Assembly: GCA_026393865.1 (NCBI GenBank) | Contig: JAPKZI010000044.1 | Coordinates: 571 to 64,570 of the forward strand | Source of the DNA: Candidatus Aminicenantes bacterium | Lineage (GTDB): Bacteria; Acidobacteriota; Aminicenantia; Aminicenantales; UBA4085 | Reading direction: 5' to 3' | Length of the DNA: 64,000 nt | Shown: positions 1 through 64,000 of the stretch, piece after piece | Layout of the letters: each line of letters begins with the position of its first letter | Numbering within the stretch: the stretch's first letter is position 1 | The notes under the pieces: generated by a model | Told to the model about the DNA's origin: nothing | What the model saw: the letters and a program-made list of their open reading frames with translations, nothing else | The model's database searches: none | Translations under genes and position numbers: made by a program

Positions 1-854
1 GGATGAACCTGGGACCGGTCAAACTTGTCAAGGACATCAACGGTCGGCCCAATCTCATCGGGGACGGCATCAATGTCGCCCAGCGGGTGATGGCTTTCGC
101 CCAGCCCGGGCAGGTCCTTGTCTCCCGATCTTATTATGAAGTCGTTTCCTGCCTTTCCCAGGAGTATGCCCAGCTTTTCCACTATCTGGGAATGAAAGCG
201 GACAAGCATATCCGGGAGCATGAGATCTACGCGGTCGAACAAGTGAAGGGAAAAAGTCCTGCGCCGGCTCCTCCCGACAAAGAGATGCAGAAGCCGGCGC
301 CGGAAGGGGAGTCCCACGATGAACGGATCAGCCCTATCACCGTGGAGAAGACGAAGCCGATAACAGCCGACCGGACGGCGCCGAGAGATGCCGAAAGCCT
401 TAAATCCAAGCTCCCCGACAAGAAAACGAGCAAGATTTATTATGGACTCGTCCCTCTGGCGATCGTGTTGGCGGTAGTGGCGTTCCTGGTCTTGTTCAAA
501 TCCAAATCCGCGGACACTTCCGGAGATCTCAAAGACGGACAGGCCGATGTCGCCCCCGATCTCAAGACGGAAGAACCCCCCGGGAAACAAGTCGAAAAAG
601 ATCCGACCGTTTCCAAACCGTCGACTCAGGTCATCGCCGCCAAGGCCTCGGCGTTCATCCTGCTCGAGATCAAACCCTCCGGCGATATTTATGTGGATGG
701 GAAAATGATGGGTTCGTCGCCTCCCATGGAGTTCGTCCAGGTCCCTCCGGGGCGGCATAAGATCGAGATCAAAAATTCAGCCTTTAAAGCCTATACTCAG
801 ACCGTCGAGCTCAAGCCCAGCGAGAACATCAAAATCTCCCACGTCTTTCGCTGA
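1..854 (+). CDS. Class III adenylate/guanylate cyclase, C-terminal part (5' end outside window), then low-complexity linker, one TM helix and a C-terminal PEGA domain
   Basis: Frame-3 ORF open to the window edge. 'GDGINVAQRVMAFAQPGQVLVS' resembles the C-terminal catalytic-core motif of class III cyclases. TM-like 'YYGLVPLAIVLAVVAFLVLF'. C-terminal 'IKPSGDIYVDGKMMGSSPPMEFVQVPPGRHKIEI' fits the PEGA pattern. Confidence 0.6.
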   Translation, partial: MNLGPVKLVKDINGRPNLIGDGINVAQRVMAFAQPGQVLVSRSYYEVVSCLSQEYAQLFHYLGMKADKHIREHEIYAVEQVKGKSPAPAPPDKEMQKPAPEGESHDERISPITVEKTKPITADRTAPRDAESLKSKLPDKKTSKIYYGLVPLAIVLAVVAFLVLFKSKSADTSGDLKDGQADVAPDLKTEEPPGKQVEKDPTVSKPSTQVIAAKASAFILLEIKPSGDIYVDGKMMGSSPPMEFVQVPPGRHKIEIKNSAFKAYTQTVELKPSENIKISHVFR

Positions 855-920
855 TCCGAACGTTTTTTTCTTATTCTTTTTCAATTTCCGCGCCGCCGTT
901 TATATCGCCGCCGCGCGGCT

Positions 921-948
921 TTGACTAATGCTCTAAAAATGTTAGAAT
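921..948 (+). promoter_or_regulatory. sigma70-like promoter for tRNA-Ser
   Basis: TTGACT (921-926), 16-nt spacer, TAGAAT (943-948), about 24 nt upstream of the tRNA 5' end. Confidence 0.45.
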
Positions 949-971
949 AGCGCCGCCTTCCAGGCTGACGC

Positions 972-1062
972 GGAGAGGTGCTGGAGTGGTCGATCAGGAG
1001 CGCCTGCTAAGCGCTTGTCTCGGCTCAAACCGGGACCGCGGGTTCGAATCCCGCCCTCTCCG
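972..1062 (+). tRNA. tRNA-Ser (anticodon GCU), long variable arm, no encoded CCA
   Basis: Acceptor GGAGAGG/CCTCTCC. Anticodon stem AGCGC/GCGCT with loop CTGCTAA (GCT anticodon). Long variable stem-loop GTCTCGG-ctcaaa-CCGGGAC. T arm GCGGG-TTCGAAT-CCCGC. Discriminator G. Confidence 0.93.
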
Positions 1063-1144
1063 TACCTTTCCCAAAACGCTGACAAATCCCCCCTTGATTC
1101 GCAACAAAGCGTTTCGGCCATCTTCGGAGAAGGAGAGAATCATC

Positions 1145-4100
1145 ATGCGACTGAGGACTTGTCTTGCGATTTTCGTGATCCTGACCATGACGACGATGTT
1201 CGGCTGTCAAAATACCCGGGAAACGGTTCCGGCGGACTCCTACGCTTCCGTCCTAAAAACGTTCCAGGACCCGCCTTCGGAGTTCCGCAGCGCCCCTCTC
1301 TGGGTTTGGAACGACCGCGTCACCGAACGTCAGATCGAAGACCAGTTGGCCGATTTCAAGGCGCACGGGATCGGCGGCGTCTTCGTCCATCCCCGGCCCG
1401 GCCTCATCACGCCCTATCTGTCCGAGGAGTGGCTGTCTCTTTTCCGGCACGCCGTGGAGATCGGCAAGAGGCTCGATCTGAAGATCTGGATCTACGACGA
1501 GAATTCCTATCCGTCCGGATTCGCCGGCGGCCACGTTCCGGCCCAGATGCCGGACGCGTCGCGGACCGGCCTGCGCCTGGTCAGGGCCGAGACGCTGCCG
1601 GCCGCGTTCGAAAACGAGCCCCTGGTCGTCTTAAGGAAGTCGGCCTCGGGCTTCGACGATATCACCTCGGAGGCGCGTGCCAAGGGGAAAGAGCTGGGCC
1701 GCGGCGACTTCTATATCTTCGACCTGAACCGGCAAAAACCGAATCCCTGGTACGGCGGATTCACTTATGTCGATCTTATGCGCCGCGACGTTACCGAGAA
1801 ATTCCTGGACGTGACGCTCAACGCTTACAAGCGCGCCGCCGGCGCCGATTTCGGCGGCACGGTCCCCGGCGTTTTCCAAGACGAGGCCGAGATCAATCCG
1901 GCCGGCGGTCCGAACATGACCGTCGTCAATTACACGCCGGCCCTCTTCGAGAAATTCCGGGCCAAATGGGGCTATGACCTCAAACCGCATCTTCCCTCGC
2001 TCTTCGACGAGGTCGGGGACTGGAGCCGTGTCCGGCACGATTTCTACGCGACCCTCCTCGACTTGTTCATCGAGGGCTGGGCCAAACCGTATTTCGATTA
2101 TGCGGCCCGGAACAATTTAATCTTCAGCGGGCATTACTGGGAGCATGAATGGCCGCGGCCGGTGGTCAACCCGGACAACCTGGCCTTCGCCGCCTACGCC
2201 CACATGCCCGGCATCGATATCCTCATGAACGACTTCCAGACGGACACCCATGCCCAGTTCGGCAACGCCCGGGCGGTGAAAGAGATCCGAAGCGCGGCCA
2301 ATCAATCGGGAGCGAAGCGGACCATGTCCGAGACCTTCGGCGCGGCCGGATGGGACCTGACCTTCTTCGATCAGAAACGGATCGCGGATTGGGAATACGC
2401 GCTGGGGGTCAACTTCATCAACCAGCACCTGTCCTACGTGACGATCATGGGAGCCCGCAAGCGTGATCATCCCCAATCCTTCTCCTATCACGAGCCCTGG
2501 TGGCCGGCGTACAAGGTTTTGGCCGATTATTTCGGCCGCCTCTCCGTCGCCCTGTCCTTGGGAGAGCAGGAGAACCGGATCCTCGTCCTCGAACCGACGA
2601 CGACCGCTTGGATGGTCCAATCGCCCCGCGGCGAGACGGACAAGATGAAGGCCATCGGACGGGAATTTCAGGATTTCGTCAACGGGCTCGAGGAGAATCA
2701 GATCGAATACGATCTCGGCAGCGAGTTCACCCTCAAGGAGTCGGGGAAGGTCGAGGGGGGAAAAATGATCCTCGGCAAGCGCTCCTATGACCTGGTTGTC
2801 CTCCCCCCCGGTATGGATAACGTGGAGGGGCCGACCCTCGTTCTCTTGAGCGAATACGCTTCGAAAGGGGGGAAGGTCCTCTCCGGGCCGACGACGCCCT
2901 CTTTTGTCGACGGGAAGCCGGACGAGCGGGTGGCGAAGCTTGTTACAGCGAACGCGAAGAATTGGGCTCAGGCGAGCCCAAGCTCATGGATCGACGACAT
3001 CGCCGGGCTTTCCCCGTCCGTCGTCGTCTTTCAAAAGAAGAACACGGACAAGAGCGGACCGGACCTTCTTTTCCATCATCGCCGGACTCTCCAGGGAGGG
3101 GATCTCCTCTTTCTGGTCAACACGAGCGGACAAAAGGCCTCCGCGGGGACGATGACCGCCGCCGCCGCGTTCTGTGAAGAATGGGATCCTTTTACGGGTC
3201 AGGTCAAGCCCTATCCTTTCAAGATCGTCGGCGGCCGGTTGAACCTGGATTATGACCTCCCGCCGGGCGGGAGCCTCCTCTTCGGTCTGCGGCCGGACAA
3301 GATCGAACCATCGGATCAGCCGGTCGTCCATGAAGAGGACCTCAGTCCCCAAAAGTCCCTGAGCGTCCAACGGGATTCTCCGAACGTCCTGACGCTCGAC
3401 TACTGCGACTTGACCTTGGGAGGAAAGACGGAAAAGGACCTCTATTTTTACGAGGCCCAGCTCAAAACGTTCCGGCATCATGGACTCGATCGGAATCCCT
3501 GGGACAGCGCGGTCCAATACAAGACCAACATCCTGGATAAAGATAAATTTCGGCCGGATTCCGGTTTCGAAGCGACCTTCCGGTTTTTGCTCGGGGGAGG
3601 GGTACCGACGGCGTCGCTCCGGGCGGTGGTCGAGCGGCCCCACCTTTATCGGGTTTCCATCAACGATCGTGGGATCGAGCCTCTCAAGGACCAGTGGTGG
3701 CTGGACCGCGCCTTCGGCGTCTACGAGATCGGTCCCTTCGTCAGGACGGGAGAGAACCGGATCACGCTCAAAGCCGAACCGTTCACCATCCACTCCGAGC
3801 TCGAGCCGATCTATATTCTGGGCGACTTCGGGATCGAGAGCGCGGTGAAGGGCTTCAGGGTCATTCCGGCGGCCTCGTTGAGCCTTGGGCCTTGGAATGG
3901 ACAAGGTCTGCCGCTGTATTCCGGCACCGTGACCTATCAAAAGAGCTATGATCTGAGTCCCGGGGACATCAAAAAGGACCGGATCTTCCTCGAGCTCGGT
4001 TCGTGGAAAGGAGCTGTAGCCGAGGTCTTCGTCAACGGAAGATCGGCCGGGTTCATCGCCTTCGCCCCGTTCCGGCTCGACATCACGAGCTTCATCGCGT

Positions 4101-4312
4101 CCGGCGCCAATGAGGTCAAAGTCGCCGTTTGCGGCACGCTCAAGAACACCCTCGGCCCGTTCCACAATGACCCCGCGCTGGGCCGGGCCTGGCCGGGATC
4201 GTTCCAGCAAGGCGCGAAGGGGGGCTATCCTCCCGGTTCGAAATACAGCCTCGTCGGCTACGGGCTGTTCGAGGATTTTAAACTCGTCCGTTTCCGACTC
4301 GCCGACGATTGA
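1145..4312 (+). CDS. Large secreted lipoprotein glycoside hydrolase, GH106-like (alpha-L-rhamnosidase-type) with C-terminal sugar-binding-like region
   Basis: ATG 1145 preceded by GGAGAAGGAGAG. Lipobox signal 'MRLRTCLAIFVILTMTTMFGC'. N-terminal 'FQDPPSEFRSAPLWVWNDRVTERQIEDQLADFKAHGIGGVFVHPRPG' matches the typical start of this glycosidase family from memory. The track ORF start at 986 overlaps the tRNA. Confidence 0.6.
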   Translation: MRLRTCLAIFVILTMTTMFGCQNTRETVPADSYASVLKTFQDPPSEFRSAPLWVWNDRVTERQIEDQLADFKAHGIGGVFVHPRPGLITPYLSEEWLSLFRHAVEIGKRLDLKIWIYDENSYPSGFAGGHVPAQMPDASRTGLRLVRAETLPAAFENEPLVVLRKSASGFDDITSEARAKGKELGRGDFYIFDLNRQKPNPWYGGFTYVDLMRRDVTEKFLDVTLNAYKRAAGADFGGTVPGVFQDEAEINPAGGPNMTVVNYTPALFEKFRAKWGYDLKPHLPSLFDEVGDWSRVRHDFYATLLDLFIEGWAKPYFDYAARNNLIFSGHYWEHEWPRPVVNPDNLAFAAYAHMPGIDILMNDFQTDTHAQFGNARAVKEIRSAANQSGAKRTMSETFGAAGWDLTFFDQKRIADWEYALGVNFINQHLSYVTIMGARKRDHPQSFSYHEPWWPAYKVLADYFGRLSVALSLGEQENRILVLEPTTTAWMVQSPRGETDKMKAIGREFQDFVNGLEENQIEYDLGSEFTLKESGKVEGGKMILGKRSYDLVVLPPGMDNVEGPTLVLLSEYASKGGKVLSGPTTPSFVDGKPDERVAKLVTANAKNWAQASPSSWIDDIAGLSPSVVVFQKKNTDKSGPDLLFHHRRTLQGGDLLFLVNTSGQKASAGTMTAAAAFCEEWDPFTGQVKPYPFKIVGGRLNLDYDLPPGGSLLFGLRPDKIEPSDQPVVHEEDLSPQKSLSVQRDSPNVLTLDYCDLTLGGKTEKDLYFYEAQLKTFRHHGLDRNPWDSAVQYKTNILDKDKFRPDSGFEATFRFLLGGGVPTASLRAVVERPHLYRVSINDRGIEPLKDQWWLDRAFGVYEIGPFVRTGENRITLKAEPFTIHSELEPIYILGDFGIESAVKGFRVIPAASLSLGPWNGQGLPLYSGTVTYQKSYDLSPGDIKKDRIFLELGSWKGAVAEVFVNGRSAGFIAFAPFRLDITSFIASGANEVKVAVCGTLKNTLGPFHNDPALGRAWPGSFQQGAKGGYPPGSKYSLVGYGLFEDFKLVRFRLADD

Positions 4313-4405
4313 CTCCGCTATCGTCATGCGGTATAAAGGGGCACGACCCTGAGGCAAAGATCGGCCTGAGCGGATCCCGCTCAAGGTTCTGAACAGGAGA
4401 CCCGC

Positions 4406-5923
4406 GTGACGATGAGAACCGGCTTTGACAACGAGAAATACCTGAGAGAGCAGACGGCCGCGATCCTCGAGCGGGTCGGCAATTCGGAGGGCAAGCTTTA
4501 CCTGGAATTCGGGGGAAAGATCCTCTTCGACTTCCACGCGTCGCGCGTCCTGCCCGGCTTCGACCCCAATGTCAAGATGCGGCTGCTCCAGCTGCTCAAG
4601 GACAAGGCCGATATCCTTCTTTGCATCTACGCCGGCGATATCGAACGCAAGAAGGTCCGGGCGGATTTCGGCATCACCTACGACGTCGACGCGCTCAAGC
4701 TCATCGACGACTTGTCGGACTGGGGCATCGGGGTGCACGGCGTCGTGATCACCCGGTTCGACAACCAGCCCTCGGCCCGCGTTTTCAAGAACAAGCTCGA
4801 ACGCCGCGGGGTCAAAGTCTACACCCACAGCTTCACCAAGGGCTATCCGACGGATGTGGATCTCATCGTCAGCGACCTCGGCTACGGGGCCAACGAGTAT
4901 ATCGAGACCGAGAAACCGCTCGTCGTCGTGACCGGCCCGGGGCCGGGCAGCGGCAAGCTGGCCACGTGTCTGTCCCAGCTCTACCACGACTACCGGCGCG
5001 GCCATCGGTCGGGCTACGCCAAGTTCGAGACCTTTCCCATCTGGAACCTCCCTCTCAAACACCCGGTCAATGTGGCTTACGAAGCGGCCACGGCCGATAT
5101 TCAGGACTTCAACCTGGTCGATCCCTTCCACCTCGAAGCGTACGGGACGGTGTCCATCAACTACAACCGCGACGTCGAGATCTTCCCCGTGCTCCGGCGG
5201 ATCCTGGAAAAGATCACCGGCGCCGAATGCCGGTACAAATCGCCGACGGACATGGGCGTCAACCGGGCCGGCTTCGGAATTACCATCGACTCCGTCGTCC
5301 GCGAAGCGGCTCTCCAGGAGCTGGTCCGGCGGTACTTCCGCTATCACTGCGAATACGCCATGGGATTCGTGGACCGGAACACGGTCGAGCGGGCGGAACT
5401 TCTCATGCGCGAGATGAAGGTCGGCCCGGAATACAGGCAAGTCGTCGAACCGGCGCGGGAGGCGGCTGAAGAAGCCCGAGTCCGGGGCAAAGGCTATAAA
5501 GGGATCTTCTGCGGCGCCGCGATCCAGCTCCGCGACGCATCGATCGTCACCGGGGAGAACTCGCCCCTCATGCATGCCGGTTCCAGCCTGATCCTCAACG
5601 CGGTCAAAAAGCTGGCCGAGATCCCCGACAAGATCCCGCTTCTCTCATCCTCGACCATCGAGGCGATCGGCCATCTCAAGAAAGACATCCTGGGGGCCAA
5701 GGCGGCCAGTATGGATGTGGAAGAGATGCTGATCAGCCTCAGCCTCAACGCCTCGGCGAACCCGATGGCCGAGCTTGCCCTGGAGAAGCTCAAGGACCTT
5801 CGAGATTGCGAGGTCCACATGACTCACATTCCTACGCCGGGCGATGAGGCGGGGCTGAAACGGCTCGGTCTCAATCTGACGAGCGACCCGAATTTTTCGA
5901 GCAAAGACCTATTCGTGACCTGA
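4406..5923 (+). CDS. UPF0371 / DUF1846 family protein
   Basis: 'GFDNEKYLREQ...KLYLEFGGKILFDFHASRVLPGFDPN', 'VVVTGPGPGSGKLATCLSQLYHD', 'YAKFETFPIWNLPLKHPVNVAYEAATADI' are hallmark blocks of UPF0371. AGGAGA lies upstream. Start is GTG 4406 or ATG 4412. Confidence 0.8.
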   Translation: MTMRTGFDNEKYLREQTAAILERVGNSEGKLYLEFGGKILFDFHASRVLPGFDPNVKMRLLQLLKDKADILLCIYAGDIERKKVRADFGITYDVDALKLIDDLSDWGIGVHGVVITRFDNQPSARVFKNKLERRGVKVYTHSFTKGYPTDVDLIVSDLGYGANEYIETEKPLVVVTGPGPGSGKLATCLSQLYHDYRRGHRSGYAKFETFPIWNLPLKHPVNVAYEAATADIQDFNLVDPFHLEAYGTVSINYNRDVEIFPVLRRILEKITGAECRYKSPTDMGVNRAGFGITIDSVVREAALQELVRRYFRYHCEYAMGFVDRNTVERAELLMREMKVGPEYRQVVEPAREAAEEARVRGKGYKGIFCGAAIQLRDASIVTGENSPLMHAGSSLILNAVKKLAEIPDKIPLLSSSTIEAIGHLKKDILGAKAASMDVEEMLISLSLNASANPMAELALEKLKDLRDCEVHMTHIPTPGDEAGLKRLGLNLTSDPNFSSKDLFVT

Positions 5924-5944
5924 GCCGGGGCCGAGGAAGAAGCG

Positions 5945-6571
5945 ATGAAAAGCCTCTGGCGTTATCTCGGAGGGACCCTCTTTCACCCGGGCCGCACGTT
6001 CCAAGCGCTCCAGTCCGATCCGAAAATGGTCTCCAAGGGTTTCAAAGCGATCTTGCTCGTCGGGATCCTTTATACCCTGACTGTGGCCATGCTCGCCGCC
6101 GGCGGCGCCCTGATCACGGCTCCGGCCGTCATCGCCATCTCCGCGGAGAACTATTATTTCTTCGAGATGTTCTTCGCCCTGCCCGTCGTCGCGGCGGGTT
6201 GGATCCTGGCCGCGGGCTTCGCCCGGCTCTTGAGCAAATCGGGGAAGGGGAGGGGGAGCTTTGAGGGGACGTTGGCGGCGCTCGGTTTCGCCGTCACGGT
6301 CCCCCTGTTCGTGACCTGGATACCCGAGACGATTTTCGCCGCCTTGCTTCTTTTGGGCATGACCCAGGAGGAGTTCATGGATCTCATGGCCCAGCCGGGA
6401 TTCTTCCAGATCTTCGGATGGGCTTACCAGATCGCGGCTGTGGCCTGGCTGCTGGTCCTGATCATAATCGCGGTCGGCATCAGCCAGAAACTCAAATGGG
6501 GACGGGCGGTCCTCGTCGGCCTGCTGACCACGGTCCTTTTCATGACGGTCATGCTCATCTTCATCCGATGA
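5945..6571 (+). CDS. Yip1-like polytopic membrane protein
   Basis: 208 aa with about 5 hydrophobic helices. N-terminal 'LFHPGRTFQAL' is typical of Yip1-domain proteins. Its stop overlaps the next start (ATGA). Confidence 0.45.
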   Translation: MKSLWRYLGGTLFHPGRTFQALQSDPKMVSKGFKAILLVGILYTLTVAMLAAGGALITAPAVIAISAENYYFFEMFFALPVVAAGWILAAGFARLLSKSGKGRGSFEGTLAALGFAVTVPLFVTWIPETIFAALLLLGMTQEEFMDLMAQPGFFQIFGWAYQIAAVAWLLVLIIIAVGISQKLKWGRAVLVGLLTTVLFMTVMLIFIR

Positions 6572-8586
6572 TCAACGTCAAGGAGCATATCTACCACGAC
6601 GATCCGAACGTCGGACCCCCCGACATCCGCACGGAGTTGAAGAACGTCGATTATTTTTTCCTCGGCAACGGACTGATCCAGGCCGCGGTCCAGGCGGCCC
6701 CGGCCGGCGATGGGACCCCCGTCGGGCTGCTCATCATGGACCCGGAGCGTCTCCGGAAAAAGCGGGACGCCCTGACAATGGACGCTCAAACCGGCCTGGC
6801 GCCGACGATGCTCCATATCGCCGCGGAATCCGGGATCTTCACGCCGGCGACGGGACGCTTCGAGGCCTCATGGTCGCCGGAACATCGGATCCCGGCCGTC
6901 CGCGTCCGATGGGGGGATACGGTTTTGAAGGTCGAAGAATTTTTCTATTGCCCTGACAAATCCCAACCGGTCATTCTCCGCGAGGTCCGGCTCACGAACC
7001 GGAGGCGCCGGCCGGCGAGATTCGGAATCAGGACGGGCCTGCGGGGAACATTCCTGGAAAAGAGCGTCTGGCTGGGTCCCGGCGGCGAGAAAAGGCTTTT
7101 CATCCGCTATCTCCTTGACGCCGAGAATGATCAGGTCTGGATCGAGTGGACCCGCCGCTCGGCGGTCGCGTCCAAGACGGCCGCTTCCTGGACATCCTTG
7201 TCCCGGATCGACTTCGGCCATCCCTTGCTCGACCATTATTGGCGGGCTTCGAAGTTCCAGCTTCCCGCCGTGATTTCACGGACCGGACGCCTGGACGGAA
7301 GCGTCTGGCAGTATAACCGCGAATGGCTGAGGGACCAGGCCGTGATCGCCTTGGCCCTGACCATGATCGGAGAGCGGGACTTGGCCGGGACGATGTTCGA
7401 GCGTTTGTTCGATCGCTTCGTGACCGCCGAGGGCGATACGATCGATTCGAGCGAGAAGCGCGCCCCCGAAGAGGTCGAGCTCGACCAGAACGGGTTTCTG
7501 CTTTATACGTTCAAGGACTATGTCTTGTGGACGGGGGATGCCGGCCTCGCCCGTAAATATTGGGACAAAATCGTCGTCGCCGCGGAGTTCCCCCTCAAGG
7601 ATACATTCCGCCATCGGCCGAGCGGTCTTCTGGCCAACCGGCGGGAGTTCTGGGAAAGGCACCAGGCCCACGGGATCGAGCCGGGGATCGAGCTCGTTCA
7701 CCAGCTCTTCACATCGTTCGGACTGAGCGCGGCGGCCGTTCTGGCCCGCAAGCTAGGCCGCGAGGAAAACGCCGTCCGCTGGGACGGCGAAGCGCTCAGG
7801 CTCAAAACGGCGATGCTCGAAGATCCCGAATTCCGGATGATCGACGAACGGGGATTCGTCAAACGGCGAAGGGCGGACGGCCCCGTTCAGGAGACCATCA
7901 CGGCCCGGCCCGATTCAGGCCTGCCGGCGGAAGCGCCCTTGGCGAAGCCGGGTGATCATTTTCTCAATCCCGACACGTCCACGATGCTGCCCATCGCTCT
8001 CGGATTCGTTCCGCCGGAATCCCCGCTCTGCCGCCTGACGCTGGCCTCTCTCGAAACGCTTTGGAACCAGGCTTGGCAAGGCGGAGGCTACGGCCGATAT
8101 CATGCCAGTTCGGAGCCCGATTCACCCGGGGCCTGGCCGTTCCCCTCCCTGTTCGCGGCCCGGGCCTCGGTCGAGATGGAGCTTTTCGACAACGTCTGGC
8201 GGATCTTGAATTGGCTGGCCGCCGTTTCCGGCGCCGGGGCAGGTACGTGGTTCGAGTTTTACGGAAAAAGGCTGGCGCCTCCGTTCCCCCAGGTCGGGAT
8301 CGTTCCCTGGAATTGGGCGGAAATGGTCATTCTTTTCGTTCATCATATTCTCGGCGTGCAGCCTCAGGAAGGCGGCTTGCGCCTGCGGCCGAGACTTCTG
8401 CCGGGCTTAAGCCGGATCCGGGCGTCTTTTCCTTTCCGAAAAGGACGGCTGGATCTGATCGTCGGAAGGACGAAGAAGGGAAATCCAACGAAATTTCGAA
8501 CCGACGGAAAAATCCTCGCGTCCGCTCCCGGTGAAGCGCTTTTGGCCTATCCCGACCGCGACCTGAGGGTGACCGCCCGGGTCTGA
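6568..8586 (+). CDS. GH15-like (glucoamylase/six-hairpin) glycosidase family protein
   Basis: Start chosen at ATG 6568 ('MINVKEHIYH'), overlapping the upstream stop. 'WQYNREWLRDQAVIALALTMIG' and later aromatic-rich blocks resemble the GH15 (alpha/alpha)6 catalytic domain. Confidence 0.5.
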   Translation: MINVKEHIYHDDPNVGPPDIRTELKNVDYFFLGNGLIQAAVQAAPAGDGTPVGLLIMDPERLRKKRDALTMDAQTGLAPTMLHIAAESGIFTPATGRFEASWSPEHRIPAVRVRWGDTVLKVEEFFYCPDKSQPVILREVRLTNRRRRPARFGIRTGLRGTFLEKSVWLGPGGEKRLFIRYLLDAENDQVWIEWTRRSAVASKTAASWTSLSRIDFGHPLLDHYWRASKFQLPAVISRTGRLDGSVWQYNREWLRDQAVIALALTMIGERDLAGTMFERLFDRFVTAEGDTIDSSEKRAPEEVELDQNGFLLYTFKDYVLWTGDAGLARKYWDKIVVAAEFPLKDTFRHRPSGLLANRREFWERHQAHGIEPGIELVHQLFTSFGLSAAAVLARKLGREENAVRWDGEALRLKTAMLEDPEFRMIDERGFVKRRRADGPVQETITARPDSGLPAEAPLAKPGDHFLNPDTSTMLPIALGFVPPESPLCRLTLASLETLWNQAWQGGGYGRYHASSEPDSPGAWPFPSLFAARASVEMELFDNVWRILNWLAAVSGAGAGTWFEFYGKRLAPPFPQVGIVPWNWAEMVILFVHHILGVQPQEGGLRLRPRLLPGLSRIRASFPFRKGRLDLIVGRTKKGNPTKFRTDGKILASAPGEALLAYPDRDLRVTARV

Positions 8587-8682
8587 ATGTCCTTGGTTGA
8601 TTGAAAAAAAGGGACATCCTGCGTTACACTGGGGAGCCATATCCCGGCGACCGGAAATTCATTTTATAAATCGAGCTTTGAC

Positions 8683-10080
8683 ATGAGGCCGGCTGAAGAT
8701 ATAAGAAGCGAGATTCCCGTCCCGCATCGGACCATCGTCCTCATCGTTTCGACCGCCGCGGCCTTCCTGACGCCCTTCATGTCGTCGGCCCTCAACGTGG
8801 CTCTGCCTTCGATCGGCCGGGAATTCGCGATGAACGCCGTCCTCCTCGGCTGGGTGGCGACGTCGTTCATCCTCGCGGCGGCGGTCTTTCTTGTTCCCTT
8901 CGGCAAGTTCGCCGACATTCACGGCCGCAAAAAGATCTTCGCTTGGGGAAGCCTGGCCTATGCCCTGACCTCGGTCTTATCCGCTCTCGCGCCATCGCCG
9001 GGCCTTCTTCTGGCGTCACGAGTCCTCCAGGGGATCGGCGGGGCGATGATCTTCAGCACCGGGGTGGCCATGCTCACCTCGGCCTATCCGATGAGCGAGC
9101 GGGGCAAGGTGCTCGGCATCAATGTCTCGTCCACGTACCTCGGCCTGTCGTTGGGTCCGGTGCTGGGCGGGATTTTGACCCAGAACCTGGGCTGGCGGAG
9201 CATCTTCTGGATCAACGGCGCCTTGGGCCTCGTCGTTTTCGGCCTTGTGCTCGCCTATCTCCCGGAGGAATGGGCTGAAGCGCGCGGAGAAAAATTCGAC
9301 GCCGCGGGCTCCCTGCTCCTCGGATCGACGCTCATCGCCGTCATGCTCGGCCTGTCCCGGCTCCCGAAGCCCATCGGCGGGATCTTGATCCTCGTCGGGC
9401 TCATCGCCGCCGCATTTTTTATCCGGTGGGAAATGCGGAGCTCGAATCCCGTCCTCAACATGAACCTGTTCCGTCAGAACACCGTCTTCGCCTTTTCTAA
9501 TTTGGCCGCCTTGATCAATTATTGCGCGACCTTCGCCGTGGGATTCCTGGTCAGTCTTTATCTGCAATACTTCAAAGGCCTGAGCCCGCAGAAGGCCGGC
9601 CTGATCCTCATCGCTCAACCGGTCATGATGGCGGTCTTCTCGCCCTTGACCGGACGGCTCTCGGACCGGATCGAGCCTCGTCTCCTGGCTTCGGCCGGAA
9701 TGGCCGTTTCGGTTCTGGGGCTCCTGTTGCTGTCGTTCCTCGGCCCGGCGACCGGTCTCGGATTCATCTTCGCGGCCCTCCTCGTCCTCGGCTTCGGTTT
9801 CGCCCTCTTTTCCTCGCCCAACACCAACGCCGTGATGAGCTCGGTCGAGAGACGATTTTACGGCGTCGCTTCGGCCACGCTGGGGACGATGCGGATGACC
9901 GGCCAGATGCTGAGCATGGGAACGGCCATGCTCATCTTCGCCCTCTTCCTCGGGGCGTCCCGGATCACGCCGGACGTCTTCCCCCAGTTCCTGACCGCGG
10001 TCAGAACCGCTTTTTGGTTTTTCGCCGCGCTCTGCATGGGAGGAGTTTTCGCCTCTCTGAGCCGGGGCAAACTCAGATAA
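8683..10080 (+). CDS. MFS transporter (14-TM DHA2/EmrB-like)
   Basis: 465 aa, many TM helices. 'GKFADIHGRKKIF' loop motif and 'LQGIGGAMIFSTGVAMLT' are typical of drug:H+ antiporter MFS. Confidence 0.8.
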   Translation: MRPAEDIRSEIPVPHRTIVLIVSTAAAFLTPFMSSALNVALPSIGREFAMNAVLLGWVATSFILAAAVFLVPFGKFADIHGRKKIFAWGSLAYALTSVLSALAPSPGLLLASRVLQGIGGAMIFSTGVAMLTSAYPMSERGKVLGINVSSTYLGLSLGPVLGGILTQNLGWRSIFWINGALGLVVFGLVLAYLPEEWAEARGEKFDAAGSLLLGSTLIAVMLGLSRLPKPIGGILILVGLIAAAFFIRWEMRSSNPVLNMNLFRQNTVFAFSNLAALINYCATFAVGFLVSLYLQYFKGLSPQKAGLILIAQPVMMAVFSPLTGRLSDRIEPRLLASAGMAVSVLGLLLLSFLGPATGLGFIFAALLVLGFGFALFSSPNTNAVMSSVERRFYGVASATLGTMRMTGQMLSMGTAMLIFALFLGASRITPDVFPQFLTAVRTAFWFFAALCMGGVFASLSRGKLR

Positions 10081-10149
10081 AGGGGGACATGTTCAGAATT
10101 CCTTAATTCGGATCGTGCCCCCGAATTCGAGAAACATTTTAGTCCGGAT

Positions 10150-10656
10150 GTGATCATGAAAAACGCCGCTTATTGGATTAAGACCCTCGAGCTCATCGAA
10201 CACCCCGAAGGGGGATATTTTCGCGAGATCTATCGGGCGGGGGAATCGATTCCCGCCGAAGCGCTTCCGTCCCGATACGGCGGCCCCAGAGCTTTCTCGA
10301 CGTCGATCTATTTTCTGCTTAAGTCCGGCCAGGTATCGCACCTCCACCGTCTCCGGTCCGATGAGATCTGGCATTTTTATGAGGGCGGTCCACTTCTGTT
10401 CCACGTGTTCGATGAAAGCTCCTATCGCCGGCTCCGCCTGGGCCGCGATCCCGGGGCCGGTGAGGTCTTGCAGGCCGTCCTTCCACGAGGCGTCCTGTTC
10501 GGGGCGGAGCCGCTGAGAGCCGGGTCGTTCGCCCTCTGCGGGTGCACGGTTGCGCCCGGCTTCGATTTCGCCGACTTCGAGTTCGGCCGCGGCGAGGATC
10601 TTCTGGCCCGATATCCCCGATACAAGGCGCTGATCGGCCGCCTGACCGTCCTCTGA
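10150..10656 (+). CDS. Cupin superfamily protein (DUF985-like)
   Basis: 'LELIEHPEGGYFREIYR...STSIYFLL...SHLHRLRSDEIWHFYEG' matches the DUF985 cupin pattern. Start is GTG 10150 or ATG 10156. Confidence 0.65.
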   Translation: MIMKNAAYWIKTLELIEHPEGGYFREIYRAGESIPAEALPSRYGGPRAFSTSIYFLLKSGQVSHLHRLRSDEIWHFYEGGPLLFHVFDESSYRRLRLGRDPGAGEVLQAVLPRGVLFGAEPLRAGSFALCGCTVAPGFDFADFEFGRGEDLLARYPRYKALIGRLTVL

Positions 10657-10657
10657 C

Positions 10658-10686
10658 TTGAAAAAATCGCCCCGTTTCCATATAGT
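10658..10686 (+). promoter_or_regulatory. sigma70-like promoter for the flavodiiron gene
   Basis: TTGAAA (10658-10663), 17-nt spacer, TATAGT (10681-10686). Confidence 0.4.
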
Positions 10687-10728
10687 ATTTTTTAGATTAT
10701 TTCCACGGACCGACGAAAGGAAAAACCA

Positions 10729-11907
10729 ATGAGACCACGCCAGATCAAGGACCAGATATACGCGGTCGGGGCCGTCGACTGGGACCGCCGGCTATTCGAT
10801 GGATTGATCCCGCTTCCGGACGGAACGAGCTACAATTCGTATCTCGTCCGGGGGAGCGAAAAGACGGCCCTGCTCGATACGGTCGACCCCTCGAAACGCG
10901 ATATCTTTTTCGAGAATCTCCGGGAGGTCGCCTCCATCGATTACCTGATCGCCCATCACGGCGAGCAGGACCATTCGGGCCTGATCCCGGAGATTCTGGC
11001 CAAATATCCCCAGGCCAAGGTCGTCTGCTCGCCCAAGGCCAAGGGAATCCTCATGGACCACCTCGGCTTGTCCGGAGACAGGATCCTGACCGTCGACGAC
11101 GGCCAAACGCTCTCGCTGGGCGACCGGACCTTCGAGTTCGTCCATACGCCGTGGGTCCATTGGCCCGAGACCATGGGCACGTATCTCCGCGAGGACAAGG
11201 TCTTTTTCAGCTGTGATTTCTTCGGCTCTCACATCGCCCAGTCGGATCTTTTCGTGGCCGATGAGGCTCCCGTTTATGAAGCGGCCAAACGCTACTTCGC
11301 CGAGATCATGATGCCGTTCCGGACGGCGATCCAGAAGAACCTGGAGCGGCTGAAGACGCTCGAGATCGGGATCATCGCCCCGTCGCACGGGCCTCTCTAC
11401 GGCCGGCCGGAATTCATCCTCGAAGCCTACCGCGAATGGACCTCGGACAGGTTGAGGAACGAAGCCGTCGTGGCCTACATCTCCATGCACGGCAGCACGG
11501 CTTCGATGGTCGATCATTTCGTCGCCGCCCTGGCCGAACGCGGCGTCCGGGTCCACCAGTTCAACCTGGCCGAAACCGATATCGGCAAACTGGCCGTCGC
11601 CCTCGTGGACGCGGCGACAATCGTCCTGGGGACGCCGGCGGTCCATATCGGACCTCATCCCCGGATCGCTCATGCCGTCTTCCTGGCGAACGCTTTGCGG
11701 CCGAAGCTGAAATTCGCCTCGATCATCGGCTCCTACGGCTGGGGTCACAAGATCGTCGAGCAGATCGCGGCCATGATCCCCAACCTCAAGGTCGAGGTCC
11801 TGGCGCCCGTGATCTGCCGCGGAAAGCCCCGCGAAGGGGACTTCGCCGCTCTGGAAAAGCTGGCCGAGACGATCGCCCGGAAACACGCGGAGCTCGGGTT
11901 GAAATAG
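10729..11907 (+). CDS. Flavodiiron protein (FprA-type; metallo-beta-lactamase-like plus flavodoxin-like domains)
   Basis: 'HHGEQDHSG' di-iron ligand motif, 'FVHTPWVHWPETM', and a C-terminal flavodoxin-like 'VVAYISMHGSTASMV'. RBS AAAGGAAAAA. Confidence 0.8.
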   Translation: MRPRQIKDQIYAVGAVDWDRRLFDGLIPLPDGTSYNSYLVRGSEKTALLDTVDPSKRDIFFENLREVASIDYLIAHHGEQDHSGLIPEILAKYPQAKVVCSPKAKGILMDHLGLSGDRILTVDDGQTLSLGDRTFEFVHTPWVHWPETMGTYLREDKVFFSCDFFGSHIAQSDLFVADEAPVYEAAKRYFAEIMMPFRTAIQKNLERLKTLEIGIIAPSHGPLYGRPEFILEAYREWTSDRLRNEAVVAYISMHGSTASMVDHFVAALAERGVRVHQFNLAETDIGKLAVALVDAATIVLGTPAVHIGPHPRIAHAVFLANALRPKLKFASIIGSYGWGHKIVEQIAAMIPNLKVEVLAPVICRGKPREGDFAALEKLAETIARKHAELGLK

Positions 11908-11919
11908 GGGGAGGATTTT

Positions 11920-13032
11920 ATGCGCATCGACCGGATCGAGATCCGCCATACGAAAATGGAGCTGGTGACCTCGTTCGAGACGTCCATGGGCATCGAGACC
12001 CAGGAGGAACACATCATGGTTCGGGTCGACGGCGACGGGGTGACGGGCTGGGGAGAGTGCGTCGTCGAAGAGTTGCCGCTCTATTCTTCCGAAACGGTCC
12101 AGACCGCCTGGTCTGTCCTGAGGGATTGTCTGATCCCGGCCGTCCTGGGCAAGACCATCTCTAAGGTCGAGGAGGCCATCGCTCTGTGGACGAAGTTCAG
12201 GGGCCATCGCATGGCCAAGGCGGGGCTGGAATCAGCCCTCTGGGACGCGCTGGCCAAGGCGAAAGGCGTTTCGCTGGCCAAAATGCTGGGCGGCACGCGC
12301 GACCGGGTGGACGTGGGGGTCAGCGTCGGCCTTCAGGCGTCTCCGGAAGCCTTGGTCAGGAAAGTGGGAGCGCATCTGGACGAAGGATACCGCCGGATCA
12401 AGATCAAGATCGCGCCCGGCCGCGACGTCGAACTGGTCAAGGCACTCCGCAAGGAATATCCGAAGGTCCTCCTCCAGGTGGACGCCAATTCCGCCTATGA
12501 GCTGAGCGACATCGATGTTTTCCGGGCGATGGACGACGCCGGCCTGCTCTTGATCGAACAGCCCTTGAGCTATGAGGACATCTACGATCATTCCAAATTG
12601 CAGCGCGAGCTCAAAACGGCCATCTGTCTCGACGAGAGCATTCACAGCCTGGCCGACGCGCGCGCGGCGCTGGAATTGAACAGCTGCCGCGTGATCAACA
12701 TCAAGCCCGGCCGCGTCGGGGGCTTCACGGAATCGGCGGCCATTCATGATTATTGCGCTTCGAAGAAGATCCCCGTTTGGCACGGCGGGATGCTGGAATC
12801 CGGGATCGGGCGCGCCGGGAACGTCGCCCTGGCCTCGCTGCCGAACTTCACCCTCCCCGGCGACATCTCGGCCAGCCGGCGCTATTACCGGGAAGACATC
12901 GTCGAGCCCGAATTCGTCCTCAATCCCGATTCGACCTTGACCGTGCCGACCGGACCGGGGATCGGAGTCACGGTGTTGATGGACAGGCTGGACCGGGTCA
13001 CGGTCCGCCGCGAGGAGTTCAGGCATCGATGA
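11920..13032 (+). CDS. o-Succinylbenzoate synthase / N-acylamino-acid racemase family enzyme (enolase superfamily)
   Basis: KxK 'RRIKIKIAPG', metal ligands in 'LQVDAN', 'LIEQP', 'ICLDES', and second catalytic Lys in 'INIKPGRVGG'. No other men genes nearby, so menC is not asserted. Confidence 0.7.
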   Translation: MRIDRIEIRHTKMELVTSFETSMGIETQEEHIMVRVDGDGVTGWGECVVEELPLYSSETVQTAWSVLRDCLIPAVLGKTISKVEEAIALWTKFRGHRMAKAGLESALWDALAKAKGVSLAKMLGGTRDRVDVGVSVGLQASPEALVRKVGAHLDEGYRRIKIKIAPGRDVELVKALRKEYPKVLLQVDANSAYELSDIDVFRAMDDAGLLLIEQPLSYEDIYDHSKLQRELKTAICLDESIHSLADARAALELNSCRVINIKPGRVGGFTESAAIHDYCASKKIPVWHGGMLESGIGRAGNVALASLPNFTLPGDISASRRYYREDIVEPEFVLNPDSTLTVPTGPGIGVTVLMDRLDRVTVRREEFRHR

Positions 13033-14173
13033 TCCGGCCGTCGCCAAAGGCCAGGAGGGTGTCCAGAACCTCCGCCGGCTGTAGCGAGGTGCCGTCCCGC
13101 GGCGAATCGATAATGCGATAATCAAAGAAGGCGTTGTCGCCTGCATACCAGGGCGGCCCCGCGGGGCGGCCCGCGGCGGTCCTTTTTTCGAGCTCTTTGA
13201 GGTTGAGACGCGTCCCCAGACCCTTTAAGTGGATTCCGCGGTCCGGGTCCACGCCGAGAATAAAGCGGTCCTCCCCGAACTTCGTCATTAGAAAGCCGAA
13301 TCCCCGGCGGTCCGGAGGATGCTCGCGGTCGCGGCGGGCCCATTCCTTGAGCAGGAAACTGCGCGGATTGGCCACGGTCAAGCCGTCCACGTCCACGACG
13401 GACCGGCCATCGACGGCGGCCGGGGCCCCGGGCATTGCCCGGGGGTCCATTTCCGCCGTACTCGCCTGTGGATACAAATCACGGGCGAGTGGCGAGCCGA
13501 AGGCTCGTCCCTTGACCGCCGGAAGCCGGAGGCGCAGGATCCGGCCCCGATCGAGGTCGGCCAGGTAGCTCGAGTAATCCCCCTCCACCTTGTGGACGGC
13601 CCGCTCGTAGCGGTCGATGCCGGCGAAGAGCTTTCGGTTCTCGATGATATCGTCGCCTTCCGCCGCGCGGGTATAAAGAAACCGCATGAATCTTAGGCCT
13701 TCATCGGTCCTCTGCCGGTTGATCTCGTCCTCGCTCTTTTTTGATCCCGAAAAAAGAGCCCGGAGAACGGCATAGGGCGTCGCGGCGAGGTCGAGAGAGT
13801 TGGGCAGGGCCGCCGAATCCACCATTTTGGCATAAGCCGCGATCCTTTCCATGGCCGGATCGACGCGGCCTGTCTCCAGCAGCTTCAAGGTGAGAAAGAT
13901 CGAGGCCAGGGCGTCGAAGTCCGGAAGCCGATGGGTGATGAATGTCAGCGGGGGGGCATCCGCTCCGCCCGTCCCCGCCTGCGATGGGCGAATATGGTCG
14001 AGAACGAGACGAGGGTGTTTAATGATGAGCGAAGTCGTGCATTCAGGCTCGGCGTCGGGGTGATGATGGTCGATGACGCCGGGGACGGTCTTCATCCCCA
14101 CGTCCAGGACGATCGTCCCGGGCGCGGGCTCGAAGCGCTCGCCGTAGTTGACGAATTTGAAGGATATGTCCAT
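13019..14173 (-). CDS. Uncharacterised protein with DHH/MYG1-like metal-binding motifs
   Basis: ATG 14173 lies 10 nt after the mutY stop. 'IVLDVGMKTVPGVIDHHHP' (res ~22-40) and 'FITHRLPDFDALASIFL' (res ~78-94). The rest has no motif I recognise. Confidence 0.55.
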   Translation of the reverse strand: MDISFKFVNYGERFEPAPGTIVLDVGMKTVPGVIDHHHPDAEPECTTSLIIKHPRLVLDHIRPSQAGTGGADAPPLTFITHRLPDFDALASIFLTLKLLETGRVDPAMERIAAYAKMVDSAALPNSLDLAATPYAVLRALFSGSKKSEDEINRQRTDEGLRFMRFLYTRAAEGDDIIENRKLFAGIDRYERAVHKVEGDYSSYLADLDRGRILRLRLPAVKGRAFGSPLARDLYPQASTAEMDPRAMPGAPAAVDGRSVVDVDGLTVANPRSFLLKEWARRDREHPPDRRGFGFLMTKFGEDRFILGVDPDRGIHLKGLGTRLNLKELEKRTAAGRPAGPPWYAGDNAFFDYRIIDSPRDGTSLQPAEVLDTLLAFGDGRIIDA

Positions 14174-14183
14174 GAGGGATCAT

Positions 14184-15209
14184 TCACAAGAGGGACACAG
14201 TATTGTGTCCTTTTAAAGATCTATTTTCAAGGAATCGAATGATCTTGACGCTGCCCGAAGGGAACGGATATTTCTGGAGATCCTTCGATGCGATCCATTT
14301 CCGCCGCCCCGCCTTCAATTCCGGTTCGCCTTTAAGCCGGCAAGCGAACGCGTGGAGGTCGACCTGGAACTGAGTATAGGAATGATCGACCTTGACCAGG
14401 AATTTCGCCCGCGAGACTTCGGTTCCGAGCTCTTCCTTGATCTCGCGGGCGAGGGCCTTCTCCCGGCTCTCCCCGCGCCTCATCTTGCCTCCCGGGAATT
14501 CCCACAGCCCGGCCAGGAGTCCGGCGGCCGGTCTTTTTTGAATCAAGATCCGTCCGTCCTTTTCGATGATGCCGACGACGGCGGTGATATGCCGGGTACT
14601 TCTTTTTTTCGGCTTTGGGATGATCTCCTGCTCGCCGGCATCGTAAGCCCGGCAGGCGGGCTGGACCGGACAAAGGAGGCAGAGCGGGTTCCGGGATCGG
14701 CAGATGAGCGCCCCCAGTTCCATGAGGGCTTGATTGAAATCTCCCGGGGAACGGAGCGGGATCTCGTCATTAAGCCGCTCGAGGATCGTCTTGTCCGGCC
14801 GGTTGTCCGCTTGTCCGTGAATCCGCATGACCCGCATCATGACCCTCCGAACGTTCGCGTCCAGGACGGGATACGGCTGGTTAAAAGCCAGGCTGAGGAC
14901 GGCCGCGGTGGTATAGGGCCCGAAGCCGGGGACGGTGAGCAATGTCTCCGGGTCGGCTGGAATTCGGCCGCGGTGATCGCGGACGAAGATCTTGGCGGCG
15001 GCATGAAGGTTCCGGGCCCGCTGATAGTAGCCCAGCCCCTGCCAGGCGCGAAGGACTTTTTGAAAAGGAGCCCGGGCCAATCCCTCGAGATCCGGGAAAA
15101 GCGTCAGCCACTTTTCATAATAAGGGATGACGGCGCCGACCGTCGTCTGCTGGAGCATGATCTCCGAGATCCAGATCCGGTATGGGTCCCGTGTTCGACG
15201 CCAGGGCAA
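14184..15209 (-). CDS. mutY: A/G-specific adenine DNA glycosylase MutY with C-terminal NUDIX-like domain
   Basis: 'PYRIWISEIMLQQTTV', FeS cluster loop 'CRSRNPLCLLCPVQPAC', C-terminal 'GLWEFPGGKMRRGESREKALAREIKEELG'. The first canonical start is TTG 15209, but conserved N-terminal sequence continues upstream (see findings). Confidence 0.85.
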   Translation of the reverse strand: MPWRRTRDPYRIWISEIMLQQTTVGAVIPYYEKWLTLFPDLEGLARAPFQKVLRAWQGLGYYQRARNLHAAAKIFVRDHRGRIPADPETLLTVPGFGPYTTAAVLSLAFNQPYPVLDANVRRVMMRVMRIHGQADNRPDKTILERLNDEIPLRSPGDFNQALMELGALICRSRNPLCLLCPVQPACRAYDAGEQEIIPKPKKRSTRHITAVVGIIEKDGRILIQKRPAAGLLAGLWEFPGGKMRRGESREKALAREIKEELGTEVSRAKFLVKVDHSYTQFQVDLHAFACRLKGEPELKAGRRKWIASKDLQKYPFPSGSVKIIRFLENRSLKGHNTVSLL

Positions 15210-15276
15210 ATCCCGCCGGCGGGCCCGGTACCACTTAAGAATCGGCCGGGTGAATCGGTCCGCGCCGGGAGTCCCG

Positions 15277-16662
15277 CTATTTTTTTTCAGGTTCTTTCTT
15301 CTCCGGCTCAGGGGCCTTCCAATCCTTGGCCTCCTTGGGAAATTCGGTCAGGAAGGCCGAATCGACCTTGAAGAAATAATCGAGCTTGGCGTTCTTGACC
15401 ACGGCCTGCTTTTTGTCCTTGTCCTCCTTGCCGACGAGGACTGAGAACGATTTTTCCACTGGTTTTTCCCCGGCTTCCTTGGTCCAGATCGTCACCTCGG
15501 CCTGAGGCTTGTCGAGGCCGTATTCGGCCGGGCTTTTAGGCGCGTCGATATATTCGATCGCCTCGAGGCTCTCGATCTTGCGGACGAAGGTGTCGACCTT
15601 GGAGGCGTCGGCCTCTTCTTTTTGAGCGGCGTCGGAATACCATTTGTCGTTCGGGGCCTTGGTCAGCGTCAGGTTCAGCCCGCCCTTTTTGAGGGCGACC
15701 TTGCTCGCCTGCCAGGTATTGAATGGGGCGACCTTGTTCTCCCGGAGATCGGCCGGCTTCTTGTCGAGATCGGCCGAGAGATCGATCTCGGGAACGATGA
15801 TCTTCGTCGATTGCGAGGTCGTGACGTAAGTCTTGTCGTCGGCTTTATGGAAGGCGAAGGTCAGCTCCTTATTGTCCTTCGGCAGAGACAGGACGACCTG
15901 ATATTCGGGCTTGTCCAGCCCTGATTTTTTCAAGTCCTCGGCTTTCTTGATCTCGGCCGTAAATTCCTTGGCCCTCTGGTTGGACAGGGAATCGAGAAGC
16001 GTCGTGATCTTGCCGTCCTTGGCCCGCGCCTTGAACGGAGCCTGGAAGAACCACTCGCCGTCCTTTTTACGCGCTTCCCATGAAGCCTCTTTGGCCTGGA
16101 GCTTAATGCCGGCCACGTCCGCGGTCTCGAATTTGAAGATGTCCTTCTGGCGGAAATCGAACAGCTTTTTCTCGAGCGGCGTCTTGAGCGTGCTCGGGAG
16201 AAGGACGACCCGCTTGTCGCCCTCCTTTTGGGCGTAGAATGTGTTGCCGAGCGGATTTTCCTGGCCGATCAAGACCTTGACGGGGTTGTCCTGGCCTTTA
16301 ACCCACAGCGAGACCTCTTTCTGGGGGATCTGGTATTTCTTGAGGTCGGCGTTCTCCTTCTCCACGACCCGCTCGATCTTCAGATCGGCGAAGCCGTCGA
16401 CGAACTGACCGACTTCGGTGTTGTCCGCCTTGACCTCCAGGGGTTCAAGGATCATCCAGTCGCCTTGATCGTCCTTTTTGAAGGTCAGTGTCTCGCTCTC
16501 CTTCTTGAACGTGATCTTCTGGACGTCGGCGGAGACGAGCGTCACGAATTTCTCTTCGGGGCCGGCGGCCTTGTCGGCTGGTCCCTTCTTGTCCAGGAAC
16601 AGGATGAAGGCCAAAAGGGCGATGAACGCACCCAAGAGCATGAACGTGTTTTTGATCTTCAC
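15277..16662 (-). CDS. DUF4340 domain protein (accessory to GldG-type ABC systems), N-terminal TM anchor
   Basis: GTG 16662 preceded by GGAGGAG and overlapping the gldG-like stop (GTGA). 'VKIKNTFMLLGAFIALLAFILF' anchor. Lys/Glu-rich beta-rich repeats typical of DUF4340. The upstream half of the 803-aa track ORF is out-of-frame overlap with gldG. Confidence 0.65.
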   Translation of the reverse strand: MKIKNTFMLLGAFIALLAFILFLDKKGPADKAAGPEEKFVTLVSADVQKITFKKESETLTFKKDDQGDWMILEPLEVKADNTEVGQFVDGFADLKIERVVEKENADLKKYQIPQKEVSLWVKGQDNPVKVLIGQENPLGNTFYAQKEGDKRVVLLPSTLKTPLEKKLFDFRQKDIFKFETADVAGIKLQAKEASWEARKKDGEWFFQAPFKARAKDGKITTLLDSLSNQRAKEFTAEIKKAEDLKKSGLDKPEYQVVLSLPKDNKELTFAFHKADDKTYVTTSQSTKIIVPEIDLSADLDKKPADLRENKVAPFNTWQASKVALKKGGLNLTLTKAPNDKWYSDAAQKEEADASKVDTFVRKIESLEAIEYIDAPKSPAEYGLDKPQAEVTIWTKEAGEKPVEKSFSVLVGKEDKDKKQAVVKNAKLDYFFKVDSAFLTEFPKEAKDWKAPEPEKKEPEKK

Positions 16663-18221
16663 AGCGCCCTCCTCCGGACCCAGATGGAGATGCCGACGGC
16701 CAGCACCAGGAGCGGCAGGATGATGACCGAGACCCAGAAGATGAGTTTGCCCTGCGACGGGGTGAGCTGGACGGCCCGCGGATTGGACGTCCTGGGCTGG
16801 ATCGAGATGAGATCGGATTCTTCGGTCAGCCAGTTGACCGTGTTGAGAAAGAAGTTTCCGTTTCCGGATAAGTTGTAATAGCGGTTCGTGGCCATGTCCG
16901 AGTCGCCGAACACGGCCATCCGGCCTTCCTTGGAGGCCGTCCCGGCCGCGGCGCCGGCATCGGTCTTCGGCTTGATCGTCGCCACGGCCGCGACTGACAA
17001 GGGTCCGAGCTTGTCCTTGGCCTTGTCGAAAGAGATCTCCTTGAGGGTCATCTTCGCCTTGAGCTTGAAGTCCCGCTTCGACCAGGAATTGGAGCTCGTC
17101 CGGCCGAGGACCTGAGAGGTGGAGACGGCCTCGGGCTTGGGGTCGATCGTCTCGACGAGCCGGGCGAAGGGGAAGAACGTGGCGTAGCGGAAGGCCTTGG
17201 TGATCTCGTGGGATTCGTACTCGTTCAAGGTCGGGATGAAATAGTCGCCGCCGATCAGACGCGACATGGAATCGACGATGATGTCGTTCTCCAGGCGGAA
17301 GCCGAACTTGGCCAGGTAAGGGACAAGACCAGGCGCGGTCTGGGGATCGACCATGAAGAACACGCGGCCGCCCTCCCGAAGATATGTGTCGATCGTCTCC
17401 AGCTCGTTCGGCAGCAGGTCTTTCACCGGACCCGGGATGACCAACAGGGCGCAGTCCTTGGGAAAGTTCTCCGAGAGCGCCAGCGGCTGTTTCTTGACCT
17501 CGTAGCCGAGCTTGCCCAGCTCGTCCTTGGCGAAGGAGAAGCTGTTCTCGTCGGTGACCTCGGTGCTGTGTTCGCCGTGTCCTTCGAGAAAATAGATGAC
17601 CTTCTTCTTCTCGCGGGTCACCTTGATGAGGGCGTTGGTCACGTCCTCTTCGGTCGAAGCGGTAATGCGGTTCTCCTTGTCGCCGCATTCGAAGATCGTC
17701 GTGCCGTCCTGGGTGATGTCGTAGCGCTTGATCATGGCCGGGTTCTTGTCGGGATCGATGAACTCGGTTTTGATCTTGGCCGAATGGTAGGCGTAGATCT
17801 TGAGGAGATCCTCCATCCTCACCCGGCCCATGTTCCCCTCGCGGAAGAAGCCCTTGACGGTGACGTCGTTCTTCAGGGCCTGGACGACCTTGATCGACTG
17901 GTCGGACAGGGAATGGAGCTTGGATTCGGTGAAATCGAAGCGATGATGATGCCGGGCGAAGAAGATGTTGACGAGCGTCAGGAGCCCGAGGACGAGGACG
18001 ACGACGAGAAGGAGGTTTCCGGAGTAGAGGAAGGAGCGTCGGCTGAATCCTTTTTTGAGCTTCCCCAGGTTGAGGCCGATGTAAGCGCTGACGGCGGCGA
18101 TGCCGAGGAGGGCGAGCCCCAGGGCGATGAACTTTTTAAAAGGCCAGACCCGGAAAGCCACGACGGCCAGAAAGATCAGGCCCACGCCGATGGTGTTCAG
18201 GTTCTTTTTGATTTTGTCCAT
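16659..18221 (-). CDS. GldG-like ABC-transporter auxiliary protein
   Basis: 520 aa with N- and C-terminal TM anchors. 'VIYFLEGHGEHS', 'LLVIPGPVKDLLPNELETIDTYLREGGRVFFMVDP' are characteristic of the GldG family. Confidence 0.75.
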   Translation of the reverse strand: MDKIKKNLNTIGVGLIFLAVVAFRVWPFKKFIALGLALLGIAAVSAYIGLNLGKLKKGFSRRSFLYSGNLLLVVVLVLGLLTLVNIFFARHHHRFDFTESKLHSLSDQSIKVVQALKNDVTVKGFFREGNMGRVRMEDLLKIYAYHSAKIKTEFIDPDKNPAMIKRYDITQDGTTIFECGDKENRITASTEEDVTNALIKVTREKKKVIYFLEGHGEHSTEVTDENSFSFAKDELGKLGYEVKKQPLALSENFPKDCALLVIPGPVKDLLPNELETIDTYLREGGRVFFMVDPQTAPGLVPYLAKFGFRLENDIIVDSMSRLIGGDYFIPTLNEYESHEITKAFRYATFFPFARLVETIDPKPEAVSTSQVLGRTSSNSWSKRDFKLKAKMTLKEISFDKAKDKLGPLSVAAVATIKPKTDAGAAAGTASKEGRMAVFGDSDMATNRYYNLSGNGNFFLNTVNWLTEESDLISIQPRTSNPRAVQLTPSQGKLIFWVSVIILPLLVLAVGISIWVRRRAL

Positions 18222-18224
18222 GAC

Positions 18225-18992
18225 TTATCTCCACCGTCGGGATTGGATCACGGAGTGGGTCAGGAAAAGGCCGAAGAAAGCGAAGCTGACGTAATAGACC
18301 ACGTCGGTCGTGTCCAGGATGCCTTGGGTCATGTTGTCGAAGTGCTGGAGGAAGGAGACGTAGTTGAGGATGTCCTTCCAGGCCCCGGCGGCCGAGTTCG
18401 AGGCCCAGTTGAGGACCCAGAAAAGAAGCAGAGCGCCGAAGGTCAGGATGGCCGACACGATCTGATTTTCCGTGAGCGAAGAGAAGAAGATGCCGATGGC
18501 GATGAACGCCGCGCCCAGCAGAAACAGACCCAGGTAGCCGTTGAGGATGGGGGCGACTTCGGGATTGCCGTAGGCGAAGGAGAAGATCGAGAGCAGACAG
18601 GTCAGGGCGAGCATGGCCAGGAGGACGAGGAGAGAGGCGACGAACTTCCCCAGGATGATCTGGTTGACCGAGATGGGCGAAGTGTAGAGGAGTTCCTCCG
18701 TGCCGATCTTCTTCTCTTCGGAGAACAGGCGCATGGTCAGCAGGGGAAGCATGAGGAGGAGGATGATGCTCATGTTGTTGAAAAGCGGCTGGTAGACCAT
18801 CTGGTTGATGTTGATTTGCGAATAATAATACTGGTTCTGGGCCATTTGCATAGCCTGGGCGTTGAACCACATCAGGATGTTGTAGTAGAAGAAGCCGACC
18901 AGGACCAGGAAGACCATGATGACGACATAGGCGATGGGCGAAGTGAAATAGGTCCGGAGCTCTTTTTTGGCGACGACCCAGACGTTCTTCAT
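18225..18992 (-). CDS. ABC-2 type permease (GldF-like)
   Basis: 'AKKELRTYFTSPIAYVVI' N-terminus, 6 TM segments. ATGA overlap with the upstream ATPase gene. Confidence 0.75.
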   Translation of the reverse strand: MKNVWVVAKKELRTYFTSPIAYVVIMVFLVLVGFFYYNILMWFNAQAMQMAQNQYYYSQININQMVYQPLFNNMSIILLLMLPLLTMRLFSEEKKIGTEELLYTSPISVNQIILGKFVASLLVLLAMLALTCLLSIFSFAYGNPEVAPILNGYLGLFLLGAAFIAIGIFFSSLTENQIVSAILTFGALLLFWVLNWASNSAAGAWKDILNYVSFLQHFDNMTQGILDTTDVVYYVSFAFFGLFLTHSVIQSRRWR

Positions 18993-19915
18993 TGTTCCGT
19001 GCCTCCCGAGACGATCTTGAGGTAAAGGTCCTCGATGTTCATGGCCATGGGTCGCATCTCAAGCAGTCCGAACCGCTTTTCGACGAGGAGCCGGACGATG
19101 TCGTCCCGCAGGTCCAATCCGGGTTTCCATTCGACCTTGAGCTCGCCGTCCGCGGCTTCGACCTTGTCGACGCCGGCGATCTTGCGGATCTCGGCCGCGG
19201 CCTCCGGGCCGTCCTTCCTGACTTTGATGAACAGGCCTTCTTTATGGCGGATCGAGGCGGTCAGGTCCTCAAGCGAGCCCGAGGCCATCAGCCGGCCCTC
19301 GTTGATGATGACGACGCCGTCGCAGGTCTGGGTGACCTCGGGCAGGATGTGCGTCGAGAGGATGATCGTGTGCTCGCCCTTGAGCGATTTGATGAGGCTG
19401 CGGATCTCGATGATCTGGGCCGGATCGAGGCCGATCGTCGGCTCGTCCAGGATGAGGACGAGCGGATCGTGAACGAGGGCCTGGGCGATGCCGACCCGCT
19501 GCTTGTAGCCGCGGGAGATGTTCTTGATGAGGCGGCCCTTGACCGACTCCAGCCCGGTGGTCTTGACGACCTTGGCCACGGACTCCGTCCGCCGGCCCGC
19601 CGGGACCTTCTTGATGGCGGCGACAAAGCCCAGGTATTCGGTCACGGTCATATCGGGATAAAGAGGGAGGGTCTCGGGCAGATAGCCGAGAATCTTCTTG
19701 ACCTCGTTGGGCTGCTCGAAGACATCGAGGTTCCCGACCGAGGCCCGGCCTTCCGTGGCCGGCAGGAAGCCGGTCAGAATGCGCATGGTGGTGGTCTTGC
19801 CGGCCGCGTTGGGACCGAGAAGTCCCCAGATCTTGCCTTTTTCGACCTTGAAGCTCAGGTCGCGGACGGCCGTCAGATCACCGTATTTCTTGGTGAGATG
19901 GTCAACGGCAATCAT
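18989..19915 (-). CDS. ABC transporter ATP-binding protein (GldA-like)
   Basis: Walker A 'GPNAAGKTT', signature 'ISRGYKQR', Walker B 'LILDEPT'. Strong RBS GGAGG. Confidence 0.9.
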   Translation of the reverse strand: MIAVDHLTKKYGDLTAVRDLSFKVEKGKIWGLLGPNAAGKTTTMRILTGFLPATEGRASVGNLDVFEQPNEVKKILGYLPETLPLYPDMTVTEYLGFVAAIKKVPAGRRTESVAKVVKTTGLESVKGRLIKNISRGYKQRVGIAQALVHDPLVLILDEPTIGLDPAQIIEIRSLIKSLKGEHTIILSTHILPEVTQTCDGVVIINEGRLMASGSLEDLTASIRHKEGLFIKVRKDGPEAAAEIRKIAGVDKVEAADGELKVEWKPGLDLRDDIVRLLVEKRFGLLEMRPMAMNIEDLYLKIVSGGTEQ

Positions 19916-19966
19916 TCATGAACCTCCTTTTTTTCCTTTTTCCATAATTCTCCTCACAGAAGTGTC

Positions 19967-21904
19967 TTACATCCGGTCCGGAACGGGGATCCCCAGAAGG
20001 TCGAGGGATCGGGCCAGGACGTCCCGAGCGCTCAAAATGATCAGGATCCGGACGGCCTTGACGGCCGCGTTCCCTTCAGCCAGGACCGGATATTTATGGT
20101 AATACCCGTTCAGCTTCTGGCAGAGGTTGAAGGTGTATTTAGCCAGGTGGGAGAACTCGAGCGAAGAGATCGAATGAAGGACCTCTTCCTCGAATTTAGC
20201 CACGTAGGACACGACGTCCCAGAGGTCGGCCTGCTCTTCCGGAGCCAGCGCCTCGAAAGAGACGTCCGCTCCGGCCGCGAGCTTCTCCAGGTCGGCCTCC
20301 GTCGTCCCTTCGCGCTCTTCCATCTTGCGGAAGATGCTGTTGAGCCGGACGCACGAGTATTGGAGGGAGGGTCCGGTCTCGCCGTCGAAGCTTAAAGCGT
20401 CGTCGAAATCGAAGATGATCAGAGAGTTACGCGAGTATTTGAGCATGAAATAGCGGAGCGCGCCGGAAGCGATTTCGGCGCCGGTGCGCTTTTTCGGCTC
20501 GAACGCGATTTCGGGATTTCTTTTGTCGACCTCGGCGAAGGCCTTCTGCTCGAGCCGGTCGAGGAGGTCGTCGGCCTTGACCCCCAGCCCTTTCCGTCCG
20601 GAGACCTCGACGAAGGCCCGGCCTTCATCCTCCGGCGACGGCTTCAGGTTCAATTCTTTCAGGCTGCGGGGGGACAGGGCGACCATCTCGTAGGAGAAAT
20701 GGATCGATTTTTCCGCCTGCGCCTCGAAATGGAGGGCGCGCAAACCCTGGACGACGACCTTTTGGAGATAGGATTGGCGCGTATCGATGACATTGTAGAC
20801 CTTCGTCGCGGCCCCGAACGACTGGCCTCCCGCGTTAGGCCGGGCCGTGCTGATCCAGACCGTTCGGCCGTTCTCCCGGAGGAACGGCTCATAAAAGAAA
20901 TCCTTTTCCAGGAGCCCGAATTTCCAGAGCTGATAGGCGATGTCCTTGCCGACATAGGTGACCGTCCCGTCCGAGCGGACGATGATCTTCTCTTTGTCGT
21001 CCTCGTCCTCGAGCTTCATCACCCAGCATTTCGCGTTCGGTCCGTCCTCGACATGATAAATGCCGTGCTTTTCTTTGAGGAGGGCGTAAGCCCTCTCCCA
21101 GAATTTGAGCCCGAGGATGCTGCTTTCGCAGGGGAGGACGTCGTAGGCCGCCCCGATGCGCTTCATGGTCGCCAGGTGGGCGCGGAGGATCCGGCGCGAA
21201 ACGGTTTGGGCCATGGCGGCCTCGGGATCCCGACCGTGCTCGATCTTCTTCAGGATTTCGGCCTTTCGCGTCCGGGCTTCGGGATGGGATTCGAGATAGG
21301 CGGACGTGCGGGCGTAGAGGTCCCAGCAGTAGAAATCGAACTTGTCCCTGATGGCCTCGAGGTCGGCGAGAGTTTTTTTCTCGAGCTCGAGGAGGCCGAA
21401 GACGACATCCACGACCTGGACCCCGGTATCGTCGATGTAGTTTTGGACCTCGACGGTCTCGCCTTTGTATCTCAGACAGCGGACGAGCGTGTCGCCCAGG
21501 CAGGCGTTGCGGAGGTGACCGATGTGGGCGGCCTTGTTGGGGTTGATGTTGGTGTGCTCGACGATGATCTTGCGTTCGTCCGGTCGCAGCGACCGGTCAT
21601 GGCGGCTTCCGAGCAGGCGCTCGAAAAATTCCTTCCGGTCGAGAAAGAGATTGATGTATCCGGCGCCCGCGACCTCCATCTTTTCGACGCCCGGAAGCGG
21701 GCCGATCCGGGCCATCATCTCCTGGGCGAGCGGACGGGGATTGGTCTTGAGCTTTTTGGCCAGCTGGAACGGGAAGGACAGGGCCAGGTCGCCCATCTTC
21801 GCCTGAGGCGGATAGATGAAGTCGATATCGGATTCCGCGGCGGGAAAGGCGTCCCGGAGTCTCTCGAAGATGATCGTTCGAAGCTGGGTCTTGGTTTTTA
21901 GCAT
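19967..21904 (-). CDS. argS: Arginine--tRNA ligase
   Basis: Class I 'HIGH' motif as 'AAHIGHLRN', anticodon-binding C-terminal domain ending in '...DRM' typical of ArgRS. Confidence 0.9.
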   Translation of the reverse strand: MLKTKTQLRTIIFERLRDAFPAAESDIDFIYPPQAKMGDLALSFPFQLAKKLKTNPRPLAQEMMARIGPLPGVEKMEVAGAGYINLFLDRKEFFERLLGSRHDRSLRPDERKIIVEHTNINPNKAAHIGHLRNACLGDTLVRCLRYKGETVEVQNYIDDTGVQVVDVVFGLLELEKKTLADLEAIRDKFDFYCWDLYARTSAYLESHPEARTRKAEILKKIEHGRDPEAAMAQTVSRRILRAHLATMKRIGAAYDVLPCESSILGLKFWERAYALLKEKHGIYHVEDGPNAKCWVMKLEDEDDKEKIIVRSDGTVTYVGKDIAYQLWKFGLLEKDFFYEPFLRENGRTVWISTARPNAGGQSFGAATKVYNVIDTRQSYLQKVVVQGLRALHFEAQAEKSIHFSYEMVALSPRSLKELNLKPSPEDEGRAFVEVSGRKGLGVKADDLLDRLEQKAFAEVDKRNPEIAFEPKKRTGAEIASGALRYFMLKYSRNSLIIFDFDDALSFDGETGPSLQYSCVRLNSIFRKMEEREGTTEADLEKLAAGADVSFEALAPEEQADLWDVVSYVAKFEEEVLHSISSLEFSHLAKYTFNLCQKLNGYYHKYPVLAEGNAAVKAVRILIILSARDVLARSLDLLGIPVPDRM

Positions 21905-21917
21905 CTCGGGGCCGCTT

Positions 21918-21926
21918 ATTATACCA
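21918..21926 (-). promoter_or_regulatory. Extended -10 promoter element for argS (TGgTATAAT)
   Basis: Minus strand reads TGGTATAAT, then 13 nt, then the argS ATG. No recognisable -35 or Shine-Dalgarno. Confidence 0.4.
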
Positions 21927-21957
21927 GAAACCGCTTTCTTTTGCGGGCGAGGCGAAG

Positions 21958-22061
21958 AAAGGGGGACGACGCATCCTGTCCCCAGTTTATCTATTTCCGT
22001 TATATATATTTCCCTTTAGAAAGTGAAAAGAAAAGAGGGACAGGATGCGTCGTCCCCCTTT
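21958..22061. repeat. 25-bp perfect inverted repeat flanking a 54-nt AT-rich core
   Basis: AAAGGGGGACGACGCATCCTGTCCC (21958-21982) is the exact reverse complement of GGGACAGGATGCGTCGTCCCCCTTT (22037-22061). Each arm is also self-complementary (GGGGAC-N10-GTCCCC). Confidence 0.9.
22021..22058 (-). terminator. Possible intrinsic terminator of the sugar-modification operon (right arm of the inverted repeat)
   Basis: On the minus strand GGGGAC-gacgcatcct-GTCCCU is followed by CUUUUCUUUUCACUU, directly after the methyltransferase stop (22067). Confidence 0.4.
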
Positions 22062-22066
22062 TTCCG

Positions 22067-22810
22067 TTATTTTTTTTGGGCGAGACAGAAGAGGGAACTG
22101 CCCCAGGGCAGGTTGATTTTCTTCGTTAGAAGCGCTTCGATCTTGAGGATGCCGGTAAGAAGGCCGTTGGCCGGCCGCGGGAGTGCTTTGAGATCGGATT
22201 CGGGCGCGTTTGTTTTCGCGCCCCGGAACTTCTCCGTCATCCGGAACATGAAGATGAACGGGAAGAGAAAAAAGTTGTAGTAACTCAGCCGGATGACCTG
22301 GAATCCGGCTTTCTCCAGTTTCTGTTTGAGATCTTTTTTCCGGTAGCGCTCCCGGGCGTGGACGGCCAGGTCGTGACGGCTTCGCAGGACGTTGAAAGCG
22401 CTGTCGGCGACGAGAAGCAGCCCGCCCGGCCTCAGCGTTCGATGGACGTCCTTCAAGGCGGAGACATCGTCGAGGATGTTCTTGTGATAAAGGACATCGA
22501 GGAGGGAGGCGGCATCGAACGATCCGTCCTTGTAAGGAAGACGCTGAACGTCGGCGCGCGCCAGATTTTTGAGGCCTCGCTTCCGGCAGAACACCAGCGC
22601 CTCCTCCGAATAATCACAGCCGAACACGGGTCCGAACCGGGCGAAGACGGTCATGTTGAATCCGGTGCCGCAGCCCGCATCGAGCCAAACCAGGGGGCGG
22701 CGAGTCGTCCCCTGCGATCGGAGCAGATTGAGGAGGATTTTGCGGCGGCCCCGGAACCACCAGAACGATTCCTCGAGCTCGAAATGCTTTTGGTATTCGG
22801 CTTTTTCCAA
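22067..22810 (-). CDS. Class I SAM-dependent methyltransferase
   Basis: 'WLDAGCGTGFN' SAM-binding motif I, 'FDAASLLDVLYH', 'LRPGGLLLV'. Start set at TTG 22810, just after the DegT stop. The longer track ORF overlaps DegT by about 290 nt. Confidence 0.7.
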   Translation of the reverse strand: MEKAEYQKHFELEESFWWFRGRRKILLNLLRSQGTTRRPLVWLDAGCGTGFNMTVFARFGPVFGCDYSEEALVFCRKRGLKNLARADVQRLPYKDGSFDAASLLDVLYHKNILDDVSALKDVHRTLRPGGLLLVADSAFNVLRSRHDLAVHARERYRKKDLKQKLEKAGFQVIRLSYYNFFLFPFIFMFRMTEKFRGAKTNAPESDLKALPRPANGLLTGILKIEALLTKKINLPWGSSLFCLAQKK

Positions 22811-22827
22811 GGCACCGCCCCGCGCCG

Positions 22828-24084
22828 CTAGGCTCTTCGCCCCGATCCGCGGAGCTTCTTTATAGCCAGGCAAACAGCCGCGATCTGGGCCTGAGTCAGG
22901 GCCAGACCCGACGGAACATAAAAACCCTTTCGCGACAGCTCCTCGGATACAGGGAAGCGCAGCCCGCGATACGCTTTGTCCTTCGCGAATACGGGCTGTT
23001 TGTGAACGGGCAAGAAGAACGCCCGCGTGTCGATCCCGGCGTCCTTGAGCTTCGCCATGACGTCGTCGCGCGAAAGTCCGAATTCCTCCTCGACGAGGAC
23101 GGCGTACATCCAATAGACATTCCGGGCCCAGGTCATCTCTTCAGGCAGGGTTAGACCGCGAACGCCGGCCAATCCTTTCTTATAGGCGGCGGCCATCGTC
23201 CGTTTAAGGGCGATGTAACCATCGATCTCCTCGAGCTGGGCCAGCCCGATGGCGGCCTGGACGTTGGTCATCCGGTAATTGAAGGCCAGCTCGGTATGGA
23301 GAAATCTTTTGCCCGGGGCGTGGGCCAGGTCTTTGAGGCGGCGGCACCTGTCGGCGAGCGCATCGTCGTTCGTCACGACCATTCCGCCTTCGCCCGTCGT
23401 GACGATCTTGTTGGCGTAGAAGCTGAAGCAGCCGATGTCGCCGATGGCCCCGGCCTGAAGCGCTTTCCTCGGGCCTCCCCTTTTTTCCGGGGAAGGGGAG
23501 GGGGGATTCTTCATGGATTCGCCCGGCGGATAAGGATAATAGAGCGCGCCATGGGCCTCGGCCGCGTCTTCGATGACGAGCAGGCCGAACTCCCGGGCGA
23601 TGGCCAGGATCTCATCCATGGGACAGGGATGCCCATAGAGATGGACGGGAAGGATTGCCCGGACGCGGCCTCCGGTCCTTTTATTGACCAGAGCTTTTTT
23701 CTTTTTGTCGAAGCGGCCGTCTTTCCGGATGAAATCCCGCACCTTCGTCGGATCCAGGTTGAAAATCGCCCGGTCCACGTCCACGAGCGCCGGCTTCGCG
23801 CCCGTGTAGAGGACGGCGTACGGGACGGCGATCATGGTCAGGTCCGGGATAATGACCTCGTCGCCCGGCCCGACGCCGGCCGCCGCCAAGGCCAGATGAA
23901 TGGCGGTAGTGCCGCTCGTCGTCGTGACGGCGTGCTTGACGCCGATATATCGGGCGAAGGCGGCCTCGAATTTCCGGATGTATTCGCCGGCCGACGAGAT
24001 CCAGCCGCTCTTGATGCAGTCGGCGACGTATTGGAGGGCATTCTTGGCGATCAGGGGCTCATTGACGGGGATCATGATCATCAA
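22828..24084 (-). CDS. DegT/DnrJ/EryC1/StrS-family PLP-dependent sugar aminotransferase
   Basis: 'VTTTSGTTAIHLAL', 'LPVHLYGHPCPMDEI', 'SFYANKIVTTGEGGMV' (PLP lysine block). Carries an unusual Pro-rich insertion. Confidence 0.85.
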   Translation of the reverse strand: MMIMIPVNEPLIAKNALQYVADCIKSGWISSAGEYIRKFEAAFARYIGVKHAVTTTSGTTAIHLALAAAGVGPGDEVIIPDLTMIAVPYAVLYTGAKPALVDVDRAIFNLDPTKVRDFIRKDGRFDKKKKALVNKRTGGRVRAILPVHLYGHPCPMDEILAIAREFGLLVIEDAAEAHGALYYPYPPGESMKNPPSPSPEKRGGPRKALQAGAIGDIGCFSFYANKIVTTGEGGMVVTNDDALADRCRRLKDLAHAPGKRFLHTELAFNYRMTNVQAAIGLAQLEEIDGYIALKRTMAAAYKKGLAGVRGLTLPEEMTWARNVYWMYAVLVEEEFGLSRDDVMAKLKDAGIDTRAFFLPVHKQPVFAKDKAYRGLRFPVSEELSRKGFYVPSGLALTQAQIAAVCLAIKKLRGSGRRA

Positions 24085-24482
24085 AAGAATTCCTTGTCGT
24101 CGAAACCGGCGTAGGGGCCTTGCTTGACCTCGATCATTTTGGCCTCTTCGAGGACTTTCACCTTGTGGCCGCCTTGCGCCAGGAGGATGGCGTCGCCCGG
24201 CTTCATGAGCAGGGTCTTGAGTTTTTCGCCGTCGTCGTCGAACAGCTCGACCCGGATCCTCCCTTCGAGAAGGACGAGGACCTCCTGCGTCCGGAAGATC
24301 TCCCGCTTGACCAGCTTGTGCCGGTGGCGTTTGACGACCTTTCCCTTCGGGTGAATGAGCATTCCCAACTGCTGGGAGAATTCGCCGGGCGTGAAGAAAT
24401 TCGGGCCGGGATTCGAGAATTCCCGGCGGAGGACGATGGCGTAGAGGTGGCCGTTCTTGGTGATCCGGATGAGACCTTTCAT
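24081..24482 (-). CDS. Small cupin-fold protein (WbuC/FdtA-like sugar-modification cupin)
   Basis: 133 aa. 'HPKGKVVKRHRHK...QEVLVLLEGRIRVELFD...GDAILLAQGGHKV' is the cupin two-motif pattern. Sits between GT2 and aminotransferase with a 4-nt overlap. Confidence 0.55.
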   Translation of the reverse strand: MKGLIRITKNGHLYAIVLRREFSNPGPNFFTPGEFSQQLGMLIHPKGKVVKRHRHKLVKREIFRTQEVLVLLEGRIRVELFDDDGEKLKTLLMKPGDAILLAQGGHKVKVLEEAKMIEVKQGPYAGFDDKEFF

Positions 24483-24483
24483 G

Positions 24484-25233
24484 TTATTCGACCCTCGTGA
24501 AGCGGAGTTTGACCGTCAGCCAGACGTATTTCCAGCCTTTCTTGATGAAATCGGAGAATTTCTGGCCGGTCTTGCCGACGCCCGTCCGCCGCTCGACGCA
24601 CATGTATGGGATCTCGGCGACCTTGTAGCCCAGCTTCCGGGCCCGGAAGATGAAGTCGATGAAATATTCGCCGTAGTCGCCGCGGAGCGTGATCTTATCC
24701 AGGACCCGGCGCCGGAAGGCGATGAATCCGCTCGTGTAGTCGCCGAAATCCCGGCCGAGGAGGGCGCGGATGAAACGGTTCAGGGTCACGCTCATGAGGT
24801 AGGCGAGGAGGGTGTCGTTGCTGCCGGTGACGATCTGGACGCCGCCGCCTTTGACGTAGCGGCTGCCGACGGCGACGTCGAGACCCCCGGCAATCCCATC
24901 CAGGAGGTCCTTGATCTTATGCGGCGGCATGGAGAAATCGCAGTCCGACCAGACGATGACCTCGCCCCGGGAAGAGGCGATCCCGTCGCGGAGCGCCGAG
25001 GCCAGGCCCTTTTTATCGATCCGCCGCAGAAGATGGAGATGGGGGTGATTCTTTTGCATGCCCTCGACGATTTGCCAGGTGCCGTCCGGCGAATTGTCGT
25101 CCACGACGATGATTTCCGTGCTGGAAGGGGTGTATTTCAGGACCTCGAGGATGATCGGGCCGATGTTGTCCCGCTCGTTAAAGGTCGGGAAGATGATCGA
25201 CACGTCCCGCGCCGGCCGCTCTGTCGTGTTCAT
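24484..25233 (-). CDS. Family 2 glycosyltransferase (polyprenol-phosphate sugar transferase, DPM1/ArnC-like)
   Basis: 'VSIIFPTFNERDNIG', 'EIIVVDDNSPDGT', 'VIVWSDCDFSMPP'. Start set at ATG 25233, 10 nt after a TAAAAT box. An alternative ATG is at 25311. Confidence 0.75.
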   Translation of the reverse strand: MNTTERPARDVSIIFPTFNERDNIGPIILEVLKYTPSSTEIIVVDDNSPDGTWQIVEGMQKNHPHLHLLRRIDKKGLASALRDGIASSRGEVIVWSDCDFSMPPHKIKDLLDGIAGGLDVAVGSRYVKGGGVQIVTGSNDTLLAYLMSVTLNRFIRALLGRDFGDYTSGFIAFRRRVLDKITLRGDYGEYFIDFIFRARKLGYKVAEIPYMCVERRTGVGKTGQKFSDFIKKGWKYVWLTVKLRFTRVE

Positions 25234-25365
25234 GGGCAGTGGTATTTTACCTGTTCTGGCGAAGGGATGCCAGAAGGAAATGGAAAAGAGAACCGGGCCG
25301 AGGGTGGCCATGCTCTCAAGCGTTCTTCACAGTCCCCGCGTTCCCCCAAATTCGCGCCAATTCAT

Positions 25366-25394
25366 TTGACCCCGTTCCCGGGATATGATAATAA
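25366..25394 (+). promoter_or_regulatory. sigma70-like promoter with extended -10 for the gcv-gly operon
   Basis: TTGACC (25366-25371), 17-nt spacer ending in TGa, TAATAA (25389-25394). Confidence 0.4.
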
Positions 25395-25440
25395 ATTAGT
25401 CTACTTTCTCTTGTCTTCATCCTAATAAGGACGCCATCAT

Positions 25441-26529
25441 ATGAAACAAACACGCTTCAACGCCAACCATCGCCGACTCGGGGCCAAGATGATCGAGTTC
25501 TGCGGCTGGGACATGCCCGTCGAGTACAAAGGCATCATCGACGAGCACATCGCCTGCCGGACGGCCGCCGGCCTGTTCGACGTCAGCCACATGGGCGAGA
25601 TCCACGTGACCGGCAAGGATGCCCTGGCTTTCGTCCAGCACATTTCGCCGAACGACGCCGCCCGTCTTTCGCCCGGCATGATCCAGTACACGGCCTTGAT
25701 GACGGCCAAGGGCACGTATGTGGACGACATGCTGGTCTATTGCCTCCATCCGGAGTTCTATCTCCTCGTCGTCAACGCCGCCAACACCGACAAGGACTAC
25801 GCCTATATCGTCGCCCAGAAGGGCGCCTTCCAGATCGGCTTGGACAACCCCTCGGACCGATACAGCCAGCTCGCCCTCCAGGGCCGCAAGGCGATCGCGA
25901 TCCTCCAGCCCATGACCGACGTCGTCCTGGCGCCGATGAAGTCTTTCACCTGCGCTTTCGGCAAGGTGCTCGGAAAAGAATGCCTGGTCTCCCGGACGGG
26001 CTACACGGGCGAGGACGGATTCGAGATCTACACGCTGGACCGCGAGCCGGGCCCGATCTGGGACGCGATCATCGAGTCCGGAAAGCCGTACGGCCTCCAG
26101 CCGGTCGGCTTGGGCGCCCGCGACACCCTCCGCCTCGAGGCTAAGCTCCCGCTCTACGGTAACGACATCGACGACACGACCACCCCCTTGGAGGCGGACT
26201 TCAAGTGGATCGTCAAGTTCAAGAAGGGCGAATTCCTCGGATGCGACGTTCTTGTCCGCCAGAACGAGCAGGGGATCAGCCGGAAGCTGGTCGGCTTCGA
26301 ACTCGTGGACCGGGGGATCGCCCGGCCGCATTACCCCGTCTATGTGGGCGGCGTCCAAGCGGGCCAAGTCGCCTCGGGGACGTTCTCGCCGCTCTTCAAG
26401 AAGAGCCTCGGACTCGTCTATCTGCCGATCGGTCAAACGGCGGTCGGCACGGAGTTCGAGATCGGGATCCGCGACAAACGGGTCCGGGCCAAGGTCGTCC
26501 CCACGCCGTTCTATAAGAGGAATTATTGA
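25441..26529 (+). CDS. gcvT: Glycine cleavage system aminomethyltransferase (T protein)
   Basis: 'GWDMPVEYKGIIDEHIACRTAAGLFDVSHMGEI', 'SRTGYTGEDGFEI'. Confidence 0.93.
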   Translation: MKQTRFNANHRRLGAKMIEFCGWDMPVEYKGIIDEHIACRTAAGLFDVSHMGEIHVTGKDALAFVQHISPNDAARLSPGMIQYTALMTAKGTYVDDMLVYCLHPEFYLLVVNAANTDKDYAYIVAQKGAFQIGLDNPSDRYSQLALQGRKAIAILQPMTDVVLAPMKSFTCAFGKVLGKECLVSRTGYTGEDGFEIYTLDREPGPIWDAIIESGKPYGLQPVGLGARDTLRLEAKLPLYGNDIDDTTTPLEADFKWIVKFKKGEFLGCDVLVRQNEQGISRKLVGFELVDRGIARPHYPVYVGGVQAGQVASGTFSPLFKKSLGLVYLPIGQTAVGTEFEIGIRDKRVRAKVVPTPFYKRNY

Positions 26530-26581
26530 GCGGCTCGCAATGACAACCGGTATCAAGAATTTTTCCTAGGAGGACAACCGC

Positions 26582-26968
26582 ATGTATCCGAACAATTACC
26601 ATTACACGAAAGATCATGAGTGGGTCGCGGTGAACGGCGACACGGCCACTGTCGGCATCACCGATTACGCCCAGAACCATCTCGGCGACGTCGTTTACAT
26701 CGAACTTCCCGCCGTCGGCAAACACCTGGACGTCCATCAGACGATCGGGTCGATCGAGTCGGTCAAGGCCGTTTCAGAGGTCTTTTCCCCGGTCTCCGGC
26801 GAGGTCGTCGAAGCCAACATCGAGCTCAACAACTCCCCCGAGGCAGTCAACCAGGACCCCCACGGCAAGGGCTGGATCATCCGCCTTAAGATGAAGAACA
26901 AAGGCGACCTCCAGGCCCTGATGAGCGCGGCGGACTACGAAAAATATCTGGAAGGACTCGAAGCTTAA
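26582..26968 (+). CDS. gcvH: Glycine cleavage system H protein
   Basis: 'YTKDHEWV', lipoyl-lysine block 'IESVKAVSEVFSPVSGEV'. Confidence 0.93.
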   Translation: MYPNNYHYTKDHEWVAVNGDTATVGITDYAQNHLGDVVYIELPAVGKHLDVHQTIGSIESVKAVSEVFSPVSGEVVEANIELNNSPEAVNQDPHGKGWIIRLKMKNKGDLQALMSAADYEKYLEGLEA

Positions 26969-26969
26969 C

Positions 26970-28316
26970 ATGAGCTATATTGCCTTAAGCGATCAAGACA
27001 AGAAGGAGATGCTCGCCCGCGTCGGCGTTTCCTCGGTCGACGAGCTCTACGGCTGTCTGCCGGAGGAGATCAAGCTCAAACGGAGGCTGAATCTTCCTGA
27101 GGCCCTGTCCGAACCGGAACTCATCCGCCGGTTCGAGGGCTTGGCCGCGAGCAACACGTATGCCGACTACGTCTCGTTCCTCGGTGCGGGCGTCTATCGC
27201 CATTTCATTCCCACGGTCGTGGATTACCTCAGCTCCCGCGGCGAATTCGTCACCCCCTATACTCCTTACCAGCCCGAAGTCAGCCAGGGCACGCTCCAGG
27301 TCATCTTCGAATACCAGACGCTCATCTGCCAGTTGACGGGCATGGACATCTCGAACGCCTCGCTCTACGACGGAGCGATGGCCGCGGCCGAAGCCGTCCT
27401 CATGGCCAGCCGCCTGAACGCCAAGCCCAAGATCCTCGTTGCCCGCTCGCTTCATCCCCAATATCGCGAAACGATCCGGACCTACATCAAGAACATGGGC
27501 GTCCGCGTCGAAGAAATCGAATTCGGCGATTGCGGGGGAATTAAAACGGCCGACCTGATGAGCAAGCTGGACAAGGACACGAGCGCCGTCCTCCTCCAAT
27601 CGCCGAACTTCTTCGGCGTCGTCGAAGATCTCAAGAAGTTCGCCGATCTGGCCCATGAACATCAGGCGCTGTTCATCGTCGCGGTCGCGGAAGCGGCCTC
27701 CTTCGGCGTTCTCGAAGCGCCGGGCAGGTTCGGCGCCGACGTCGTCTGCGGAGAAGCCCAGTCGTTCGGACTCGCGCCGAGCTTCGGCGGACCGTTCCTC
27801 GGCTTCATGGCCTGCAAGAAAGAACACCTGCGCCAGCTTCCCGGCCGCATCGCCGGCCAGACCAAGGATGTTGACGGAAAGCGCGGTTTCGTCCTGACGC
27901 TGTCCACCCGCGAGCAGCATATCCGCCGAGAAAAAGCCACTTCGAACATCTGCACGAACCAGGCCTTATGCGCCCTGCGGGCGACGATTTTCCTCGAGAC
28001 GCTCGGGCCCGACGGCCTGAGAGAGATGGCCGTCCAGAACATGCAAAAAGCGGCCTACGCGGCCGAGAAGCTCGGCAAGATCGCGGGCGTCAAAGCCCGT
28101 TTCGAAGGCCGTTTCTTCAACGAGTTCGTTCTGGAATTCCCCGGGGACGTCGGCCGGATCAATGACGGGCTTCAGGCGAAAGGGATCGTCGGAGGCCTGG
28201 ACCTCAAGGGATTCTATCCGGAGCTGGCCAATAACGCCCTGTTCTGCGTGACGGAGGTGCACACGAAGAAAGAGATAGACCGGCTGGCCTCGGTTCTCAA
28301 GAAGGTGCTCCGATGA
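26970..28316 (+). CDS. gcvPA: Glycine dehydrogenase (decarboxylating) subunit 1
   Basis: 'FLGAGVYRHFIPTVV', 'TPYTPYQPEVSQGTLQ', 'REQHIRREKATSNICTNQAL'. Confidence 0.92.
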   Translation: MSYIALSDQDKKEMLARVGVSSVDELYGCLPEEIKLKRRLNLPEALSEPELIRRFEGLAASNTYADYVSFLGAGVYRHFIPTVVDYLSSRGEFVTPYTPYQPEVSQGTLQVIFEYQTLICQLTGMDISNASLYDGAMAAAEAVLMASRLNAKPKILVARSLHPQYRETIRTYIKNMGVRVEEIEFGDCGGIKTADLMSKLDKDTSAVLLQSPNFFGVVEDLKKFADLAHEHQALFIVAVAEAASFGVLEAPGRFGADVVCGEAQSFGLAPSFGGPFLGFMACKKEHLRQLPGRIAGQTKDVDGKRGFVLTLSTREQHIRREKATSNICTNQALCALRATIFLETLGPDGLREMAVQNMQKAAYAAEKLGKIAGVKARFEGRFFNEFVLEFPGDVGRINDGLQAKGIVGGLDLKGFYPELANNALFCVTEVHTKKEIDRLASVLKKVLR

Positions 28317-29761
28317 TCCGCGAACCATTGATTTTTGAAATCAGCGATAAAGGCAAGAGGGCGTTCCGCCTGCCGAAGCTCGATATCAAGGCGAAAAAGG
28401 CCCTCTTCGAAGGACTGGCGATCCGGGACGCGATCACGGATTTTCCCCAGGTCTCCGAAGTCGAGGTCGTCCGCCATTTCACCCGTCTCTCCCAGCAGAA
28501 CTACTGCGTGGACCTCGGCATTTATCCTCTCGGCTCCTGCACGATGAAGTACAACCCCAAGGTCAACGAGAAGGTGGCGGCGCTCGACGGCTTCGCCCAG
28601 TCCCATCCCTTGGCTCCCGTGGACATGGTCCAGGGAAATCTGGAGGTCATCAAACTCGTCGAGGATTATCTCGGCGAGATCGCCGGCATGAACGCCTTCA
28701 CTCTCCAGCCGTCGGCGGGAGCGCAGGGCGAGCTGACCGGGATGATGCTCATTCATGCCTGTCATGAGGCGCGGGGCAATCCGCGGAAGATCGTTCTGAT
28801 CCCGGATTCCGCCCACGGCACCAACCCTTCGAGCGCCCACCTCTGCGGCTACACCGTCCAGGAGATCAAGTCCAACGAGAACGGAACCGTGGACCTGGAG
28901 GACCTGGCCCAGCGCATGACCGAGGACGTGGCCGCGCTGATGGTGACCAATCCGAACACGCTCGGCGTCTTCGAATACGATATCTGCAAGATCGCCGAGA
29001 TCGTCCACACCAAGGGAGGCTTCGTCTATATGGACGGGGCCAACATGAACGCCCTGACCGGAATCTGCCGGCCGGGCGATATGGGCGTCGACGTCATCCA
29101 TATCAACCTTCACAAGACCTTCTCCACGCCGCACGGCGGGGGAGGGCCCGGCTCCGGACCGGTGGGCGTCAAAGCCGTCCTGGAGCCCTATTTGCCCATC
29201 CCGCGCGTGGAGATGAAAGACGACGTTTATGTCCTGAACTTCGACCGGCCCGGCTCCATCGGCCGGGTGCGCAGCTTCCACGGGAATTTCCTGGTGGTCG
29301 TCAAGGCCCTGGCGTATATGTTGTCGCTCGGCCCGGACGGGATCCGGGAGATCGCCGAAATGGCCGTCCTCAACGCCAATTACATCCGCAAGAGCCTGGA
29401 GAAGGATTTCCACCTCAAATACACGACGCCCACCCTTCATGAATGCGTCTTCTCCGACAAGCTCCAGAAGGACCACGGCGTCTCGAACCTCGATATCGCC
29501 AAGCGGCTGATCGATCTCGGCGTCCATCCGCCGACGATGTCCTTCCCGCTTATCGTCCACGGAGCGCTCATGATCGAACCGACCGAGACCGAGAGCCGGC
29601 GCGACCTGGACATGTTCATCGAGGCCATGAAACAGATCGCCCGGGAGGCCAAAGAGGATCCCGGCATCCTCAAGAGCGCGCCGCACCAGTCCTATGTCCG
29701 GCGGCTCGACGAAACGACCGCCGCCCGCAATCCGATCGTCAAATGGGAGAGAGAAAAATAA
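28313..29761 (+). CDS. gcvPB: Glycine dehydrogenase (decarboxylating) subunit 2
   Basis: 'PLGSCTMKYNPK', PLP-lysine block 'HINLHKTFSTPHGGGGPG'. 4-nt overlap with gcvPA. Confidence 0.92.
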   Translation: MIREPLIFEISDKGKRAFRLPKLDIKAKKALFEGLAIRDAITDFPQVSEVEVVRHFTRLSQQNYCVDLGIYPLGSCTMKYNPKVNEKVAALDGFAQSHPLAPVDMVQGNLEVIKLVEDYLGEIAGMNAFTLQPSAGAQGELTGMMLIHACHEARGNPRKIVLIPDSAHGTNPSSAHLCGYTVQEIKSNENGTVDLEDLAQRMTEDVAALMVTNPNTLGVFEYDICKIAEIVHTKGGFVYMDGANMNALTGICRPGDMGVDVIHINLHKTFSTPHGGGGPGSGPVGVKAVLEPYLPIPRVEMKDDVYVLNFDRPGSIGRVRSFHGNFLVVVKALAYMLSLGPDGIREIAEMAVLNANYIRKSLEKDFHLKYTTPTLHECVFSDKLQKDHGVSNLDIAKRLIDLGVHPPTMSFPLIVHGALMIEPTETESRRDLDMFIEAMKQIAREAKEDPGILKSAPHQSYVRRLDETTAARNPIVKWEREK

Positions 29762-29764
29762 ACC

Positions 29765-30613
29765 ATGAGCCTCCAGTCCCTCATCATGAACCTGCAGAAA
29801 TACTGGGCGGACCAGGGCTGTTATCTGGCGCCGTCGTATGACCTCGAGGTCGGGGCGGGGACGATGACCCCGGACACTTTCTTCCGCGTCCTCGACAAGC
29901 GGGCGTGGAAGGTGGCCTATGTCCAGCCCTCGCGCCGGCCGACGGACGGCCGCTATGGCAAAAACCCGCACCGCGTCCAAAAGCACTACCAGTTCCAGGT
30001 CATTGTCAAACCCTCGCCGGCGGACATCCAGCAGCTCTACATCAACAGCTTGACCTCTCTCGGCATCGACCTGAAGGACCATGATCTCAGGTTCGACGAG
30101 GACGACTGGGAATCCCCGACGATCGGGGCCTGGGGGGTCGGCTGGCAGGTCATGTTGGACGGGCTTGAGATCACCCAGTTCACGTATTTTCAGCAGGCCG
30201 GCGGACTGGAGGTCTTTCCCATCCCCGTCGAGATCACCTACGGCCTCGAGCGGCTGGAGATGTTCCTCGAGGAGAAGGACAACATCTACGACCTGAAATG
30301 GTCCGAGGACGTCAGCTACCGCGATCTCCGCTACGAGGAGGAACGGCAGTTCTCGGAATTCAATTTCAGCCAGGCCACGGTCCCATCGCTTCGGGAGATC
30401 TTCAACCAGGCCGAACGAGAGGCCGGCCGGCTCATCGAAAAGGACTTGATCCTTCCGGCCTACGATCAATGTTTGAAATGCTCGCACGCGTTCAACCTGC
30501 TGGACAGCCGGGGAGCGATCAGCGTCACCGAGCGGGTGAAAATGATCGCCCAGATCCGGGCCCTCGTGAACCAGGTCGCCTTGAAGTTCACGGGCGCCGG
30601 GGGGGCCTCGTGA
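29765..30613 (+). CDS. glyQ: Glycine--tRNA ligase alpha subunit
   Basis: '[10 protein letters not shown]', '[28 protein letters not shown]', '[10 protein letters not shown]'. Starts 3 nt after the gcvPB stop. Confidence 0.93.
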
Positions 30614-32697
30614 TGGAATTCCTGCTCGAGATCAATGTCGAGGAAATGCCCTCGTCCCACGTCCGGACGGCGATCGAGGATTTGAGGGACAGGTTCGAAA
30701 AAGAGCTCGCCGCGGCCAAGATTCCGGTTAAGGAGCTCCGGACTTACAGCACTTGCCGGCGCCTCGTCGTCGTGGCCGAACTGGCCGAAGGCCAGGAAGC
30801 CCGCGAGCAGATCGTCACCGGTCCGCCCAAGGCCGTCGCCTTTGCCGCGGACGGCGCGCCCACGGCCGCAGCCCTCGGATTCGCCCGATCGCGGGGGATC
30901 GATGTCGCCCGGCTCGAGATCATCACGACCGAAAAGGGCGAATACGTCGGTTTCCGGAGGATCGAGAAAGGACGGGACGCGGCCGAGATCCTGGCGAGGA
31001 TCGTCCCGCAGGTGATCGGATCGCTGTCCTTTCCGAAGATGATGCGCTGGGGCGAAGGCCAGCTCCGGTTCTCCCGCCCGATGCGGAACATCCTTTGTCT
31101 TCTGGGCGGCAAGATCGTGCCGTTCGTGATCGACGGCCTGGCCTCCTCGGACACCACGACGGGCCACAAGATCCGGTCGCCGCAAAAGATCGCCGTGACG
31201 TCCTTTGAACAGTACAGGGCGGCCCTGAAGGAGCATTTGGTGACCGTCGACGCCGAGGAGCGAAAGACGGCCCTCCTCGCCCAGATCGAAAACCTTCTCG
31301 CTCCTCTCAAAGCCCAGCTTTATCCCGATCCCGAGCTGTTGAACAAGCTGGCCAACGACGTGGAATGCCCGCTCGTCATCATGGGGGTGTTCCCCGAACT
31401 TTACCTCGACCTTCCCCTCGAGATCTTGAGCACGGCCATGCGCGAAGGGCAGAAGCTCTTCTCCGTCGTCAGAGGCAGGAAGCAGCTCCCTTGCTTTCTG
31501 GGAGTGGCCGATATGCCGGCCGATACCCGGGGCTTCATCCAAAAGGGGAATGAACGAGTGCTCAAAGCCCGCCTCGAGGACGCCCGGTTCTTCTGGGAGC
31601 AGGACCTCAAGCTCAGCTTGAAAAAACGGGCGCCGGCTCTCAAGCACGTCCTCTTTCAAGAGAAGCTCGGAAGCTACGATGACAAGACCCAGAGGCTGAA
31701 AAAGATCGCGACGTATCTCTGCGGAAAAATCGAGGACTGCAAGGACGCGGCCGACGTGGCGATGGCCGCCGAATATTGCAAGACCGACCTGGTCACTGAC
31801 ATGGTCCGCGAGTTCCCTTCGCTCCAAGGGAAGGTCGGCGGGCTCTATGCCCGGGTCGAGGGCCTGCCGGCGGACGTGTCCCAAGCCATCTATGAGCACT
31901 ATCAGCCGGTCGGACTCGACGATGAATCCCCCTTGTCCTTGGGCGGGGCGATCCTGTCCATCGCCGACAAGCTCGACTCCATCATCGGGGTCGTCGGCGT
32001 CGGCGTCCAGATGACCGGTTCGAGCGACCCGTTCGGCCTGCGCCGGAACGCCCAGGGGATCTGCAAGATCATCCTCGACCGAAAGCTGAACTTTTCGTTT
32101 CCGCGGTTATTGGACAAGGTCCTCGCGGTCTACGGCGACAAGCTCAAGCGGCCGAAGGCGGAGATCCTCGACTACGGCCGCGAGTTTTTCCTCAATCGCC
32201 TGCGCTATATCTACGAGCGCCGGGGATACAGGTACGATCTCATCAACGCGGCGCTCGGGGCGGGCCTCGACAACATCTCTCATTCCTTCCTGCGGGTCAA
32301 GGCGCTCGACGCCCTCAAGGCCAGCCCGCAGTTCGAGCCTTTCATCCTGATGGCCAAGCGGGTGAACAATATCCTGACCGGCCAGCCGGCCTGTTCGCTC
32401 AACGCCGACCTCTTCGTCGAGAAGGCGGAGATGAACCTCTTTTCGACGTTCTCCATCGTCAGGGAGAACGTCGTCCCGATGATCGCCAAGGGCGATTTCG
32501 CCCAGGCTCAGAAGATGGTCTTTCGGTTGCAGCCCGGCCTCAACCAGTTTTTCGACAGCGTCCTGGTGATGGATAAGGAGAGCCGGCTGAGGAAGAACCG
32601 GCTGGCGCTACTCCAGGCGATCCGCCGGATCCTGGTCCAGATGGCGGATTATTCCCAGGTCGTCGTCGAAGGGGAGCAGCCCGCGGCCAAAAAATGA
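30613..32697 (+). CDS. glyS: Glycine--tRNA ligase beta subunit
   Basis: ATG 30613 overlaps the glyQ stop (TGATG). '[13 protein letters not shown]', 'FPKMMRWGEG', 'DARFFWEQD' are typical GlyS blocks. The track ORF start at 30298 lies inside glyQ. Confidence 0.9.
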   Translation: MEFLLEINVEEMPSSHVRTAIEDLRDRFEKELAAAKIPVKELRTYSTCRRLVVVAELAEGQEAREQIVTGPPKAVAFAADGAPTAAALGFARSRGIDVARLEIITTEKGEYVGFRRIEKGRDAAEILARIVPQVIGSLSFPKMMRWGEGQLRFSRPMRNILCLLGGKIVPFVIDGLASSDTTTGHKIRSPQKIAVTSFEQYRAALKEHLVTVDAEERKTALLAQIENLLAPLKAQLYPDPELLNKLANDVECPLVIMGVFPELYLDLPLEILSTAMREGQKLFSVVRGRKQLPCFLGVADMPADTRGFIQKGNERVLKARLEDARFFWEQDLKLSLKKRAPALKHVLFQEKLGSYDDKTQRLKKIATYLCGKIEDCKDAADVAMAAEYCKTDLVTDMVREFPSLQGKVGGLYARVEGLPADVSQAIYEHYQPVGLDDESPLSLGGAILSIADKLDSIIGVVGVGVQMTGSSDPFGLRRNAQGICKIILDRKLNFSFPRLLDKVLAVYGDKLKRPKAEILDYGREFFLNRLRYIYERRGYRYDLINAALGAGLDNISHSFLRVKALDALKASPQFEPFILMAKRVNNILTGQPACSLNADLFVEKAEMNLFSTFSIVRENVVPMIAKGDFAQAQKMVFRLQPGLNQFFDSVLVMDKESRLRKNRLALLQAIRRILVQMADYSQVVVEGEQPAAKK

Positions 32698-32711
32698 CCG
32701 CGCCGGGGGAA

Positions 32712-33137
32712 TCAGACCGTTTCCGGAATATTGTCCGGCGGCTCCGTCTCGGACAGAAATCTATCCTCGAGGGCGACGATCTTTTCCAGGATCTCCGGAG
32801 GGTTGTGATTCTTGCTTTCTCCGTAGGGAAGGAGCTGAACGCCGATCTGGTATTTGTAGCGGGCGTCGGGATTGGGTGAGTACCAGCGGACGATGCCCTC
32901 GATGACGAGCGGGGCCGGCTCATCCGGGAGGAAGAGCCGGAGCGTGATGTGGCTGTCGAACTTCGGGATCTCGTGGGCAAAAAAACGGATCCCTCCGCGG
33001 CTGAGGTCGATGAGGGGGAGAGGCTCGGAGCCAAAATCGCTCTTTTTAAAGAAGGTCGATTCCTTTCGATATTTGATCTCGGCCCCCGGGATCTGAAACC
33101 GGACACATAACCGCTTTTCCAGGCTCATCTCGCCCAT
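32712..33137 (-). CDS. PilZ domain protein (canonical c-di-GMP motifs)
   Basis: RxxxR as 'RLCVR' and D-x-S-x-x-G as 'DLSRGG' about 35 residues later. 141 aa. Confidence 0.75.
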   Translation of the reverse strand: MGEMSLEKRLCVRFQIPGAEIKYRKESTFFKKSDFGSEPLPLIDLSRGGIRFFAHEIPKFDSHITLRLFLPDEPAPLVIEGIVRWYSPNPDARYKYQIGVQLLPYGESKNHNPPEILEKIVALEDRFLSETEPPDNIPETV

Positions 33138-33218
33138 GGCGTCCTCCCGTGTTTTTGCCGGTTCAAACTATAGCACAGCTTGGCCGAAAATCAAAAAAAA
33201 TCTAGCGCGGCGTTCTCT

Positions 33219-33247
33219 TTGGAAATGCCCGCGGGCTGAGATATACT
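33219..33247 (+). promoter_or_regulatory. sigma70-like promoter for glgC
   Basis: TTGGAA (33219-33224), 17-nt spacer, TATACT (33242-33247). RBS AAAGGAG precedes ATG 33278. Confidence 0.4.
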
Positions 33248-33277
33248 ATCTCTCCCGACCGGGGAAAGGAGCGCTCC

Positions 33278-34555
33278 ATGGCCAAAGTGGCGACGATGAT
33301 CATGGCCGGCGGGCAGGGGAACCGTCTCTATCCGCTGACCAAGATGCGGAGCAAGCCGGCGGTTCCCATCGCCGGGCGGTTCCGGCTGATCGATATTCCC
33401 CTCAGCAACTGCATCCATTCGGGCTACCGGAAGATCTTCGTCCTGACCCAGTTCGCCAGCGAATCCCTGCACCGCCATATCTTTCTGACTTACCGGTTCG
33501 ATATCTTCCAAAAGGATTTCGTGACGATCCTGTCGGCCCAGCAGACGCTCGAGAACCGCGATTGGTACCAGGGCACGGCCGACGCCGTCCGCCAGAACCT
33601 CCATTTCCTGGAGAACGAGGGCGACCTGGTCCTCATCCTCTCGGGCGACCACCTCTATCGCATGGATTACCGGAAATTCGTGGATTTTCATATCAAGACG
33701 GGCGCGGAGATTAGCATCTCCGTGATCCCCGTCCGGCCCGACGAGGTCAAGGATTTCGGGGTGATGAAGGTCGATCGGACCGGCCGCATCATGGAGTTCC
33801 GCGAAAAACCCAAGGAGGCGGCGGCCATCGAGGCCATGGCGGTCGAAGACGAGGCGTTCCGCGCCCACGGGGTCGATCCCGCCGGGCGGACCCACCTGGC
33901 TTCGATGGGCATATACATCTTCAATTGGGCCGTCCTTCACGAACTTCTCGAAAACAATAAGAACGATGATTTCGGCAAGCAGATCATCCCCGATGCCATC
34001 CACCGGAAAAAGGTCTTCGGTTATTTCTTCGACGGCTACTGGGAGGACATCGGCACGATCAAGAGCTTCTTCGAGGCCAACCTGAACCTCACCGAACCGC
34101 TCCCCCGATTCAATTTCTATGACGAAGACAGGCCGATCTTCACCCATGCCCGGTTCCTGCCGGGATCGAAGATCATCGCCTCCGACGTCGCCCAATCGAT
34201 CCTGTGCGAGGGGAGCATCATCAACGGCTCCCGGATCCGGGACTCGATCGTCGGGGTGCGCTCCCGGATCGGCGAAGGCTCCAGCCTGGAGAGGACGATC
34301 ATCATGGGGGCCGACTATTTCGAGTCCCGGGAGGAACTGGAGCGGAACGCGGCCGCGGGAGTCCCGCCCATAGGGATCGGCCGGGGATGCGAAGTCCGCA
34401 ACGCCATCCTCGACATGAATGCCCGGGTCGGGAACGGGGTGAAGCTCGTCAACGCCCGGGGCGTCCGGGACGAGAAGGCGGAAAGTTACTGTATCGTCAA
34501 CGGCATCATCGTCGTGCCGAAGAACGCCGCCATCGCCGACGGGACGGTCATTTAG
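33278..34555 (+). CDS. glgC: Glucose-1-phosphate adenylyltransferase
   Basis: 'AGGQGNRLYPLTKMRSKPAVPIAGRFRLIDIPLSNC', 'WYQGTADAV', C-terminal left-handed beta-helix repeats. Confidence 0.92.
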   Translation: MAKVATMIMAGGQGNRLYPLTKMRSKPAVPIAGRFRLIDIPLSNCIHSGYRKIFVLTQFASESLHRHIFLTYRFDIFQKDFVTILSAQQTLENRDWYQGTADAVRQNLHFLENEGDLVLILSGDHLYRMDYRKFVDFHIKTGAEISISVIPVRPDEVKDFGVMKVDRTGRIMEFREKPKEAAAIEAMAVEDEAFRAHGVDPAGRTHLASMGIYIFNWAVLHELLENNKNDDFGKQIIPDAIHRKKVFGYFFDGYWEDIGTIKSFFEANLNLTEPLPRFNFYDEDRPIFTHARFLPGSKIIASDVAQSILCEGSIINGSRIRDSIVGVRSRIGEGSSLERTIIMGADYFESREELERNAAAGVPPIGIGRGCEVRNAILDMNARVGNGVKLVNARGVRDEKAESYCIVNGIIVVPKNAAIADGTVI

Positions 34556-34633
34556 GAGTTAGTTTTAGATCGACGCGGCGACAGGTATGAATTAGGAGTA
34601 TCGTTGGGAGATGACGTATTTTTAAAAGCATGT

Positions 34634-34642
34634 GTGATATAA
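34634..34642 (+). promoter_or_regulatory. Extended -10 promoter element (TGaTATAAT) for the lemA operon
   Basis: TGATATAAT at 34634-34642, 25 nt before ATG 34668. RBS AAAGGAAGGA in between. Confidence 0.4.
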
Positions 34643-34667
34643 TCGATTAAGAAAGGAAGGAAAAAAC

Positions 34668-35312
34668 ATGTCCAACGGAACGCCCAACACTCCGGCCCCG
34701 GCCCCCAAGAAGAAAATCGGGCTTCTCGGCTGCTTGGGAGTCATCGTCATCATCGTGATCATTGCCGCGCTGTCCGGCATCGGCACGTACAATAGCCTCA
34801 ACAAGCTCGACCAGGCCGTCAAGTCCCAGTGGGCCCAGGTTGAAAACCAATATCAGCGGCGAGCCGATCTCGTCCCCAACCTGGTTGAGACGGTCAAGGG
34901 CGCGGCGGCCTTCGAGAAGGACACCTTCACGGCCGTGACCGAGGCCAGGTCCAAAGTGGGCCAGGTCAAGCTCGACGCGAGCAATCTCAATAATCCCGAG
35001 GCCTTCGCCCAGTTCCAACAGGCTCAGGACGGATTGTCTTCGGCCTTGTCGCGCCTCATGGTCGTCATCGAGAAATACCCGGAGCTCAAGGCGACCGAGA
35101 ATTTCCGGACGCTCCAGTCCCAGCTCGAGGGCACGGAAAACCGCATCACCGTCGAACGCATGCGCTTCAACGAAGCCGCCCAGGCCTTCAATACCAAGCG
35201 GATGAGCTTTCCGACGGTGCTGATGGCCGGACTCTTCGGCTCCCGTTTTGCCGAGAAGCCTTATTTCAAGGCCCAAGCCGGCGCCGAGACCGCCCCTAAA
35301 GTTAAATTCTGA
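34668..35312 (+). CDS. lemA: LemA family protein
   Basis: N-terminal TM anchor, 'YNSLNKLDQAVKSQWAQVENQYQRRADLVPNLVETVKG', 'YPELKATENFRTLQSQLEGTENRI'. Confidence 0.88.
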   Translation: MSNGTPNTPAPAPKKKIGLLGCLGVIVIIVIIAALSGIGTYNSLNKLDQAVKSQWAQVENQYQRRADLVPNLVETVKGAAAFEKDTFTAVTEARSKVGQVKLDASNLNNPEAFAQFQQAQDGLSSALSRLMVVIEKYPELKATENFRTLQSQLEGTENRITVERMRFNEAAQAFNTKRMSFPTVLMAGLFGSRFAEKPYFKAQAGAETAPKVKF

Positions 35313-35314
35313 TC

Positions 35315-36067
35315 GTGCGCCCGTTACGCCTCGGCCTCGGTCTCGTCGCGCTATTCATCTGTATGCCGCTTCTTGCGCCGGCGTCGACCGATATCGTCAT
35401 CCCGCCCTCGCCCTCGCAGTGGGCGACGGACACGGCGGGCTTCCTCTCGCCGGCCGCGCTCGAGGCCGTCAATTCTCAGCTTCGGAGCTATTCCCAGACG
35501 ACCGGCCGTCAGGTCCTGGTCTATATCGGGAAGACGACCGGCGGCTATCCGATCGAGGAATTCGCCGTCAAGGCATTCGAGGCCTGGAAGCCGGGACGGA
35601 AGGGCATCGATGACGGACTGGTGCTGTTCATCATGGCCGAGGACCGCAAACTCAGAATCGAGGTCGGCTATGGTCTCGAAGGGGTCGTCACAGACGCCAA
35701 ATCTTCCAGGGTCATCAACGAGATCCTCGTGCCGCGGATCCGGGCCGGCGACAATGACGGGGCCGTCAAAGGAGCGGTGGACTCCCTCCTCGGCACAATC
35801 GAGGGCCGGCCGGCCGGCGATACCCAGCCGGTCCCCGAGCCGTCCGCCTCAAAATCCAAGGTCCCGCCCATTTTCATCATCATCGGGATCATCATCTTGC
35901 TGATCATCTTCATCACGAATCCGTCGTTCGCCCTCTGGCTTCTATTGAACATCCTCTCCGGCGGCAGGGGAGGCGGAGGAGGAGGGGGCTTCGGCGGAGG
36001 GAGAGGCGGCGGATTCAGCGGCGGCGGCGGCCGCTCGGGCGGCGGCGGAGCGTCGGGGGGCTGGTAA
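35315..36067 (+). CDS. TPM-domain protein (YgcG-like) with TM segment and Gly-rich tail
   Basis: GTG 35315. Signal peptide, 'GRQVLVYI...GLVLFIMAEDRKLRIEVGYGLEG', C-terminal 'GGRGGGGGGGFGGGRGGGFSGGGG'. Confidence 0.8.
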   Translation: MRPLRLGLGLVALFICMPLLAPASTDIVIPPSPSQWATDTAGFLSPAALEAVNSQLRSYSQTTGRQVLVYIGKTTGGYPIEEFAVKAFEAWKPGRKGIDDGLVLFIMAEDRKLRIEVGYGLEGVVTDAKSSRVINEILVPRIRAGDNDGAVKGAVDSLLGTIEGRPAGDTQPVPEPSASKSKVPPIFIIIGIIILLIIFITNPSFALWLLLNILSGGRGGGGGGGFGGGRGGGFSGGGGRSGGGGASGGW

Positions 36068-36082
36068 CGACAGGAGAGCGAC

Positions 36083-36562
36083 ATGCCGTTCATGCACAGA
36101 CGCAGGCTCATCAAGGAGATCGATCCCGGTCGGATTCAGGCGGCCATCCAGGCCGCCGAGAAAAAAACGTCGGGGGAGATCCGCGTCTCTGTTTCGCCGT
36201 TTTTCTGGGGGAGCGTCCGTCCGGTCGCGGAAAAAGCTTTTCAGCGGCTGGGGATGACGAATACCAGGCAGAGGAACGGCATTCTTTTCTTCATCGTCCC
36301 CTCCCGCCGCCGATTCGTCATACTCGGAGACGAAGGCATCCACGCCGGGGTCGGCCAGGATTTCTGGGACCATTTGACGGCCGTTATGTCCGCGGAATTT
36401 CGCAAGGGCCGTTTCCGGGATGGATTGATCAAAGGCATCGAGGAAGTCGGCGAACACCTCGCCGCCCATTTCCCCTACGATCCGGCGGCCGATAAGAACG
36501 AACTCTCCGACGACATCGATTTCGGAAAAACGGGGACTCGAGCAAAAAAGAAATCTCTCTGA
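36083..36562 (+). CDS. TPM-domain protein (cytoplasmic paralogue)
   Basis: 'AEKKTSGEIRVSV', 'NGILFFIVPSRRRFVILGDEGIH'. RBS AGGAGA. Confidence 0.75.
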   Translation: MPFMHRRRLIKEIDPGRIQAAIQAAEKKTSGEIRVSVSPFFWGSVRPVAEKAFQRLGMTNTRQRNGILFFIVPSRRRFVILGDEGIHAGVGQDFWDHLTAVMSAEFRKGRFRDGLIKGIEEVGEHLAAHFPYDPAADKNELSDDIDFGKTGTRAKKKSL

Positions 36563-38125
36563 TCAGCGGATCTCGTATTTCTCCATCATCGGTCCGAATT
36601 TTTTCATCAGCTCTTCATAGAGGTCCAGGGGCGGTTTGGCGTCGGCGGGAAGGAACGGCTTGTAGGGGAACTTTTTGGCATATTCCTCGAATTCGATCCG
36701 CAGTTTTTTCAGTTCCTCCGGCTTCGTCATCAGATCGACGGCCGAAGCGGCGATCGCCTTCGCCCCGGCGTTCAGGCCTTTCCAGGCCGTCGAACCGTAA
36801 TTACAAGCGACGGAGGACCAGTGGTGACCGATGGCCCCGGGAACCTGGCCCGGAAAACGGATCGAGGCCGTCGGCGTGACGAGCGTCACATCGCCGACAT
36901 CGGACGACCCGCCCCCGAAAGATACGCCGCTCGGCGTCCGAAGGTTATCGACTTTAGTCGGCATCCCCTCTTCCCGCGCCTTCAATTCCTTCTGAAGGGC
37001 CTTGGCGAAGGCGTTCTCTTCCTCGGTCCAAACGGGCATGCCGACGAGCTCGATATTCTTCTGGATGAGCTCGGCGGCCGCCTTGTTGCTGTGCGTCTGG
37101 TGGGCGGCGGCGATAAAGCGGGGAGGCAGGAGTTCCGTGCCCGAAGCCAGGGCGCCGGCTTTGGCGCAGCTGAGAACGCGCTCGAACATCTCCTCGACCC
37201 GCTCGTCGCTGTTCCGGACGTAATACCAAACGCTGGCCCGGTCGGGCACGACGTTGGGGGCCTGCCCGCCTTCGGTGATCACGTAGTGCATCCGGTAGGC
37301 CGGGTCGAGATGCTCGCGCAGGAAGTTCGTGGCGATGTCCATAATCTCCACGCCGTCCAAGGCGCTCCGGCCCGCCCAGGCATTGGCCCCGTGGGCGGTC
37401 CTTCCTTTGAAGGAAAAGATGACCGAAAAAACGGCGTTGCCGCCCCGGCCATAGCTCGTCCCGAAGCCGCTGCCGCTGTGGTTGTCGATGACGGCGTCCA
37501 CATCGTTGAAGAGGCCGGCCCGGATCATATGAGGCCGGCTGGCGATGATCTCCTCGGCCGGGGAGCCGAAGACCTTGATCGTCCCTTTGAGGCCGAATTT
37601 GTCCATGGCCTCCTTGACGGCGATGGCCGCGGCCGCGGCCGCGGCGCACATGGCGTTGTGTCCGCAGCCGTGCCCAGGCGCGCCCGACACAAGCGGGTCC
37701 TGCGCCGGAACGCGTCCTTTTTGGGAGAGCATGGGCAGGGCGTCGAATTCGCCGAGCAGTCCGATCACCGGCTTCCCGGACCCGTAGGAGGCGACGAAGC
37801 AGGTCGGCATGCCGGCCAGACCGCGCTCGACTTTGAACCCGGCCTGCTCGAGCGTATCGGCCAGGAGCTTGGACGATTTGACCTCCTGAAGGCCGAGCTC
37901 GGCGTACGACCAGATCGAATCAGAGATCCGGCCGAATTTTTCCACGACCGGAGGCTGGCCGAGCCAGTCGAGGACGAACTGTTTTTCCTTGGCGACCTTA
38001 ACCTTGGCCCTTGCTTGCGCGGAGGGCAGAGCAACGCTCGCCGGGGCCTGGCCGAAGGAGATCGACAGACACAGGACGAGGACGAGACCCGCCAACGCGG
38101 GCCGGGACAAGGCGTTTGTTTTCAT
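36563..38125 (-). CDS. Secreted M20-family amidohydrolase (AbgB / aminobenzoyl-glutamate hydrolase subunit B-like)
   Basis: Signal peptide 'MKTNALSRPALAGLVLVLCLSISFGQAPA'. 'GHGCGHNAMCAA', 'FGSPAEE', 'GRTAHGANAW' metal and dimerisation blocks. Confidence 0.75.
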   Translation of the reverse strand: MKTNALSRPALAGLVLVLCLSISFGQAPASVALPSAQARAKVKVAKEKQFVLDWLGQPPVVEKFGRISDSIWSYAELGLQEVKSSKLLADTLEQAGFKVERGLAGMPTCFVASYGSGKPVIGLLGEFDALPMLSQKGRVPAQDPLVSGAPGHGCGHNAMCAAAAAAAIAVKEAMDKFGLKGTIKVFGSPAEEIIASRPHMIRAGLFNDVDAVIDNHSGSGFGTSYGRGGNAVFSVIFSFKGRTAHGANAWAGRSALDGVEIMDIATNFLREHLDPAYRMHYVITEGGQAPNVVPDRASVWYYVRNSDERVEEMFERVLSCAKAGALASGTELLPPRFIAAAHQTHSNKAAAELIQKNIELVGMPVWTEEENAFAKALQKELKAREEGMPTKVDNLRTPSGVSFGGGSSDVGDVTLVTPTASIRFPGQVPGAIGHHWSSVACNYGSTAWKGLNAGAKAIAASAVDLMTKPEELKKLRIEFEEYAKKFPYKPFLPADAKPPLDLYEELMKKFGPMMEKYEIR

Positions 38126-38256
38126 ATTCCCTCCCGGAAAAAGTTTCGCGGCCGCGGTTCATTCCCCGATGATCTTGACCAGGATCCGCTTCCGGCGCCG
38201 GGTGCTTTTCATGCGGCAGGGGCCAGCTTATACCAGGCGGATTTTTGTTGTCAAAT

Positions 38257-38283
38257 GTCATCCTGAGCGAAGCGAAGGATCTC
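38257..38283. other. Copy of the short 'GTCATCCTGAGCGAAGCGAAGGATCTC' hairpin element
   Basis: ATCCT-gagcgaagcga-AGGAT stem-loop in an intergenic region. It translates to the 'SFASLRMT' / 'HPERSEGS' peptides that head many spurious small ORFs in databases (recollection). Confidence 0.4.
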
Positions 38284-38306
38284 ATTCAACTTTGTTGAGG
38301 TCGCGC

Positions 38307-38335
38307 TTGACAAGGGTCAGACTTGTCCGTAAAAT
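38307..38335 (+). promoter_or_regulatory. sigma70-like promoter of the TetR-efflux operon with overlapping palindrome (candidate TetR operator)
   Basis: TTGACA (38307-38312), 17-nt spacer, TAAAAT (38330-38335). Inverted repeat GACAAG (38309-38314) / CTTGTC (38322-38327) lies within it. Confidence 0.5.
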
Positions 38336-38370
38336 GACCAACTGGTAATTAACTGACCGGAGAGTCGAAA

Positions 38371-38982
38371 ATGGGCATCAAAGAGCGACGGGGACGCGAA
38401 GAAAAAGCGCGCCTGACGTCGATCATCGCCGCGGCCGAGAACGTCTTCGCCGAGCGCGGCTACCACCAGGCCCGGATGGACGACATCGCCGAGGCGGCCG
38501 AGCTGGCCAAAGGAACTCTTTATTATTACTTCAAGAGCAAGGACGAAATCTATGTCCACCTGCTGGAGCGGGAAGGACGGAAGGTCCATGATGAGGTCCG
38601 GACCCGAATCACCGAGACGTCGACCTTTATCGAGGCCCTCCAGCAGACCCTCGATTTCTACCTCGAGTATTTCGACAAGAACCAAGGTTTCCTGAAGATG
38701 TTCCTGCCCTGCATGTTCGGGTTCGTCCGCTTCGAGGGCGACGAGACGTTCAAAGAGTCGGCCAAGATCTACGAATTACACGGCGACTTTATCCGGGATA
38801 TCCTCAAGCGGAAGATAACCCGGGAGAAAGTGCCCTTCGCCCTGGATGAGCTTCTCAAGTTCATCAAAACCCTGCAGATCGGCATCGGGATCAAACTGCT
38901 CGAGGGCCACAAGGCCGAAGCCGAAGCGGCTGCCCATTTCTTCATCGGTCTCATTAAACGCGTAATGGAGGAATCGAAATGA
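38371..38982 (+). CDS. TetR/AcrR family transcriptional regulator
   Basis: N-terminal HTH '[32 protein letters not shown]'. Confidence 0.88.
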
Positions 38983-40283
38983 CACGACACGTTCCCAAGA
39001 TCATCTTGGTCCTGGCCCTCGGGGCAGGCACGGCGGCGCTCGCCCAGGACAGGATGACGCTCAAGGAAGCCGCCGAGTTCCTGCTCAAGAACAGCGAGCA
39101 GGTCCAGATCGCTCAGGAGTCCGTGGTCGGCGCCGAGCTCAAGATCAGCGAAACGAAGAGCCTCTATTGGCCCCAGGTCAACGTCGCCGGGAGCTATATG
39201 CGGATGAGCCTCGTCAGCGAAATGTCCATGCAATTCTTAGGTCAGACATACAATTTCCGGTTCGGGCTTCCGAACAATTACAACATGCAGGCCTCGGTCG
39301 CCGAACAAGTGTTCAACTGGGGGCGGACGGCGCGGATGGTCGAAATGAACACGGCCGGGTGGAACTTGGCCCAGGATGGCGTCCTCTTGGCCAAACACTC
39401 GCTCTCCTACCAGGTCGTTCCTATTTATTACGGGACGCTCTTCTTCAGAGAAGCGATCAAGGTCCTCGACGACAACCTCAGGACTTTCGAGAAAAAGCGG
39501 GACATCATGAGCCAACGCTATCAAGCCGGGCTGGCCTCGAGTTTCGACCGGGATCTGATCCAGGTCCAGATCAGCGGCCTCCAGGCTCAGAAGCTCGACT
39601 TCGAGAACAACATCCACAAGTTCCAGATCATGTTCAACGCCCTGTCGGGGCGTGATGAAAAAGCGCCTTTTGATCCGGCCGCTTCGCTCGCTTTCGAGCC
39701 GGAGAACTTCGATCAGGCCGCGCTCCTCCAGGAAGCGTTGGCCAACCGGGTCGAGTTCCAACAGGTCCAGCATCAGCTCAATCTCGGCCGGGCCTCGCGC
39801 GACCTGGCTAAGACTGCCGATAAGCCGACCGTCGCCGCTGTCGTCAACTATCAATTCCGGAACGGATTCATGCCGGACATGGAAAAAATCAAAGGGAACT
39901 GGACAGCGACGCTCTCGGTGGCCTATCCGGTATTCGATGGCCGGCGAACGGCCGCCCAAGTGGCCCAGGCCGAGTCCAACCTGCGGGCGGTCGAAATGAG
40001 GAAGACGGACCAGGAACGGACGGTGACCATAGAGATCCAGTCCGGCCTGGCCGACCTCAAGACAATCGAACAGAAACTCGAAATCGAGAAGGTCAAGATC
40101 AAGCAGGCCGAGGACGCCCTCCGGATCGCGGACGAACGATACCAGAACGGCCTCCTCAACGCCACGGACCTCATCGATACCCAGAACGCGCTCGAGAGCG
40201 CCCGGCTCAATCTTCTCCAGCTCATTTATAATCATACCTTGAGCAAATTCAATTTGTTTCGTTCTTGTGGGAGGAAAATATGA
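38979..40283 (+). CDS. TolC-family outer membrane efflux protein
   Basis: Signal peptide, two tandem OEP repeats ('AQESVVGAELKISETKSLYWPQV', 'AESNLRAVEMRK...RYQNGLLNATDLIDTQNAL'). ATGA overlap with tetR. Confidence 0.85.
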   Translation: MTRHVPKIILVLALGAGTAALAQDRMTLKEAAEFLLKNSEQVQIAQESVVGAELKISETKSLYWPQVNVAGSYMRMSLVSEMSMQFLGQTYNFRFGLPNNYNMQASVAEQVFNWGRTARMVEMNTAGWNLAQDGVLLAKHSLSYQVVPIYYGTLFFREAIKVLDDNLRTFEKKRDIMSQRYQAGLASSFDRDLIQVQISGLQAQKLDFENNIHKFQIMFNALSGRDEKAPFDPAASLAFEPENFDQAALLQEALANRVEFQQVQHQLNLGRASRDLAKTADKPTVAAVVNYQFRNGFMPDMEKIKGNWTATLSVAYPVFDGRRTAAQVAQAESNLRAVEMRKTDQERTVTIEIQSGLADLKTIEQKLEIEKVKIKQAEDALRIADERYQNGLLNATDLIDTQNALESARLNLLQLIYNHTLSKFNLFRSCGRKI

Positions 40284-41197
40284 AAATCGGAAGAATCATC
40301 ATCATCCTGATCCTGATCGCCCTCGCGGCGTTCGTCGGATACCGGGCTAACCAGAATATCCAGGCTAAGAAAAAGGCGGCGAGCCAGCCGGCCCCCGAGA
40401 CGATCGTCCCGGTCGAAGCCGTCCTGCCGAGCCGGCTGGAGATTGCCGACAAGGTCCACGCCGTGGGCAGCATCCAGTCGGACGCCGAGGTCTCAATCTT
40501 CTCCAAGGTGAGTGGCAAGGTCGCCAACAACCTGGTCAAGATGGGCAGCGCCGTCCAACCCGGCCAGATCGTGTCCGTCGTCAATCGCGACGAGGTCGGT
40601 TACGACTACAAACCCTACGAAGTGAAAAGCGACGCCAAGGGCGTCGTGGCCCGGATCATCCTGAACCCCGGAGCCTCAGTCAATCCCAACTCGCCGATCA
40701 TGAATCTGATCGATATCGACACGGTCAAGGTCGTCGTGGCCGTGGACGAGAAGAAGATCCGATTCATCGGGATGGGCCAGAGCGCTCGGGTAGCCCTCGA
40801 AGCCTATCCCGGCGAGATCTTCTCCGCGCGGGTCACGAACATCAGTCCGATCGCCAATCCCATCAGCCGCACGGTCGACGTCGAGCTGAGCATCCCCAAT
40901 CCCAACCACCGCATCAAACCGGGCATGTACGTCGAGGTCGAATGGGTGATCAGCACGCGTACGGCGACCGTCGTCCCCCTGGGGGCCGTGGTCGATCGCG
41001 GCGGGCAGAAGTTCGTGTTTCTCGCCGCGGACGGCCTGGCCAAAATGAAGGCGGTGTCCGTTGGGGCCGTCGTCGGCGACGTCATTGAGATCCTCACCGG
41101 ACTCAAGGGCGACGAAAGGATCGTGACGACCGGGGCCGGCCAGCTCAACGACAAGGACAAGATCAAGGTCGTCGCGTCCAAACCCGCCCAAGTCTGA
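40280..41197 (+). CDS. Efflux RND periplasmic adaptor (MFP/HlyD family)
   Basis: ATG 40280 behind GGAGGAAAA, overlapping the tolC-like stop. TM anchor plus 'IFSKVSGKVANNLVKMGSAVQPGQIV' lipoyl-like motif and C-terminal beta-barrel blocks. Confidence 0.85.
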   Translation: MKIGRIIIILILIALAAFVGYRANQNIQAKKKAASQPAPETIVPVEAVLPSRLEIADKVHAVGSIQSDAEVSIFSKVSGKVANNLVKMGSAVQPGQIVSVVNRDEVGYDYKPYEVKSDAKGVVARIILNPGASVNPNSPIMNLIDIDTVKVVVAVDEKKIRFIGMGQSARVALEAYPGEIFSARVTNISPIANPISRTVDVELSIPNPNHRIKPGMYVEVEWVISTRTATVVPLGAVVDRGGQKFVFLAADGLAKMKAVSVGAVVGDVIEILTGLKGDERIVTTGAGQLNDKDKIKVVASKPAQV

Positions 41198-41211
41198 GGA
41201 ACGATCCAGCC

Positions 41212-44200
41212 ATGAAAATCGCCGATATTTCGATCAAACAGCCCGTTTTCATCACCATGGTCATCCTCTCCCTGGTGGTCGTGGGCGTCCTGTCCTACTC
41301 CCGCCTCGGCGTCGATCTGATGCCCGATATCACCCTGCCGATCGTCGCCATCACCATCGCCAATCCCGGCGTCGGCCCCGAGGAGATGGAATCCCAGGTC
41401 AGCAAGCCGATCGAGGACGTCCTCAGCACGATCAACGGGGTCGACAAAATCTCGTCCACCTCGGCCGAGGGGGTCTCGGTCGTCGTGGCCTCTTTCGTCC
41501 TGGAGAAGGACGCCCAGCTGGCCTCGACCGAGGTCCGGGAGAAGGTCGCCGGGATCCGGAATACGCTTCCCAGGGAGATCATCGAACCCGTCATCAACAA
41601 GTTCGATCCGTCGGCTTCGCCGATCATCTCCTTCGGCATCCTGAGCAAGAGCGGCCGGATGAACCTTCCCCAAGTCCGTCAGTTCGTCGACGATACGATC
41701 AAAGTCCAGATCCAGCAGGTGGACGGAGTCGGCGCGGTCGACCTCATCGGCGGGCTGGAGCGGGAGATCCAGGTCGAGGTCAACCTGGACAAGATGAACG
41801 CCCTGGGCATATCCATCGCCCAGATCACCCAGGCTATCCGCGGCGAGAACCTGAACCTGCCGGCCGGGCGGGTCACGGAGAAGTCCCAGGATTTTCTCGT
41901 CCGAACCAAGGCCGAGTTCACCAGCCTCCAGGAAATGCTGGACATCGTCATCGCCAACGTCGGCGGCAATCCCGTTTACCTGAAGGACATCGCCGCCGTC
42001 AAGGACGATTTCAAGACCAAGAGGGCGATTTCGCGGATCAATGGCCGGGAATGCGTTTCGCTCATCGTCCAAAAGCAGTCGGGGACGAATACGGTCAAGG
42101 TGGCGGACCAGGTCAACAAGATGATCGCGGCCGCTAAAACAGCCAACCCTGACCTCGATATCAGGACGACGACGGACTCGTCGCTCATGATCGAGGAGTC
42201 CCGGGACGACGTCATCAAAACGTTGATCCTGGGCATCCTGTTCGCCGGGCTGGTCGTGCTCTTTTCCTTCGGCGACCTCCGCAACACGCTCATCACGGTG
42301 GCCGGACTGCCCGTCTGCCTCATCGCCGCCTTTGGCGTCATGGGGGCGCTCGGCTACACGGTCAACATGATCACCTTGCTCGCTCTAAGCCTGTCGGTCG
42401 GTCTCCTCATCGACGACGCCATCGTCGTCCGCGAGAACATCTTCCGTCACATGGAGAAGCTCCACCAGGATCCAAAGCAGGCCGCCAGCGATGGGACGTC
42501 CGAGGTGGGATTGGCCGTCACGGCCACGACAATGACCATCGTCGCCGTCTTCCTCCCGGTCGCCTTCACGACCGGAATCGCCGGCAAGTTCTTCCGCCAA
42601 TTCGGAGTGACGGTCGCCGCGGCCGTCCTCATCTCTCTCTTCGAGGCGTTCACCTTCGCCCCGATGCTGTCCGCCCATTTCTTCAAGAGTGTCGAGCGGA
42701 ACGGTAAAAAAACGCTGTCCTCCCGTTTTCAGGACCTCGTCACCCGGCTCTATGACAAGCTGGGGAACAATTACCGGCCGCTCTTGCGCTGGGCCTTGAA
42801 ACACCGCAAGACCATGATCCTGATCACGACCTTGGTCTTCTTCCTCAGCGCCTATCTCTTCACCGTGGTCGGGACCGGCCAAACCCCTCACGGCTCGCGG
42901 CCGGAATTCAATCTCGTCATCCAGACCCCGTCCGGCAGCTCGCTCGGCCAGACCGATTTGATCGTCCGGTCGATCGAAAAGATCCTGAAAGCGCAGCCTG
43001 AAATCGGGGACGTGGCCGCGGTCGTGGGGTCCACGGACGGTTCGTCCGACGTGGCCACGATCAACGTCAAGCTGACCATCCCGACCAAACTGGCCCAGGA
43101 GTACCAGGACAAGCTCCGGCCGATGCTGACCGACATTCCCGGCGCGTCGATCACCTTCCAAGAGGCCAGCTCGATGGGCGGCGCGGCCTTCGCCTCGATG
43201 CAGCAGCTCCCCGTCCAGATTTATCTGAAGGGGACGGACCTCTCCGCCTTGAGCAACGCCGCCGATCAGGTCAAGCTCGCCCTCCAGAATATCTCCGGCT
43301 TGGTCGACGTCAACAGCGACAACCGGCCGCCCAAACCGGAACTTCAAATCAGGCTCGACCGGGAGCGGGCTTCGCGGCTCGGGACCGGCACGGCTCAAAT
43401 CGCCGCGGCGATGCGTTCGATCGTCGACGGCGACATCGCTTCGAAATATCGCGAGTTCGAGAAGCTTTATGACATCCGCGTCCGCGCCTCCGAGGATGTC
43501 CGTTTCAACCTCGAGAAGCTCGGCCGGGTCTATCTGCCGACTATGCGCGGCGGCACCATCACCCTGGACCAGGTCGGCCGGCTTCAAGCGGTCAGCGGCC
43601 CAACCCAGATCAAGCGCTCCAACCGGACCCGGCAGATCATGATCGGAGCCAACATCCTCAAGGGCCGGGCCCTCAACGAGATCACGCAGAAGGTCAACGC
43701 CTCCCTGGCCGCCCTGCCGTTCCCCAAGGGCGTGACCTACCAATTCGGCGGGCAGGTCGAAATGAACCAGAAGATGTTCGCCTCGCTCGGCCTGGCCATG
43801 GCCCTGGCCATCGTCTTCGTCTATATGGTCCTGGCCTCCCAGTTCGGGTCGTTCGTCCAGCCGTTCGTCATCATGCTCGCCCTGCCGCTCTCCATGATCG
43901 GGGCGGTCCTCGGGCTCCTCCTGGCCAACAAGCTCTTCGACATGGTCGCCTTCATCGGACTGATCATGCTCATGGGCCTGGTGACCAAGAACTCGATCCT
44001 CCTCGTCGACTACACGAATGTCCTGCGGAAAAGGGGATTGAAGCGGTTCGAAGCGATCGTGGAAGCCGGCTCGACGCGGCTGCGGCCCATCCTGATGACG
44101 ACGCTGGCCATGATTCTGGGGATGATCCCGGTCGCGGCCGGCTTCGGGACGAGTTCCGGGTTCCGCGCGGCGATCGGCTACACGATCATCGGCGGCCTGA

Positions 44201-44298
44201 TCAGTTCGACGATCCTGACCCTGGTGGTCGTCCCGGTCGTCTATTCGATCCTGGACGACCTCGTCTTGAAGGCAAGGCGGAAAAAGATGGAGACCTGA
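41212..44298 (+). CDS. RND efflux permease (AcrB/HAE1-like)
   Basis: 1028 aa, 12-TM architecture. 'MKIADISIKQPVFITMVILSLVVVG', 'LSLSVGLLIDDAIVVRENI', 'GLIMLMGLVTKNSILLVDY'. Confidence 0.92.
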   Translation: MKIADISIKQPVFITMVILSLVVVGVLSYSRLGVDLMPDITLPIVAITIANPGVGPEEMESQVSKPIEDVLSTINGVDKISSTSAEGVSVVVASFVLEKDAQLASTEVREKVAGIRNTLPREIIEPVINKFDPSASPIISFGILSKSGRMNLPQVRQFVDDTIKVQIQQVDGVGAVDLIGGLEREIQVEVNLDKMNALGISIAQITQAIRGENLNLPAGRVTEKSQDFLVRTKAEFTSLQEMLDIVIANVGGNPVYLKDIAAVKDDFKTKRAISRINGRECVSLIVQKQSGTNTVKVADQVNKMIAAAKTANPDLDIRTTTDSSLMIEESRDDVIKTLILGILFAGLVVLFSFGDLRNTLITVAGLPVCLIAAFGVMGALGYTVNMITLLALSLSVGLLIDDAIVVRENIFRHMEKLHQDPKQAASDGTSEVGLAVTATTMTIVAVFLPVAFTTGIAGKFFRQFGVTVAAAVLISLFEAFTFAPMLSAHFFKSVERNGKKTLSSRFQDLVTRLYDKLGNNYRPLLRWALKHRKTMILITTLVFFLSAYLFTVVGTGQTPHGSRPEFNLVIQTPSGSSLGQTDLIVRSIEKILKAQPEIGDVAAVVGSTDGSSDVATINVKLTIPTKLAQEYQDKLRPMLTDIPGASITFQEASSMGGAAFASMQQLPVQIYLKGTDLSALSNAADQVKLALQNISGLVDVNSDNRPPKPELQIRLDRERASRLGTGTAQIAAAMRSIVDGDIASKYREFEKLYDIRVRASEDVRFNLEKLGRVYLPTMRGGTITLDQVGRLQAVSGPTQIKRSNRTRQIMIGANILKGRALNEITQKVNASLAALPFPKGVTYQFGGQVEMNQKMFASLGLAMALAIVFVYMVLASQFGSFVQPFVIMLALPLSMIGAVLGLLLANKLFDMVAFIGLIMLMGLVTKNSILLVDYTNVLRKRGLKRFEAIVEAGSTRLRPILMTTLAMILGMIPVAAGFGTSSGFRAAIGYTIIGGLISSTILTLVVVPVVYSILDDLVLKARRKKMET

Positions 44299-44471
44299 CG
44301 AAACCGTGGAAGTCCGGGGTCGACGGCCACGGCCTGCTCTTCCATTGATTCGAGGAATTCTTGAGGCTGACGTCCAGTCGAGCGATTCCGGCGAGCCGGC
44401 CCCGGTCGGGCGGAGTAGGGGGTCGGGACCTCCAGAGACCATGATCCGGAAAGGGAGAATCCTCGGGCTTA

Positions 44472-45458
44472 TTATTTTTCTTTGAGGACCTTGGTGATCT
44501 CGTCGACCAGAGGTTTCGATCCGATATAAAGGGCCGTCCGCTGGTGGGGTTTCTCCGGGACGATGTCCAGGATCGGTTTGCCGTTCTCATCGACCGCTCC
44601 GCCGCCGGCCTCGCGGCACATGAAAGCGACGACCGCCGCCTCGTACATCAACCGCAATTTCCCCTGGGGCCGGTTCTTCCGGGGATCGGGATGGTTGACG
44701 ATGGCGGGATACATGAACAGGCCGCCGTTGAGCAGGATGCGGTGGAAGTCCCCGGCCAGAGCGCCCATGTAGCGGAAGCGGTATTTTTTTTCGTTCTCGG
44801 CGATCCATTTCTGGACGGGCAGGGCGTACGTTTCCCGGTGGGACGAATTGAACGAGAGCTCCCAGGTCTTTTTGGAGACGGGCAGCATCATGCTCGTCGG
44901 TTTGACGAAATTGAACGTCTCATCGAGATGGAATCTCCAGCAGCCCGCGTTGTGCAGGGCGATGGTGAAAGTGCCGGTCGGGATGACGAACATGCCGGCG
45001 GCGATGTATTCGCGGCCGGCCCTCAGATGCATATCCTCCGCCCCCTCGAGGGCGCGCTTGGCTACGCCGAAGAGCAATCCGATCGGCAGGTTGTGGGGGA
45101 CGTTGGACGAGCCGTCCATGGGGTCGTAGTAGACGAAGTACCGGCCGCCCTCCTCGTTCATCACGATGATCTCTTCCTCTTCTTCGCCGATGGCGTGGAC
45201 GACCCGGCCCGAACGGGCGAGAGAATGCTTGACCAGCTCGTTGGCGATCATGTCCATATGGAGGACGTCCTCGCCCTGGATGTTGGTCGATCCCGTCATC
45301 CCCAGGTTTCCCCGCAGGGCGCCGGTCGAATAGTAGAATTGGATGCGTTTGGCGGCGTTGAGGATGGAGTTCATGAGGATCAGGAAGTGGTAGCTGCGTT
45401 TGTGGCGCTCCTGGTGCTCCAATAAGAAATCCATGAACGTTTGTTCGATTTGGATCAT
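44472..45458 (-). CDS. fbp: Class 1 fructose-1,6-bisphosphatase
   Basis: 'NIQGEDVLHMDMIANE', 'YFVYYDPMDGSSN', 'FRYMGALAGDFHRILLNGGLFMYP', 'GKLRLMYEAAVVAFMCREAGG'. Confidence 0.9.
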   Translation of the reverse strand: MIQIEQTFMDFLLEHQERHKRSYHFLILMNSILNAAKRIQFYYSTGALRGNLGMTGSTNIQGEDVLHMDMIANELVKHSLARSGRVVHAIGEEEEEIIVMNEEGGRYFVYYDPMDGSSNVPHNLPIGLLFGVAKRALEGAEDMHLRAGREYIAAGMFVIPTGTFTIALHNAGCWRFHLDETFNFVKPTSMMLPVSKKTWELSFNSSHRETYALPVQKWIAENEKKYRFRYMGALAGDFHRILLNGGLFMYPAIVNHPDPRKNRPQGKLRLMYEAAVVAFMCREAGGGAVDENGKPILDIVPEKPHQRTALYIGSKPLVDEITKVLKEK

Positions 45459-45622
45459 GGCTGTTCCTCCCCTCAGGATTCGGCCCGCGCGGCCGCTCGG
45501 GCCGACGGAATCACCATGTTCTTATCTTAGCCGAGGAACGCCTCGGGAAACAAGGGTTTTTGTCAATCCCGGGAGGACACCCTTCGGATCCGCCTTTTCT
45601 TCGTCTGCTTCATTCCCCGAAG

Positions 45623-47806
45623 CTAAGGGAGCGGAGGACGATCTTTTCGCCGCAGAACGAGAAAAAGCAATCCGAACGCGTTCGCCAGAAACAAATATTC
45701 AAAAAGGACGGGCAGTCCGGCCAGCGGGACGAGGATCGCCGACAGTCCCACGGCGGCCGCGCACGATCCCAGGAGATCCCACCCGTATCCCAGCCCGGCC
45801 TGTCCCTTGTCCTTGAAAAAGAGCCTGTTGGAGACGATGAAAAAATCCCCTCCCAGATAGCCTAAAACGAAGAGCAGGGCGAAGGGAACGATCGGCGGCG
45901 GTCGATAGTCCAGGGCGAGTCGCATGGTCAGGACGACGAGCAGCAGCCCGGACTGCAGGAGCACGATGTGCCGATCGCGGAGCCGTCCGCGTTTGGCCCC
46001 GACCAGCGCTCCCAGCGCCAACCCCGTCATGAACGCGGCCAGGATCAGGGCGACCTGACGGTAGAGGAATCCATACAGGGCTTGGAACCAGATGAGGATC
46101 ATGATCTCGCCGGCCATCGTGGTCAGGCCCATGAGGGCGATGGGAACGGCCGAAATCGCGGATCTTCGCCCCCTCCCTCCGATGAAGGCGAGGAGCCCGA
46201 CGAAGACAAGGAACGGAACGCCCAGCAGCCAGGGGACGGGGATCCGGGCCAGGCCGAGAAGAACCTTCGATTCGAGGCTTTTGAACTGCGTGCTCCAGAG
46301 AACGGAATTGAAGAAATAGCTGATGGGACGGAGGTCCGAGTTCAATCCCGCCGGCCCCGCATCGATCTTCATACGAAGGGCCTCGACCCGCAGGGGATGG
46401 AGACGCGCCGGAAGCCGTTCCGGCGTCACGTAGCGGTTCTTCAGGCCGAACCGCCGCATCGTCCCGATCAGGTCCTCGGCCTCCACCGTCAGCGGCCCGG
46501 CGGATGCCAGGAAAACGTTGGAATCTCCGGGGACGACCTTGACCACGGGGAACGCCTGCCGCAAGGTGTTGGCCATGACCGAGAGAAATTTTTGAAGCTC
46601 CGGACCGATATAGTTTTCGGCCGACGGCACGCGGAACGAGAAGACCCCGCCCTCGGCCAGCTTGTCTCGAACACGAGCGAAGAATTCCCGCGTGTAGAAC
46701 CGGTTGATCTGGGCGGTGGCCGGTTCAGGCAGGTTAAGGATAACGGCGTCATAGACGGCCGGGGTCTCTTCCAAGAACGCCCGGCCGTCGTCATAAACGA
46801 GATGAGCCCGCGGGTTTCGAAGGGATCCTTTCTCGGCGTCGGGCTGGAAGATCTCGGACAGCCGGATGATCTCGGGATCGAGCTCGACGTAATCCACGTC
46901 GGTCCGGGGATATTTGAGAATCTCGGCCAGGCTTCCGCCGGCGCCGCCGCCGATCAACAGGACCCGCCCGGCCTCAGGCCTCTGGAGCAGGGCGAAATGC
47001 ACGGATTCCTCGGCCGCGTCGAGGTCGGGGAAGGAGTAGACACGGAGCGAGTTGTCGTAAAGGGTGAACTGCTCGGACGTTCGAATGACCTGCAGCTTGC
47101 CGTAAAGGCTGTCCTTCGTCCGGACGAGGGCGAAAGGCCGCCAAGCGAGCTTTTGGGCCGGAAGGTCGGAAAAGAAAAGAGCGGCGTGGACAACCAAGAC
47201 GAGAGTGAAGGCGATGGCCGCCTTCCTGCCGTTCAACAAGAAAAACACAGCCGCCGCCGAGGCCGCCCCGATGACGGCCAGCGCCTGCCAATTGGACAGC
47301 AGGGGGATGAGGGTGAGATAGGTCAGGAGGCCGCCCGCGGCGGCGCCGATCGATTCCCAGAGATAGACCCGGGGCAGGTGACCTTCGTCCTTGACCGTGA
47401 AAACGAAGATCGCCCCCAGAGGAAAATTCAGGAAGAAAGAGAGAACGACGGCGAAGAGAAGGATCGGCCCGAGACCGATCAACTCGCCCGGCAAAATGCC
47501 TAGGAAGAAGCGGGAAAACCGCAGAGCGGCGAAACAGCCGGGGGCGACGAGCAGGACGCCGAAAAAAAGGACCGCCAATCCCTTTCTCCCGGGCTCCCGC
47601 CCCGAAGCCCACAGGCTCCCGCATCCGCCCCACAAGAGCCAAGAGGCCAGGACGAGCCCGAAGACCAGTTCGTTGCCGTAGAACTGGGCCGCGAATTCCC
47701 TGAGGAGAAAGATCTGGAGCGAGGCGGCCAGCAGGCCGAGGAGCAAGGCCGGCGGAGAGAACCTCAGGTCCAGATTCCCGGGACCCGATGCTGACAATTT
47801 GGACAC
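45623..47806 (-). CDS. Polytopic membrane protein with central spermidine-synthase-like (SpeE-fold) domain, catalytic motifs degenerate
   Basis: Multiple TM helices on both sides of 'RVLLIGGGAGGSLAEILKYPRTDVDYVELDPEII...YDAVILNLPEP...FYTREFF'. Start uncertain: GTG 47806 (43-nt overlap with the upstream gene) is preferred over ATG 47881/47872 (about 110-nt overlap). Confidence 0.65.
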   Translation of the reverse strand: MSKLSASGPGNLDLRFSPPALLLGLLAASLQIFLLREFAAQFYGNELVFGLVLASWLLWGGCGSLWASGREPGRKGLAVLFFGVLLVAPGCFAALRFSRFFLGILPGELIGLGPILLFAVVLSFFLNFPLGAIFVFTVKDEGHLPRVYLWESIGAAAGGLLTYLTLIPLLSNWQALAVIGAASAAAVFFLLNGRKAAIAFTLVLVVHAALFFSDLPAQKLAWRPFALVRTKDSLYGKLQVIRTSEQFTLYDNSLRVYSFPDLDAAEESVHFALLQRPEAGRVLLIGGGAGGSLAEILKYPRTDVDYVELDPEIIRLSEIFQPDAEKGSLRNPRAHLVYDDGRAFLEETPAVYDAVILNLPEPATAQINRFYTREFFARVRDKLAEGGVFSFRVPSAENYIGPELQKFLSVMANTLRQAFPVVKVVPGDSNVFLASAGPLTVEAEDLIGTMRRFGLKNRYVTPERLPARLHPLRVEALRMKIDAGPAGLNSDLRPISYFFNSVLWSTQFKSLESKVLLGLARIPVPWLLGVPFLVFVGLLAFIGGRGRRSAISAVPIALMGLTTMAGEIMILIWFQALYGFLYRQVALILAAFMTGLALGALVGAKRGRLRDRHIVLLQSGLLLVVLTMRLALDYRPPPIVPFALLFVLGYLGGDFFIVSNRLFFKDKGQAGLGYGWDLLGSCAAAVGLSAILVPLAGLPVLFEYLFLANAFGLLFLVLRRKDRPPLP

Positions 47807-48885
47807 GTTCCTTGCCTCAGATCGTTCCTGACGATCTTGTAGCCGCTTCTTTCGATGACCATCTTCCGGCATTTCGGACAAAAGGTGTTCTCCCCTTCGT
47901 GGCCCGGGATGTTCCCGGTGTAGACGTAGCGGAGACCCTCTTGGAGGGCGGTCTGGCGGAGCTTTTCAAGGGTCGAGATAGGCGTCGGGGGGAGGTTCTT
48001 GATGAGATACATGGGATGGAACCGGGTGAAGTGGAGCGGGACTTCCGGCCCGATCTCCCGATGGAGCCACTGGGTCATCTTCCGGACGTCCTCGACGGCG
48101 TCGTTCAACGTCGGAATGACGAGGTAGACGATTTCCAACCAGATCCCGGCTTGGGCGATGATCTTGATGGCCTCGAGGACCGGTTTCAATTCGCCCCGGA
48201 CGTACGTCCTATAGAAGTCCTCGTCGAAGGACTTAAGATCGATCTTGATGGCCTCCACGACCTTCGTCAGGGCTTCGAGGGGCTCGGGGTTGATATGCCC
48301 GCCCGAGACCACGACGCTCCGGACGCCTTGGCGCTTGGCTTCGACGGCGGTGTCGACCATATATTCATAAAAAACCGTCGGCTCGGAATATGTGTAAGCG
48401 ACGGTGGGACAGCGATATTTGACCGCCGCGTCGGCGACGGCGCGGGGAGGGAAGTCCAAGGCTTGGACCTGCTCCGGCCGGACCTGCGAGATCTCCCAAT
48501 TCTGGCAGAACTTGCAATGAACGTTGCAGCCGGCCGTGGCGATGGACAGGGCGTCCGACCCCGGCAGGACGTGGAAAAAGGGTTTTTTTTCGATGGGATC
48601 GACGTTGACCGAGCAGGCTTTGCCGTAGACGAGCGTGTAATATGTCCCGCCCTCGTTCTGGCGGACGCCGCAGTAGCCTCGCTCCTTATCGCCCAGCTTG
48701 CAGCGTCGGGGACAGAGGCCGCATTCGATCTCCCGGTCGGCCAGGCGCTTGTAATAGCGCGCCTCGACATGGGACAGGTTGACCGTCTGGCCGAAGGCGT
48801 AGAGATGATGAAGCGCCGGCCCGGGATCCGCGCTCAGAACGGCTCCCGCGCCCGCCGCGGTCCGGAAGAAAATACGTCTTTTCAT
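47764..48885 (-). CDS. AmmeMemoRadiSam-system-type radical SAM enzyme (AmrS/PflA-like) with twin-arginine signal
   Basis: 'CGLCPRRCKLGDKERGYCGVRQN', 'NVDPIEKKPFFHVLPGS', radical SAM box 'GCNVHCKFCQNWEISQ'. N-terminus 'MKRRIFFRTAAGAGAVLSA' is Tat-like. Confidence 0.8.
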   Translation of the reverse strand: MKRRIFFRTAAGAGAVLSADPGPALHHLYAFGQTVNLSHVEARYYKRLADREIECGLCPRRCKLGDKERGYCGVRQNEGGTYYTLVYGKACSVNVDPIEKKPFFHVLPGSDALSIATAGCNVHCKFCQNWEISQVRPEQVQALDFPPRAVADAAVKYRCPTVAYTYSEPTVFYEYMVDTAVEAKRQGVRSVVVSGGHINPEPLEALTKVVEAIKIDLKSFDEDFYRTYVRGELKPVLEAIKIIAQAGIWLEIVYLVIPTLNDAVEDVRKMTQWLHREIGPEVPLHFTRFHPMYLIKNLPPTPISTLEKLRQTALQEGLRYVYTGNIPGHEGENTFCPKCRKMVIERSGYKIVRNDLRQGTCPNCQHRVPGIWT

Positions 48886-48901
48886 GGGCTTGCTCGATCC
48901 C

Positions 48902-49798
48902 TCAGGCCGTTTCCTCGACGATCTGGATCCCCGAAAGCGTCGCCGTTCCCAGCCCCATCCGTTCCGCCGTCCGGAGATAGAGCGGCGCCCGCTTGTCTTC
49001 TTCCAAAGAGGGAAGCCCTTTCGCTTTCCGGAGATCCTCGACGATCCGCCAACCGACGAAATCCGCCGCCACGGGGTCCAGGCTGAAGATCAACGCTTCA
49101 TAGGTTTCCGCCCAGCGGGCGTGGTAGGAAGGGCCTCGATGGTATTGAACGACCAGGGCGTCCAGGATCGTCAACCGGTGTTTCGATTTGATCGACGGAG
49201 CGTCGAAGAGCTCGGCGATGAAGGGATTGCAGTTGTCGTCATGGTATTTGTTGGGATTATGGACGGCGCCATAATAGTTTTTCAAGCCGGCCGTGATCCC
49301 GGCCATCCCATGGTCTTTCAATACGGCCAGGCTGACCGAAGCGGTGACGAAGCTCGACTGGATGGCCGAGAACAGGCTCCCGATGTTGAGATGAGTGATC
49401 GGCTCGCCGGGGTAGCCCATACCGGCCGTGTCCGTCCCCATGATCTGAAAGACATCACCGCCGGAATTCAGGCGGTATCGAGCTTCCTTGAGCTCGCGGT
49501 TCGTCCGATCCCAGACGACGATCTGTCTCTCTCGGATCCCCGCCGCGACCATGAGGCGGGCGAGGGGCAAGCTGACTTCGGGGGGCGTTGTGAGCTCGGG
49601 AGCGGCTATGGCGTTGACCTTGATCCCGATGCGATCGGCAGGCGCGAAGATCGTCCGCAACCCCGCAACGCTATTGTTCTGGCCGGTGAGAAGACGGAAG
49701 CCGCGCTCGTACATGTTTGCGAGGACCTTCGGCTCGACCTCGCCTTTTCGCGGTATAACCCCTTTTCCCCGGACGATCACGACCTTTGAAGCGGCCAT
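48902..49798 (-). CDS. DUF362 domain protein
   Basis: 'KVVIVRGKG...RIGIKVNAIAAPELTTPPEVSLPLARLMVAAGI...IVVWDR' matches the DUF362 N-terminal pattern. ATG 49798 lies 7 nt after a TAATTT box. An alternative TTG is at 49807. Confidence 0.65.
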   Translation of the reverse strand: MAASKVVIVRGKGVIPRKGEVEPKVLANMYERGFRLLTGQNNSVAGLRTIFAPADRIGIKVNAIAAPELTTPPEVSLPLARLMVAAGIRERQIVVWDRTNRELKEARYRLNSGGDVFQIMGTDTAGMGYPGEPITHLNIGSLFSAIQSSFVTASVSLAVLKDHGMAGITAGLKNYYGAVHNPNKYHDDNCNPFIAELFDAPSIKSKHRLTILDALVVQYHRGPSYHARWAETYEALIFSLDPVAADFVGWRIVEDLRKAKGLPSLEEDKRAPLYLRTAERMGLGTATLSGIQIVEETA

Positions 49799-49805
49799 CG
49801 ATGTC

Positions 49806-49835
49806 AAATTACCCCAGCCGGTCGAGACTTGTCAA
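49806..49835 (-). promoter_or_regulatory. sigma70-like promoter of the DUF362/radical SAM/SpeE-like operon (leaderless configuration)
   Basis: Minus strand: TTGACA (49835-49830), 18-nt spacer, TAATTT (49811-49806), 7 nt, then ATG 49798. Confidence 0.4.
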
Positions 49836-49857
49836 TGCGGTCCGTTGCGGTTATATT
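49829..49857 (+). promoter_or_regulatory. sigma70-like promoter for the 49891 gene, sharing its -35 with the divergent promoter
   Basis: TTGTCA (49829-49834), 17-nt spacer, TATATT (49852-49857). The near-palindromic TTGTCAA core also reads TTGACA on the other strand. Confidence 0.4.
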
Positions 49858-49890
49858 AAGAGCCGGGACCTGAATCGATAGGAGTCAAGC

Positions 49891-50802
49891 ATGGAGAGGA
49901 AGATGTCGAGAAAAGAAATCGTCTTGATCCTGGCCCTGGCGGCGGCGCTCAATTCGCCGGCGCCGGGGGCTCAAAAAATCGGGGCGTCGTCCCTGACGTC
50001 GCTTCTTCCCCAGGTGGCCAATTGGAAGGCCGCGGAGGGCGTCCAGCGCTATGGTCCGGAAACCCTTTACGAGTTCATCGACGGGGCGGCCGAGGCGTAT
50101 ATCAGCTACGATTTCAAGGAGTTGATCGTCGCCGAGTTCCAGGGCGGCCGGACGAAAACGTCCTTGACGACCGAGATCTACGACATGGGATCGGAGCTGA
50201 ACGCGTTCGGCATCTACAGCGCCGAGCGCTTTTCCGAAAGCCGTTTCATCCCGATCGGCGTTCAAGGCTACCTCGAAGAGGGGACCTTGAATTTCCTGGC
50301 CGGCCGCTATTACGTCAAACTGATGTGCTATGAGGGCGGCGGCCAAACCGAGGGATTCCTGAAGCTTTTTGCCGAAGCCATCGTCGACAAGATCAATAAC
50401 CCGGGAGGTTTTCCGGTTCTCCTGCGGGCCTTCCCGAAGGACGGGCTCGTCGCCAACAGCGAAAAGTTCATCCTGCGCAATGTCATGGGGTTCAAGTTCC
50501 TGAAGAACGGGTTCATCGCCGGCTATCGGCAGGCCGGTCAGGAATTCGACGCCTTCCTCATCGACGGAAGGACCGCCGACGAAGCGGACGCCATGCTGAA
50601 GCAATATCTGGATAATTTCATCAAGAGCGGGCAGGCCGCCGACAAGCGGTCGTACGGAGTGCATGTCAAGGATGCTTATCTAAAGCACGTCTTCGTGGCC
50701 AAAGCGGGTTCCTATATCTGCGGCGTGACCAAGATCAAGGACGGCCAGGACGCTCTGGGAGAGAAAGTCCTGGCGGCGCTGGTCAACGGCTTGAAAAAAT
50801 AG
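49891..50802 (+). CDS. Hypothetical secreted protein
   Basis: RBS AGGAG. Signal peptide 'RKEIVLILALAAALNSPAPGAQ'. 'GPETLYEFIDGAAEAYISYDF' and 'AFGIYSAERF' blocks recall an exported DUF family, but I cannot name it with confidence. Confidence 0.5.
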   Translation: MERKMSRKEIVLILALAAALNSPAPGAQKIGASSLTSLLPQVANWKAAEGVQRYGPETLYEFIDGAAEAYISYDFKELIVAEFQGGRTKTSLTTEIYDMGSELNAFGIYSAERFSESRFIPIGVQGYLEEGTLNFLAGRYYVKLMCYEGGGQTEGFLKLFAEAIVDKINNPGGFPVLLRAFPKDGLVANSEKFILRNVMGFKFLKNGFIAGYRQAGQEFDAFLIDGRTADEADAMLKQYLDNFIKSGQAADKRSYGVHVKDAYLKHVFVAKAGSYICGVTKIKDGQDALGEKVLAALVNGLKK

Positions 50803-50931
50803 CCGCGGGTGGGCAAGGAGGATTCCTCTCGTGAGAAGGGCCGGGTCGCACTTTCTTCCAAGGAACTTTTGACCGAGAATGATGACGTGAGGCGTGAAAC
50901 TCGCTGACGGTCCGTGAAATAATCCGGCCGG

Positions 50932-51597
50932 TTATCCGGGCTGGATGATTTTGGAGCGGCGGGACGATTCGGCGATCCGGGCGAATTGTTCGGTCAAGTG
51001 CTCGAGATAAGCCCGACCCTGGAAATTCTTCCTCGTCCAAAAGCGCGCCGCCAGGATCAGGCGGTCCAGGCACTGGAACTTCTCCTCGCTCTTGTAGCCG
51101 TCCCCCGCGGCCGTCAGGATCAGACCGCCCTCGTACGTGCAGTTCTGCAGGCTCCGGAAGACCATCTCGCCGGCGTCGTTTCGCGAGGTCCGCTCTTCTC
51201 CCGGCAGCAGGATGAGATTCCGGCCCCTGGACAGCTTGTCCTTGGCGTATTCGAGGGCGAGGATGGCCTCGCCGTCGGTGAACGCCGGATCACGTTCGCC
51301 GATCTCTTTGAGCGGAGCCTCGATGTTCAGCGCCAGCCAGGCGGTCCGCTCGTCCTTCCAGGGATCGTCCGGGGGACGTCCCGGGCGCGCCGGCGGAGCC
51401 GGCTTCTTTTCCAGGATCTTTTTTTCCCGGTAGGGTTTGTGTTCGGCCAGGAAACGGCAGGCGGGCGGGCAGGCGACCTCCCTACCGCGCATGATCCCGC
51501 AGCACAGAGGGCAGAGGTCGCTCCTCAGACCGGGACAGCGGCGCTTGGCTTTTCTTTGACGGCAACGGGAGCACTTGACCATGGGCCGACAGATCAC
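50932..51597 (-). CDS. Hypothetical protein with N-terminal 8-Cys zinc-ribbon-like cluster
   Basis: GTG 51597 overlaps the rnc stop (GTGA); alternative ATG 51582. Pattern C-x2-C-x8-C-x7-C-x2-CC-x9-C-x3-C within the first ~50 residues. The rest is a soluble alpha-helical-looking domain. Confidence 0.5.
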   Translation of the reverse strand: MICRPMVKCSRCRQRKAKRRCPGLRSDLCPLCCGIMRGREVACPPACRFLAEHKPYREKKILEKKPAPPARPGRPPDDPWKDERTAWLALNIEAPLKEIGERDPAFTDGEAILALEYAKDKLSRGRNLILLPGEERTSRNDAGEMVFRSLQNCTYEGGLILTAAGDGYKSEEKFQCLDRLILAARFWTRKNFQGRAYLEHLTEQFARIAESSRRSKIIQPG

Positions 51598-52364
51598 TTC
51601 TTGAAGATGAACGTCTCCTTGGTCAAGGCTTTGATCTTTTTTCCGAAGAAGCTCTTGAGAGCCTTTTCGGCCCCCTTGAGCTCGGCCGCTTTCCGCGAGG
51701 GGCCGCTGGCCTTGGCCAGGGATGTCTTGTTGACGAAGACCTCGACTACGAATTCCTTATTGTGATCGGGTCCGGTCGACTTCATCAGCTTATAATGGGG
51801 AGCCGGAAGGTCCTCTTTGTGAAGGAATTCCTGGAGGGCCGATTTATAGTTGTTGATGTCGAGCTGGTCCTCGTCCTTGATCTTCTTGAACGATCCGCGG
51901 AGCAGGTTCAGGTAGACATCCTGGGCCGCTTTGTAGCCGCCGTCGAGGAAGACGGCCCCCAGCACGGCTTCGAAGGTCCCGGCCAGGATGCTGTCCTTTT
52001 TCCGGCCGCCGCTCTTTTCCTCGCCCCGGCCGACGCGCATGAAATGGTCGAGCCGGATCTGCCGGGCATACTCCGCCAAGCCGATCGTGCTCGTTGCCGA
52101 GGATTTCAACTTCGACAGGTCGCCCTCGGTGACCTCGGGGTAGGATCCGTAGAAGAACGCGGCGGCGATCAGGCCGACGACGGAATCGCCCAGGAACTCC
52201 ATCAATTCGTTGTCCCTGGACTTTTCGGCGCTCTCGTAGGCGAAGGAGCTGTGCGTCAGCGCCTGGAGGAGGAGGTCCTTGTTCCGAAACTGATAGCGAA
52301 GCTCACGTTCGAGCTCCGAGACGACGCTTGGCTTTTTTCTTTTTCTCAAGATGTTCCTCATCAT
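51594..52364 (-). CDS. rnc: Ribonuclease III
   Basis: ATG 52364 overlaps the pyrC stop (ATGA). 'LLLQALTHSSFA', signature 'NELMEFLGDSVV', dsRBD 'YKSALQEFLHKEDLPAPHYKL...GPDHNKEFVVEV'. The 551-aa track ORF N-terminus is an out-of-frame shadow of pyrC. Confidence 0.9.
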   Translation of the reverse strand: MMRNILRKRKKPSVVSELERELRYQFRNKDLLLQALTHSSFAYESAEKSRDNELMEFLGDSVVGLIAAAFFYGSYPEVTEGDLSKLKSSATSTIGLAEYARQIRLDHFMRVGRGEEKSGGRKKDSILAGTFEAVLGAVFLDGGYKAAQDVYLNLLRGSFKKIKDEDQLDINNYKSALQEFLHKEDLPAPHYKLMKSTGPDHNKEFVVEVFVNKTSLAKASGPSRKAAELKGAEKALKSFFGKKIKALTKETFIFKK

Positions 52365-53644
52365 GATGCGAAAGGATAAACGACGCGGCCGCCGACGATC
52401 GTCATCACGGGGGCGCCTTTCAGCTTCCAGCCGTGGAAGGGGCTGTACTTTCCTTTCGAAACGAACGCCCCCGCGTCGACCACGACGTTCTGGTGCAGGT
52501 TGAGGATCGTCAGGTCGGCATCGGCCCCGACGGCGATCCGGCCTTTGGCCTTGAGGGAGAGGAGCTGGGCCGGTTTCGTCGAAATCATCTCGATGAAGCG
52601 CATGATCGAGATGACGTTCTTGTTGACGAGCCGGTCGAGAAGGATGGACACGGACGTCTCCAGCCCGACCATGCCGAACGGCGCCTTTTCGATCGGCGCG
52701 TCTTTCTCCTTGAAGGTGTGGGGGGCGTGGTCGGTGGCGAACACGTCCGCCGTGCCGTCCTTGACCGCGGCGATCAGCGCCCGGACGTCCTCGGGGCTCC
52801 GCAGCGGGGGATTCACCTTGAAGACCGGTTCCCGTTTTTCGAGATCCCGGTCGTCGAGAACGAGATGATGCGGCGAGACCTCGGCGCTGATCCTGACGCC
52901 CCGCGACTTCGCCTCCCGGACGAGATGGGCCGCGCCACCGGTGCTGAGGTGGGCGAGATGGACCCGGGTCTCCAACGCTTCGGCCAGGATGATATCCCGG
53001 GCGACCATGATATCCTCGGCCGCCGCGGGGATGCCGGGCAGCCCTAGCCGCCGTGACATCGCTCCTTCGTGGATGACGCCGCCTTCCGAGAGCGGCCGGT
53101 CCTCGCAGTGGTCGATGACGAGCGCGCCCAGCGACTTCGCCGTTTCGAGCGCCCGCCGCATGACCCGGTTGTCCTGGACGCATCTCCCGTCGTCGGAGAA
53201 GGCGATAACCCCGGCCGCGACGAGATCGGCCATGTCCGTCACCTCCCAACCCAGAAGCCCCTTGGTCAGGGCTCCGATCGGGTAGACGTTCACGACGGCC
53301 TTCTTGGCGGCTTGGGCCAGAATGAAATCGGTCACGGCCCGCTCATCGTTGGCCGGTTTCGTGTTCGGCATGGCGCAGACGGAGGTGAATCCGCCTCGCG
53401 CCGCCGCCCGGGTTCCTGTCTCGATGGTCTCCTTGGATGTCTGTCCGGGCTCGCGCAGGTGCGCATGCATATCGATGAAACCGGGCGCGACGACGAGGCG
53501 CGCGGCGTCGATGACGGTCGCGTCCTTGGCTTTGATCGAAGGCTTGATGTCGGCGATCCTGCCGCCGTCGATCAGAATGTCGAGGGTTTCGTCGACGGCG
53601 GACTCGGGATCGACGACCCGGCCGTTCTTGATCAGGATTTTCAC
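52361..53644 (-). CDS. pyrC: Dihydroorotase
   Basis: GTG 53644 six nt after GGAGG. 'PGFIDMHAHLREPG', 'AMPNTKP', 'ATDHAPH'. Confidence 0.9.
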   Translation of the reverse strand: MKILIKNGRVVDPESAVDETLDILIDGGRIADIKPSIKAKDATVIDAARLVVAPGFIDMHAHLREPGQTSKETIETGTRAAARGGFTSVCAMPNTKPANDERAVTDFILAQAAKKAVVNVYPIGALTKGLLGWEVTDMADLVAAGVIAFSDDGRCVQDNRVMRRALETAKSLGALVIDHCEDRPLSEGGVIHEGAMSRRLGLPGIPAAAEDIMVARDIILAEALETRVHLAHLSTGGAAHLVREAKSRGVRISAEVSPHHLVLDDRDLEKREPVFKVNPPLRSPEDVRALIAAVKDGTADVFATDHAPHTFKEKDAPIEKAPFGMVGLETSVSILLDRLVNKNVISIMRFIEMISTKPAQLLSLKAKGRIAVGADADLTILNLHQNVVVDAGAFVSKGKYSPFHGWKLKGAPVMTIVGGRVVYPFAS

Positions 53645-53685
53645 GCGGGGCCTCCTCGGAGACGCCGTTCTCCGGCCATATTCGG

Positions 53686-53697
53686 AACCTCTCCTGT
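53686..53697 (-). promoter_or_regulatory. PyrR-binding-loop-like RNA motif (ACAGGAGAGGUU) in the pyrR-pyrC spacer
   Basis: The minus strand reads ACAGGAGAGGTT. From memory, the Bacillus PyrR binding-loop core is UCCAGAGAGGCU, so the match needs one extra G. A CGGAGA-N6-TCTCCG hairpin (53657-53674) follows, abutting the pyrC SD. Confidence 0.25.
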
Positions 53698-54251
53698 CAT
53701 TTCAGCGCAACGGGCTCCGTGATCAGAACCTCATCGCGGTTGTCGATCTCTTTGAGGCGGACCTTGATGATCTCGCGCCGGGAGGAGGGGAGCTGCTTGC
53801 CGATGTAGTCGGCGCGGATCGGGAGTTCGCGGTGGCCGCGGTCGATGAGAACGAGCAGTTGGATCGATCTCGGCCGGCCCAAATCGAACAGGCCTTCCAT
53901 GGCCGCCCGGATCGTTCGGCCGGTCATCAGGACGTCGTCGATGAGAATGACGTCCTTTTTGGCGATGGGGAACGGGATGTCCGTCTTGGTCCCCTTGTGA
54001 GGCGTCTCGTTCTTGGAAAAATCGTCCCGGTAGCGGGTGATGTCCATAATGCCCACGAGGATGTCCACCCCCTCCTTCTCCTTGATGATTCTGGCGATGC
54101 GCTTTCCGATATAGATACCGCGCGTGCGGATCCCGACGATCACGAGAGCCTTGAGGTTGCGGTTGCGCTCGAGGATTTCGGTGGCCATGCGGTCGATAAC
54201 GCGCCGGATCTTCGTCGCGTCCATGACGCTGGCCTTGATCTTTTCAGTCAT
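53697..54251 (-). CDS. pyrR: Bifunctional pyrimidine operon regulator / uracil phosphoribosyltransferase PyrR
   Basis: 'VIVGIRTRGIYIGKRIA', PRPP motif 'VILIDDVLMTGRTIRAA'. Confidence 0.9.
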   Translation of the reverse strand: MTEKIKASVMDATKIRRVIDRMATEILERNRNLKALVIVGIRTRGIYIGKRIARIIKEKEGVDILVGIMDITRYRDDFSKNETPHKGTKTDIPFPIAKKDVILIDDVLMTGRTIRAAMEGLFDLGRPRSIQLLVLIDRGHRELPIRADYIGKQLPSSRREIIKVRLKEIDNRDEVLITEPVALK

Positions 54252-54271
54252 AATCCGACTCCTGGCCTATG

Positions 54272-55234
54272 TTATACCATATTTCGCGGAGACGAGATCT
54301 CATTCTTTTCGAAATACCTCCGGGCGTCCTCAAGGTCCTTGCGGATCCGGGCGGCCAGCTCCGCGGCGTCGTGAAACGTCCGCTCATCCCGGATCTTCTT
54401 CAAAAAGAACAGTTTGACGGTAGAGCCATAGATGTTCTTCTTAAAATCGAGGATATGCGCCTCGATCGTGAAAGGGCGGGCGGGGCCGGGATCGGAGGGG
54501 AACGTCGGCCGGTTTCCCGTGTTCGTCAGGGAACGGCGGCGTTTTCCCTCGATTTCGACAAGCGAGACGAACACGCCTTTGGGGATGATCTCGTTCGGGG
54601 TTTCGATATTGGCCGTGGGAAATCCGAGGCTTCGTCCCCGCGCCTCTCCCCGGACCACGTCCCCTTCGATATCGTACGGACGGCCGAGAAGTTGATTAGC
54701 GGCGCCGATATGGCCCAGCTTCAGCAGCTCGCGGATCGCGCTGGAGCTGACGACAAGGGATTTTTTTCGGACCGGCGGGATGACAAGGACGTCGAACCAA
54801 AGCCGTTTGCCGAATTTCCGCAAGGCCGGGATATCTCCGCGCCGTCCCTTGCCAAACCGAAAATCGGGGCCGACGATGACGGACCGGGCCCTCAGTTTTT
54901 TGACCAGGACCTTATAGACGAAATCCTTGCCCGAGAGACGGGCGAATTCCGAGTTGAACGGAGCGACCAGGATCAGGTCGACGCCGAGGCCGGCGATGCC
55001 TTCGAGCCTTTGGTCGAGCGTCTGGATCATGCTGATCTTCTCGGAACCGAAGATCTTTTCGGGATGGGGCGAAAAGGTGAGGACGCCGGAAAGACAATCT
55101 TTGTCCTCGGCTTCTTTTAACAATCGGGACAGGATCTTCCTGTGACCCAGATGGAGACCGTCGAAATTGCCGATGGCGAGAGCCGTTTTCCGGGGAAGGT
55201 CGGGCACCGCCTCGAGCGAGCGATAGATCTTCAT
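54272..55234 (-). CDS. ribF: Bifunctional riboflavin kinase / FAD synthetase
   Basis: 'AIGNFDGLHLGHRKI', 'LTFSPHPE', C-terminal kinase 'GRSLGFPTANI', 'FLKKIRDERTF'. Confidence 0.9.
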   Translation of the reverse strand: MKIYRSLEAVPDLPRKTALAIGNFDGLHLGHRKILSRLLKEAEDKDCLSGVLTFSPHPEKIFGSEKISMIQTLDQRLEGIAGLGVDLILVAPFNSEFARLSGKDFVYKVLVKKLRARSVIVGPDFRFGKGRRGDIPALRKFGKRLWFDVLVIPPVRKKSLVVSSSAIRELLKLGHIGAANQLLGRPYDIEGDVVRGEARGRSLGFPTANIETPNEIIPKGVFVSLVEIEGKRRRSLTNTGNRPTFPSDPGPARPFTIEAHILDFKKNIYGSTVKLFFLKKIRDERTFHDAAELAARIRKDLEDARRYFEKNEISSPRNMV

Positions 55235-55279
55235 AGGATTGATATCATCCGGCGCTTGGGGCGGTGACCGCCCGCTTCA

Positions 55280-55582
55280 TCACATTTTAATGAGGTTGGC
55301 TTGTTTCATGTAATTCATTTTGAGCTGAAGGAGACAGGATTCGAGAAATTTTTCTTCCTCTTCGTTGAGATTGCCCTTGGTCCGGTCCTTGAGAAGGTCG
55401 AGCATGTCGATAAGCCGTTTGGCGAAGGCCAGGTTCCCCTCAGCCGTCTTTTTAAGCGGATCCTCCATCAGACCGAGCTTGACCAGAGCTTGCGTATAGA
55501 AGGGGAAGACGATGGAGCTGAAATCGAGCGGCGGCAGGAATTCCCCGGCCTCGTCCTCGTCGTGTTGGTGTTCGTCGCTCAT
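55280..55582 (-). CDS. DUF1844 domain protein
   Basis: 100 aa from ATG 55582. Acidic N-terminus then 'FSSIVFPFYTQALVKLGLMEDP...NLAFAKRLIDMLDLLKDRTKGNL'. The longer track ORF would run antisense through mazG. Confidence 0.7.
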   Translation of the reverse strand: MSDEHQHDEDEAGEFLPPLDFSSIVFPFYTQALVKLGLMEDPLKKTAEGNLAFAKRLIDMLDLLKDRTKGNLNEEEEKFLESCLLQLKMNYMKQANLIKM

Positions 55583-55717
55583 CTTCGATTCGTTCTTTGG
55601 CTTGAGTGATGAGCCCTCATCATACTTGGAATCAGGCGAAAATTCAAGAAAACGAGCGACCCCTTTTCTCTTTATGCCGACTTGGCTACAATGGAACGTC
55701 ATCCGAACGAGGTCATT

Positions 55718-56536
55718 ATGAAAAAAGCCGATTCCGCCGGACCCGGGTTTCAAAAACTCGTCGGGATTCTGGCCGCGCTGCGAGGACCGGAAGGGTGCCC
55801 GTGGGACAAGGAGCAGGACGAGCGGTCCATCGCCAATTATTTCCTGGAAGAGGTCTACGAGGCGATCGACGCGCTCGCCCGGAATGACGCCGCTGGCCTG
55901 GCCGAGGAATTGGGCGACGTTTTGATGGAAATCGTGTTCCTGGCCCGGATCTATGAGGAAAAAGGGATGTTCACCGTCTCCGATGCTCTTGACGGCATCA
56001 ATCGGAAGATGGTCCGCCGGCACCCTCATGTTTTCGGCGGCAGAAAGATGGAGTCATCTCAACGTGTCCTGGACCTGTGGATCCGCCGGAAAAAAGCCGA
56101 AAAAAAGCGGAAATCGCATTTTGAGGGCATCTCCCGGCAGGCCCCCTCGCTTCTGGCCGCGTTCCAGATCGGTCAGCGGGTGGCCCATGTTGGATTCGAC
56201 TGGCCTTCGCCTGATGAAGCTCTCAAAAAGGTCCGGGAGGAGATCGGCGAGCTCGAAGAGATCATGGCCCGGAAGAGTCGCCGTCGGATAGAAGAAGAGC
56301 TCGGCGACTGCTTTTTCGCTTTGGCTAACGTCGCCCGGAAATTGGGCTTGAATCCGGAGACGGCCCTGCGCCAGGCAAATGACAAATTCATCGAGAGATT
56401 CACGAGACTCGAGAGGAAGCTCAAAGAAAAGGGGATGAAGCTGGGGAAGGCGACCCTGGCCGAGATGGACGCGGTCTGGGAGGACATTAAAAAAAAGCGG
56501 AAAGCCCCGGCGAGACGGAAGCTTCGGTTGGAATGA
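55718..56536 (+). CDS. mazG: Nucleoside triphosphate pyrophosphohydrolase MazG
   Basis: ATG 55718 five nt after GAGG. 'GCPWDKEQDERSIANYFLEEVYEAIDA', 'EELGDVLMEIVFLA', second repeat 'EEELGDCFFALANVAR'. Confidence 0.88.
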   Translation: MKKADSAGPGFQKLVGILAALRGPEGCPWDKEQDERSIANYFLEEVYEAIDALARNDAAGLAEELGDVLMEIVFLARIYEEKGMFTVSDALDGINRKMVRRHPHVFGGRKMESSQRVLDLWIRRKKAEKKRKSHFEGISRQAPSLLAAFQIGQRVAHVGFDWPSPDEALKKVREEIGELEEIMARKSRRRIEEELGDCFFALANVARKLGLNPETALRQANDKFIERFTRLERKLKEKGMKLGKATLAEMDAVWEDIKKKRKAPARRKLRLE

Positions 56537-56573
56537 GGGACCTGCCTCCGAAGGAAGGCGGCCGGCCGTCTTC

Positions 56574-57705
56574 TTATCTCGCGGGCTTGGTTTTCCGCAG
56601 GACCAGGCTGGCCTTGATGAACTCGTCCAGGTCGCCGTCGAGGACCTTGTCGGTATCTCCGGTTTCGAGGCGTGTCCGGGTGTCCTTGATCATCTTGTAG
56701 GGGTGGAGGACATACGACCGGATCTGGTTCCCCCAGGCGATATCCGTCTTGGCGTCCTCCAGCAGTTCCACCTTCTCCAATTTCTTCTTCCGCTCGAGCT
56801 CGTAGAGACGAGCCTTGAGGACCTTCATGGCCGCGGCCTTGTTCTTGTGCTGAGAACGTTCGTTCTGGCACTGGACGACGATCCCGGTCGGGATGTGGGT
56901 GATCCGAACGGCCGAGTCCGTCGTGTTGACGTGCTGACCGCCCTTGCCGCCCGAGCGGTAAGTGTCGGTCCGGAGATCGTCCGGATTGACCGCGATCTCG
57001 ATGTCCTCGTCCACTTCGGGATAGACGAAGACGGCCACGAACGAGGTGTGCCGCCGCTTGTTGGCATCGAACGGGGAGATGCGGACCAGCCGGTGGACAC
57101 CGGTCTCCTGGCTGAGATTGCCGAAGACATAGTCGCCCTCGATCCGGATGGTCGCGCTTTTCAATCCCGCCTCCTCGCCCGGCTGCATGTCGAGGATCTC
57201 GGTTTTGAATCCCTTGCGCTCGGCGTAGCGGAGATACATCCGCATCAGCATGGAGGCCCAGTCTTGGGACTCCGTCCCGCCGGCGCCAGGATGGATGGTC
57301 AGGATCGCGTTGCGCGGGTCGTCGACCTCATAGTAGAGCGTCTGCAGTTCGGCCTCTTCGAGGTGTTTGCCGAACGCCGCCAGGGCTTGATCGAAGTCCT
57401 TGTCGACGTTCTCACCTTCCTTGGCCAGCTCGAGCAGGACGTCGATATCTTCTTTTTTCTGGTAGAGGGCGCTCAGGAACTGGACCTCACGCTCCAGCCG
57501 TTTCTTGCTCTGCTGGAGCGACTGAGACCTCTTCTGGTCCTGCCAGACTTCGGGAGTTCCGAGCTCGCGGCCTAAGGCCTCAACCCGGGCTTTCTTGTCG
57601 GCGAGGTCAAAGAAACCCGCGGAGCTCTTCGAATTTAGCGAAGCGCTCGCGGGCCTTGGCTTCAAGGTCGCTGGAATGTTCGATGGAGAGGTTGTTAGGG
57701 CTCAT
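56574..57705 (-). CDS. prfB: Peptide chain release factor 2, two frames joined by programmed +1 frameshift
   Basis: Frame 0: ATG 57705 ... CGC GGG TTT CTT TGA C (CTT 57612-57610, TGA 57609-57607). The +1 frame continues from GAC (57608) to the stop at 56574. 'SPF' and 'GGQHVNTTDSAVRITHIPTG' are present. Confidence 0.9.
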
Positions 57706-59222
57706 GGTCGTCTCTTTAACAGAGACATAATAAAGAAGATAGCGCTGATTGTCAAGCACAGAAACGAAAACGCGTCGCCCCACCGGGCATAAAAGGTCAG
57801 CTTTTTAGAAGGGGAGACCGTTCCGGTCAGGAACGTCCTCGTCCCGATCTCGGACCGGGTGACGACCCGGCCGTAGGGATCGACGATCCCGCTGATGCCC
57901 GTCGTCGCCGCCCGGAGAATGAAGCGCCGGTTCTCGACGGCCCGAAAGACGGCATTCGAAAAATGTTGGTAGGGGGCCGAAGACTTTCCGTACCAGCCGT
58001 CGTTGGTGATGGTCACGAGGAAGTCCGCCCCTTTTTTCGTGAAACGGCGGACGAGATCGGGGAAAATGAGCTCATAGCAGATCGGCGAGCCGAATTTCAG
58101 GTCCTTGAACGGATGAAGAAGGGGTTCGGTCCCCGGCGTGACCTCGCCGATGGCGTGAGTCATTTTCTGGATGAAACCGAAGACCTTTTTGTACGGCGTG
58201 TATTCGCCGAACGGGACCAGGTGCATTTTGGCGTATTTCGAGACGGTCAGGTCCGGGCCCAAGCTGAGAGCGGTGTTGAAGTATTGCTCCCGGCCCGGGG
58301 GTCCGGCGGTTTCGTTCGTTCCCAGGAGAAGCGTGACCTGCGCGTCCCGGACGAACTGGGACAGGATGCGTCTGAAGTTCTGATAGATCGCGTCGTCGCA
58401 GGTGAAGCACATCGGCACGGTGAACTCCGGCCAGATGATCAGCTTCGCGCCTTGGCCGGCCGCCCGGCGGGTCAGATCGAGATGCTCTTCGAACAAGGAC
58501 AGGATGTCCTTGGTCGAGACCTCGTTCCAGTAAATATCGGAAGACACATTCCCCTGGATGACGGCGGCGGTGAACGTCTCTCCGCTTTCGGGGACCTTTT
58601 TCAAGCTCAGGAATCCGCCCAAATGGACGAGGACGATGACGATGAGCCCGAGGGCGAACGGCGGCCTTTTGGAGAGGCGGATGGAATAGACAAAAAGGCT
58701 TTGAAACAGGACGAGGACGAATGAAACCCCAACCACGCCGGATATAGCCGCGATCTGGATGAGGGACAGATTCTGAAACTGGCTGAGACCGAGAATTCCC
58801 CAGGGAAATCCCGTCAGGAGATGGGTGAGGATGTACTCGAGGGTCACCCAGAGGAACGGCGCGGCAACAAAGGCCGCCCCGGCCCGCTTCCGATGGATCA
58901 GGGAAAAGGCGAAGCCGAAAACAGCCCAGGTCGAGGCGAGCAACAGGATCAGAGCCAGATAGATCAGGAGGCTGAAGACCGTCGAAAGATGGCCGTAATG
59001 GGCCGGCACGGCCGGGATCCAATAAAGGAGGACGCCGTAAAAAAGCGCGCCTGAGGTCCAACCGGTCAGAAACGACCGGCCGGGAGTCAGACGCGAGATC
59101 AGAAACAGAAAAGGGATAAAGGAAATCCAGGCGAGGAACGGCAGGCCGATCTTCGGGAAGGCGAGAGCCGTGAGGAATCCCGAGAAAGCGGCGAAGACGA
59201 AATCGGACAGCTTCAGTTTCAC
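57702..59222 (-). CDS. lnt: Apolipoprotein N-acyltransferase
   Basis: About 8 N-terminal TM helices plus a C-terminal nitrilase-like domain ('LIIWPEF', 'YAKMHLVPFGEYTP', 'PICYELIFPD'). GTG start. Its stop overlaps the prfB ATG (ATGA). Confidence 0.88.
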   Translation of the reverse strand: MKLKLSDFVFAAFSGFLTALAFPKIGLPFLAWISFIPFLFLISRLTPGRSFLTGWTSGALFYGVLLYWIPAVPAHYGHLSTVFSLLIYLALILLLASTWAVFGFAFSLIHRKRAGAAFVAAPFLWVTLEYILTHLLTGFPWGILGLSQFQNLSLIQIAAISGVVGVSFVLVLFQSLFVYSIRLSKRPPFALGLIVIVLVHLGGFLSLKKVPESGETFTAAVIQGNVSSDIYWNEVSTKDILSLFEEHLDLTRRAAGQGAKLIIWPEFTVPMCFTCDDAIYQNFRRILSQFVRDAQVTLLLGTNETAGPPGREQYFNTALSLGPDLTVSKYAKMHLVPFGEYTPYKKVFGFIQKMTHAIGEVTPGTEPLLHPFKDLKFGSPICYELIFPDLVRRFTKKGADFLVTITNDGWYGKSSAPYQHFSNAVFRAVENRRFILRAATTGISGIVDPYGRVVTRSEIGTRTFLTGTVSPSKKLTFYARWGDAFSFLCLTISAIFFIMSLLKRRP

Positions 59223-59236
59223 GGGCGCGGGGCGCG

Positions 59237-59911
59237 TCAGCCCTTCACGACAAAAAAGTCGGTCTTATTTTTCTTCAGGTCGGCGGCGATCTTGTCCTGA
59301 GCGTCGGCGGCGTCCTGTTTGCTTTCGTAGGGGCCGATCCGGATCCGGTAGACGGGTTTTTTGTCCTTGGCCAGAGGCATCAGGACGATGGTCGGGTAGC
59401 CCAATTTCTCGACTTTTTGGGCAAATCCGTCGGCGGCTTCCTTGTCGTTGACCGCGCCGATCTGGACATAGAAGATGCCTTCCTGTTGGGCGGCGGCCGG
59501 CTTGGCTTCTTTCTTGGCCGGCTCCGTTTTGGCCTCAGCCGGCTTTTTCTCGGCCGGGGCCGTCGGCGGCTTAGCCTCGCTTTTAGCCTCGACTTTAGCC
59601 CCGGCCTTGTCGTCGGTCTTTGTCTCGGCCGGTTTCGCCTCCGTCTTCGTATTCACCGGGGCCGCCTGGCCCGGCGTCGGCTGGTTCGTAACCGTCGGCG
59701 GCGCCTCCGCGGATAGGGGTGTTTTCTGGGCTAAGGTTTCGGTTTTGACCGAGGGAGCGCCCCCGGCGCCCGCCGCGAGCTGCGTCTGCTTCTTCCCGAC
59801 GGAGATGCCGAGGAGAAAGATGCACACGCCGAAGGCCAGGATCGCCAGGAAGACGATGGCGAGCTGGGTGCTCGTGAACTTCAATTCGCGGAATTGTTTT
59901 TCGTTTGTCAT
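59237..59911 (-). CDS. SPOR domain protein (TM anchor, Ala/Pro/Lys-rich linker, C-terminal SPOR)
   Basis: 'FYVQIGAVNDKEAADGFAQKVEKLGYPTIVL...YRIRIGPYESKQDAADAQDKI' is the SPOR pattern. Confidence 0.8.
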   Translation of the reverse strand: MTNEKQFRELKFTSTQLAIVFLAILAFGVCIFLLGISVGKKQTQLAAGAGGAPSVKTETLAQKTPLSAEAPPTVTNQPTPGQAAPVNTKTEAKPAETKTDDKAGAKVEAKSEAKPPTAPAEKKPAEAKTEPAKKEAKPAAAQQEGIFYVQIGAVNDKEAADGFAQKVEKLGYPTIVLMPLAKDKKPVYRIRIGPYESKQDAADAQDKIAADLKKNKTDFFVVKG

Positions 59912-59932
59912 GGGGAACCTTATATCGATCTC

Positions 59933-59941
59933 ATTATATCA
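59933..59941 (-). promoter_or_regulatory. Extended -10 promoter element (TGaTATAAT) for the SPOR-lnt-prfB operon
   Basis: The minus strand reads TGATATAAT, 21 nt upstream of ATG 59911. Confidence 0.4.
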
Positions 59942-60103
59942 CGATTCGGCGGCGGCGAAACGAAAGGGCGGGATCGACAGCCTCGTCGGCCGCGATTTGG
60001 AGGGACGCGAGGCCGCTCAAACGATGTTAAAATCGCTTCTCCCGAGGCCGTCCAAATGATTTTCTTCACGTTGATTCCATTATAGAAAGGAGTCATCGGT
60101 CTG

Positions 60104-60145
60104 TCAATAAATTGTCTTGACAAAACGTCCTCAATAAATTAATTT
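60104..60145 (+). promoter_or_regulatory. Promoter of the IHF-like gene bracketed by two IHF-consensus-like direct repeats
   Basis: TTGACA (60117-60122), 17-nt spacer, TAATTT (60140-60145). TCAATAAATT occurs at 60104-60113 and 60131-60140, each fitting TCAA-N4-TTR of the WATCAANNNNTTR consensus. Confidence 0.4.
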
Positions 60146-60168
60146 TATGTCCTGTTAAGGAGTTCCTC

Positions 60169-60447
60169 ATGATCAAGAACGACATTGCCCTCGCGATCGA
60201 AAAGAAATCCGAATTCAACGGGGCGAAGTCATTGTTGATCGTCGAAACGATCCTCGAATGTCTCAAGGACGCGCTGACCAAGAAGGAGAAAGTGGAGATC
60301 CGGGGATTCGGGAGCTTCAAGGTCGTGGCCAAAAAGACCGGCTACGGCCGGGACATCCGCCGCAAAAAACAGATCCACATCACTCAGGGCAAGCGGATCA
60401 AGTTCCGCTCCGGCCAGGAGCTGAAGAACATCGCCGCCAAGTCGTAG
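60169..60447 (+). CDS. HU/IHF-family DNA-binding protein (IHF-like)
   Basis: 92 aa. 'VEIRGFGSFKVVAKK...GRDIRRKKQIHI...RIKFRSGQELK' has the IHF-type 'EIRGFGSF' arm motif. RBS AAGGAG. Confidence 0.85.
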   Translation: MIKNDIALAIEKKSEFNGAKSLLIVETILECLKDALTKKEKVEIRGFGSFKVVAKKTGYGRDIRRKKQIHITQGKRIKFRSGQELKNIAAKS

Positions 60448-60504
60448 ACTTGAATCCGCTCGGCCTCTCGTTATCCCGGACATCTCAAGGCAAGGGGGTT
60501 TGAC

Positions 60505-61446
60505 GTGGCTTATAAGGAACGACCTCTGTCCCCGGACGGCCTGACGACCTATCCGCTCCGGTCCCGTTCGAGCAAGGTCCGCGTCGCGGATTTGGCCAAG
60601 GTCGCCCGACCGGGCGATCCTGTCGCCCGTTTCGTCCAAGGCCTTCCCCGGTTCCTGGCCGCCAAGGACCTCCAGGAGCTGAGGGCGGCGATGACGAAAG
60701 CCCGCCGCGGCCGGAAGGCTCTGATTTGGGCCATGGGGGCTCACGTCCTCAAGGTCGGGCTCAGCCCCGTTCTTATCGACCTGATGAAGTGCGGCTGGAT
60801 CTCGGCCGTGGCGCTCAACGGCGCGGGCATCATCCACGATTTCGAATTGGCCTACGCCGGCGCGACTTCCGAGGACGTGGCGAGCCAGATCAAGGCGGGC
60901 CGCTTCGGCATGGCCCGGGAAACGGGTGAGCGGCTGAACGACGCGATCCGCCGTGGGGCCGAGGACGGCCTGGGGCTGGGCGAATCCGTGGGCCGGATGA
61001 TCGCGGAGTCCGATTTTCCGTTCAAGAAATGGAGCCTCTTGGGGACCGCCTATCGCCTGGGCATCCCTGCCACGGTCCATGTCGCTATCGGGACGGACGT
61101 CATTCACATGCATCCCCGGGTCAGCGGCGAGGCGCTGGGAGCGACTTCTTTAAAGGATTTTTTCCTTTTGGCCGCGCTCGTCAGGGGACTGAACGGCGGG
61201 GGGGTGTTCCTCAACATAGGCTCGGCCGTCGTTCTGCCCGAGGTCTTTCTCAAGGCGGTGTCGCTTGTCCGGAATCAAGGCCGGGCGCTCGACGGCTTCA
61301 CGACGGCCGTCTTCGATTTCCACCATCATTATCGTCCCGCTCAAAACGTGGTCCGCCGGCCTCTAGGGAAAAAGGGGAAAGGGTATTATTTCGTCGGCCA
61401 CCACGAGATCATGATCCCGCTGCTGGCCGCCGCGCTGGGGCCGTAA
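60505..61446 (+). CDS. Deoxyhypusine-synthase-like (DHS-like NAD-binding fold) family protein, function unknown
   Basis: GTG start. 'ALIWAMGAHVLKVGLSPVLIDLMKCGWISAVALNGAGIIHDFELA' resembles the 'GA..HD' block of DHS-like proteins. The assignment is tentative. Confidence 0.4.
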   Translation: MAYKERPLSPDGLTTYPLRSRSSKVRVADLAKVARPGDPVARFVQGLPRFLAAKDLQELRAAMTKARRGRKALIWAMGAHVLKVGLSPVLIDLMKCGWISAVALNGAGIIHDFELAYAGATSEDVASQIKAGRFGMARETGERLNDAIRRGAEDGLGLGESVGRMIAESDFPFKKWSLLGTAYRLGIPATVHVAIGTDVIHMHPRVSGEALGATSLKDFFLLAALVRGLNGGGVFLNIGSAVVLPEVFLKAVSLVRNQGRALDGFTTAVFDFHHHYRPAQNVVRRPLGKKGKGYYFVGHHEIMIPLLAAALGP

Positions 61447-61462
61447 AGACTCCGCCTGCGAA

Positions 61463-62089
61463 TTATCCCGACGATCCGTTCTTGATCCGGCCGTCCAAGA
61501 GCAATTCCTCGTAAAGCTCTTCCGCTTGCTCGATGGTCTCTTCCATCGATCCGGACGTATCCACGACATAATCGGCGAATTCCAGTTTTTCGTCGGCCGG
61601 CATCTGGGCCCGGACCTTTAGCCGGGCTTCCTTGCAATCGATAAGGTCGCGGTCCATCAGGCGTTGGACCTGGATCTCCTCCGGGCAGGTGGCGACGACG
61701 ATCTTGTCGAAGAATTCGGCGAATCCGGCCTCGATGGTCAGCGCCGCTTCGGAGACGAAGATCTTGACCCGGCCTTCTTGATCGAGCCGGGCGATGGTCT
61801 CCTTCTTCTTCTTCATGACCAGAGGATGAACGACCGCGTCGACATAATGTCGCGCGGCGGCGTCCTTGAAGATGATCGCGGCGAGCTTCTTTCGGTCGAT
61901 CGACCGGTCGGATTTGAGTATGGCCGGACCGAAACGGTCGATCATCTTTTTCCAAGCGGGACGGTCCGGGGCCATGATCTCGCGGGCGACGTCATCGGAC
62001 TTGTCGAGATGGCAGCCGCGTCGGCGGAGAACATCCGCGATGACGGATTTTCCGGAAGCGATGCCGCCCGTCAGGGCCACGGTCAACAT
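61463..62089 (-). CDS. coaE: Dephospho-CoA kinase
   Basis: P-loop 'LTGGIASGKS'. Size (208 aa) and motif spacing are typical of CoaE. Confidence 0.88.
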   Translation of the reverse strand: MLTVALTGGIASGKSVIADVLRRRGCHLDKSDDVAREIMAPDRPAWKKMIDRFGPAILKSDRSIDRKKLAAIIFKDAAARHYVDAVVHPLVMKKKKETIARLDQEGRVKIFVSEAALTIEAGFAEFFDKIVVATCPEEIQVQRLMDRDLIDCKEARLKVRAQMPADEKLEFADYVVDTSGSMEETIEQAEELYEELLLDGRIKNGSSG

Positions 62090-62105
62090 GCGCGGTCCCG
62101 CCGGC

Positions 62106-62510
62106 CTATTTCTTGGAGCCGCGGATGAACTTGAACTCTTTGTCGAAGCGGACGGCCACGCCCTGTCTCTTGTTCTTCTTGTTCGGCTTTTCGAGGCGGA
62201 CGGTCATCCCCCCGATCCGCAGCTTGAGGGCCCGGCTTTCGGTAAGCTCTTTGGGCAGATCGATCATGATGTTGAGTTTGGAGCCGACCACGACACCGGA
62301 GTCCAGGCAGAAGTAGGCGCCGGTCGAGCTGATGTTCTCGAGTTTCGCCGCTTCCTTGAAATCCTTGCCCTGGGGCAGCGTGCCTTCGACGATGGCCGTC
62401 AGGGGCAGTTCGAAGCGCCATTCCCGGCGGCGGTTGATGTCGACGGGCACGCGGATCTTTTTCACGGACGGGCCGCGCTTGGCGGCTTTCTTTACGGCTG
62501 ATGTGTTCAT
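62106..62510 (-). CDS. PilZ domain protein (canonical motifs)
   Basis: 'RRREWR' (RxxxR) and 'NISSTG' (N-x-S-x-x-G). 134 aa with basic N- and C-terminal tails. Confidence 0.75.
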   Translation of the reverse strand: MNTSAVKKAAKRGPSVKKIRVPVDINRRREWRFELPLTAIVEGTLPQGKDFKEAAKLENISSTGAYFCLDSGVVVGSKLNIMIDLPKELTESRALKLRIGGMTVRLEKPNKKNKRQGVAVRFDKEFKFIRGSKK

Positions 62511-62537
62511 GGCGTTCTTCCCCTTGTCCTTTCGATC

Positions 62538-63230
62538 TTAGAAGAGGGCCGAGTTGATGGCGTAGAGCGCCAGCTGGAGACGGCTGTGCGTGTCGAGCTT
62601 GGCGTAGATGCTCTTGATGTGCGAGCGGACCGTGTTCTTGCTGATGAAGAGGATCTCGGCGATGTCGTCGTTGCTCTTGCCCTGACCGATGAGCTTGAGG
62701 ACCTGGAATTCGGTCGGCGTGAGCTGGTCGAGGGTCTTCTCCTTCATGTCGCGCCCGACGACCGCGATGATCCGGTCCATGATGCTGCTCATCTTGTCCC
62801 GCGGCAGCCAGATCTCGCCGCGGTGGATGACTCGGACGGCCTCCGGGAGCTGTTCGGAGGGATCGTTCAGGTCGAAATAGCCCCGCGCTCCGACGTTGAT
62901 GAGGCTGACGATCTCCTCGTGCGAGGGAATGTTCCCGACGAGGAGCATCTGCGATTTGATCTGGTCCTTGGAGATCTCGCGGATCGCCTTGCAGATCTCG
63001 CGCATGTTGGGGAGCGTCTCGGTGCTGGCGAAGAGGATGACGTGGGGCTGGAGCTTGCGGATCGAGTCCATCAAGGACTCGATGGTGTTCTTTTCGATGG
63101 TGACGACTTCGATCTGCGGGTCGGTCTCAAGGGCTTTCAGGATCCCGGAGAGGATCAGGCCCGACGGGCAAAAGATGAGGACCTTGACCGTCGTCGCGTC
63201 CGAAGAGGAGGTGTCTTTCTTTTTGTTCAT
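62538..63230 (-). CDS. LuxR/NarL-family regulator with pseudo-receiver domain
   Basis: C-terminal HTH 'LTPTEFQVLKLIGQGKSNDDIAEILFISKNTVRSHIKSIYAKL'. N-terminal REC-like fold lacks the acidic pair ('VLIFCPSG'), the phospho-Asp ('HVILFAST') and the conserved Lys. Confidence 0.8.
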   Translation of the reverse strand: MNKKKDTSSSDATTVKVLIFCPSGLILSGILKALETDPQIEVVTIEKNTIESLMDSIRKLQPHVILFASTETLPNMREICKAIREISKDQIKSQMLLVGNIPSHEEIVSLINVGARGYFDLNDPSEQLPEAVRVIHRGEIWLPRDKMSSIMDRIIAVVGRDMKEKTLDQLTPTEFQVLKLIGQGKSNDDIAEILFISKNTVRSHIKSIYAKLDTHSRLQLALYAINSALF

Positions 63231-63287
63231 GCGTTTTTGCGTCCCTTAGGCAATTTTGGTCCTGTCATTTCTCTCTGATTGGATGGA

Positions 63288-63316
63288 ATTCTATTAAATC
63301 GAATCCGGGATGTCAA
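63288..63316 (-). promoter_or_regulatory. sigma70-like promoter for the LuxR-family gene
   Basis: Minus strand: TTGACA (63316-63311), 17-nt spacer, TAGAAT (63293-63288). Preceded by hairpin CGGTCC-gaa-GGACCG after the upstream PilZ gene. Confidence 0.5.
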
Positions 63317-63351
63317 GGAAGGGCGGCGGTCCTTCGGACCGGCATGAGGTC

Positions 63352-63732
63352 TTAGAGTTGAACCTGAAAATTCCTGTCGAGCTTTACCGAGATGAGCTGG
63401 TTCTTGGTCTTGATAGAGACGTCCGCTTTGACGAAAGCGACCGTCCCGGAAAGACGAAGGTCGAAGCGCTTTTCGAGATAAAAGGTCTGAGGGACCCGGA
63501 GGCAGAGCAGAAGCTTCGTCCCGACCATCACCTTGGCCTGAAGGCAGAGAACGGCCTCCTGGGCGCTGAGCGACGAGACTTCCGTATGTTCCAAGAATTC
63601 CCGTTCGGCGGCGTCGAAGCCTTTGACCAACGCGGGAAGACAGAGCTCGAAGGACCGCTCCCTCTTCCGCGTTTCGGAAAAACCTTGAATGGAGGAGGTA
63701 TCGTTCACGTTCATATCCATGAGAGTGATCAC
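63352..63732 (-). CDS. PilZ-like protein with degenerate second motif
   Basis: 'RKRER' (RxxxR) is present, but the D/N-x-S-x-x-G position reads 'SLSAQE'. The start overlaps the upstream PilZ stop by 4 nt. Confidence 0.55.
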   Translation of the reverse strand: MITLMDMNVNDTSSIQGFSETRKRERSFELCLPALVKGFDAAEREFLEHTEVSSLSAQEAVLCLQAKVMVGTKLLLCLRVPQTFYLEKRFDLRLSGTVAFVKADVSIKTKNQLISVKLDRNFQVQL

Positions 63733-64000
63733 GCGTCGGGTCGGATGATGTATTTGCTGTCGAACTTGATCGTGACCTTCTGGCGGATGAGGCGGTCGCG
63801 GTCGGCTTCGACATGGGTCACTTTGCCTTTGATGACCATTTTCAGGGACTTGTCCTGGGCGAGCTTCTCCGGTAGGTCGATGATCAGTTTCAACCGCATC
63901 CCGATATTGATCGGATTCTTGATGTAAAACGTCGATCCCTCATGGCTGATGTAGGTCAGGACCGTGTCCTCGGCGAATTCTTTTCCCCGGGCGTTCAAGC
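63729..64000 (-). CDS. PilZ domain protein, C-terminal part (5' end beyond window)
   Basis: ORF open to the window edge. 'YISHEGSTFY' occupies the x-S-x-x-G motif position. The beta-barrel-like remainder is similar in pattern to the neighbouring PilZ genes. Confidence 0.5.
   Translation of the reverse strand, partial: LNARGKEFAEDTVLTYISHEGSTFYIKNPINIGMRLKLIIDLPEKLAQDKSLKMVIKGKVTHVEADRDRLIRQKVTIKFDSKYIIRPDA

Follow-up and report, generated by a model that had tools for sequence, protein, structure and literature searches.

NrN is a DHH-family phosphodiesterase from type III CRISPR systems associated with CorA; it degrades SAM-AMP and is adjacent or fused to CorA (Chi et al., Nature 2023, PMC10600005). 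Structures of NrN are deposited in the PDB as 9lqa, 9lqb and 9lqc. The GdpP/PggH/NrnA-type DHH/DHHA1 phosphodiesterases, which act on c-di-AMP, pApA, pGpG and nanoRNA, have a two-domain layout. DHH enzymes as a whole cover nanoRNase, pAp phosphatase, exopolyphosphatase, pyrophosphatase and nuclease activities. Some of them are DNA exonucleases, such as RecJ, which is known to act in base excision repair, and RecJ has a non-catalytic counterpart on a DHH-like frame, Cdc45.

In a 64,000-nucleotide stretch of a Candidatus Aminicenantes contig, hereafter the window, we analyzed a gene (P0001, 13019..14173, minus strand) coding for a 384-aa protein of an unnamed family, in which DHH-type motifs are ordered II-III-I. 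We call this family X, a name that applies to this analysis only. The target gene closes a minus-strand string that starts upstream of mutY (15277..19915) with genes for an ABC ATPase (18989-19915), an ABC-2 permease (18225-18992), a GldG-like ABC_transp_aux protein (16659-18221) and a DUF4340 protein (about 15277-16650). Directly upstream of the target is mutY itself (14184..15209, minus strand, start codon uncertain), whose product has HhH-GPD and NUDIX_4 matches in Pfam and NCBIfam and scores 279.6 bits with TIGR01084, against a cut-off of 286.5. The mutY stop is the TGA at 14186-14184 and the target starts with the ATG at 14173-14171; the gap between them is 10 nt (atgatccctc), so the earlier note had placed the gene correctly, 10 nt past mutY at the end of the string. 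No terminator-like site was found between the two genes. A sigma-70-like site (TTGAAA-17-CACAAT, 14202..14230, minus strand) lies within the mutY 3' end, close upstream of the target start; two such sites were found where 0.4 were expected, and they are consensus matches only. The target is probably co-transcribed with mutY in this genome. Its neighbors in the window are mutY and an MR_MLE gene, and no CorA-like gene adjoins it.

The earlier note had reported two His/Asp motifs about 45 residues apart and in swapped order; both were recovered and proved to be conserved in homologues. The first is the LDVG..IDHHH block at residues 23-39 (LDVGMKTVPGVIDHHHP, 14057..14107, minus strand), which contains a candidate motif II (D24) and motif III (D35-H36-H37). 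About 45 residues later comes THRLPDFDALAS (H81, D85, D87), the DHH motif I, within the strand-helix unit of residues 79-94 (ITHRLPDFDALASIFL, 13892..13939, minus strand); the spacing from the DHH triad to these three ligands is 44-50 residues. The form of each unit is typical: motif I reads H/D-x3-D-x-D past a beta-strand and is followed by a helix starting with small residues, and the DHH triad sits at a strand end. The canonical order I-II-III-IV was not found, as D24 and DHH 35-37 are followed by H81/D85/D87 and then by D119. This last residue belongs to a VDS stretch (residues 118-120, 13814..13822, minus strand), where helix 106-119 ends; it is a candidate motif IV and a possible fourth metal or substrate ligand.

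We then compared these positions across homologues. D24, D35, H36, H37, H81, D85 and D87 are invariant across 33 Aminicenantes homologues (alignment A1), as are D119 and S120. In homologue sets down to 26% identity (A2 and A6), D35, H37, H81, P84 and D87 still show no variation, and conservation is 90% or more at D24, D85 and D119. Across more than 200 divergent members, fusions included, the putative metal ligands vary little or not at all, and therefore the motifs are not a chance resemblance. This conservation also bears on the idea that X keeps a DHH-like frame but no catalysis, that it binds nucleotides or forms a scaffold, comparable to Cdc45, and that it acts as a sensor in multidomain proteins. 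The kinase, cyclase and TIR fusions described below do occur at positions typical of sensor domains, but a loss of catalysis would not predict ligands kept so strictly, and we consider this idea highly improbable.

The AF2 model of the target has a pLDDT of 88.7 and places a strand (76-81) and a helix (86-101) around motif I; a second, independent family model reached 95.8. A long helical segment at residues of about 100-210, atypical for DHH domains, leads to a C-terminal alpha/beta domain (residues about 211-384, 13019..13543, minus strand) with the motifs LKGLG, WY.G and YRIIDSP.DGT, where a conserved GLG-helix and a DPWYDGR motif are located. This domain may be a DHHA1-like substrate-binding module.

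Three types of search were used to look for relatives of known fold. In Pfam, DHH (PF01368) was the only recurrent sub-threshold match: 29 of 37 members showed it, in each case at motif I, with a best E of 2.3e-5. The target scored 13.3 bits and the top native member 25 bits, against a gathering cut-off of 28.1, and two homologues carry a precomputed PF01368 match. In PDB profile searches, DHH enzymes made up 9 of the 14 matches obtained with A2, where the two aligned stretches, at motif I and at the DHH motif, appeared in swapped order, and all three matches obtained with A6; motif I was aligned in both searches. The A2 profile 'pGviDhH' aligned to the 'viDHH' of PDB DHH enzymes (9r7o, GdpP), and the IDHHH block aligned to the 'DHH' of RecJ as well; neither single-sequence nor profile searches of the PDB gave anything at E <0.01. 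In Foldseek, GdpP ranked first for the target model (E 0.01, prob 0.63), NrN with SAM-AMP or SAH-AMP took ranks 1-3 for the family model (E 0.014-0.022, prob 0.66-0.80, TMt 0.34-0.37), and the matches in BFVD (prob 0.72-0.99) included a viral 'DHH family phosphohydrolase', a phage 'phosphohydrolase' and an 'exopolyphosphatase'. Where the match was a two-domain DHH/DHHA1 enzyme, the alignment ran over the full length. DHH phosphodiesterases thus headed three Foldseek searches on two predicted structures, yet with TM-scores of 0.25-0.38 and an rmsd of 9-13 A.

Restoring the canonical motif order did not sharpen the signal. When four members were rearranged in silico and searched against Pfam, the scores of rearranged and native sequences were 13.9 and 13.3, 23.8 and 25, 15.4 and 15.8, and 17.0 and 16.6 bits, that is, without gain. 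Likewise, when hhalign was used to compare the family alignment, both as it stands and after each of three permutations, with alignments of NrnA-like and RecJ-like proteins, only motif-length matches with probabilities below 10% were obtained; these templates were built from related genomes and are too shallow, and permutation brought no gain here either. X might accordingly be an independent, non-DHH fold that converged on D/H-rich metal motifs and has an unrelated hydrolase activity, a reading that fits the motif-length matches, the TM-scores of at most 0.38 and the futile permutations. We consider it unlikely, since three independent kinds of search lead to DHH enzymes and no other family recurs, and since the CorA association of distant members mirrors that of NrN, a known DHH enzyme. 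Sequence and model speak for the proposal in the earlier note that the protein is a DHH-type phosphoesterase, either divergent or permuted: Pfam, PDB profiles and Foldseek all agree on it, although no single line is strong.

How X compares with the described enzymes differs from one to the next. Like NrN, its top Foldseek match, X carries the DHH triad, and its distant members adjoin or are fused to CorA-like proteins, often near RT-Cas1, Cas2 or Cas6. Unlike NrN, it has about 340 aa with a long helical insert (NrN has 251 aa) and the motif order II-III-I instead of I-II-III; there is no detectable sequence similarity, the X profile does not retrieve NrN from the PDB, and the window gene lacks a CorA partner. 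With the GdpP/NrnA type X shares the two-domain layout, at a comparable size, and matches at motif I and at the DHH motif were obtained, GdpP being the top Foldseek match of the window protein, and in one Aminicenantes clade X has a GGDEF neighbor. It differs from that type in staying below Pfam thresholds and in its swapped motifs; no Pfam match to DHHA1 or DHHA2 was found in the target or in family members, the GGGH motif is absent, and the genomes already hold a canonical NrnA-like protein. Its 'DVG(G/N)...DHH(Q/H)' block is one that we take to resemble the MYG1 motif. The MYG1 likeness suggested in the earlier note did not extend further, as MYG1/UPF0160 (PF03690) gave no match at E <=0.5 in 37 members or in the rearranged sequences, and MYG1 has motif I before DVGG...DHHQ. 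RecJ belongs to the same DHH superfamily, but X has none of the RecJ-specific domains.

Homologues of X number 483 close ones and 764 library-wide, the latter being cluster representatives at 50% identity, and every one is annotated 'hypothetical'. No family in Pfam, NCBIfam, PADLOC or PHROG covers X, PADLOC having matched only the fused partner domains. In the literature searched the X domain is not described, and an eLife 2020 paper on conflict systems does not mention DHH. A survey of CRISPR accessory genes mentions a domain-less 'CorA-associated cluster 96' (PMC6546367). The target ORF is a genuine gene, and the protein family to which it belongs is widespread and undescribed.

Outside Aminicenantes, X is frequently found in company. 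Among 59 multidomain homologues, the fused partner is a kinase in 16, a cNMP cyclase in 14, TIR in 7, TCAD9 in 6, and HD-CE, caspase and CofD in one each, and the metal-ligand residues are retained in these fusions. As for CorA-like partners, distant members provide six X-CorA fusions and four cases in which the end of an adjacent gene overlaps the start of X. Such an overlap, read as translational coupling, also occurs with a RelA/SpoT gene and with a PolyA_pol+HD (CCA-type nucleotidyltransferase) gene. RT-Cas1, Cas2 or Cas6 lies within 6 kb of X in 4 of the 12 places examined. The Aminicenantes X has no CorA, cyclase or TIR partner, the signaling partners belonging to distant relatives, and a search of the target's own genome (86% complete) for a CorA-like gene returned no match.

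Taking into account the motifs and these partners, we lean, by somewhat more than an even chance, toward X being a DHH-type phosphodiesterase of a new kind, with permuted motifs, that acts on nucleotide-derived molecules and is dispensable in Aminicenantes, where its linkage to mutY is inherited synteny. The N-terminal half would bear those Asp/His residues that bind metal in the DHH phosphoesterase superfamily, with the motif I unit (H-x3-D-x-D) after the motif II (D) and motif III (DHH) units rather than before them, and the conserved alpha/beta C-terminal domain would come next, as in two-domain DHH/DHHA1 enzymes. The DHH-type ligands and the C-terminal domain make a phosphodiesterase that depends on divalent metal the most likely identity of X. 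The signal-making partners (cNMP cyclase, TIR, RelA/SpoT, CCA-type nucleotidyltransferase and GGDEF) together with the CorA-like proteins suggest a nucleotide messenger as substrate, most likely, by analogy, either a second messenger derived from nucleotides or the linear dinucleotide formed from it. X would remove or process this messenger, as NrN does for SAM-AMP beside the CRISPR-associated CorA. The substrate class is read by guilt by association in distant relatives. If this reading is true, a large family without a model would add a rearranged catalytic core to the DHH phosphodiesterases, and a 'hypothetical protein' in most Aminicenantales genomes would become a testable enzyme prediction. 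As X recurs beside CorA-like effectors and signal-generating enzymes, its substrates may include unidentified second messengers; the only characterized precedent, NrN with SAM-AMP, uncovered a new messenger class.

A bolder version is possible, though we hold it with clearly less confidence: X as a circularly permuted DHH branch, a dedicated signal-clearing or signal-processing phosphodiesterase of a broad, uncharacterized set of nucleotide-signaling immune modules, with one lineage domesticated in Aminicenantes. The modules would be CorA-like channels in and outside CRISPR loci, cNMP cyclase-TPR, TIR, RelA/SpoT, CCA-type nucleotidyltransferase and TCAD9 ternary systems, and the domesticated lineage would stand alone on the chromosome as an enzyme expressed together with mutY or a GGDEF protein. 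If true, this would point to unknown messengers and to a new enzyme family that switches them off.

X could also be an ordinary DHH enzyme that is not specific to signals, either a housekeeping nanoRNase, pAp phosphatase, exopolyphosphatase or pyrophosphatase, or, when fused, a toxic effector that degrades nucleic acids. DHH enzymes span all those activities, and the phage models matched by Foldseek include an 'exopolyphosphatase' and a 'phosphohydrolase'; moreover, the terminal enzymatic domains of conflict-system proteins are frequently effectors (PMC7159879). However, an NrnA-like enzyme is already present in every related genome, a stand-alone toxic nuclease without a visible regulator would be hard to keep under vertical inheritance, and the repeated pairing with signal-making enzymes and CorA fits the 'signal turnover' pattern of NrN. 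We therefore judge this explanation improbable, and prefer a phosphodiesterase for nucleotide-derived molecules.

The last explanation to be weighed is the one proposed in the earlier note, that X acts with MutY. As a MutY-coupled repair nuclease, X would process DNA ends or abasic products after MutY, much as RecJ removes 5'-dRP. The 10-nt gap without a terminator-like site speaks for it, as does the existence of DNA exonucleases such as RecJ among DHH enzymes. When we asked whether the adjacency is conserved among homologues, mutY proved to be the next gene upstream of X, in the same orientation, in about 50 of 80 Aminicenantes loci; in most of these the two are separated by 30 nt or less, and in some they overlap. 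The arrangement was seen in Aminicenantes only: mutY was present in 0 of 12 X contexts outside the lineage. One place (L084) has uvrB and uvrC close by, in divergent orientation. Even within Aminicenantes, a GAF-GGDEF gene replaces mutY at this position in 9-11 loci of sister clades, and neither gene is there in 5 loci. Most Aminicenantes loci keep the ABC ATPase-permease-GldG-DUF4340 string in synteny upstream of X, whether mutY is present or not. Furthermore, X was not found in 64 of the 151 genomes of the order that were searched, including whole genera (0 of 19 genomes in one of them), and mutY was kept in all five X-less genomes checked. RecJ is also already encoded: of 21 related genomes, 20 carry a canonical RecJ-like gene of about 565 aa, and the target's own genome has a RecJ-like fragment at a contig end. 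A MutY-coupled nuclease is thus very unlikely. We read its mutY linkage as inherited synteny and X as no obligate MutY partner, which cautions against inferring a repair function from mutY adjacency. As relatives of the target occur in nucleotide-signaling immune systems, its probable role is the cleavage of a nucleotide signal or dinucleotide, and a part in repair alongside MutY is improbable.

In the phylogeny, the X proteins of Aminicenantes form a single clade (SH-aLRT 99), which lies within a set of cyclase-X, X-kinase and TCAD9-X proteins. The Aminicenantes X would be a stand-alone, single-copy, vertically inherited and dispensable phosphodiesterase, the last member of a gldA/F/G-like-DUF4340-(mutY) string. 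We also considered whether X replaces a missing RecJ or NrnA and rejected this, given the RecJ-like genes counted above, the fragment in the own genome, and an NrnA-like DHH protein in 21 of 21 related genomes.

Finally, the target ORF contains an in-frame 102-bp insertion (residues about 220-253, 13415..13516, minus strand), a copy of a hairpin-rich interspersed genomic repeat with GTC on either flank. The repeat has at least 40 copies of 91-97% identity in the same genome, and its RNA fold is predicted at -62 kcal/mol (z -4.6). In the alignment of Aminicenantes homologues the insertion is not present in orthologues, and most of these are 335-376 aa long compared with 384 aa in the target; the boundaries of the insertion come from a separate alignment. 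The pLDDT of the AF2 model falls below 50 across residues 226-255, and the protein would tolerate a 34-aa loop insertion from a mobile repeat. The length of 384 aa given in the earlier note includes these 34 repeat-derived residues.

The 384-aa protein encoded next after mutY (13019-14173, minus strand) belongs to a family, here called X, for whose domain Pfam, NCBIfam, PADLOC and PHROGs hold no model. A word-seeded search yielded 483 relatives, the best 120 of which are 53-98% identical to the protein; where source names were given (few of these 120), they were Aminicenantes "hypothetical proteins" without a Pfam domain. Searching 1.84 billion cluster representatives exhaustively with HMMER gave 764 matches at E ≤1e-3 and 337 at E ≤1e-10. 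Across 33 Aminicenantes sequences, D24 (motif II-like), D35, H36 and H37 (motif III), H81, D85 and D87 (motif I) and D119 (motif IV candidate) are invariant. Homologue sets down to 26% identity still show no variation at D35, H37, H81, P84 and D87, while conservation is at least 90% at D24, D85 and D119; the same residues are kept in 59 multidomain relatives. X has conserved DHH-type Asp/His motifs, set in a two-domain architecture.

The earlier note had suggested that this protein may be a circularly permuted or divergent DHH-type nuclease or phosphoesterase, quoting two sequence blocks that correspond to residues 23-39 and 79-94. Pfam DHH matched 29 of 37 X members below threshold (best E 2.3e-5), always at the site THxxPDxDA, while any other family matched at most two of the 37. 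When the X profile was run against all PDB sequences, nine of 14 weak matches were DHH enzymes, including the "DHH family" protein 9r7o, GdpP, family II pyrophosphatases and NrnA-like proteins; a deeper profile gave three matches, all DHH enzymes. In the top PDB matches, HMMER aligned two stretches whose order is reversed between X and the chain: X positions 67-92 pair with chain residues 14-39 (motif I), and positions 34-48 ("GviDhH") with residues 107-121 (DHH motif).

We then compared AlphaFold2 models of the window protein (pLDDT 88.7) and of P0141, a 32%-identical homologue from a different clade (95.8), using Foldseek. Against the PDB, the GdpP catalytic domain ranked first for the former (E 0.01, probability 0.63), and three crystal structures of NrN, the CorA-associated DHH phosphodiesterase of type III CRISPR, ranked first for the latter (E 0.014-0.022, probability 0.66-0.80). 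Against viral models, P0141 reached probabilities of up to 0.99, with matches including a "DHH family phosphohydrolase", a phage "phosphohydrolase" and an "exopolyphosphatase". However, Foldseek TM-scores were low (0.25-0.38), no match of X exceeded a curated threshold, DHHA1 and the GGGH motif are absent from X, and rearranging the sequences or alignment columns to the canonical motif order brought no gain in Pfam or hhalign score. Weighing the Pfam, PDB-profile and Foldseek evidence against these low scores, we consider a catalytic core of the DHH superfamily, its motifs running II-III-I, to be the best-supported reading of X, a likely one, though short of established. The permuted phosphoesterase of the earlier note is supported moderately well. 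Similarity to MYG1 was not detectable.

Throughout the family, X is coupled to signal-making enzymes and CorA-like proteins. Among the 59 multidomain homologues are carriers of Ser/Thr kinase (16), class III nucleotide cyclase (14, some with TPRs), TIR (7) and TCAD9 (6) domains, with single cases each of HD-CE, caspase and CofD; the layouts observed were TPR-cyclase-X, X-kinase, kinase-X-TIR, HD-CE-X-TIR, TCAD9-X and X-TIR. In a further arrangement, six proteins join X to a CorA-like C-terminal module. Five of these modules matched the PADLOC CRISPR-type "CorA-like" models at E 1e-5 to 1e-11, and the remaining one did so weakly (E 0.0085). Where X stands alone at loci L129, L083, L141 and L142, the immediate upstream gene overlaps its start; the four upstream proteins are mutually homologous and CorA-like, and the two compared matched PADLOC CorA at E 1e-13 to 1e-16. 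The X start is likewise overlapped by a RelA/SpoT-type synthetase gene at L143 and, at L131, by a PolyA_pol+HD nucleotidyltransferase gene that follows a NACHT-TPR gene. RT-Cas1, Cas1, Cas2 or Cas6 lies within 6 kb of X in four of 12 places outside the lineage.

At L143 (4273-6131), the small RelA/SpoT-type gene and X adjoin genes for Cas1 and an RT/AEP-TOTE protein, and an HD_4 gene lies downstream. The set resembles an uncharacterised signalling module of alarmone type, placed near CRISPR adaptation genes. At L131 (1-7065), the NACHT-TPR (1640 aa), nucleotidyltransferase and X genes form an overlapping string, followed by PqqD and radical-SAM genes, with a Cas6-like gene nearby.

A maximum-likelihood tree built from 237 domains gathered all Aminicenantes sequences into one clade (SH-aLRT 99), nested in a group of cyclase-X, X-kinase and TCAD9-X proteins; the tree was midpoint-rooted, the root serving for drawing only.

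The closest precedent is the CorA and NrN pair of type III CRISPR, in which corA adjoins or is fused with the gene for NrN, NrN specifically degrades the messenger SAM-AMP, and immunity needs both proteins (PMC10600005). X is similar in genomic behaviour, and NrN is its best structural match (Foldseek on a predicted model, low TM). X departs from NrN in sequence, size and motif order, so it is probably not a member of the NrN family. No description of X was found in searchable conflict-system and CRISPR-accessory papers. We propose that X is a bimetal phosphodiesterase whose C-terminal domain would bind a nucleotide-derived substrate, and that it may hydrolyse either a messenger or the linear product derived from it, thereby resetting or tuning signalling. 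Because a GGDEF gene neighbours X in one Aminicenantes clade, a c-di-GMP-related dinucleotide is a reasonable first guess as candidate substrate of the stand-alone Aminicenantes protein. The significance of X lies mainly in the family's role outside the window genome.

The alternative that the protein acts with MutY drew on their adjacency. A comparison of 80 loci, taken from different Aminicenantes species, placed mutY directly upstream of X on the same strand in about 50; most of these pairs are ≤30 nt apart or overlap slightly. A GAF-GGDEF gene (Pfam-confirmed; GGDEF motif degenerate, GEYEF) takes the mutY slot in 9-11 loci of the Saccharicenans group, and DUF4340 or a divergent Ser/Thr kinase directly precedes X in five each. 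mutY was near X homologues in none of 12 contexts from other lineages, and it was kept (57-63% identity) in all five genomes checked that lack X. Of 151 genomes sampled from the order, 87 carry the X gene (61 of the 105 of high quality); it is missing from entire genera (0/19 in g13) and constant in others (9/9 in g203). It occurs in 8 of about 29 genomes sampled in the same class (0/15 in three of its families), and in 9 of 301 sampled phylum-wide. An NrnA-like DHH protein is encoded in all 21 closest genomes, and a full RecJ-like protein in 20; in the window genome, a RecJ-like fragment lies where a contig ends. Taken together, the pattern is that of inherited synteny around a dispensable gene, and the MutY partnership is not supported, leaving the earlier interpretation partly supported.

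In G379, which belongs to the same taxonomic family as the window genome, the orthologue (C2:983883-984874) lies in three fragments with a stop codon. It has the look of a pseudogene, in keeping with dispensability. The GAF-GGDEF gene lies 45-91 nt upstream of X at L024, L047, L063, L070, L071, L074, L076, L078 and L080 (about 4850-5950).

In the window, coordinates confirmed the X gene as a real reading frame at the end of a minus-strand string (ABC ATPase, ABC-2 permease, GldG-like protein, DUF4340, mutY, X), its ATG at 14173 lying ten bases past the stop of mutY (14184-15209, minus strand; TGA at 14186-14184; HhH-GPD and NUDIX_4 matches). No terminator-like hairpin was found between them, and one sigma-70-like site (14230-14202, consensus match only) lies within the mutY 3' end; co-transcription is plausible. 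As called, mutY starts at TTG, its TIGR01084 alignment begins only at profile position 18, and its score of 279.6 is just below the cut-off of 286.5; both its start codon and the 67-nt spacing from DUF4340 are provisional. The X 3' end shares 14 nt with a convergent MR_MLE gene (enolase-superfamily racemase/lactonising enzyme-like; 11920-13032, plus strand), beyond which, at 10150-11907 (plus strand), lie Cupin_5 (DUF985) and an ODP-type metallo-beta-lactamase/flavodoxin (flavodiiron-like) gene. Both recur close to X in several other Aminicenantes loci, and convergent downstream neighbours differ by species (a GGGGEG ATP-grasp-motif gene without Pfam match, 14 loci; an ODP/flavodoxin gene, 8 loci).

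Residues ~220-253 are missing from orthologues, that of a same-genus genome included. They are encoded by a 102-bp element (13415-13516) with GTC on either side, of which the window genome holds at least 40 scattered copies at 91-97% identity, only one of them in the 64-kb window. The insertion is in frame and adds 34 residues, which fall in a loop joining two C-terminal-domain strands and are predicted by AlphaFold2 to be disordered. As neither the frame nor any motif is disrupted, the protein probably retains its function. Folding of the element as RNA gives three hairpins (-62 kcal/mol, z -4.6), and it is a hairpin-rich, MITE/REP-like interspersed repeat with 108 first-look candidates and copies at, for example, L134-L140.

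Follow-up and report, generated by a model that had tools for sequence, protein, structure and literature searches.

A probable envelope-located form of the AmmeMemoRadiSam system in Candidatus Aminicenantes

A cluster of three genes from a Candidatus Aminicenantes bacterium, encoding a DUF362 protein, an AmmeMemoRadiSam-type radical SAM enzyme and a polytopic membrane protein with a SpeE-like domain, is probably the Aminicenantes form of an AmmeMemoRadiSam variant located in the cell envelope. This variant is widespread, though previously undescribed. The canonical system, defined by comparative genomics, comprises a TIGR04337 enzyme together with AMMECR1 (PF01871) and Memo (PF01875). The envelope association already proposed for the three genes in the original prediction is supported by the signals and membrane segments described below, with all localisations being sequence predictions.

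In the window (the whole 64-kb stretch of DNA that was analysed), the three open reading frames (ORFs) are co-directional on the minus strand. The DUF362 and radical SAM genes are separated by a gap of 16 nt, the radical SAM and membrane protein genes overlap by 43 nt, and 164 nt lie between the latter and fbp, exactly as originally read. The features referred to in the text are the following:

44472-45458: fbp, neighbour beyond the membrane protein gene
45623-47806, minus strand: membrane protein, 727 aa, GTG start, the ORF being open to a TTG at 47881
45650-46237, minus strand: residues 524-719 of the membrane protein, forming transmembrane helices 8-14 in the AlphaFold model
46352-47131, minus strand: SpeE-fold soluble domain of the membrane protein (residues 226-485), predicted outward-facing
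47144-47755, minus strand: residues 18-221 of the membrane protein, forming transmembrane helices 1-7 in the AlphaFold model
47764-48885, minus strand: AmmeMemoRadiSam-type radical SAM enzyme (TIGR04337), 373 aa
48763-48885, minus strand: predicted Tat signal at residues 1-41 of the radical SAM enzyme, MKRRIFFRTAAGAGAVLSADPGPALHHLYAFGQ...
48902-49798, minus strand: DUF362 protein, 298 aa, ATG start, a TTG at 49807 being also open
49805-49834, minus strand: putative promoter-like element read from the sequence, with -35 TTGACA (49829-49834), an 18-nt spacer and -10-like TAATTT (49805-49810)
49891-50802, plus strand: DUF6599 protein (PF20244), 303 aa, signal peptide at the N-terminus

The genes nearby are syntenic housekeeping genes (fbp, RNase III and pyrimidine genes). 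The TTGACA-N18-TAATTT promoter proposed earlier is present as a sequence but was not picked up by a consensus promoter scan, because its -10 matches at just three of six positions. Across five diverged Aminicenantes-type loci the TTGACA is nevertheless position-invariant, the remaining intergenic conservation being only 45%, and TTT is conserved within the -10-like element. As the element stops 7 nt short of the DUF362 ATG, the leader would be very short or absent.

The assignment of the middle gene to the AmmeMemoRadiSam family, made originally from motifs, is borne out by profile searches. The enzyme scores 382.3 bits against TIGR04337 (E 1.8e-114, cutoff 220), with residues 42-372 aligned to model positions 1-333 of 349, and 71.7 bits against PF04055 (Radical_SAM). 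Both the DPIEKKPFFH block and the cluster motif CNVHCKFC (CxxxCxxC type) were found as described, the core (residues 42-372) being accompanied by N- and C-terminal Cys motifs. The nearest characterised families by HMM, and the sole PDB relatives, are the glycyl-radical-enzyme activases (PFL-AE, NrdG, YjjW), which share the CxxxCxxC core; the closest structure is that of the PFL-activating enzyme (E about 1e-4). However, the enzyme reaches 55-58 bits with these families, whose cutoffs are 231-250, and it differs from them by the extra Cys motifs and by the Tat signal. No glycyl-radical enzyme gene was found nearby.

This Tat signal is the most unusual feature of the enzyme and had escaped the original prediction. 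The criterion used was a motif resembling [ST]-R-R-x-F-L-K at the N-terminus with a mildly hydrophobic h-region after it; the enzyme of the window, where the motif reads MKRRIFFRTAAGAGAVLSA, fits it and thus carries a predicted export signal. The feature is not a peculiarity of one sequence, as 119 of 120 radical SAM homologues have RRxF[FL][KR] and then an h-region rich in Ala/Gly, with the N-terminal consensus M-[KNDE]-R-R-x-F-[FL]-[KR]-T-A-A-G-A-G-L. After the h-region there is no clear AxA-type signal-peptidase site, the conserved block at that place being LYAFGQ, meaning that the signal may stay as an anchor. Enzymes of the export or membrane type make up 80% of the nearest 30 cluster representatives versus 12% of those at ranks 101-150. 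In some relatives the N-terminus is of the Sec and not of the Tat type, a finding that fits poorly with the export of an Fe-S protein, and in some Planctomycetota the enzyme is devoid of a signal and still paired with the membrane protein. Radical SAM enzymes are not known as Tat substrates.

The order of the three genes recurs in about 20 Aminicenantes-type loci with differing flanking genes, a recurrence that places the arrangement far from chance and shows the triad to be a conserved unit. Among 15 metagenome loci taken at 60% identity or more, the membrane protein was found in all 15, DUF362 in 14 and Memo/AMMECR1 in none. The reported lack of AMMECR1 and Memo genes in the 64 kb was equally recovered: tblastn with two seeds per family gave a best E of 0.15 in the window, where the radical SAM positive control gave 8.5e-113. 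Neither gene was detected within about 8-10 kb at the about 20 Aminicenantes-type loci.

A different picture emerges in relatives with 44-57% identity, in which the DUF362, radical SAM and SpeE-like genes adjoin a gene for a fused Memo-AMMECR1 protein (Zixibacteria, Acidobacteriota, Thermoanaerobaculales, KSB1, Phycisphaerae and others). The Memo-AMMECR1 fusions adjoining these genes begin with hydrophobic (Sec) signal peptides. In 42 well-flanked radical SAM loci, the SpeE-like membrane protein was present in 31, spanning many phyla and including two archaeal MAGs, Memo-AMMECR1 in 28 and DUF362 in 11. DUF362 was found only alongside Tat-type enzymes (16/45 versus 0/35), and at six DUF362-containing loci of other lineages Memo/AMMECR1 was likewise absent nearby. 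The original prediction that the enzyme had been recruited away from AMMECR1 and Memo thus finds no support, since relatives keep the same genes beside the fusion; DUF362 and the membrane protein would be accessories of a variant AmmeMemoRadiSam system and not an alternative to it. AMMECR1/Memo genes do adjoin orthologues elsewhere, and the adjacency of the triad is not unique to this genome. In line with the candidate undescribed system proposed originally, the enzyme and its accessory genes carry no curated system annotation.

The cluster thus resembles the canonical system in its enzyme, which lies above the TIGR04337 cutoff and is 44-46% identical to Memo/AMMECR1-fused enzymes (P0134 and P0154), and in the retention of Memo-AMMECR1 in the same cluster by sister lineages. 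It departs from it in the Tat signal, in the additional conserved DUF362, SpeE-like membrane protein and DUF6599, and in the unlinking of Memo/AMMECR1 in the Aminicenantes-type lineage. Canonical members, the Bacteroidales loci L080 and L087 among them, have neither signals nor a membrane partner.

The DUF362 protein matches PF04015 as expected (65 bits, cutoff 24; residues 60-253 spanning positions 1-199 of the 200-position profile), with no NCBIfam match and no relatives found in the PDB. In an alignment of the triad-type subfamily the invariant residues are K60, H163, K173, N181-P182-N183-K184, H186 and D213. PF04015 shares the Pfam clan CL0471 with the N-terminal domain of LarA (PMC11770544). 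The protein is devoid of a signal peptide in the Aminicenantes-type lineage and bears its own Tat signal at no fewer than 13 loci of other phyla. Being Tat-signalled elsewhere and signal-less here, where its gene abuts that of the radical SAM enzyme, it probably forms a complex with the enzyme and is carried along in it. Tat-exported Fe-S enzymes that carry a signal-less partner are represented by the small and large subunits of [NiFe] hydrogenases and by DmsAB. The cluster is similar in that an RR-signalled Fe-S protein is encoded beside a signal-less partner with Tat-signalled orthologues elsewhere; DUF362 may be co-exported.

In the Acidobacteriota/Aminicenantes lineage the cluster probably has a fourth member, the DUF6599 protein (154.4 bits against PF20244, cutoff 27). 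Its gene is divergent and upstream in every Aminicenantes-type locus with enough flank, and in four Acidobacteriota loci (L014, L015, L021 and L026) it is co-directional and heads the cluster, with Pfam confirming the domain at L014 (73 bits) and L021 (66 bits).

The membrane protein, whose gene overlap with the radical SAM gene is identical at L001 and L004, is modelled by AlphaFold (pLDDT 87.7, pTM 0.87) as seven helices (18-41, 46-68, 74-96, 112-141, 144-169, 172-190 and 193-221), the soluble domain and another seven helices (524-545, 548-578, 581-604, 611-632, 639-663, 667-696 and 698-719). In this model the 14-helix core would correspond to a 6+6 MFS-like repeat plus two extra helices bearing the SpeE-fold domain. 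The mean hydropathy profile of 43 homologues agrees with the modelled helices, and the two six-helix repeats are homologous (hhalign probability 98%, E 3e-13); the putative MFS assignment derives from this internal repeat and from below-threshold matches. For the same 43 homologues, in the region of helices 8-14, K+R-rich loops (2.6, 3.0 and 1.6 residues per sequence) alternate with one of almost no charge (0.1). Having 7+7 instead of 6+6 helices puts the SpeE-like domain opposite the K/R-rich loops, so that the positive-inside rule and the AlphaFold model predict an outward orientation for it.

The relationship of this domain to spermidine synthases is clear in fold, as proposed initially (PF01564, 84.9 bits, cutoff 22.9; 1UIR in a PDB profile search, E 2.3e-42; Foldseek TM-score 0.75), and the SAM-binding scaffold is retained (GGG 286-288, E308, D340, D353 and R369). 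In SpeE, the acidic residue of GGG[DE]G selects decarboxylated SAM (dcSAM), and the catalytic Asp lies in D-[ST]-[ST]-D-P. Unlike in SpeE, both are lost here, being replaced by A289 and N358, while 1UIR shows GGGEG and IDLTDP in the alignment. Of 39 homologues, 32 have A/V/I/L/F at position 289 and two have Glu; at position 358, 21 have Asn and four have Asp. A SpeE derivative that uses SAM is known in putrescine N-methyltransferase. The GxGxG motif is degenerate in a Zixibacteria homologue, and cofactor binding may accordingly not be universal. The protein stays below the cutoffs of the SpeE equivalog models (TIGR00417, 81.6 bits, cutoff 249.55; PRK00811, 101.5 bits, cutoff 260). NF037959 (fused MFS/spermidine synthase), a name given by NCBI to some relatives, falls just short as well (39.4 bits against 40) and matches only through profile positions 277-411, the SpeE part; the architecture differs from that family because the SpeE-like domain is inserted, by means of the two extra helices, between the two six-helix repeats.

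Transmembrane electron-relay modules appear in relatives of the cluster. In two radical SAM proteins (P0152 and P0153) a single N-terminal helix is followed by FMN_bind and then by the radical SAM domain, with no helix between, and other relatives are fused to FMN_bind and NapH-like Fer4_5 modules or, in some cases, to DsbD_2; a DsbD_2 gene is also adjacent at 13 loci. In Planctomycetota it is the membrane protein itself that is fused to FMN_bind and Fer4_5. Some radical SAM relatives combine a signal peptide with beta-propeller or CBM_11 fusions. The cluster family is in this respect comparable to the flavinylated NapH-like/NosR-like and DsbD systems, in which such modules are described as routes for electrons to redox enzymes outside the cytosol (Meheust et al. 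2021, PMC8238504); radical SAM, Memo and AMMECR1 go unmentioned in that study. It differs from these systems here in that no electron-relay gene or module is visible within the 64-kb window.

With all parts bearing export or membrane signals, oxygen-sensitive radical chemistry would be placed outside the cytoplasm, where it is unexpected. Radical SAM enzymes require SAM and a low-potential reductant, neither of which is known to exist outside the cytoplasm. In the proposed mechanism, Fe-S clusters would be inserted in the cytoplasm and the radical SAM enzyme then exported folded via Tat, DUF362 probably being carried out in complex with it. The SpeE-like domain would be positioned at the outer face of the membrane, and the components would act together in the radical-SAM-dependent modification of a substrate that is associated with the envelope and probably membrane-bound. 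What the MFS-like protein moves through the membrane would be either this substrate or the adenosyl cosubstrate or by-product, and electrons would arrive via a transmembrane relay of the kind that other lineages show in fusions or next to the genes. The full chain of Tat export, radical SAM chemistry at the outer face, movement of SAM out or of 5'-deoxyadenosine and methionine in by the membrane protein, through its MFS-like core and outward-facing SAM-binding domain, and reduction by a transmembrane relay is put forward tentatively, as a possible account that may well be wrong in this detailed form.

The envelope-located variant has to be weighed against other readings of the same genes. It is conceivable, although unlikely, that the enzyme here works independently of AMMECR1 and Memo, forming with DUF362, the membrane protein and perhaps DUF6599 a self-contained unit with a different target. 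The missing Memo/AMMECR1 genes in the window, around the about 20 Aminicenantes-type loci and near the six DUF362 loci of other lineages would fit such independence, and no Aminicenantes name occurs among the best 120 relatives of the Zixibacteria Memo-AMMECR1, a weak test that is uninformative. Yet the same genes adjoin Memo-AMMECR1 in lineages from Zixibacteria to Phycisphaerae, making a loss of linkage, and not a new function, the simplest history. More doubtful still is a system acting wholly on the cytoplasmic side, with the RR motif tethering or vestigial and the SpeE-like domain in the cytoplasm together with SAM. This would match the known requirements of radical SAM chemistry, the cytoplasmic position of the central loop in classical MFS transporters and the pairing of some signal-less enzymes with the membrane protein. 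It is opposed by the 7+7 helices seen in both the model and the family hydropathy, which leave the domain opposite the K/R-rich loops, by the near-universal Tat consensus among the homologues, by the Sec or Tat signals of partner proteins and by the direct fusion of the enzyme to FMN_bind.

A loose neighbourhood, in which the membrane protein would be a true aminopropyltransferase or a transporter for surface polyamines unrelated to the enzyme, seems very improbable. The homology of its domain to solved aminopropyltransferases is evident and relatives are named 'spermidine synthase' in the sources, but every SpeE equivalog cutoff is missed, most homologues carry Ala or a hydrophobic residue in place of the acidic one that selects dcSAM, and few keep the catalytic Asp. 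Moreover, the protein co-occurs with the radical SAM enzyme across phyla, archaea included, the two genes overlap and both proteins share fused electron-relay modules. We give hardly any credence to a role in anti-phage defence, whether of the viperin type or akin to MADS (methylation-associated defence system). It is suggested by weak PADLOC matches of the enzyme to pVip (24.6 bits) and of the methyltransferase-fold region of the membrane protein to mad2 (53.7 bits), but these span generic radical SAM and methyltransferase-fold regions alone, and the surroundings of the locus are syntenic housekeeping genes with no other defence gene nearby. The locus has also been inherited vertically throughout a class.

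If the full chain set out above, with true Tat export and chemistry at the outer face, is correct, the cluster would represent the first extracytoplasmic radical SAM system. It would also point to a component of the cell envelope as the kind of substrate long sought for the AMMECR1 and Memo proteins of bacteria.

All three minus-strand genes of the original prediction were recovered as open reading frames (ORFs), and HMM searches returned for each the family that had been proposed:

48902-49798, minus strand: DUF362 gene (PF04015, 65 bits)
47764-48885, minus strand: radical SAM gene (TIGR04337, 382.3 bits against a cutoff of 220)
45623-47806, minus strand: membrane protein gene (PF01564, 84.9 bits)

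The spacing was also as described, with 16 nt separating the DUF362 and radical SAM genes, 164 nt lying between the triad and fbp, and a 43-nt overlap between the radical SAM and membrane protein genes, given a GTG start at 47806; the same overlap was picked by gene callers in two of the contigs with homologues (L001 and L004; L-numbers designate such loci). Membership of fbp in the unit was considered and rejected, because only in L001, the closest relative, does it come next after the triad; L003 and L004 have other genes downstream. The TTGACA-N18-TAATTT sequence proposed as promoter is present upstream of the DUF362 gene, but a scan for promoter consensus sequences did not report it. However, five diverged loci with otherwise 45% conserved intergenic regions share an invariant TTGACA, and about 7 nt separate the end of the -10-like element from the DUF362 ATG. 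Both points argue for a genuine promoter with a very short leader or none, and favour the ATG at 49798, rather than the TTG at 49807, as the start codon. When window positions 49790-49895 are aligned with L001, L003, L004 and L019, the -35 is conserved and the -10-like element lies close to the start codon; leaderless or near-leaderless translation of the DUF362 gene is suggested for the Aminicenantes lineage. Terminator-like sites were no more numerous than in shuffled sequence, and an Rfam scan of 44000-52000 returned no RNA element. A Cys-rich 221-aa protein (MICRPMVKCSRCRQRKAKRRCPGLRSDLCPLCCG...), encoded at 50932-51597 on the minus strand, is kept beside the RNase III gene in L001, L003 and L019; it had no Pfam or NCBIfam match.

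The closest homologues carry the names Candidatus Aminicenantes or Aminicenantales. In the contigs encoding enzymes 79%, 67% and 65% identical, the order is constant (divergent DUF6599, DUF362, radical SAM, SpeE-like membrane protein), with the downstream genes varying from fbp to a GAF-HD protein or an epimerase on the other strand. A further 15 loci came from a metagenome scan; their gene content was as follows.

Genes at 15 metagenome loci with enzymes at least 60% identical
Membrane protein: 15/15
DUF362: 14/15, the lone exception having 3 nt of upstream flank
DUF6599: 12/15
Memo/AMMECR1: 0/15, several loci having about 8-10 kb on both sides

Given this constant order and these counts, the triad is a conserved unit in the Aminicenantes lineage, consistently unlinked to Memo/AMMECR1. 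The same holds for the window, where, as had been claimed, neither partner is encoded in the 64 kb: Memo and AMMECR1 domains cut from two fused relatives of the enzyme (P0134 and P0154, Pfam-verified) gave a best tblastn E value of 0.15, against 8.5e-113 for the radical SAM control. A homologue search with a Zixibacteria Memo-AMMECR1 fusion listed no Aminicenantes name among its best 120 matches, a depth too small to be telling.

More distant relatives present another picture. Next to P0122 (53% identical), whose neighbours resemble Zixibacteria proteins, the order is DUF362, radical SAM and a 706-716-aa protein that is a full-length homologue of the window membrane protein (27% identity, E 1.7e-45), with a fused Memo-AMMECR1 gene divergently upstream. 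For P0123 (49%), Memo-AMMECR1 is followed by the radical SAM gene, beside a 788-aa homologue of the membrane protein (E 3.7e-62), and for P0133 (44%) the radical SAM gene precedes Memo-AMMECR1. A genome scan annotated with purpose-built HMMs extended the comparison to 80 loci from many phyla.

Genes at the 42 loci with at least 4 kb on both sides
Membrane protein: 31/42
Memo-AMMECR1: 28/42
DUF362: 11/42

The membrane protein occurs also in two archaeal MAGs (L074, L084). Across the whole set of 80 loci, DUF362 is found only with Tat-type enzymes (16/45 vs 0/35). Four Acidobacteriota loci (L014, L015, L021, L026) hold the full set of DUF6599, DUF362, radical SAM and Memo-AMMECR1, with the membrane protein gene convergent and the DUF6599 genes of L014 and L021 confirmed by Pfam. 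Since these loci hold the full set, the window cluster is the Acidobacteriota-type cluster minus Memo-AMMECR1. DUF6599 as a stand-in for Memo-AMMECR1 was rejected, because both occur in the Acidobacteriota clusters. The same four clusters carry, just past the membrane protein gene, a second, longer DUF362 paralogue (L014, 6677-8203), which in L014 measures about 509 aa as a stop-to-stop segment (PF04015, 165 bits). The view of an orphan enzyme recruited into an envelope-associated module therefore stands as regards the conserved triad, but not as regards the orphan status, since P0122, P0123 and P0133 adjoin Memo-AMMECR1. A separate case is the Tat-bearing P0121 (54% identical; L008:1-17164), without DUF362 or membrane protein nearby, whose neighbours are a BNR/Ycf48-like beta-propeller (overlapping gene), a radical SAM/SPASM protein, a GT2 glycosyltransferase and two PMT_2 glycosyltransferases, which is another envelope-flavoured context.

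The envelope association itself gained from a feature that the original prediction had missed. The TIGR04337 model begins at residue 42 of the enzyme, and residues 1-41 (MKRRIFFRTAAGAGAVLSADPGPALHHLYAFGQ) contain a predicted Tat signal whose RRxF[FL][KR] motif and Ala/Gly-rich h-region are present in 119 of 120 homologues, the one exception being truncated. N-termini of the export or membrane type make up 80% of the nearest 30 of 150 cluster representatives vs 12% at ranks 101-150; some relatives have Sec-type N-termini, and some from Planctomycetota have no signal at all. In P0152 and P0153, a single N-terminal helix and FMN_bind precede the radical SAM domain without an intervening helix, and in other relatives this domain comes after FMN_bind plus a NapH-like Fer4_5, after DsbD_2, or after a signal peptide plus beta-propeller or CBM_11. 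To the last group belong P0126 (Reg_prop/PorZ-like beta-propeller) and P0137 (CBM_11-like domain), with C-terminal radical SAM domains and architectures of secreted type. The partners carry similar signals. The Memo-AMMECR1 fusions adjoining these genes have an N-terminal hydrophobic signal peptide in nearly all loci; the few without it (L054, L080, L087) have no membrane protein either, and the enzyme, too, is signal-less in L080 and L087. DUF6599 carries a signal peptide. A canonical Tat signal of its own is present on DUF362 from Acidobacteriota, Eisenbacteria, Poribacteria, KSB1, Phycisphaerae and others; the Aminicenantes and Zixibacteria versions alone are without one, and there the DUF362 gene abuts or overlaps the Tat-bearing gene. 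Two further observations concern N-termini. At Desulfobacterota and Bacteroidota loci (L052:11077-12330, minus strand; L053, L056, L088), another radical SAM protein of a different kind (about 418 aa), with its own Tat-like N-terminus (MISRREFIVASLWMGGWLL...) and Radical_SAM as its only Pfam match (42 bits), adjoins the AmrS-type gene. In L041, L058, L063, L073, L091, L092 and P0127, an extra Cys/His-rich block (...ARYW[IV]S....C..CH...H...) lies between the signal region and the core, suggesting an additional metal or haem-like site.

The AlphaFold model of the membrane protein, built on 64 sequences and of high confidence (pLDDT 87.7, pTM 0.87), places seven helices (18-221) before an alpha/beta domain (226 to about 485) and seven after it (524-719), a helix count also given by the hydropathy profile over 43 homologues. 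Loops rich in K+R (2.6, 3.0 and 1.6 per sequence) alternate with a nearly uncharged loop (0.1), and every K+R-rich loop lies on the face opposite the soluble domain, so that by the positive-inside rule the SpeE-like domain is predicted to face outward. Helices 1-6 and 9-14 form two homologous repeats of like orientation (hhalign 98%, E 3e-13), so that the protein is a 6+6 core in which helix 7, the domain and helix 8 take the place of the central loop. Matches to MFS families, both below threshold (LplT, 26 bits; MFS_1, 28 bits in a homologue), are in line with an MFS-like core. The domain is homologous to aminopropyltransferases (PDB profile search, 1UIR, E 2.3e-42; Foldseek TM-score 0.75), and its key residues were counted as follows.

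Residues of the SpeE-like domain in 39 homologues, numbered by the window membrane protein
286-288 (GGG), cofactor binding in SpeE: Gly in 31, 31 and 25 of 39
308, ribose binding in SpeE: Glu in 33/39
340, 353, 369, cofactor scaffold and family-specific Arg: Asp, Asp and Arg, each 39/39
289, acidic in SpeE, where it selects dcSAM: A/V/I/L/F in 32/39, Glu in 2/39
358, catalytic Asp in SpeE: Asn in 21/39, Asp in 4/39

The adenosyl-cofactor scaffold is thus kept, and the two residues defining aminopropyltransferases, at 289 and 358, are lost. The most fitting label is a SAM-type ligand-binding or transferase domain, not a spermidine synthase; despite its SpeE fold, the protein falls below the SpeE equivalog cutoffs. 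In the Zixibacteria homologue the GxGxG motif is degenerate. PADLOC matched mad2 of the MADS defence system to residues 272-432 (53.7 bits), and the mad2 family may share the SpeE-like domain; a defence reading was rejected, the PADLOC matches being generic and domain-level only, and no other defence features were found at the locus. For DUF362, neither single-sequence nor 41-sequence profile searches matched the PDB, and a single-sequence AlphaFold model (pLDDT 33) was discarded; a structural link is offered by the Pfam clan shared with LarA (PMC11770544).

Electron-transfer modules accompany several relatives. At Planctomycetota loci (L093:12745-16632, L085:12641-16852, L075:7182-11126), where the radical SAM ORF has no N-terminal extension, membrane protein homologues of about 1300 aa end in FMN_bind plus NapH-like Fer4_5, the same module that elsewhere occurs in fusion with the enzyme. 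At 13 loci (L090:13191-13850, plus strand; L037, L038, L045, L049, L054, L055, L061, L070, L076, L086 and others), a DsbD_2 (PF13386) membrane protein of about 220 aa recurs as a neighbour, mainly where the enzyme N-terminus is hydrophobic, not Tat; in P0129, P0136 and P0148 the enzyme itself carries a fused copy of this domain. NapH-like/FMN-binding and DsbD modules are conduits to extracytosolic redox enzymes according to Méheust et al. 2021 (PMC8238504), who make no mention of radical SAM, Memo or AMMECR1.

Family memberships, conserved signals, gene order, fusions and predicted topology form the basis of the mechanism proposed here. The enzyme would be loaded with clusters and then exported by Tat, DUF362 being co-exported in the Aminicenantes lineage, to act on an envelope-associated substrate. 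The cofactor-binding domain of the membrane protein would face outward, and its membrane core would move an adenosyl cosubstrate or by-product, or else the substrate. Electrons would arrive via a transmembrane relay; no such relay gene was recognised in the window. We know of no source of SAM or low-potential electrons outside the cytoplasm, and this, with the Sec-type N-termini, the signal-less Planctomycetota relatives and the degenerate Zixibacteria GxGxG, is the main difficulty for the model.

The enzyme is by score a TIGR04337 member, but the AMMECR1/Memo neighbourhood that defines the canonical AmmeMemoRadiSam system is absent from the window locus, and NCBIfam has no curated model for DUF362 or the membrane protein as accessory parts. 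In the literature, AmmeMemoRadiSam was found only in incidental mentions, and nothing relevant was found on AMMECR1 with radical or spermidine synthase, or on radical SAM with Tat/extracytoplasmic; part of the association may be in Burroughs et al. 2019 (J Biol Chem 294:10211, PMC6664185), which reportedly extends Memo/AMMECR1 gene contexts. The locus is one member of a large, apparently exported and uncharacterised AmmeMemoRadiSam branch. For annotation, the labels "spermidine synthase" and "pyruvate formate lyase activating enzyme" are misleading for these genes.

Radical SAM enzymes are regarded as strictly cytoplasmic, since their chemistry depends on SAM and a low-potential electron donor and their Fe-S clusters must be protected. 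The branch is large, spans phyla and has Tat-signal members, partners with export signals and relatives to which transmembrane electron relays are fused. Should the predictions prove right, the cytoplasm-only view would no longer stand, and there would have to be a route by which SAM or its by-products cross the membrane. AMMECR1 and Memo are conserved from bacteria to humans and tied to human disease, though no molecular function has yet been assigned to them. A bacterial version that is exported and has its own membrane partner would narrow the search to envelope-associated substrates and provide concrete, testable constructs.

Follow-up and report, generated by a model that had tools for sequence, protein, structure and literature searches.

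Does a radical SAM enzyme work outside the cytoplasm? The question is raised by a gene in a 64,000-nucleotide stretch of a Candidatus Aminicenantes genome (called the window here), whose product begins with a peptide resembling a twin-arginine (Tat) export signal. Radical SAM enzymes are taken as strictly cytoplasmic; their chemistry depends on SAM, on a donor of low-potential electrons and on clusters that are sensitive to oxygen. A reading of the sequence alone had proposed that this enzyme either acts outside the cytoplasmic membrane or carries a Tat-like peptide that serves as an uncleaved anchor or a targeting tag. The gene and its leader, the relatives that share the leader, the neighbouring genes and the domains fused to the enzyme in other organisms all bear on this choice, and they are considered below in that order.

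The radical SAM gene and its leader peptide

An ATG at position 48885 opens a minus-strand ORF (47764..48885) that encodes an AmrS-type radical SAM enzyme of 373 residues with an N-terminal Tat-type leader (rSAM hereafter), and the predicted N-terminus reads MKRRIFFRTAAGAGAVLSADPGPALHHLYAFGQTVNLSHVEARYY... (MKRRIFFRTAAGAGAVLSADPGPALHHLYAFGQTVNLSHVEARYYKRL...). In a profile search, residues 42-372 match TIGR04337, the NCBIfam model of the AmmeMemoRadiSam radical SAM enzyme, at 382.3 bits against a cut-off of 220, and a Pfam search returns PF04055 (Radical_SAM) at 71.7 bits. The 41-residue extension that precedes this core (MKRRIFFRTAAGAGAVLSADPG) is given by the sole possible start, as no ATG, GTG or TTG was found between codon 1 and codon 60 of the ORF. 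Because the profile match begins at residue 42 and no second start codon lies before codon 60, the core can be made only if the RR peptide is translated. A true start further downstream, which the sequence-only reading had allowed for, is ruled out by the same observation.

The remainder of the protein supports the earlier description of a leader placed ahead of a complete FeS/radical SAM core, since all three of its Cys sets are invariant in the homologue alignment (A1), in which the mature part as a whole is densely invariant. The N-terminal set, C55, C58, C62 and C72 (48670..48723, minus strand), is a candidate auxiliary cluster site. The radical SAM CX3CX2C motif, formed by C120, C124 and C127 (48505..48528, minus strand), lies within an FCQNW[EQ]IS pattern that is present in all related loci. 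The C-terminal CxxC...CxxC set, C336/C339/C361/C364 (47794..47880, minus strand), is zinc-ribbon or rubredoxin-like, and beta hairpins are seen at residues 342-354 of this region in the AlphaFold2 model, in which confidence is high for the core from about residue 40 onwards. Among solved structures, the nearest fold is that of PFL-AE (3cb8, TMt 0.81), and PFL-AE (3cb8, 3c8f) is also the closest PDB sequence, with E about 1e-4. Identity as a glycyl-radical activase was considered and rejected on the scores of the corresponding models (TIGR02493, 55.8 against 231.75; TIGR02494, 47.3 against 174.35) and on the lack of a glycyl-radical enzyme partner in the operon.

The textbook Tat pattern is S/T-RRxFLK, and K-R-R-I-F-F-R at residues 2-8 of rSAM fits a motif of this S/T-R-R-x-F-L-K type. 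Residues 1-8 (MKRRIFFR; 48862..48885, minus strand) make up the n-region with the twin-arginine motif, and residues 9-19 (TAAGAGAVLSA; 48829..48861, minus strand) make up an h-region, an uncharged Ala/Gly-rich stretch bounded by R8 and D20. Residues 20-32 (DPGPALHHLYAFG; 48790..48828, minus strand) are a candidate c-region with possible signal-peptidase sites at LSA|D and AFG|Q, for which the -3/-1 rule is the one ground for predicting cleavage. The span of 48826..48885 originally assigned to this signal corresponds correctly to residues 1-20, but the 22 residues quoted along with it extend to 48820.

Could such a motif have arisen by chance? Of the 120 best homologues, which share 65-86% identity, come for the most part from Candidatus Aminicenantes MAGs and are nearly all 373-380 residues long, 119 have the RR pair, and the sole exception is N-terminally truncated. 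Their consensus is M-(K/N/D/E)-R-R-x-F-(F/L)-(K/R)-(T/A)-(A/T)-G-A-G followed by an Ala/Gly-rich stretch, such that the RR-x-F-F-R motif and short Ala/Gly-rich h-region noticed at the outset are real and belong to a family-wide RR-x-F-(F/L)-(K/R). Within the first 36 residues, R3, R4 and F6 are the only positions invariant in A1. All six synonymous codons occur among relatives at the two Arg codons of the motif, which indicates that selection acts on its amino acids, and conservation together with this synonymous variation rules out a chance RR motif.

Scoring of the peptide as a Tat signal gave a divided result. TATFIND-type rules describe an uncharged, moderately hydrophobic h-region of 13 or more residues, and the 11-residue stretch of the window rSAM falls below this length; the homologue median is 17, with at least 13 residues in 91 of 120. 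By this rule the h-region appears short for a Tat signal, which counts against export. The curated Tat HMMs TIGR01409 and PF10518 gave no match to the rSAM N-terminus at E values up to 10. In control searches TIGR01409 matches the NiFe hydrogenase small subunit of the same genome at 23.3 bits, and PF10518 gives a Tat-DUF362 protein 18.6 bits, below its cut-off. The sequence-only reading had looked to signal predictors for a decision; the short HMMs speak against a Tat signal and conservation across the clade speaks for one. Judged in this way, the window peptide fails two sequence tests for a Tat signal, h-region length and the HMMs, that its clade passes.

Two further features concern the residues that follow the h-region. 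LYAFG is the consensus some way behind it, with A30 and F31 at least 90% conserved, and the LYAFGQ..NLS stretch as a whole is more conserved than is usual for signal c-regions, which may point to another role. In the AlphaFold2 model, residues 1-34 are unpacked (pLDDT 35-38) with a low-confidence helix at residues 4-17, and an unpacked segment ahead of a confident core has, in this prediction, the look of a detachable leader.

Leader-bearing relatives and the Tat translocase

How widely is the leader distributed within the family? The genome itself contains a second TIGR04337 gene, on contig C13, which begins at the core (MIREAMLYKAF...) without a leader. Cluster representatives (50% identity) were searched as a library, and of the top 150, 32 had clear RR leaders placed 40-55 residues ahead of the core and 69 started at the core; others carried TM anchors, lipoboxes or long N-terminal fusions. 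A maximum-likelihood tree is divided by a split of 93% SH-aLRT support, with all 32 RR-type rows and also the TM-anchored, lipobox and N-fused forms on one side, and the C13 paralogue and the canonical short forms on the other. On this tree the extended forms appear as one deep half of the family. The canonical half has 64 conserved columns; the leader-bearing half keeps 49 of these at a level of at least 80%, and its catalytic core is therefore preserved.

The same leader is seen well beyond the immediate relatives. The 80 best loci from contigs of one genome per species cover more than 20 phyla and take in one archaeon, of the Altiarchaeota, and the n/h/c layout is kept across these phyla. 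Leaders of the RR or KR kind occur at about 58 of these loci and N-termini of the Sec, TM or lipobox type at about 19, for the most part from Omnitrophota; three are unclear.

Does the translocase accompany the leader? TatC was not found in the assembly of this genome, an 86% complete MAG; all 28 of the high-quality relatives have it, the same genus included. RR leaders occur elsewhere in the genome on a NiFe hydrogenase small subunit, Rieske-type proteins, Gfo/Idh/MocA oxidoreductases and several DUF362 proteins. Judging by this gene content, the lineage clearly appears to use Tat. Across the loci, TatC is found in 34 of 36 genomes whose rSAM has an RR/KR-type N-terminus versus 3 of 19 with a Sec/TM/lipobox-type N-terminus, for which Fisher's exact test gives 4e-9, a value that is too strong because the genomes are related and are MAGs and because the leaders had been sorted by regular expression and visual inspection ahead of the count. 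The Altiarchaeota locus has tatC immediately upstream of its RR-rSAM gene, and a gene for a lipobox-bearing Memo-AMMECR1 fusion follows. The minority with Sec or lipobox-type leaders, in genomes mostly without TatC, raises a question of its own, namely how a cluster would be acquired after Sec export, as we know of no route by which a cluster is inserted into a 4Fe-4S protein that Sec has exported unfolded.

Neighbouring genes and fused redox modules

The gene 16 nt upstream of rSAM (48902..49807, minus strand) encodes a DUF362 protein (PF04015) of 301 residues without a signal peptide. DUF362 has been placed in the LarA clan (PMC11770544), and a sequence search found no PDB relative of the protein. 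A DUF362 gene stands directly upstream of rSAM in 28 of 30 Acidobacteriota loci. This partner has no signal in Aminicenantia and bears its own RR leader in 11 other Acidobacteriota loci, and across phyla an RR leader is found on 21 of 29 rSAM-adjacent DUF362 genes. Four DUF362 paralogues of the present genome (contigs C8, C33, C38 and C95) carry RR leaders as well, and on C8 the Tat-DUF362 gene overlaps the gene for a NapH-like polyferredoxin. The simplest reading of these patterns is that the rSAM and DUF362 pair would work outside, with the Aminicenantia DUF362 riding along with rSAM.

On its other side the rSAM gene overlaps, at its end, a minus-strand gene (45623..47806, with 47872 and 47881 as alternatives to 47806 for its uncertain start) for a polytopic membrane protein of about 14 TM segments with a central SpeE-like Rossmann domain (PF01564; NF037959 at cut-off). 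Such a membrane protein is conserved downstream of rSAM in relatives. Its SpeE-like domain (residues 243-539 of the longest ORF) lies on the opposite side to all short KR-rich loops and is predicted by the positive-inside rule to face outwards. A divergent gene (49891..50802, plus strand) encodes a DUF6599 protein (PF20244) with a Sec-type signal peptide and the N-terminus MERKMSRKEIVLILALAAALNSPAPGAQ, and this neighbour is conserved in the Aminicenantes-type loci L050, L052 and L053.

Where, then, are the remaining members of an AmmeMemoRadiSam system? No Memo or AMMECR1 partner was found in the rSAM operon of the window. A Memo-AMMECR1 fusion is encoded on contig C105 of the same genome and has a classical Sec signal (MKEKMILFFGALMFLSAAVSFAQA|V, ending SFAQA|V), and further Memo copies lie on contigs C70 and C85. 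In other phyla, the gene right behind the leader-bearing rSAM codes for a signal-bearing Memo-AMMECR1 fusion, and DsbD_2 proteins and SpeE-like membrane proteins are also encoded downstream; one locus of this kind has a NapH-like polyferredoxin just upstream of rSAM.

Fusions of the enzyme to other domains give a further indication of its location. In two relatives (P0152 and P0153), a single N-terminal TM segment is followed by an FMN_bind domain and then by the rSAM domain, with no TM segment between the two domains, and both FMN_bind domains carry the D..[ST]GAT flavinylation motif. Flavinylation of FMN_bind domains by ApbE belongs mainly to extracytosolic electron-transfer biology according to the main text of a survey of flavinylation (PMC8238504), which makes no mention of radical SAM enzymes; the PflA-like genes seen in its supplement are unrelated. 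The topology argument uses only these single-TM fusions. Three NosR-like fusions (P0129, P0132 and P0139) were tried as a topology ruler and set aside, as a hydropathy scan places five or six TM segments between FMN_bind and rSAM and leaves the side ambiguous. In other relatives the fusion partner is a NapH/NosR-like or DsbD_2 membrane module, and in some it is a beta-propeller or CBM_11-like domain preceded by a signal. The present genome, at 86% completeness, yielded no FMN_bind gene, and the NapH-like protein that it does contain is a candidate electron route.

Cellular location of the enzyme and comparison with known systems

How could these components work together? We hypothesize that the N-terminal 30-odd residues are a working Tat signal, that rSAM folds and takes up its iron-sulfur clusters in the cytoplasm before it crosses the membrane via Tat, and that the signal-less DUF362 protein is probably co-exported as its passenger. 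The enzyme would thereafter be active on the outer side of the cytoplasmic membrane, where the SpeE-like domain of the 14-TM protein and the Sec-exported Memo-AMMECR1 fusion would be its likely partners, and the whole would constitute an extracytoplasmic version of the AmmeMemoRadiSam system. Electrons would arrive via the NapH-like, DsbD_2 or FMN_bind-type conduits to which the enzyme is fused or adjacent in relatives, and SAM would be either pre-bound or delivered by the SpeE-like membrane protein. Export, cleavage, hitchhiking of DUF362, catalysis outside and both supply routes are thus what we infer from these comparisons. Taken together, the partner proteins with signals, the extracytoplasmic redox modules found in fusions and the way TatC covaries with the leader favour an rSAM located outside the membrane, which was one of the two options put forward by the sequence-only reading; the uncleaved anchor named in the other is made unlikely by an h-region of 11 weakly hydrophobic residues. 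We consider it probable that the protein is exported from the cytoplasm, and we place the chance that it is exported and also turns over SAM outside just short of even. The most complete version of the scheme is a tentative one, less likely to hold than not: an exported AmrS-type enzyme, supplied with electrons by NapH-like, DsbD_2 or flavinylated FMN_bind conduits and with SAM through or from the outward-facing SpeE-like 14-TM protein, would act with exported Memo-AMMECR1 and DUF362 to modify an envelope component in many anaerobic phyla.

A difficulty for catalysis outside is supply, as to our knowledge neither a periplasmic SAM pool nor a low-potential periplasmic donor for a radical SAM cluster has been documented. 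An rSAM that is exported by Tat but performs its chemistry beforehand, or only once, would need no such pool. It might modify a partner such as DUF362 or load a single SAM in the cytoplasm, and from then on serve chiefly to carry a hetero-complex by means of its signal. DUF362 lacks a signal exactly in the lineage in which the adjacent rSAM keeps one, and the fold closest to rSAM is that of PFL-AE, which activates each protein substrate a single time, both of which agree with such a role. However, DUF362 and Memo-AMMECR1 have signals of their own in most other phyla, so no carrier is needed there; the presence of FMN_bind, NapH-like and DsbD_2 modules in fusions implies that electrons keep being delivered outside, and the outward SpeE-like domain suggests that SAM-type chemistry takes place there. 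Weighing these points, we regard chemistry confined to the cytoplasm or to one event as unlikely.

An alternative hypothesis is that the protein is not exported at all and works at the inner face of the membrane, with SAM and reductant at hand. The RR peptide would in that case be a tag with a role in the cytoplasm: it would be what is left of a Tat leader and bind a chaperone or partner, as in NarG, or else serve for peripheral membrane association. The short h-region without a TIGR01409 or PF10518 match, the unusual conservation of LYAFGQ behind it and the missing TatC of this 86%-complete genome are what such a tag would lead one to expect, and SAM and flavodoxin or ferredoxin are established to be cytoplasmic. 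The NarG remnant leader has lost its RR pair, which counts against a tag, whereas the pair is kept in all but one of the closest homologues here and the full n/h/c layout persists across phyla. In addition, the partner proteins bear independent RR, Sec or lipobox signals, the leader type tracks TatC, and the single-TM fusions put rSAM beside a flavinylatable FMN_bind domain with no intervening TM segment, and for these reasons retention in the cytoplasm seems improbable. The leader could also be an uncleaved Tat signal-anchor as in Rieske proteins, such that rSAM would be outside and tethered by its N-terminus. Several relatives with strongly hydrophobic N-terminal helices or lipoboxes point to a membrane-tethered workplace, and the SpeE-like partner encoded beside rSAM is itself integral to the membrane. 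Nevertheless, weakly hydrophobic residues that give way to DPGP after 11 positions are too few to span a bilayer, and the -3/-1 cleavage sites at LSA|D and AFG|Q are plausible, so that a permanent tether is very unlikely for the window protein. An exported enzyme with a cleavable leader is thus the reading we prefer.

If this reading is true, a radical SAM clade targeted outside the cytoplasm in more than 20 phyla, one archaeon included, would overturn the assumption that these enzymes are strictly cytoplasmic, and it would imply undescribed routes for SAM and low-potential electrons across the membrane. The AMMECR1 and Memo components have human homologues, and the AMMECR1/Memo/radical SAM trio would gain a testable cellular location. 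Neither an exported radical SAM enzyme nor a radical SAM protein among the Tat substrates on record came up in a literature search; the periplasmic component described in the HXS paper is the effector, not the rSAM enzyme. The adjacency to tatC, the TatC covariation, the single-TM FMN_bind fusions and the Sec-signal Memo-AMMECR1 fusion were all found in the present analysis.

The arrangement in the window resembles that of established Tat substrates such as the NiFe hydrogenase small and large subunits and DmsAB, in which an RR leader is carried by a metallo-cofactor protein and a signal-less partner stands beside it. Glucose-fructose oxidoreductase, likewise a matter of established knowledge, carries bound NADP through Tat and offers a model for a pre-bound cofactor that needs no pool outside. 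In those systems hitchhiking and cofactor carriage are known, whereas for the window rSAM they would follow by analogy. A second point of comparison is provided by the extracytosolic flavinylated electron-transfer systems of the NapH-like and DsbD types, as presented in the main text of the survey cited above (PMC8238504), since rSAM proteins of relatives are fused or adjacent to FMN_bind domains, NapH-like polyferredoxins and DsbD_2 modules; the present genome shows the NapH-like/Tat-DUF362 pair but no FMN_bind gene. With the glycyl-radical activases (PFL-AE; 3cb8, 3c8f) the window rSAM shares the abridged radical SAM barrel, and it differs from PFL-AE by its additional N- and C-terminal Cys modules and its export leader.

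The closest known system is canonical AmmeMemoRadiSam, which combines TIGR04337 with an AMMECR1-type (TIGR04335) and a Memo-type (TIGR04336) protein and whose radical SAM enzyme has the same core domain and the same Cys motifs. The window rSAM differs from it by the 41-residue Tat-type leader and by its place in a separate deep clade. Its operon partners are DUF362 and the SpeE-like membrane protein rather than Memo and AMMECR1, and the Memo-AMMECR1 fusion of its genome has a Sec signal. By score and motifs the protein is a TIGR04337 member that leader, clade and partners set apart, and within the AmmeMemoRadiSam radical SAM family it most likely belongs to a branch of its own that is exported.

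Export signals on orthologues of the radical SAM enzyme

Among orthologues of the AmrS-type radical SAM enzyme, Sec-type or lipobox leaders (e.g. ..LLTAC and ..LIAC) replace the twin-arginine (RR) leader at a set of loci, mostly in Omnitrophota, that includes L079, L082, L088, L097, L109, L111, L113, L117, L123, L125 and L129, among others. In 16 of the 19 checked genomes that carry such orthologues, the Tat translocase component TatC was not found, and no cluster-insertion route is known for a Sec-exported 4Fe-4S radical SAM enzyme. At locus L108 (6126..9602) of a Candidatus Altiarchaeota MAG, tatC lies immediately 5' of the gene for an RR-leader enzyme, and the Memo-AMMECR1 fusion that comes next bears a signal of lipobox type (..FLVGC). 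At L096 and L101, loci of one Nitrospiraceae and one Omnitrophota MAG, the sequence just 5' of the matched radical SAM gene has an end that resembles an AmrS-type C-terminus (..CPKC... and ..CPQC...), and this resemblance suggests tandem AmrS-type copies at both loci.

Memo, AMMECR1 and another DUF362 protein in the same genome

The only AMMECR1 domain found in the window's own MAG, which is 86% complete, belongs to a 511-aa Memo-AMMECR1 fusion (contig C105, 2132..3667) bearing a classical Sec signal peptide (..LSAAVSFAQA|VRKP), and a Memo copy with no signal is encoded on contig C70. Contig C8 of this genome carries, at about 36297..38929 (locus L012, 1300..3583), a gene whose 298-aa DUF362 product clearly bears an RR leader, MDRRDFLKDMALGGLVAGLG, and which overlaps the start of a gene for a NapH-like membrane polyferredoxin. 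In the polyferredoxin CX3CP occurs twice and 4Fe-4S motifs several times; its sequence is incomplete, as the reading frame continues past the contig end.

Neighbours of the DUF362-radical SAM operon

The operon is transcribed divergently from a plus-strand gene (49891..50802) whose product matches DUF6599 in Pfam and has a Sec-type signal peptide. Three Aminicenantes-type loci (L050, L052 and L053) keep this neighbour, and at L058, L063, L068, L069 and L073 weaker matches occur close to the radical SAM gene. A minus-strand ORF of 221 aa with a Cys-rich N-terminus (MICRPMVKCSRCRQRKAKRRCPGLRSDLCPLCCG...) is found at 50932..51597 and has no match in Pfam or NCBIfam.

Downstream of the radical SAM gene, the SpeE-like domain of the membrane protein encoded at 45623..47806 on the minus strand contains the motif RVLLIGGGAGGSL, which reads GGGAGG in place of the GGGDGG of spermidine synthases. 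Should the Asp of GGGDGG be the residue that excludes the SAM carboxylate, the SpeE-like domain might bind SAM rather than decarboxylated SAM.
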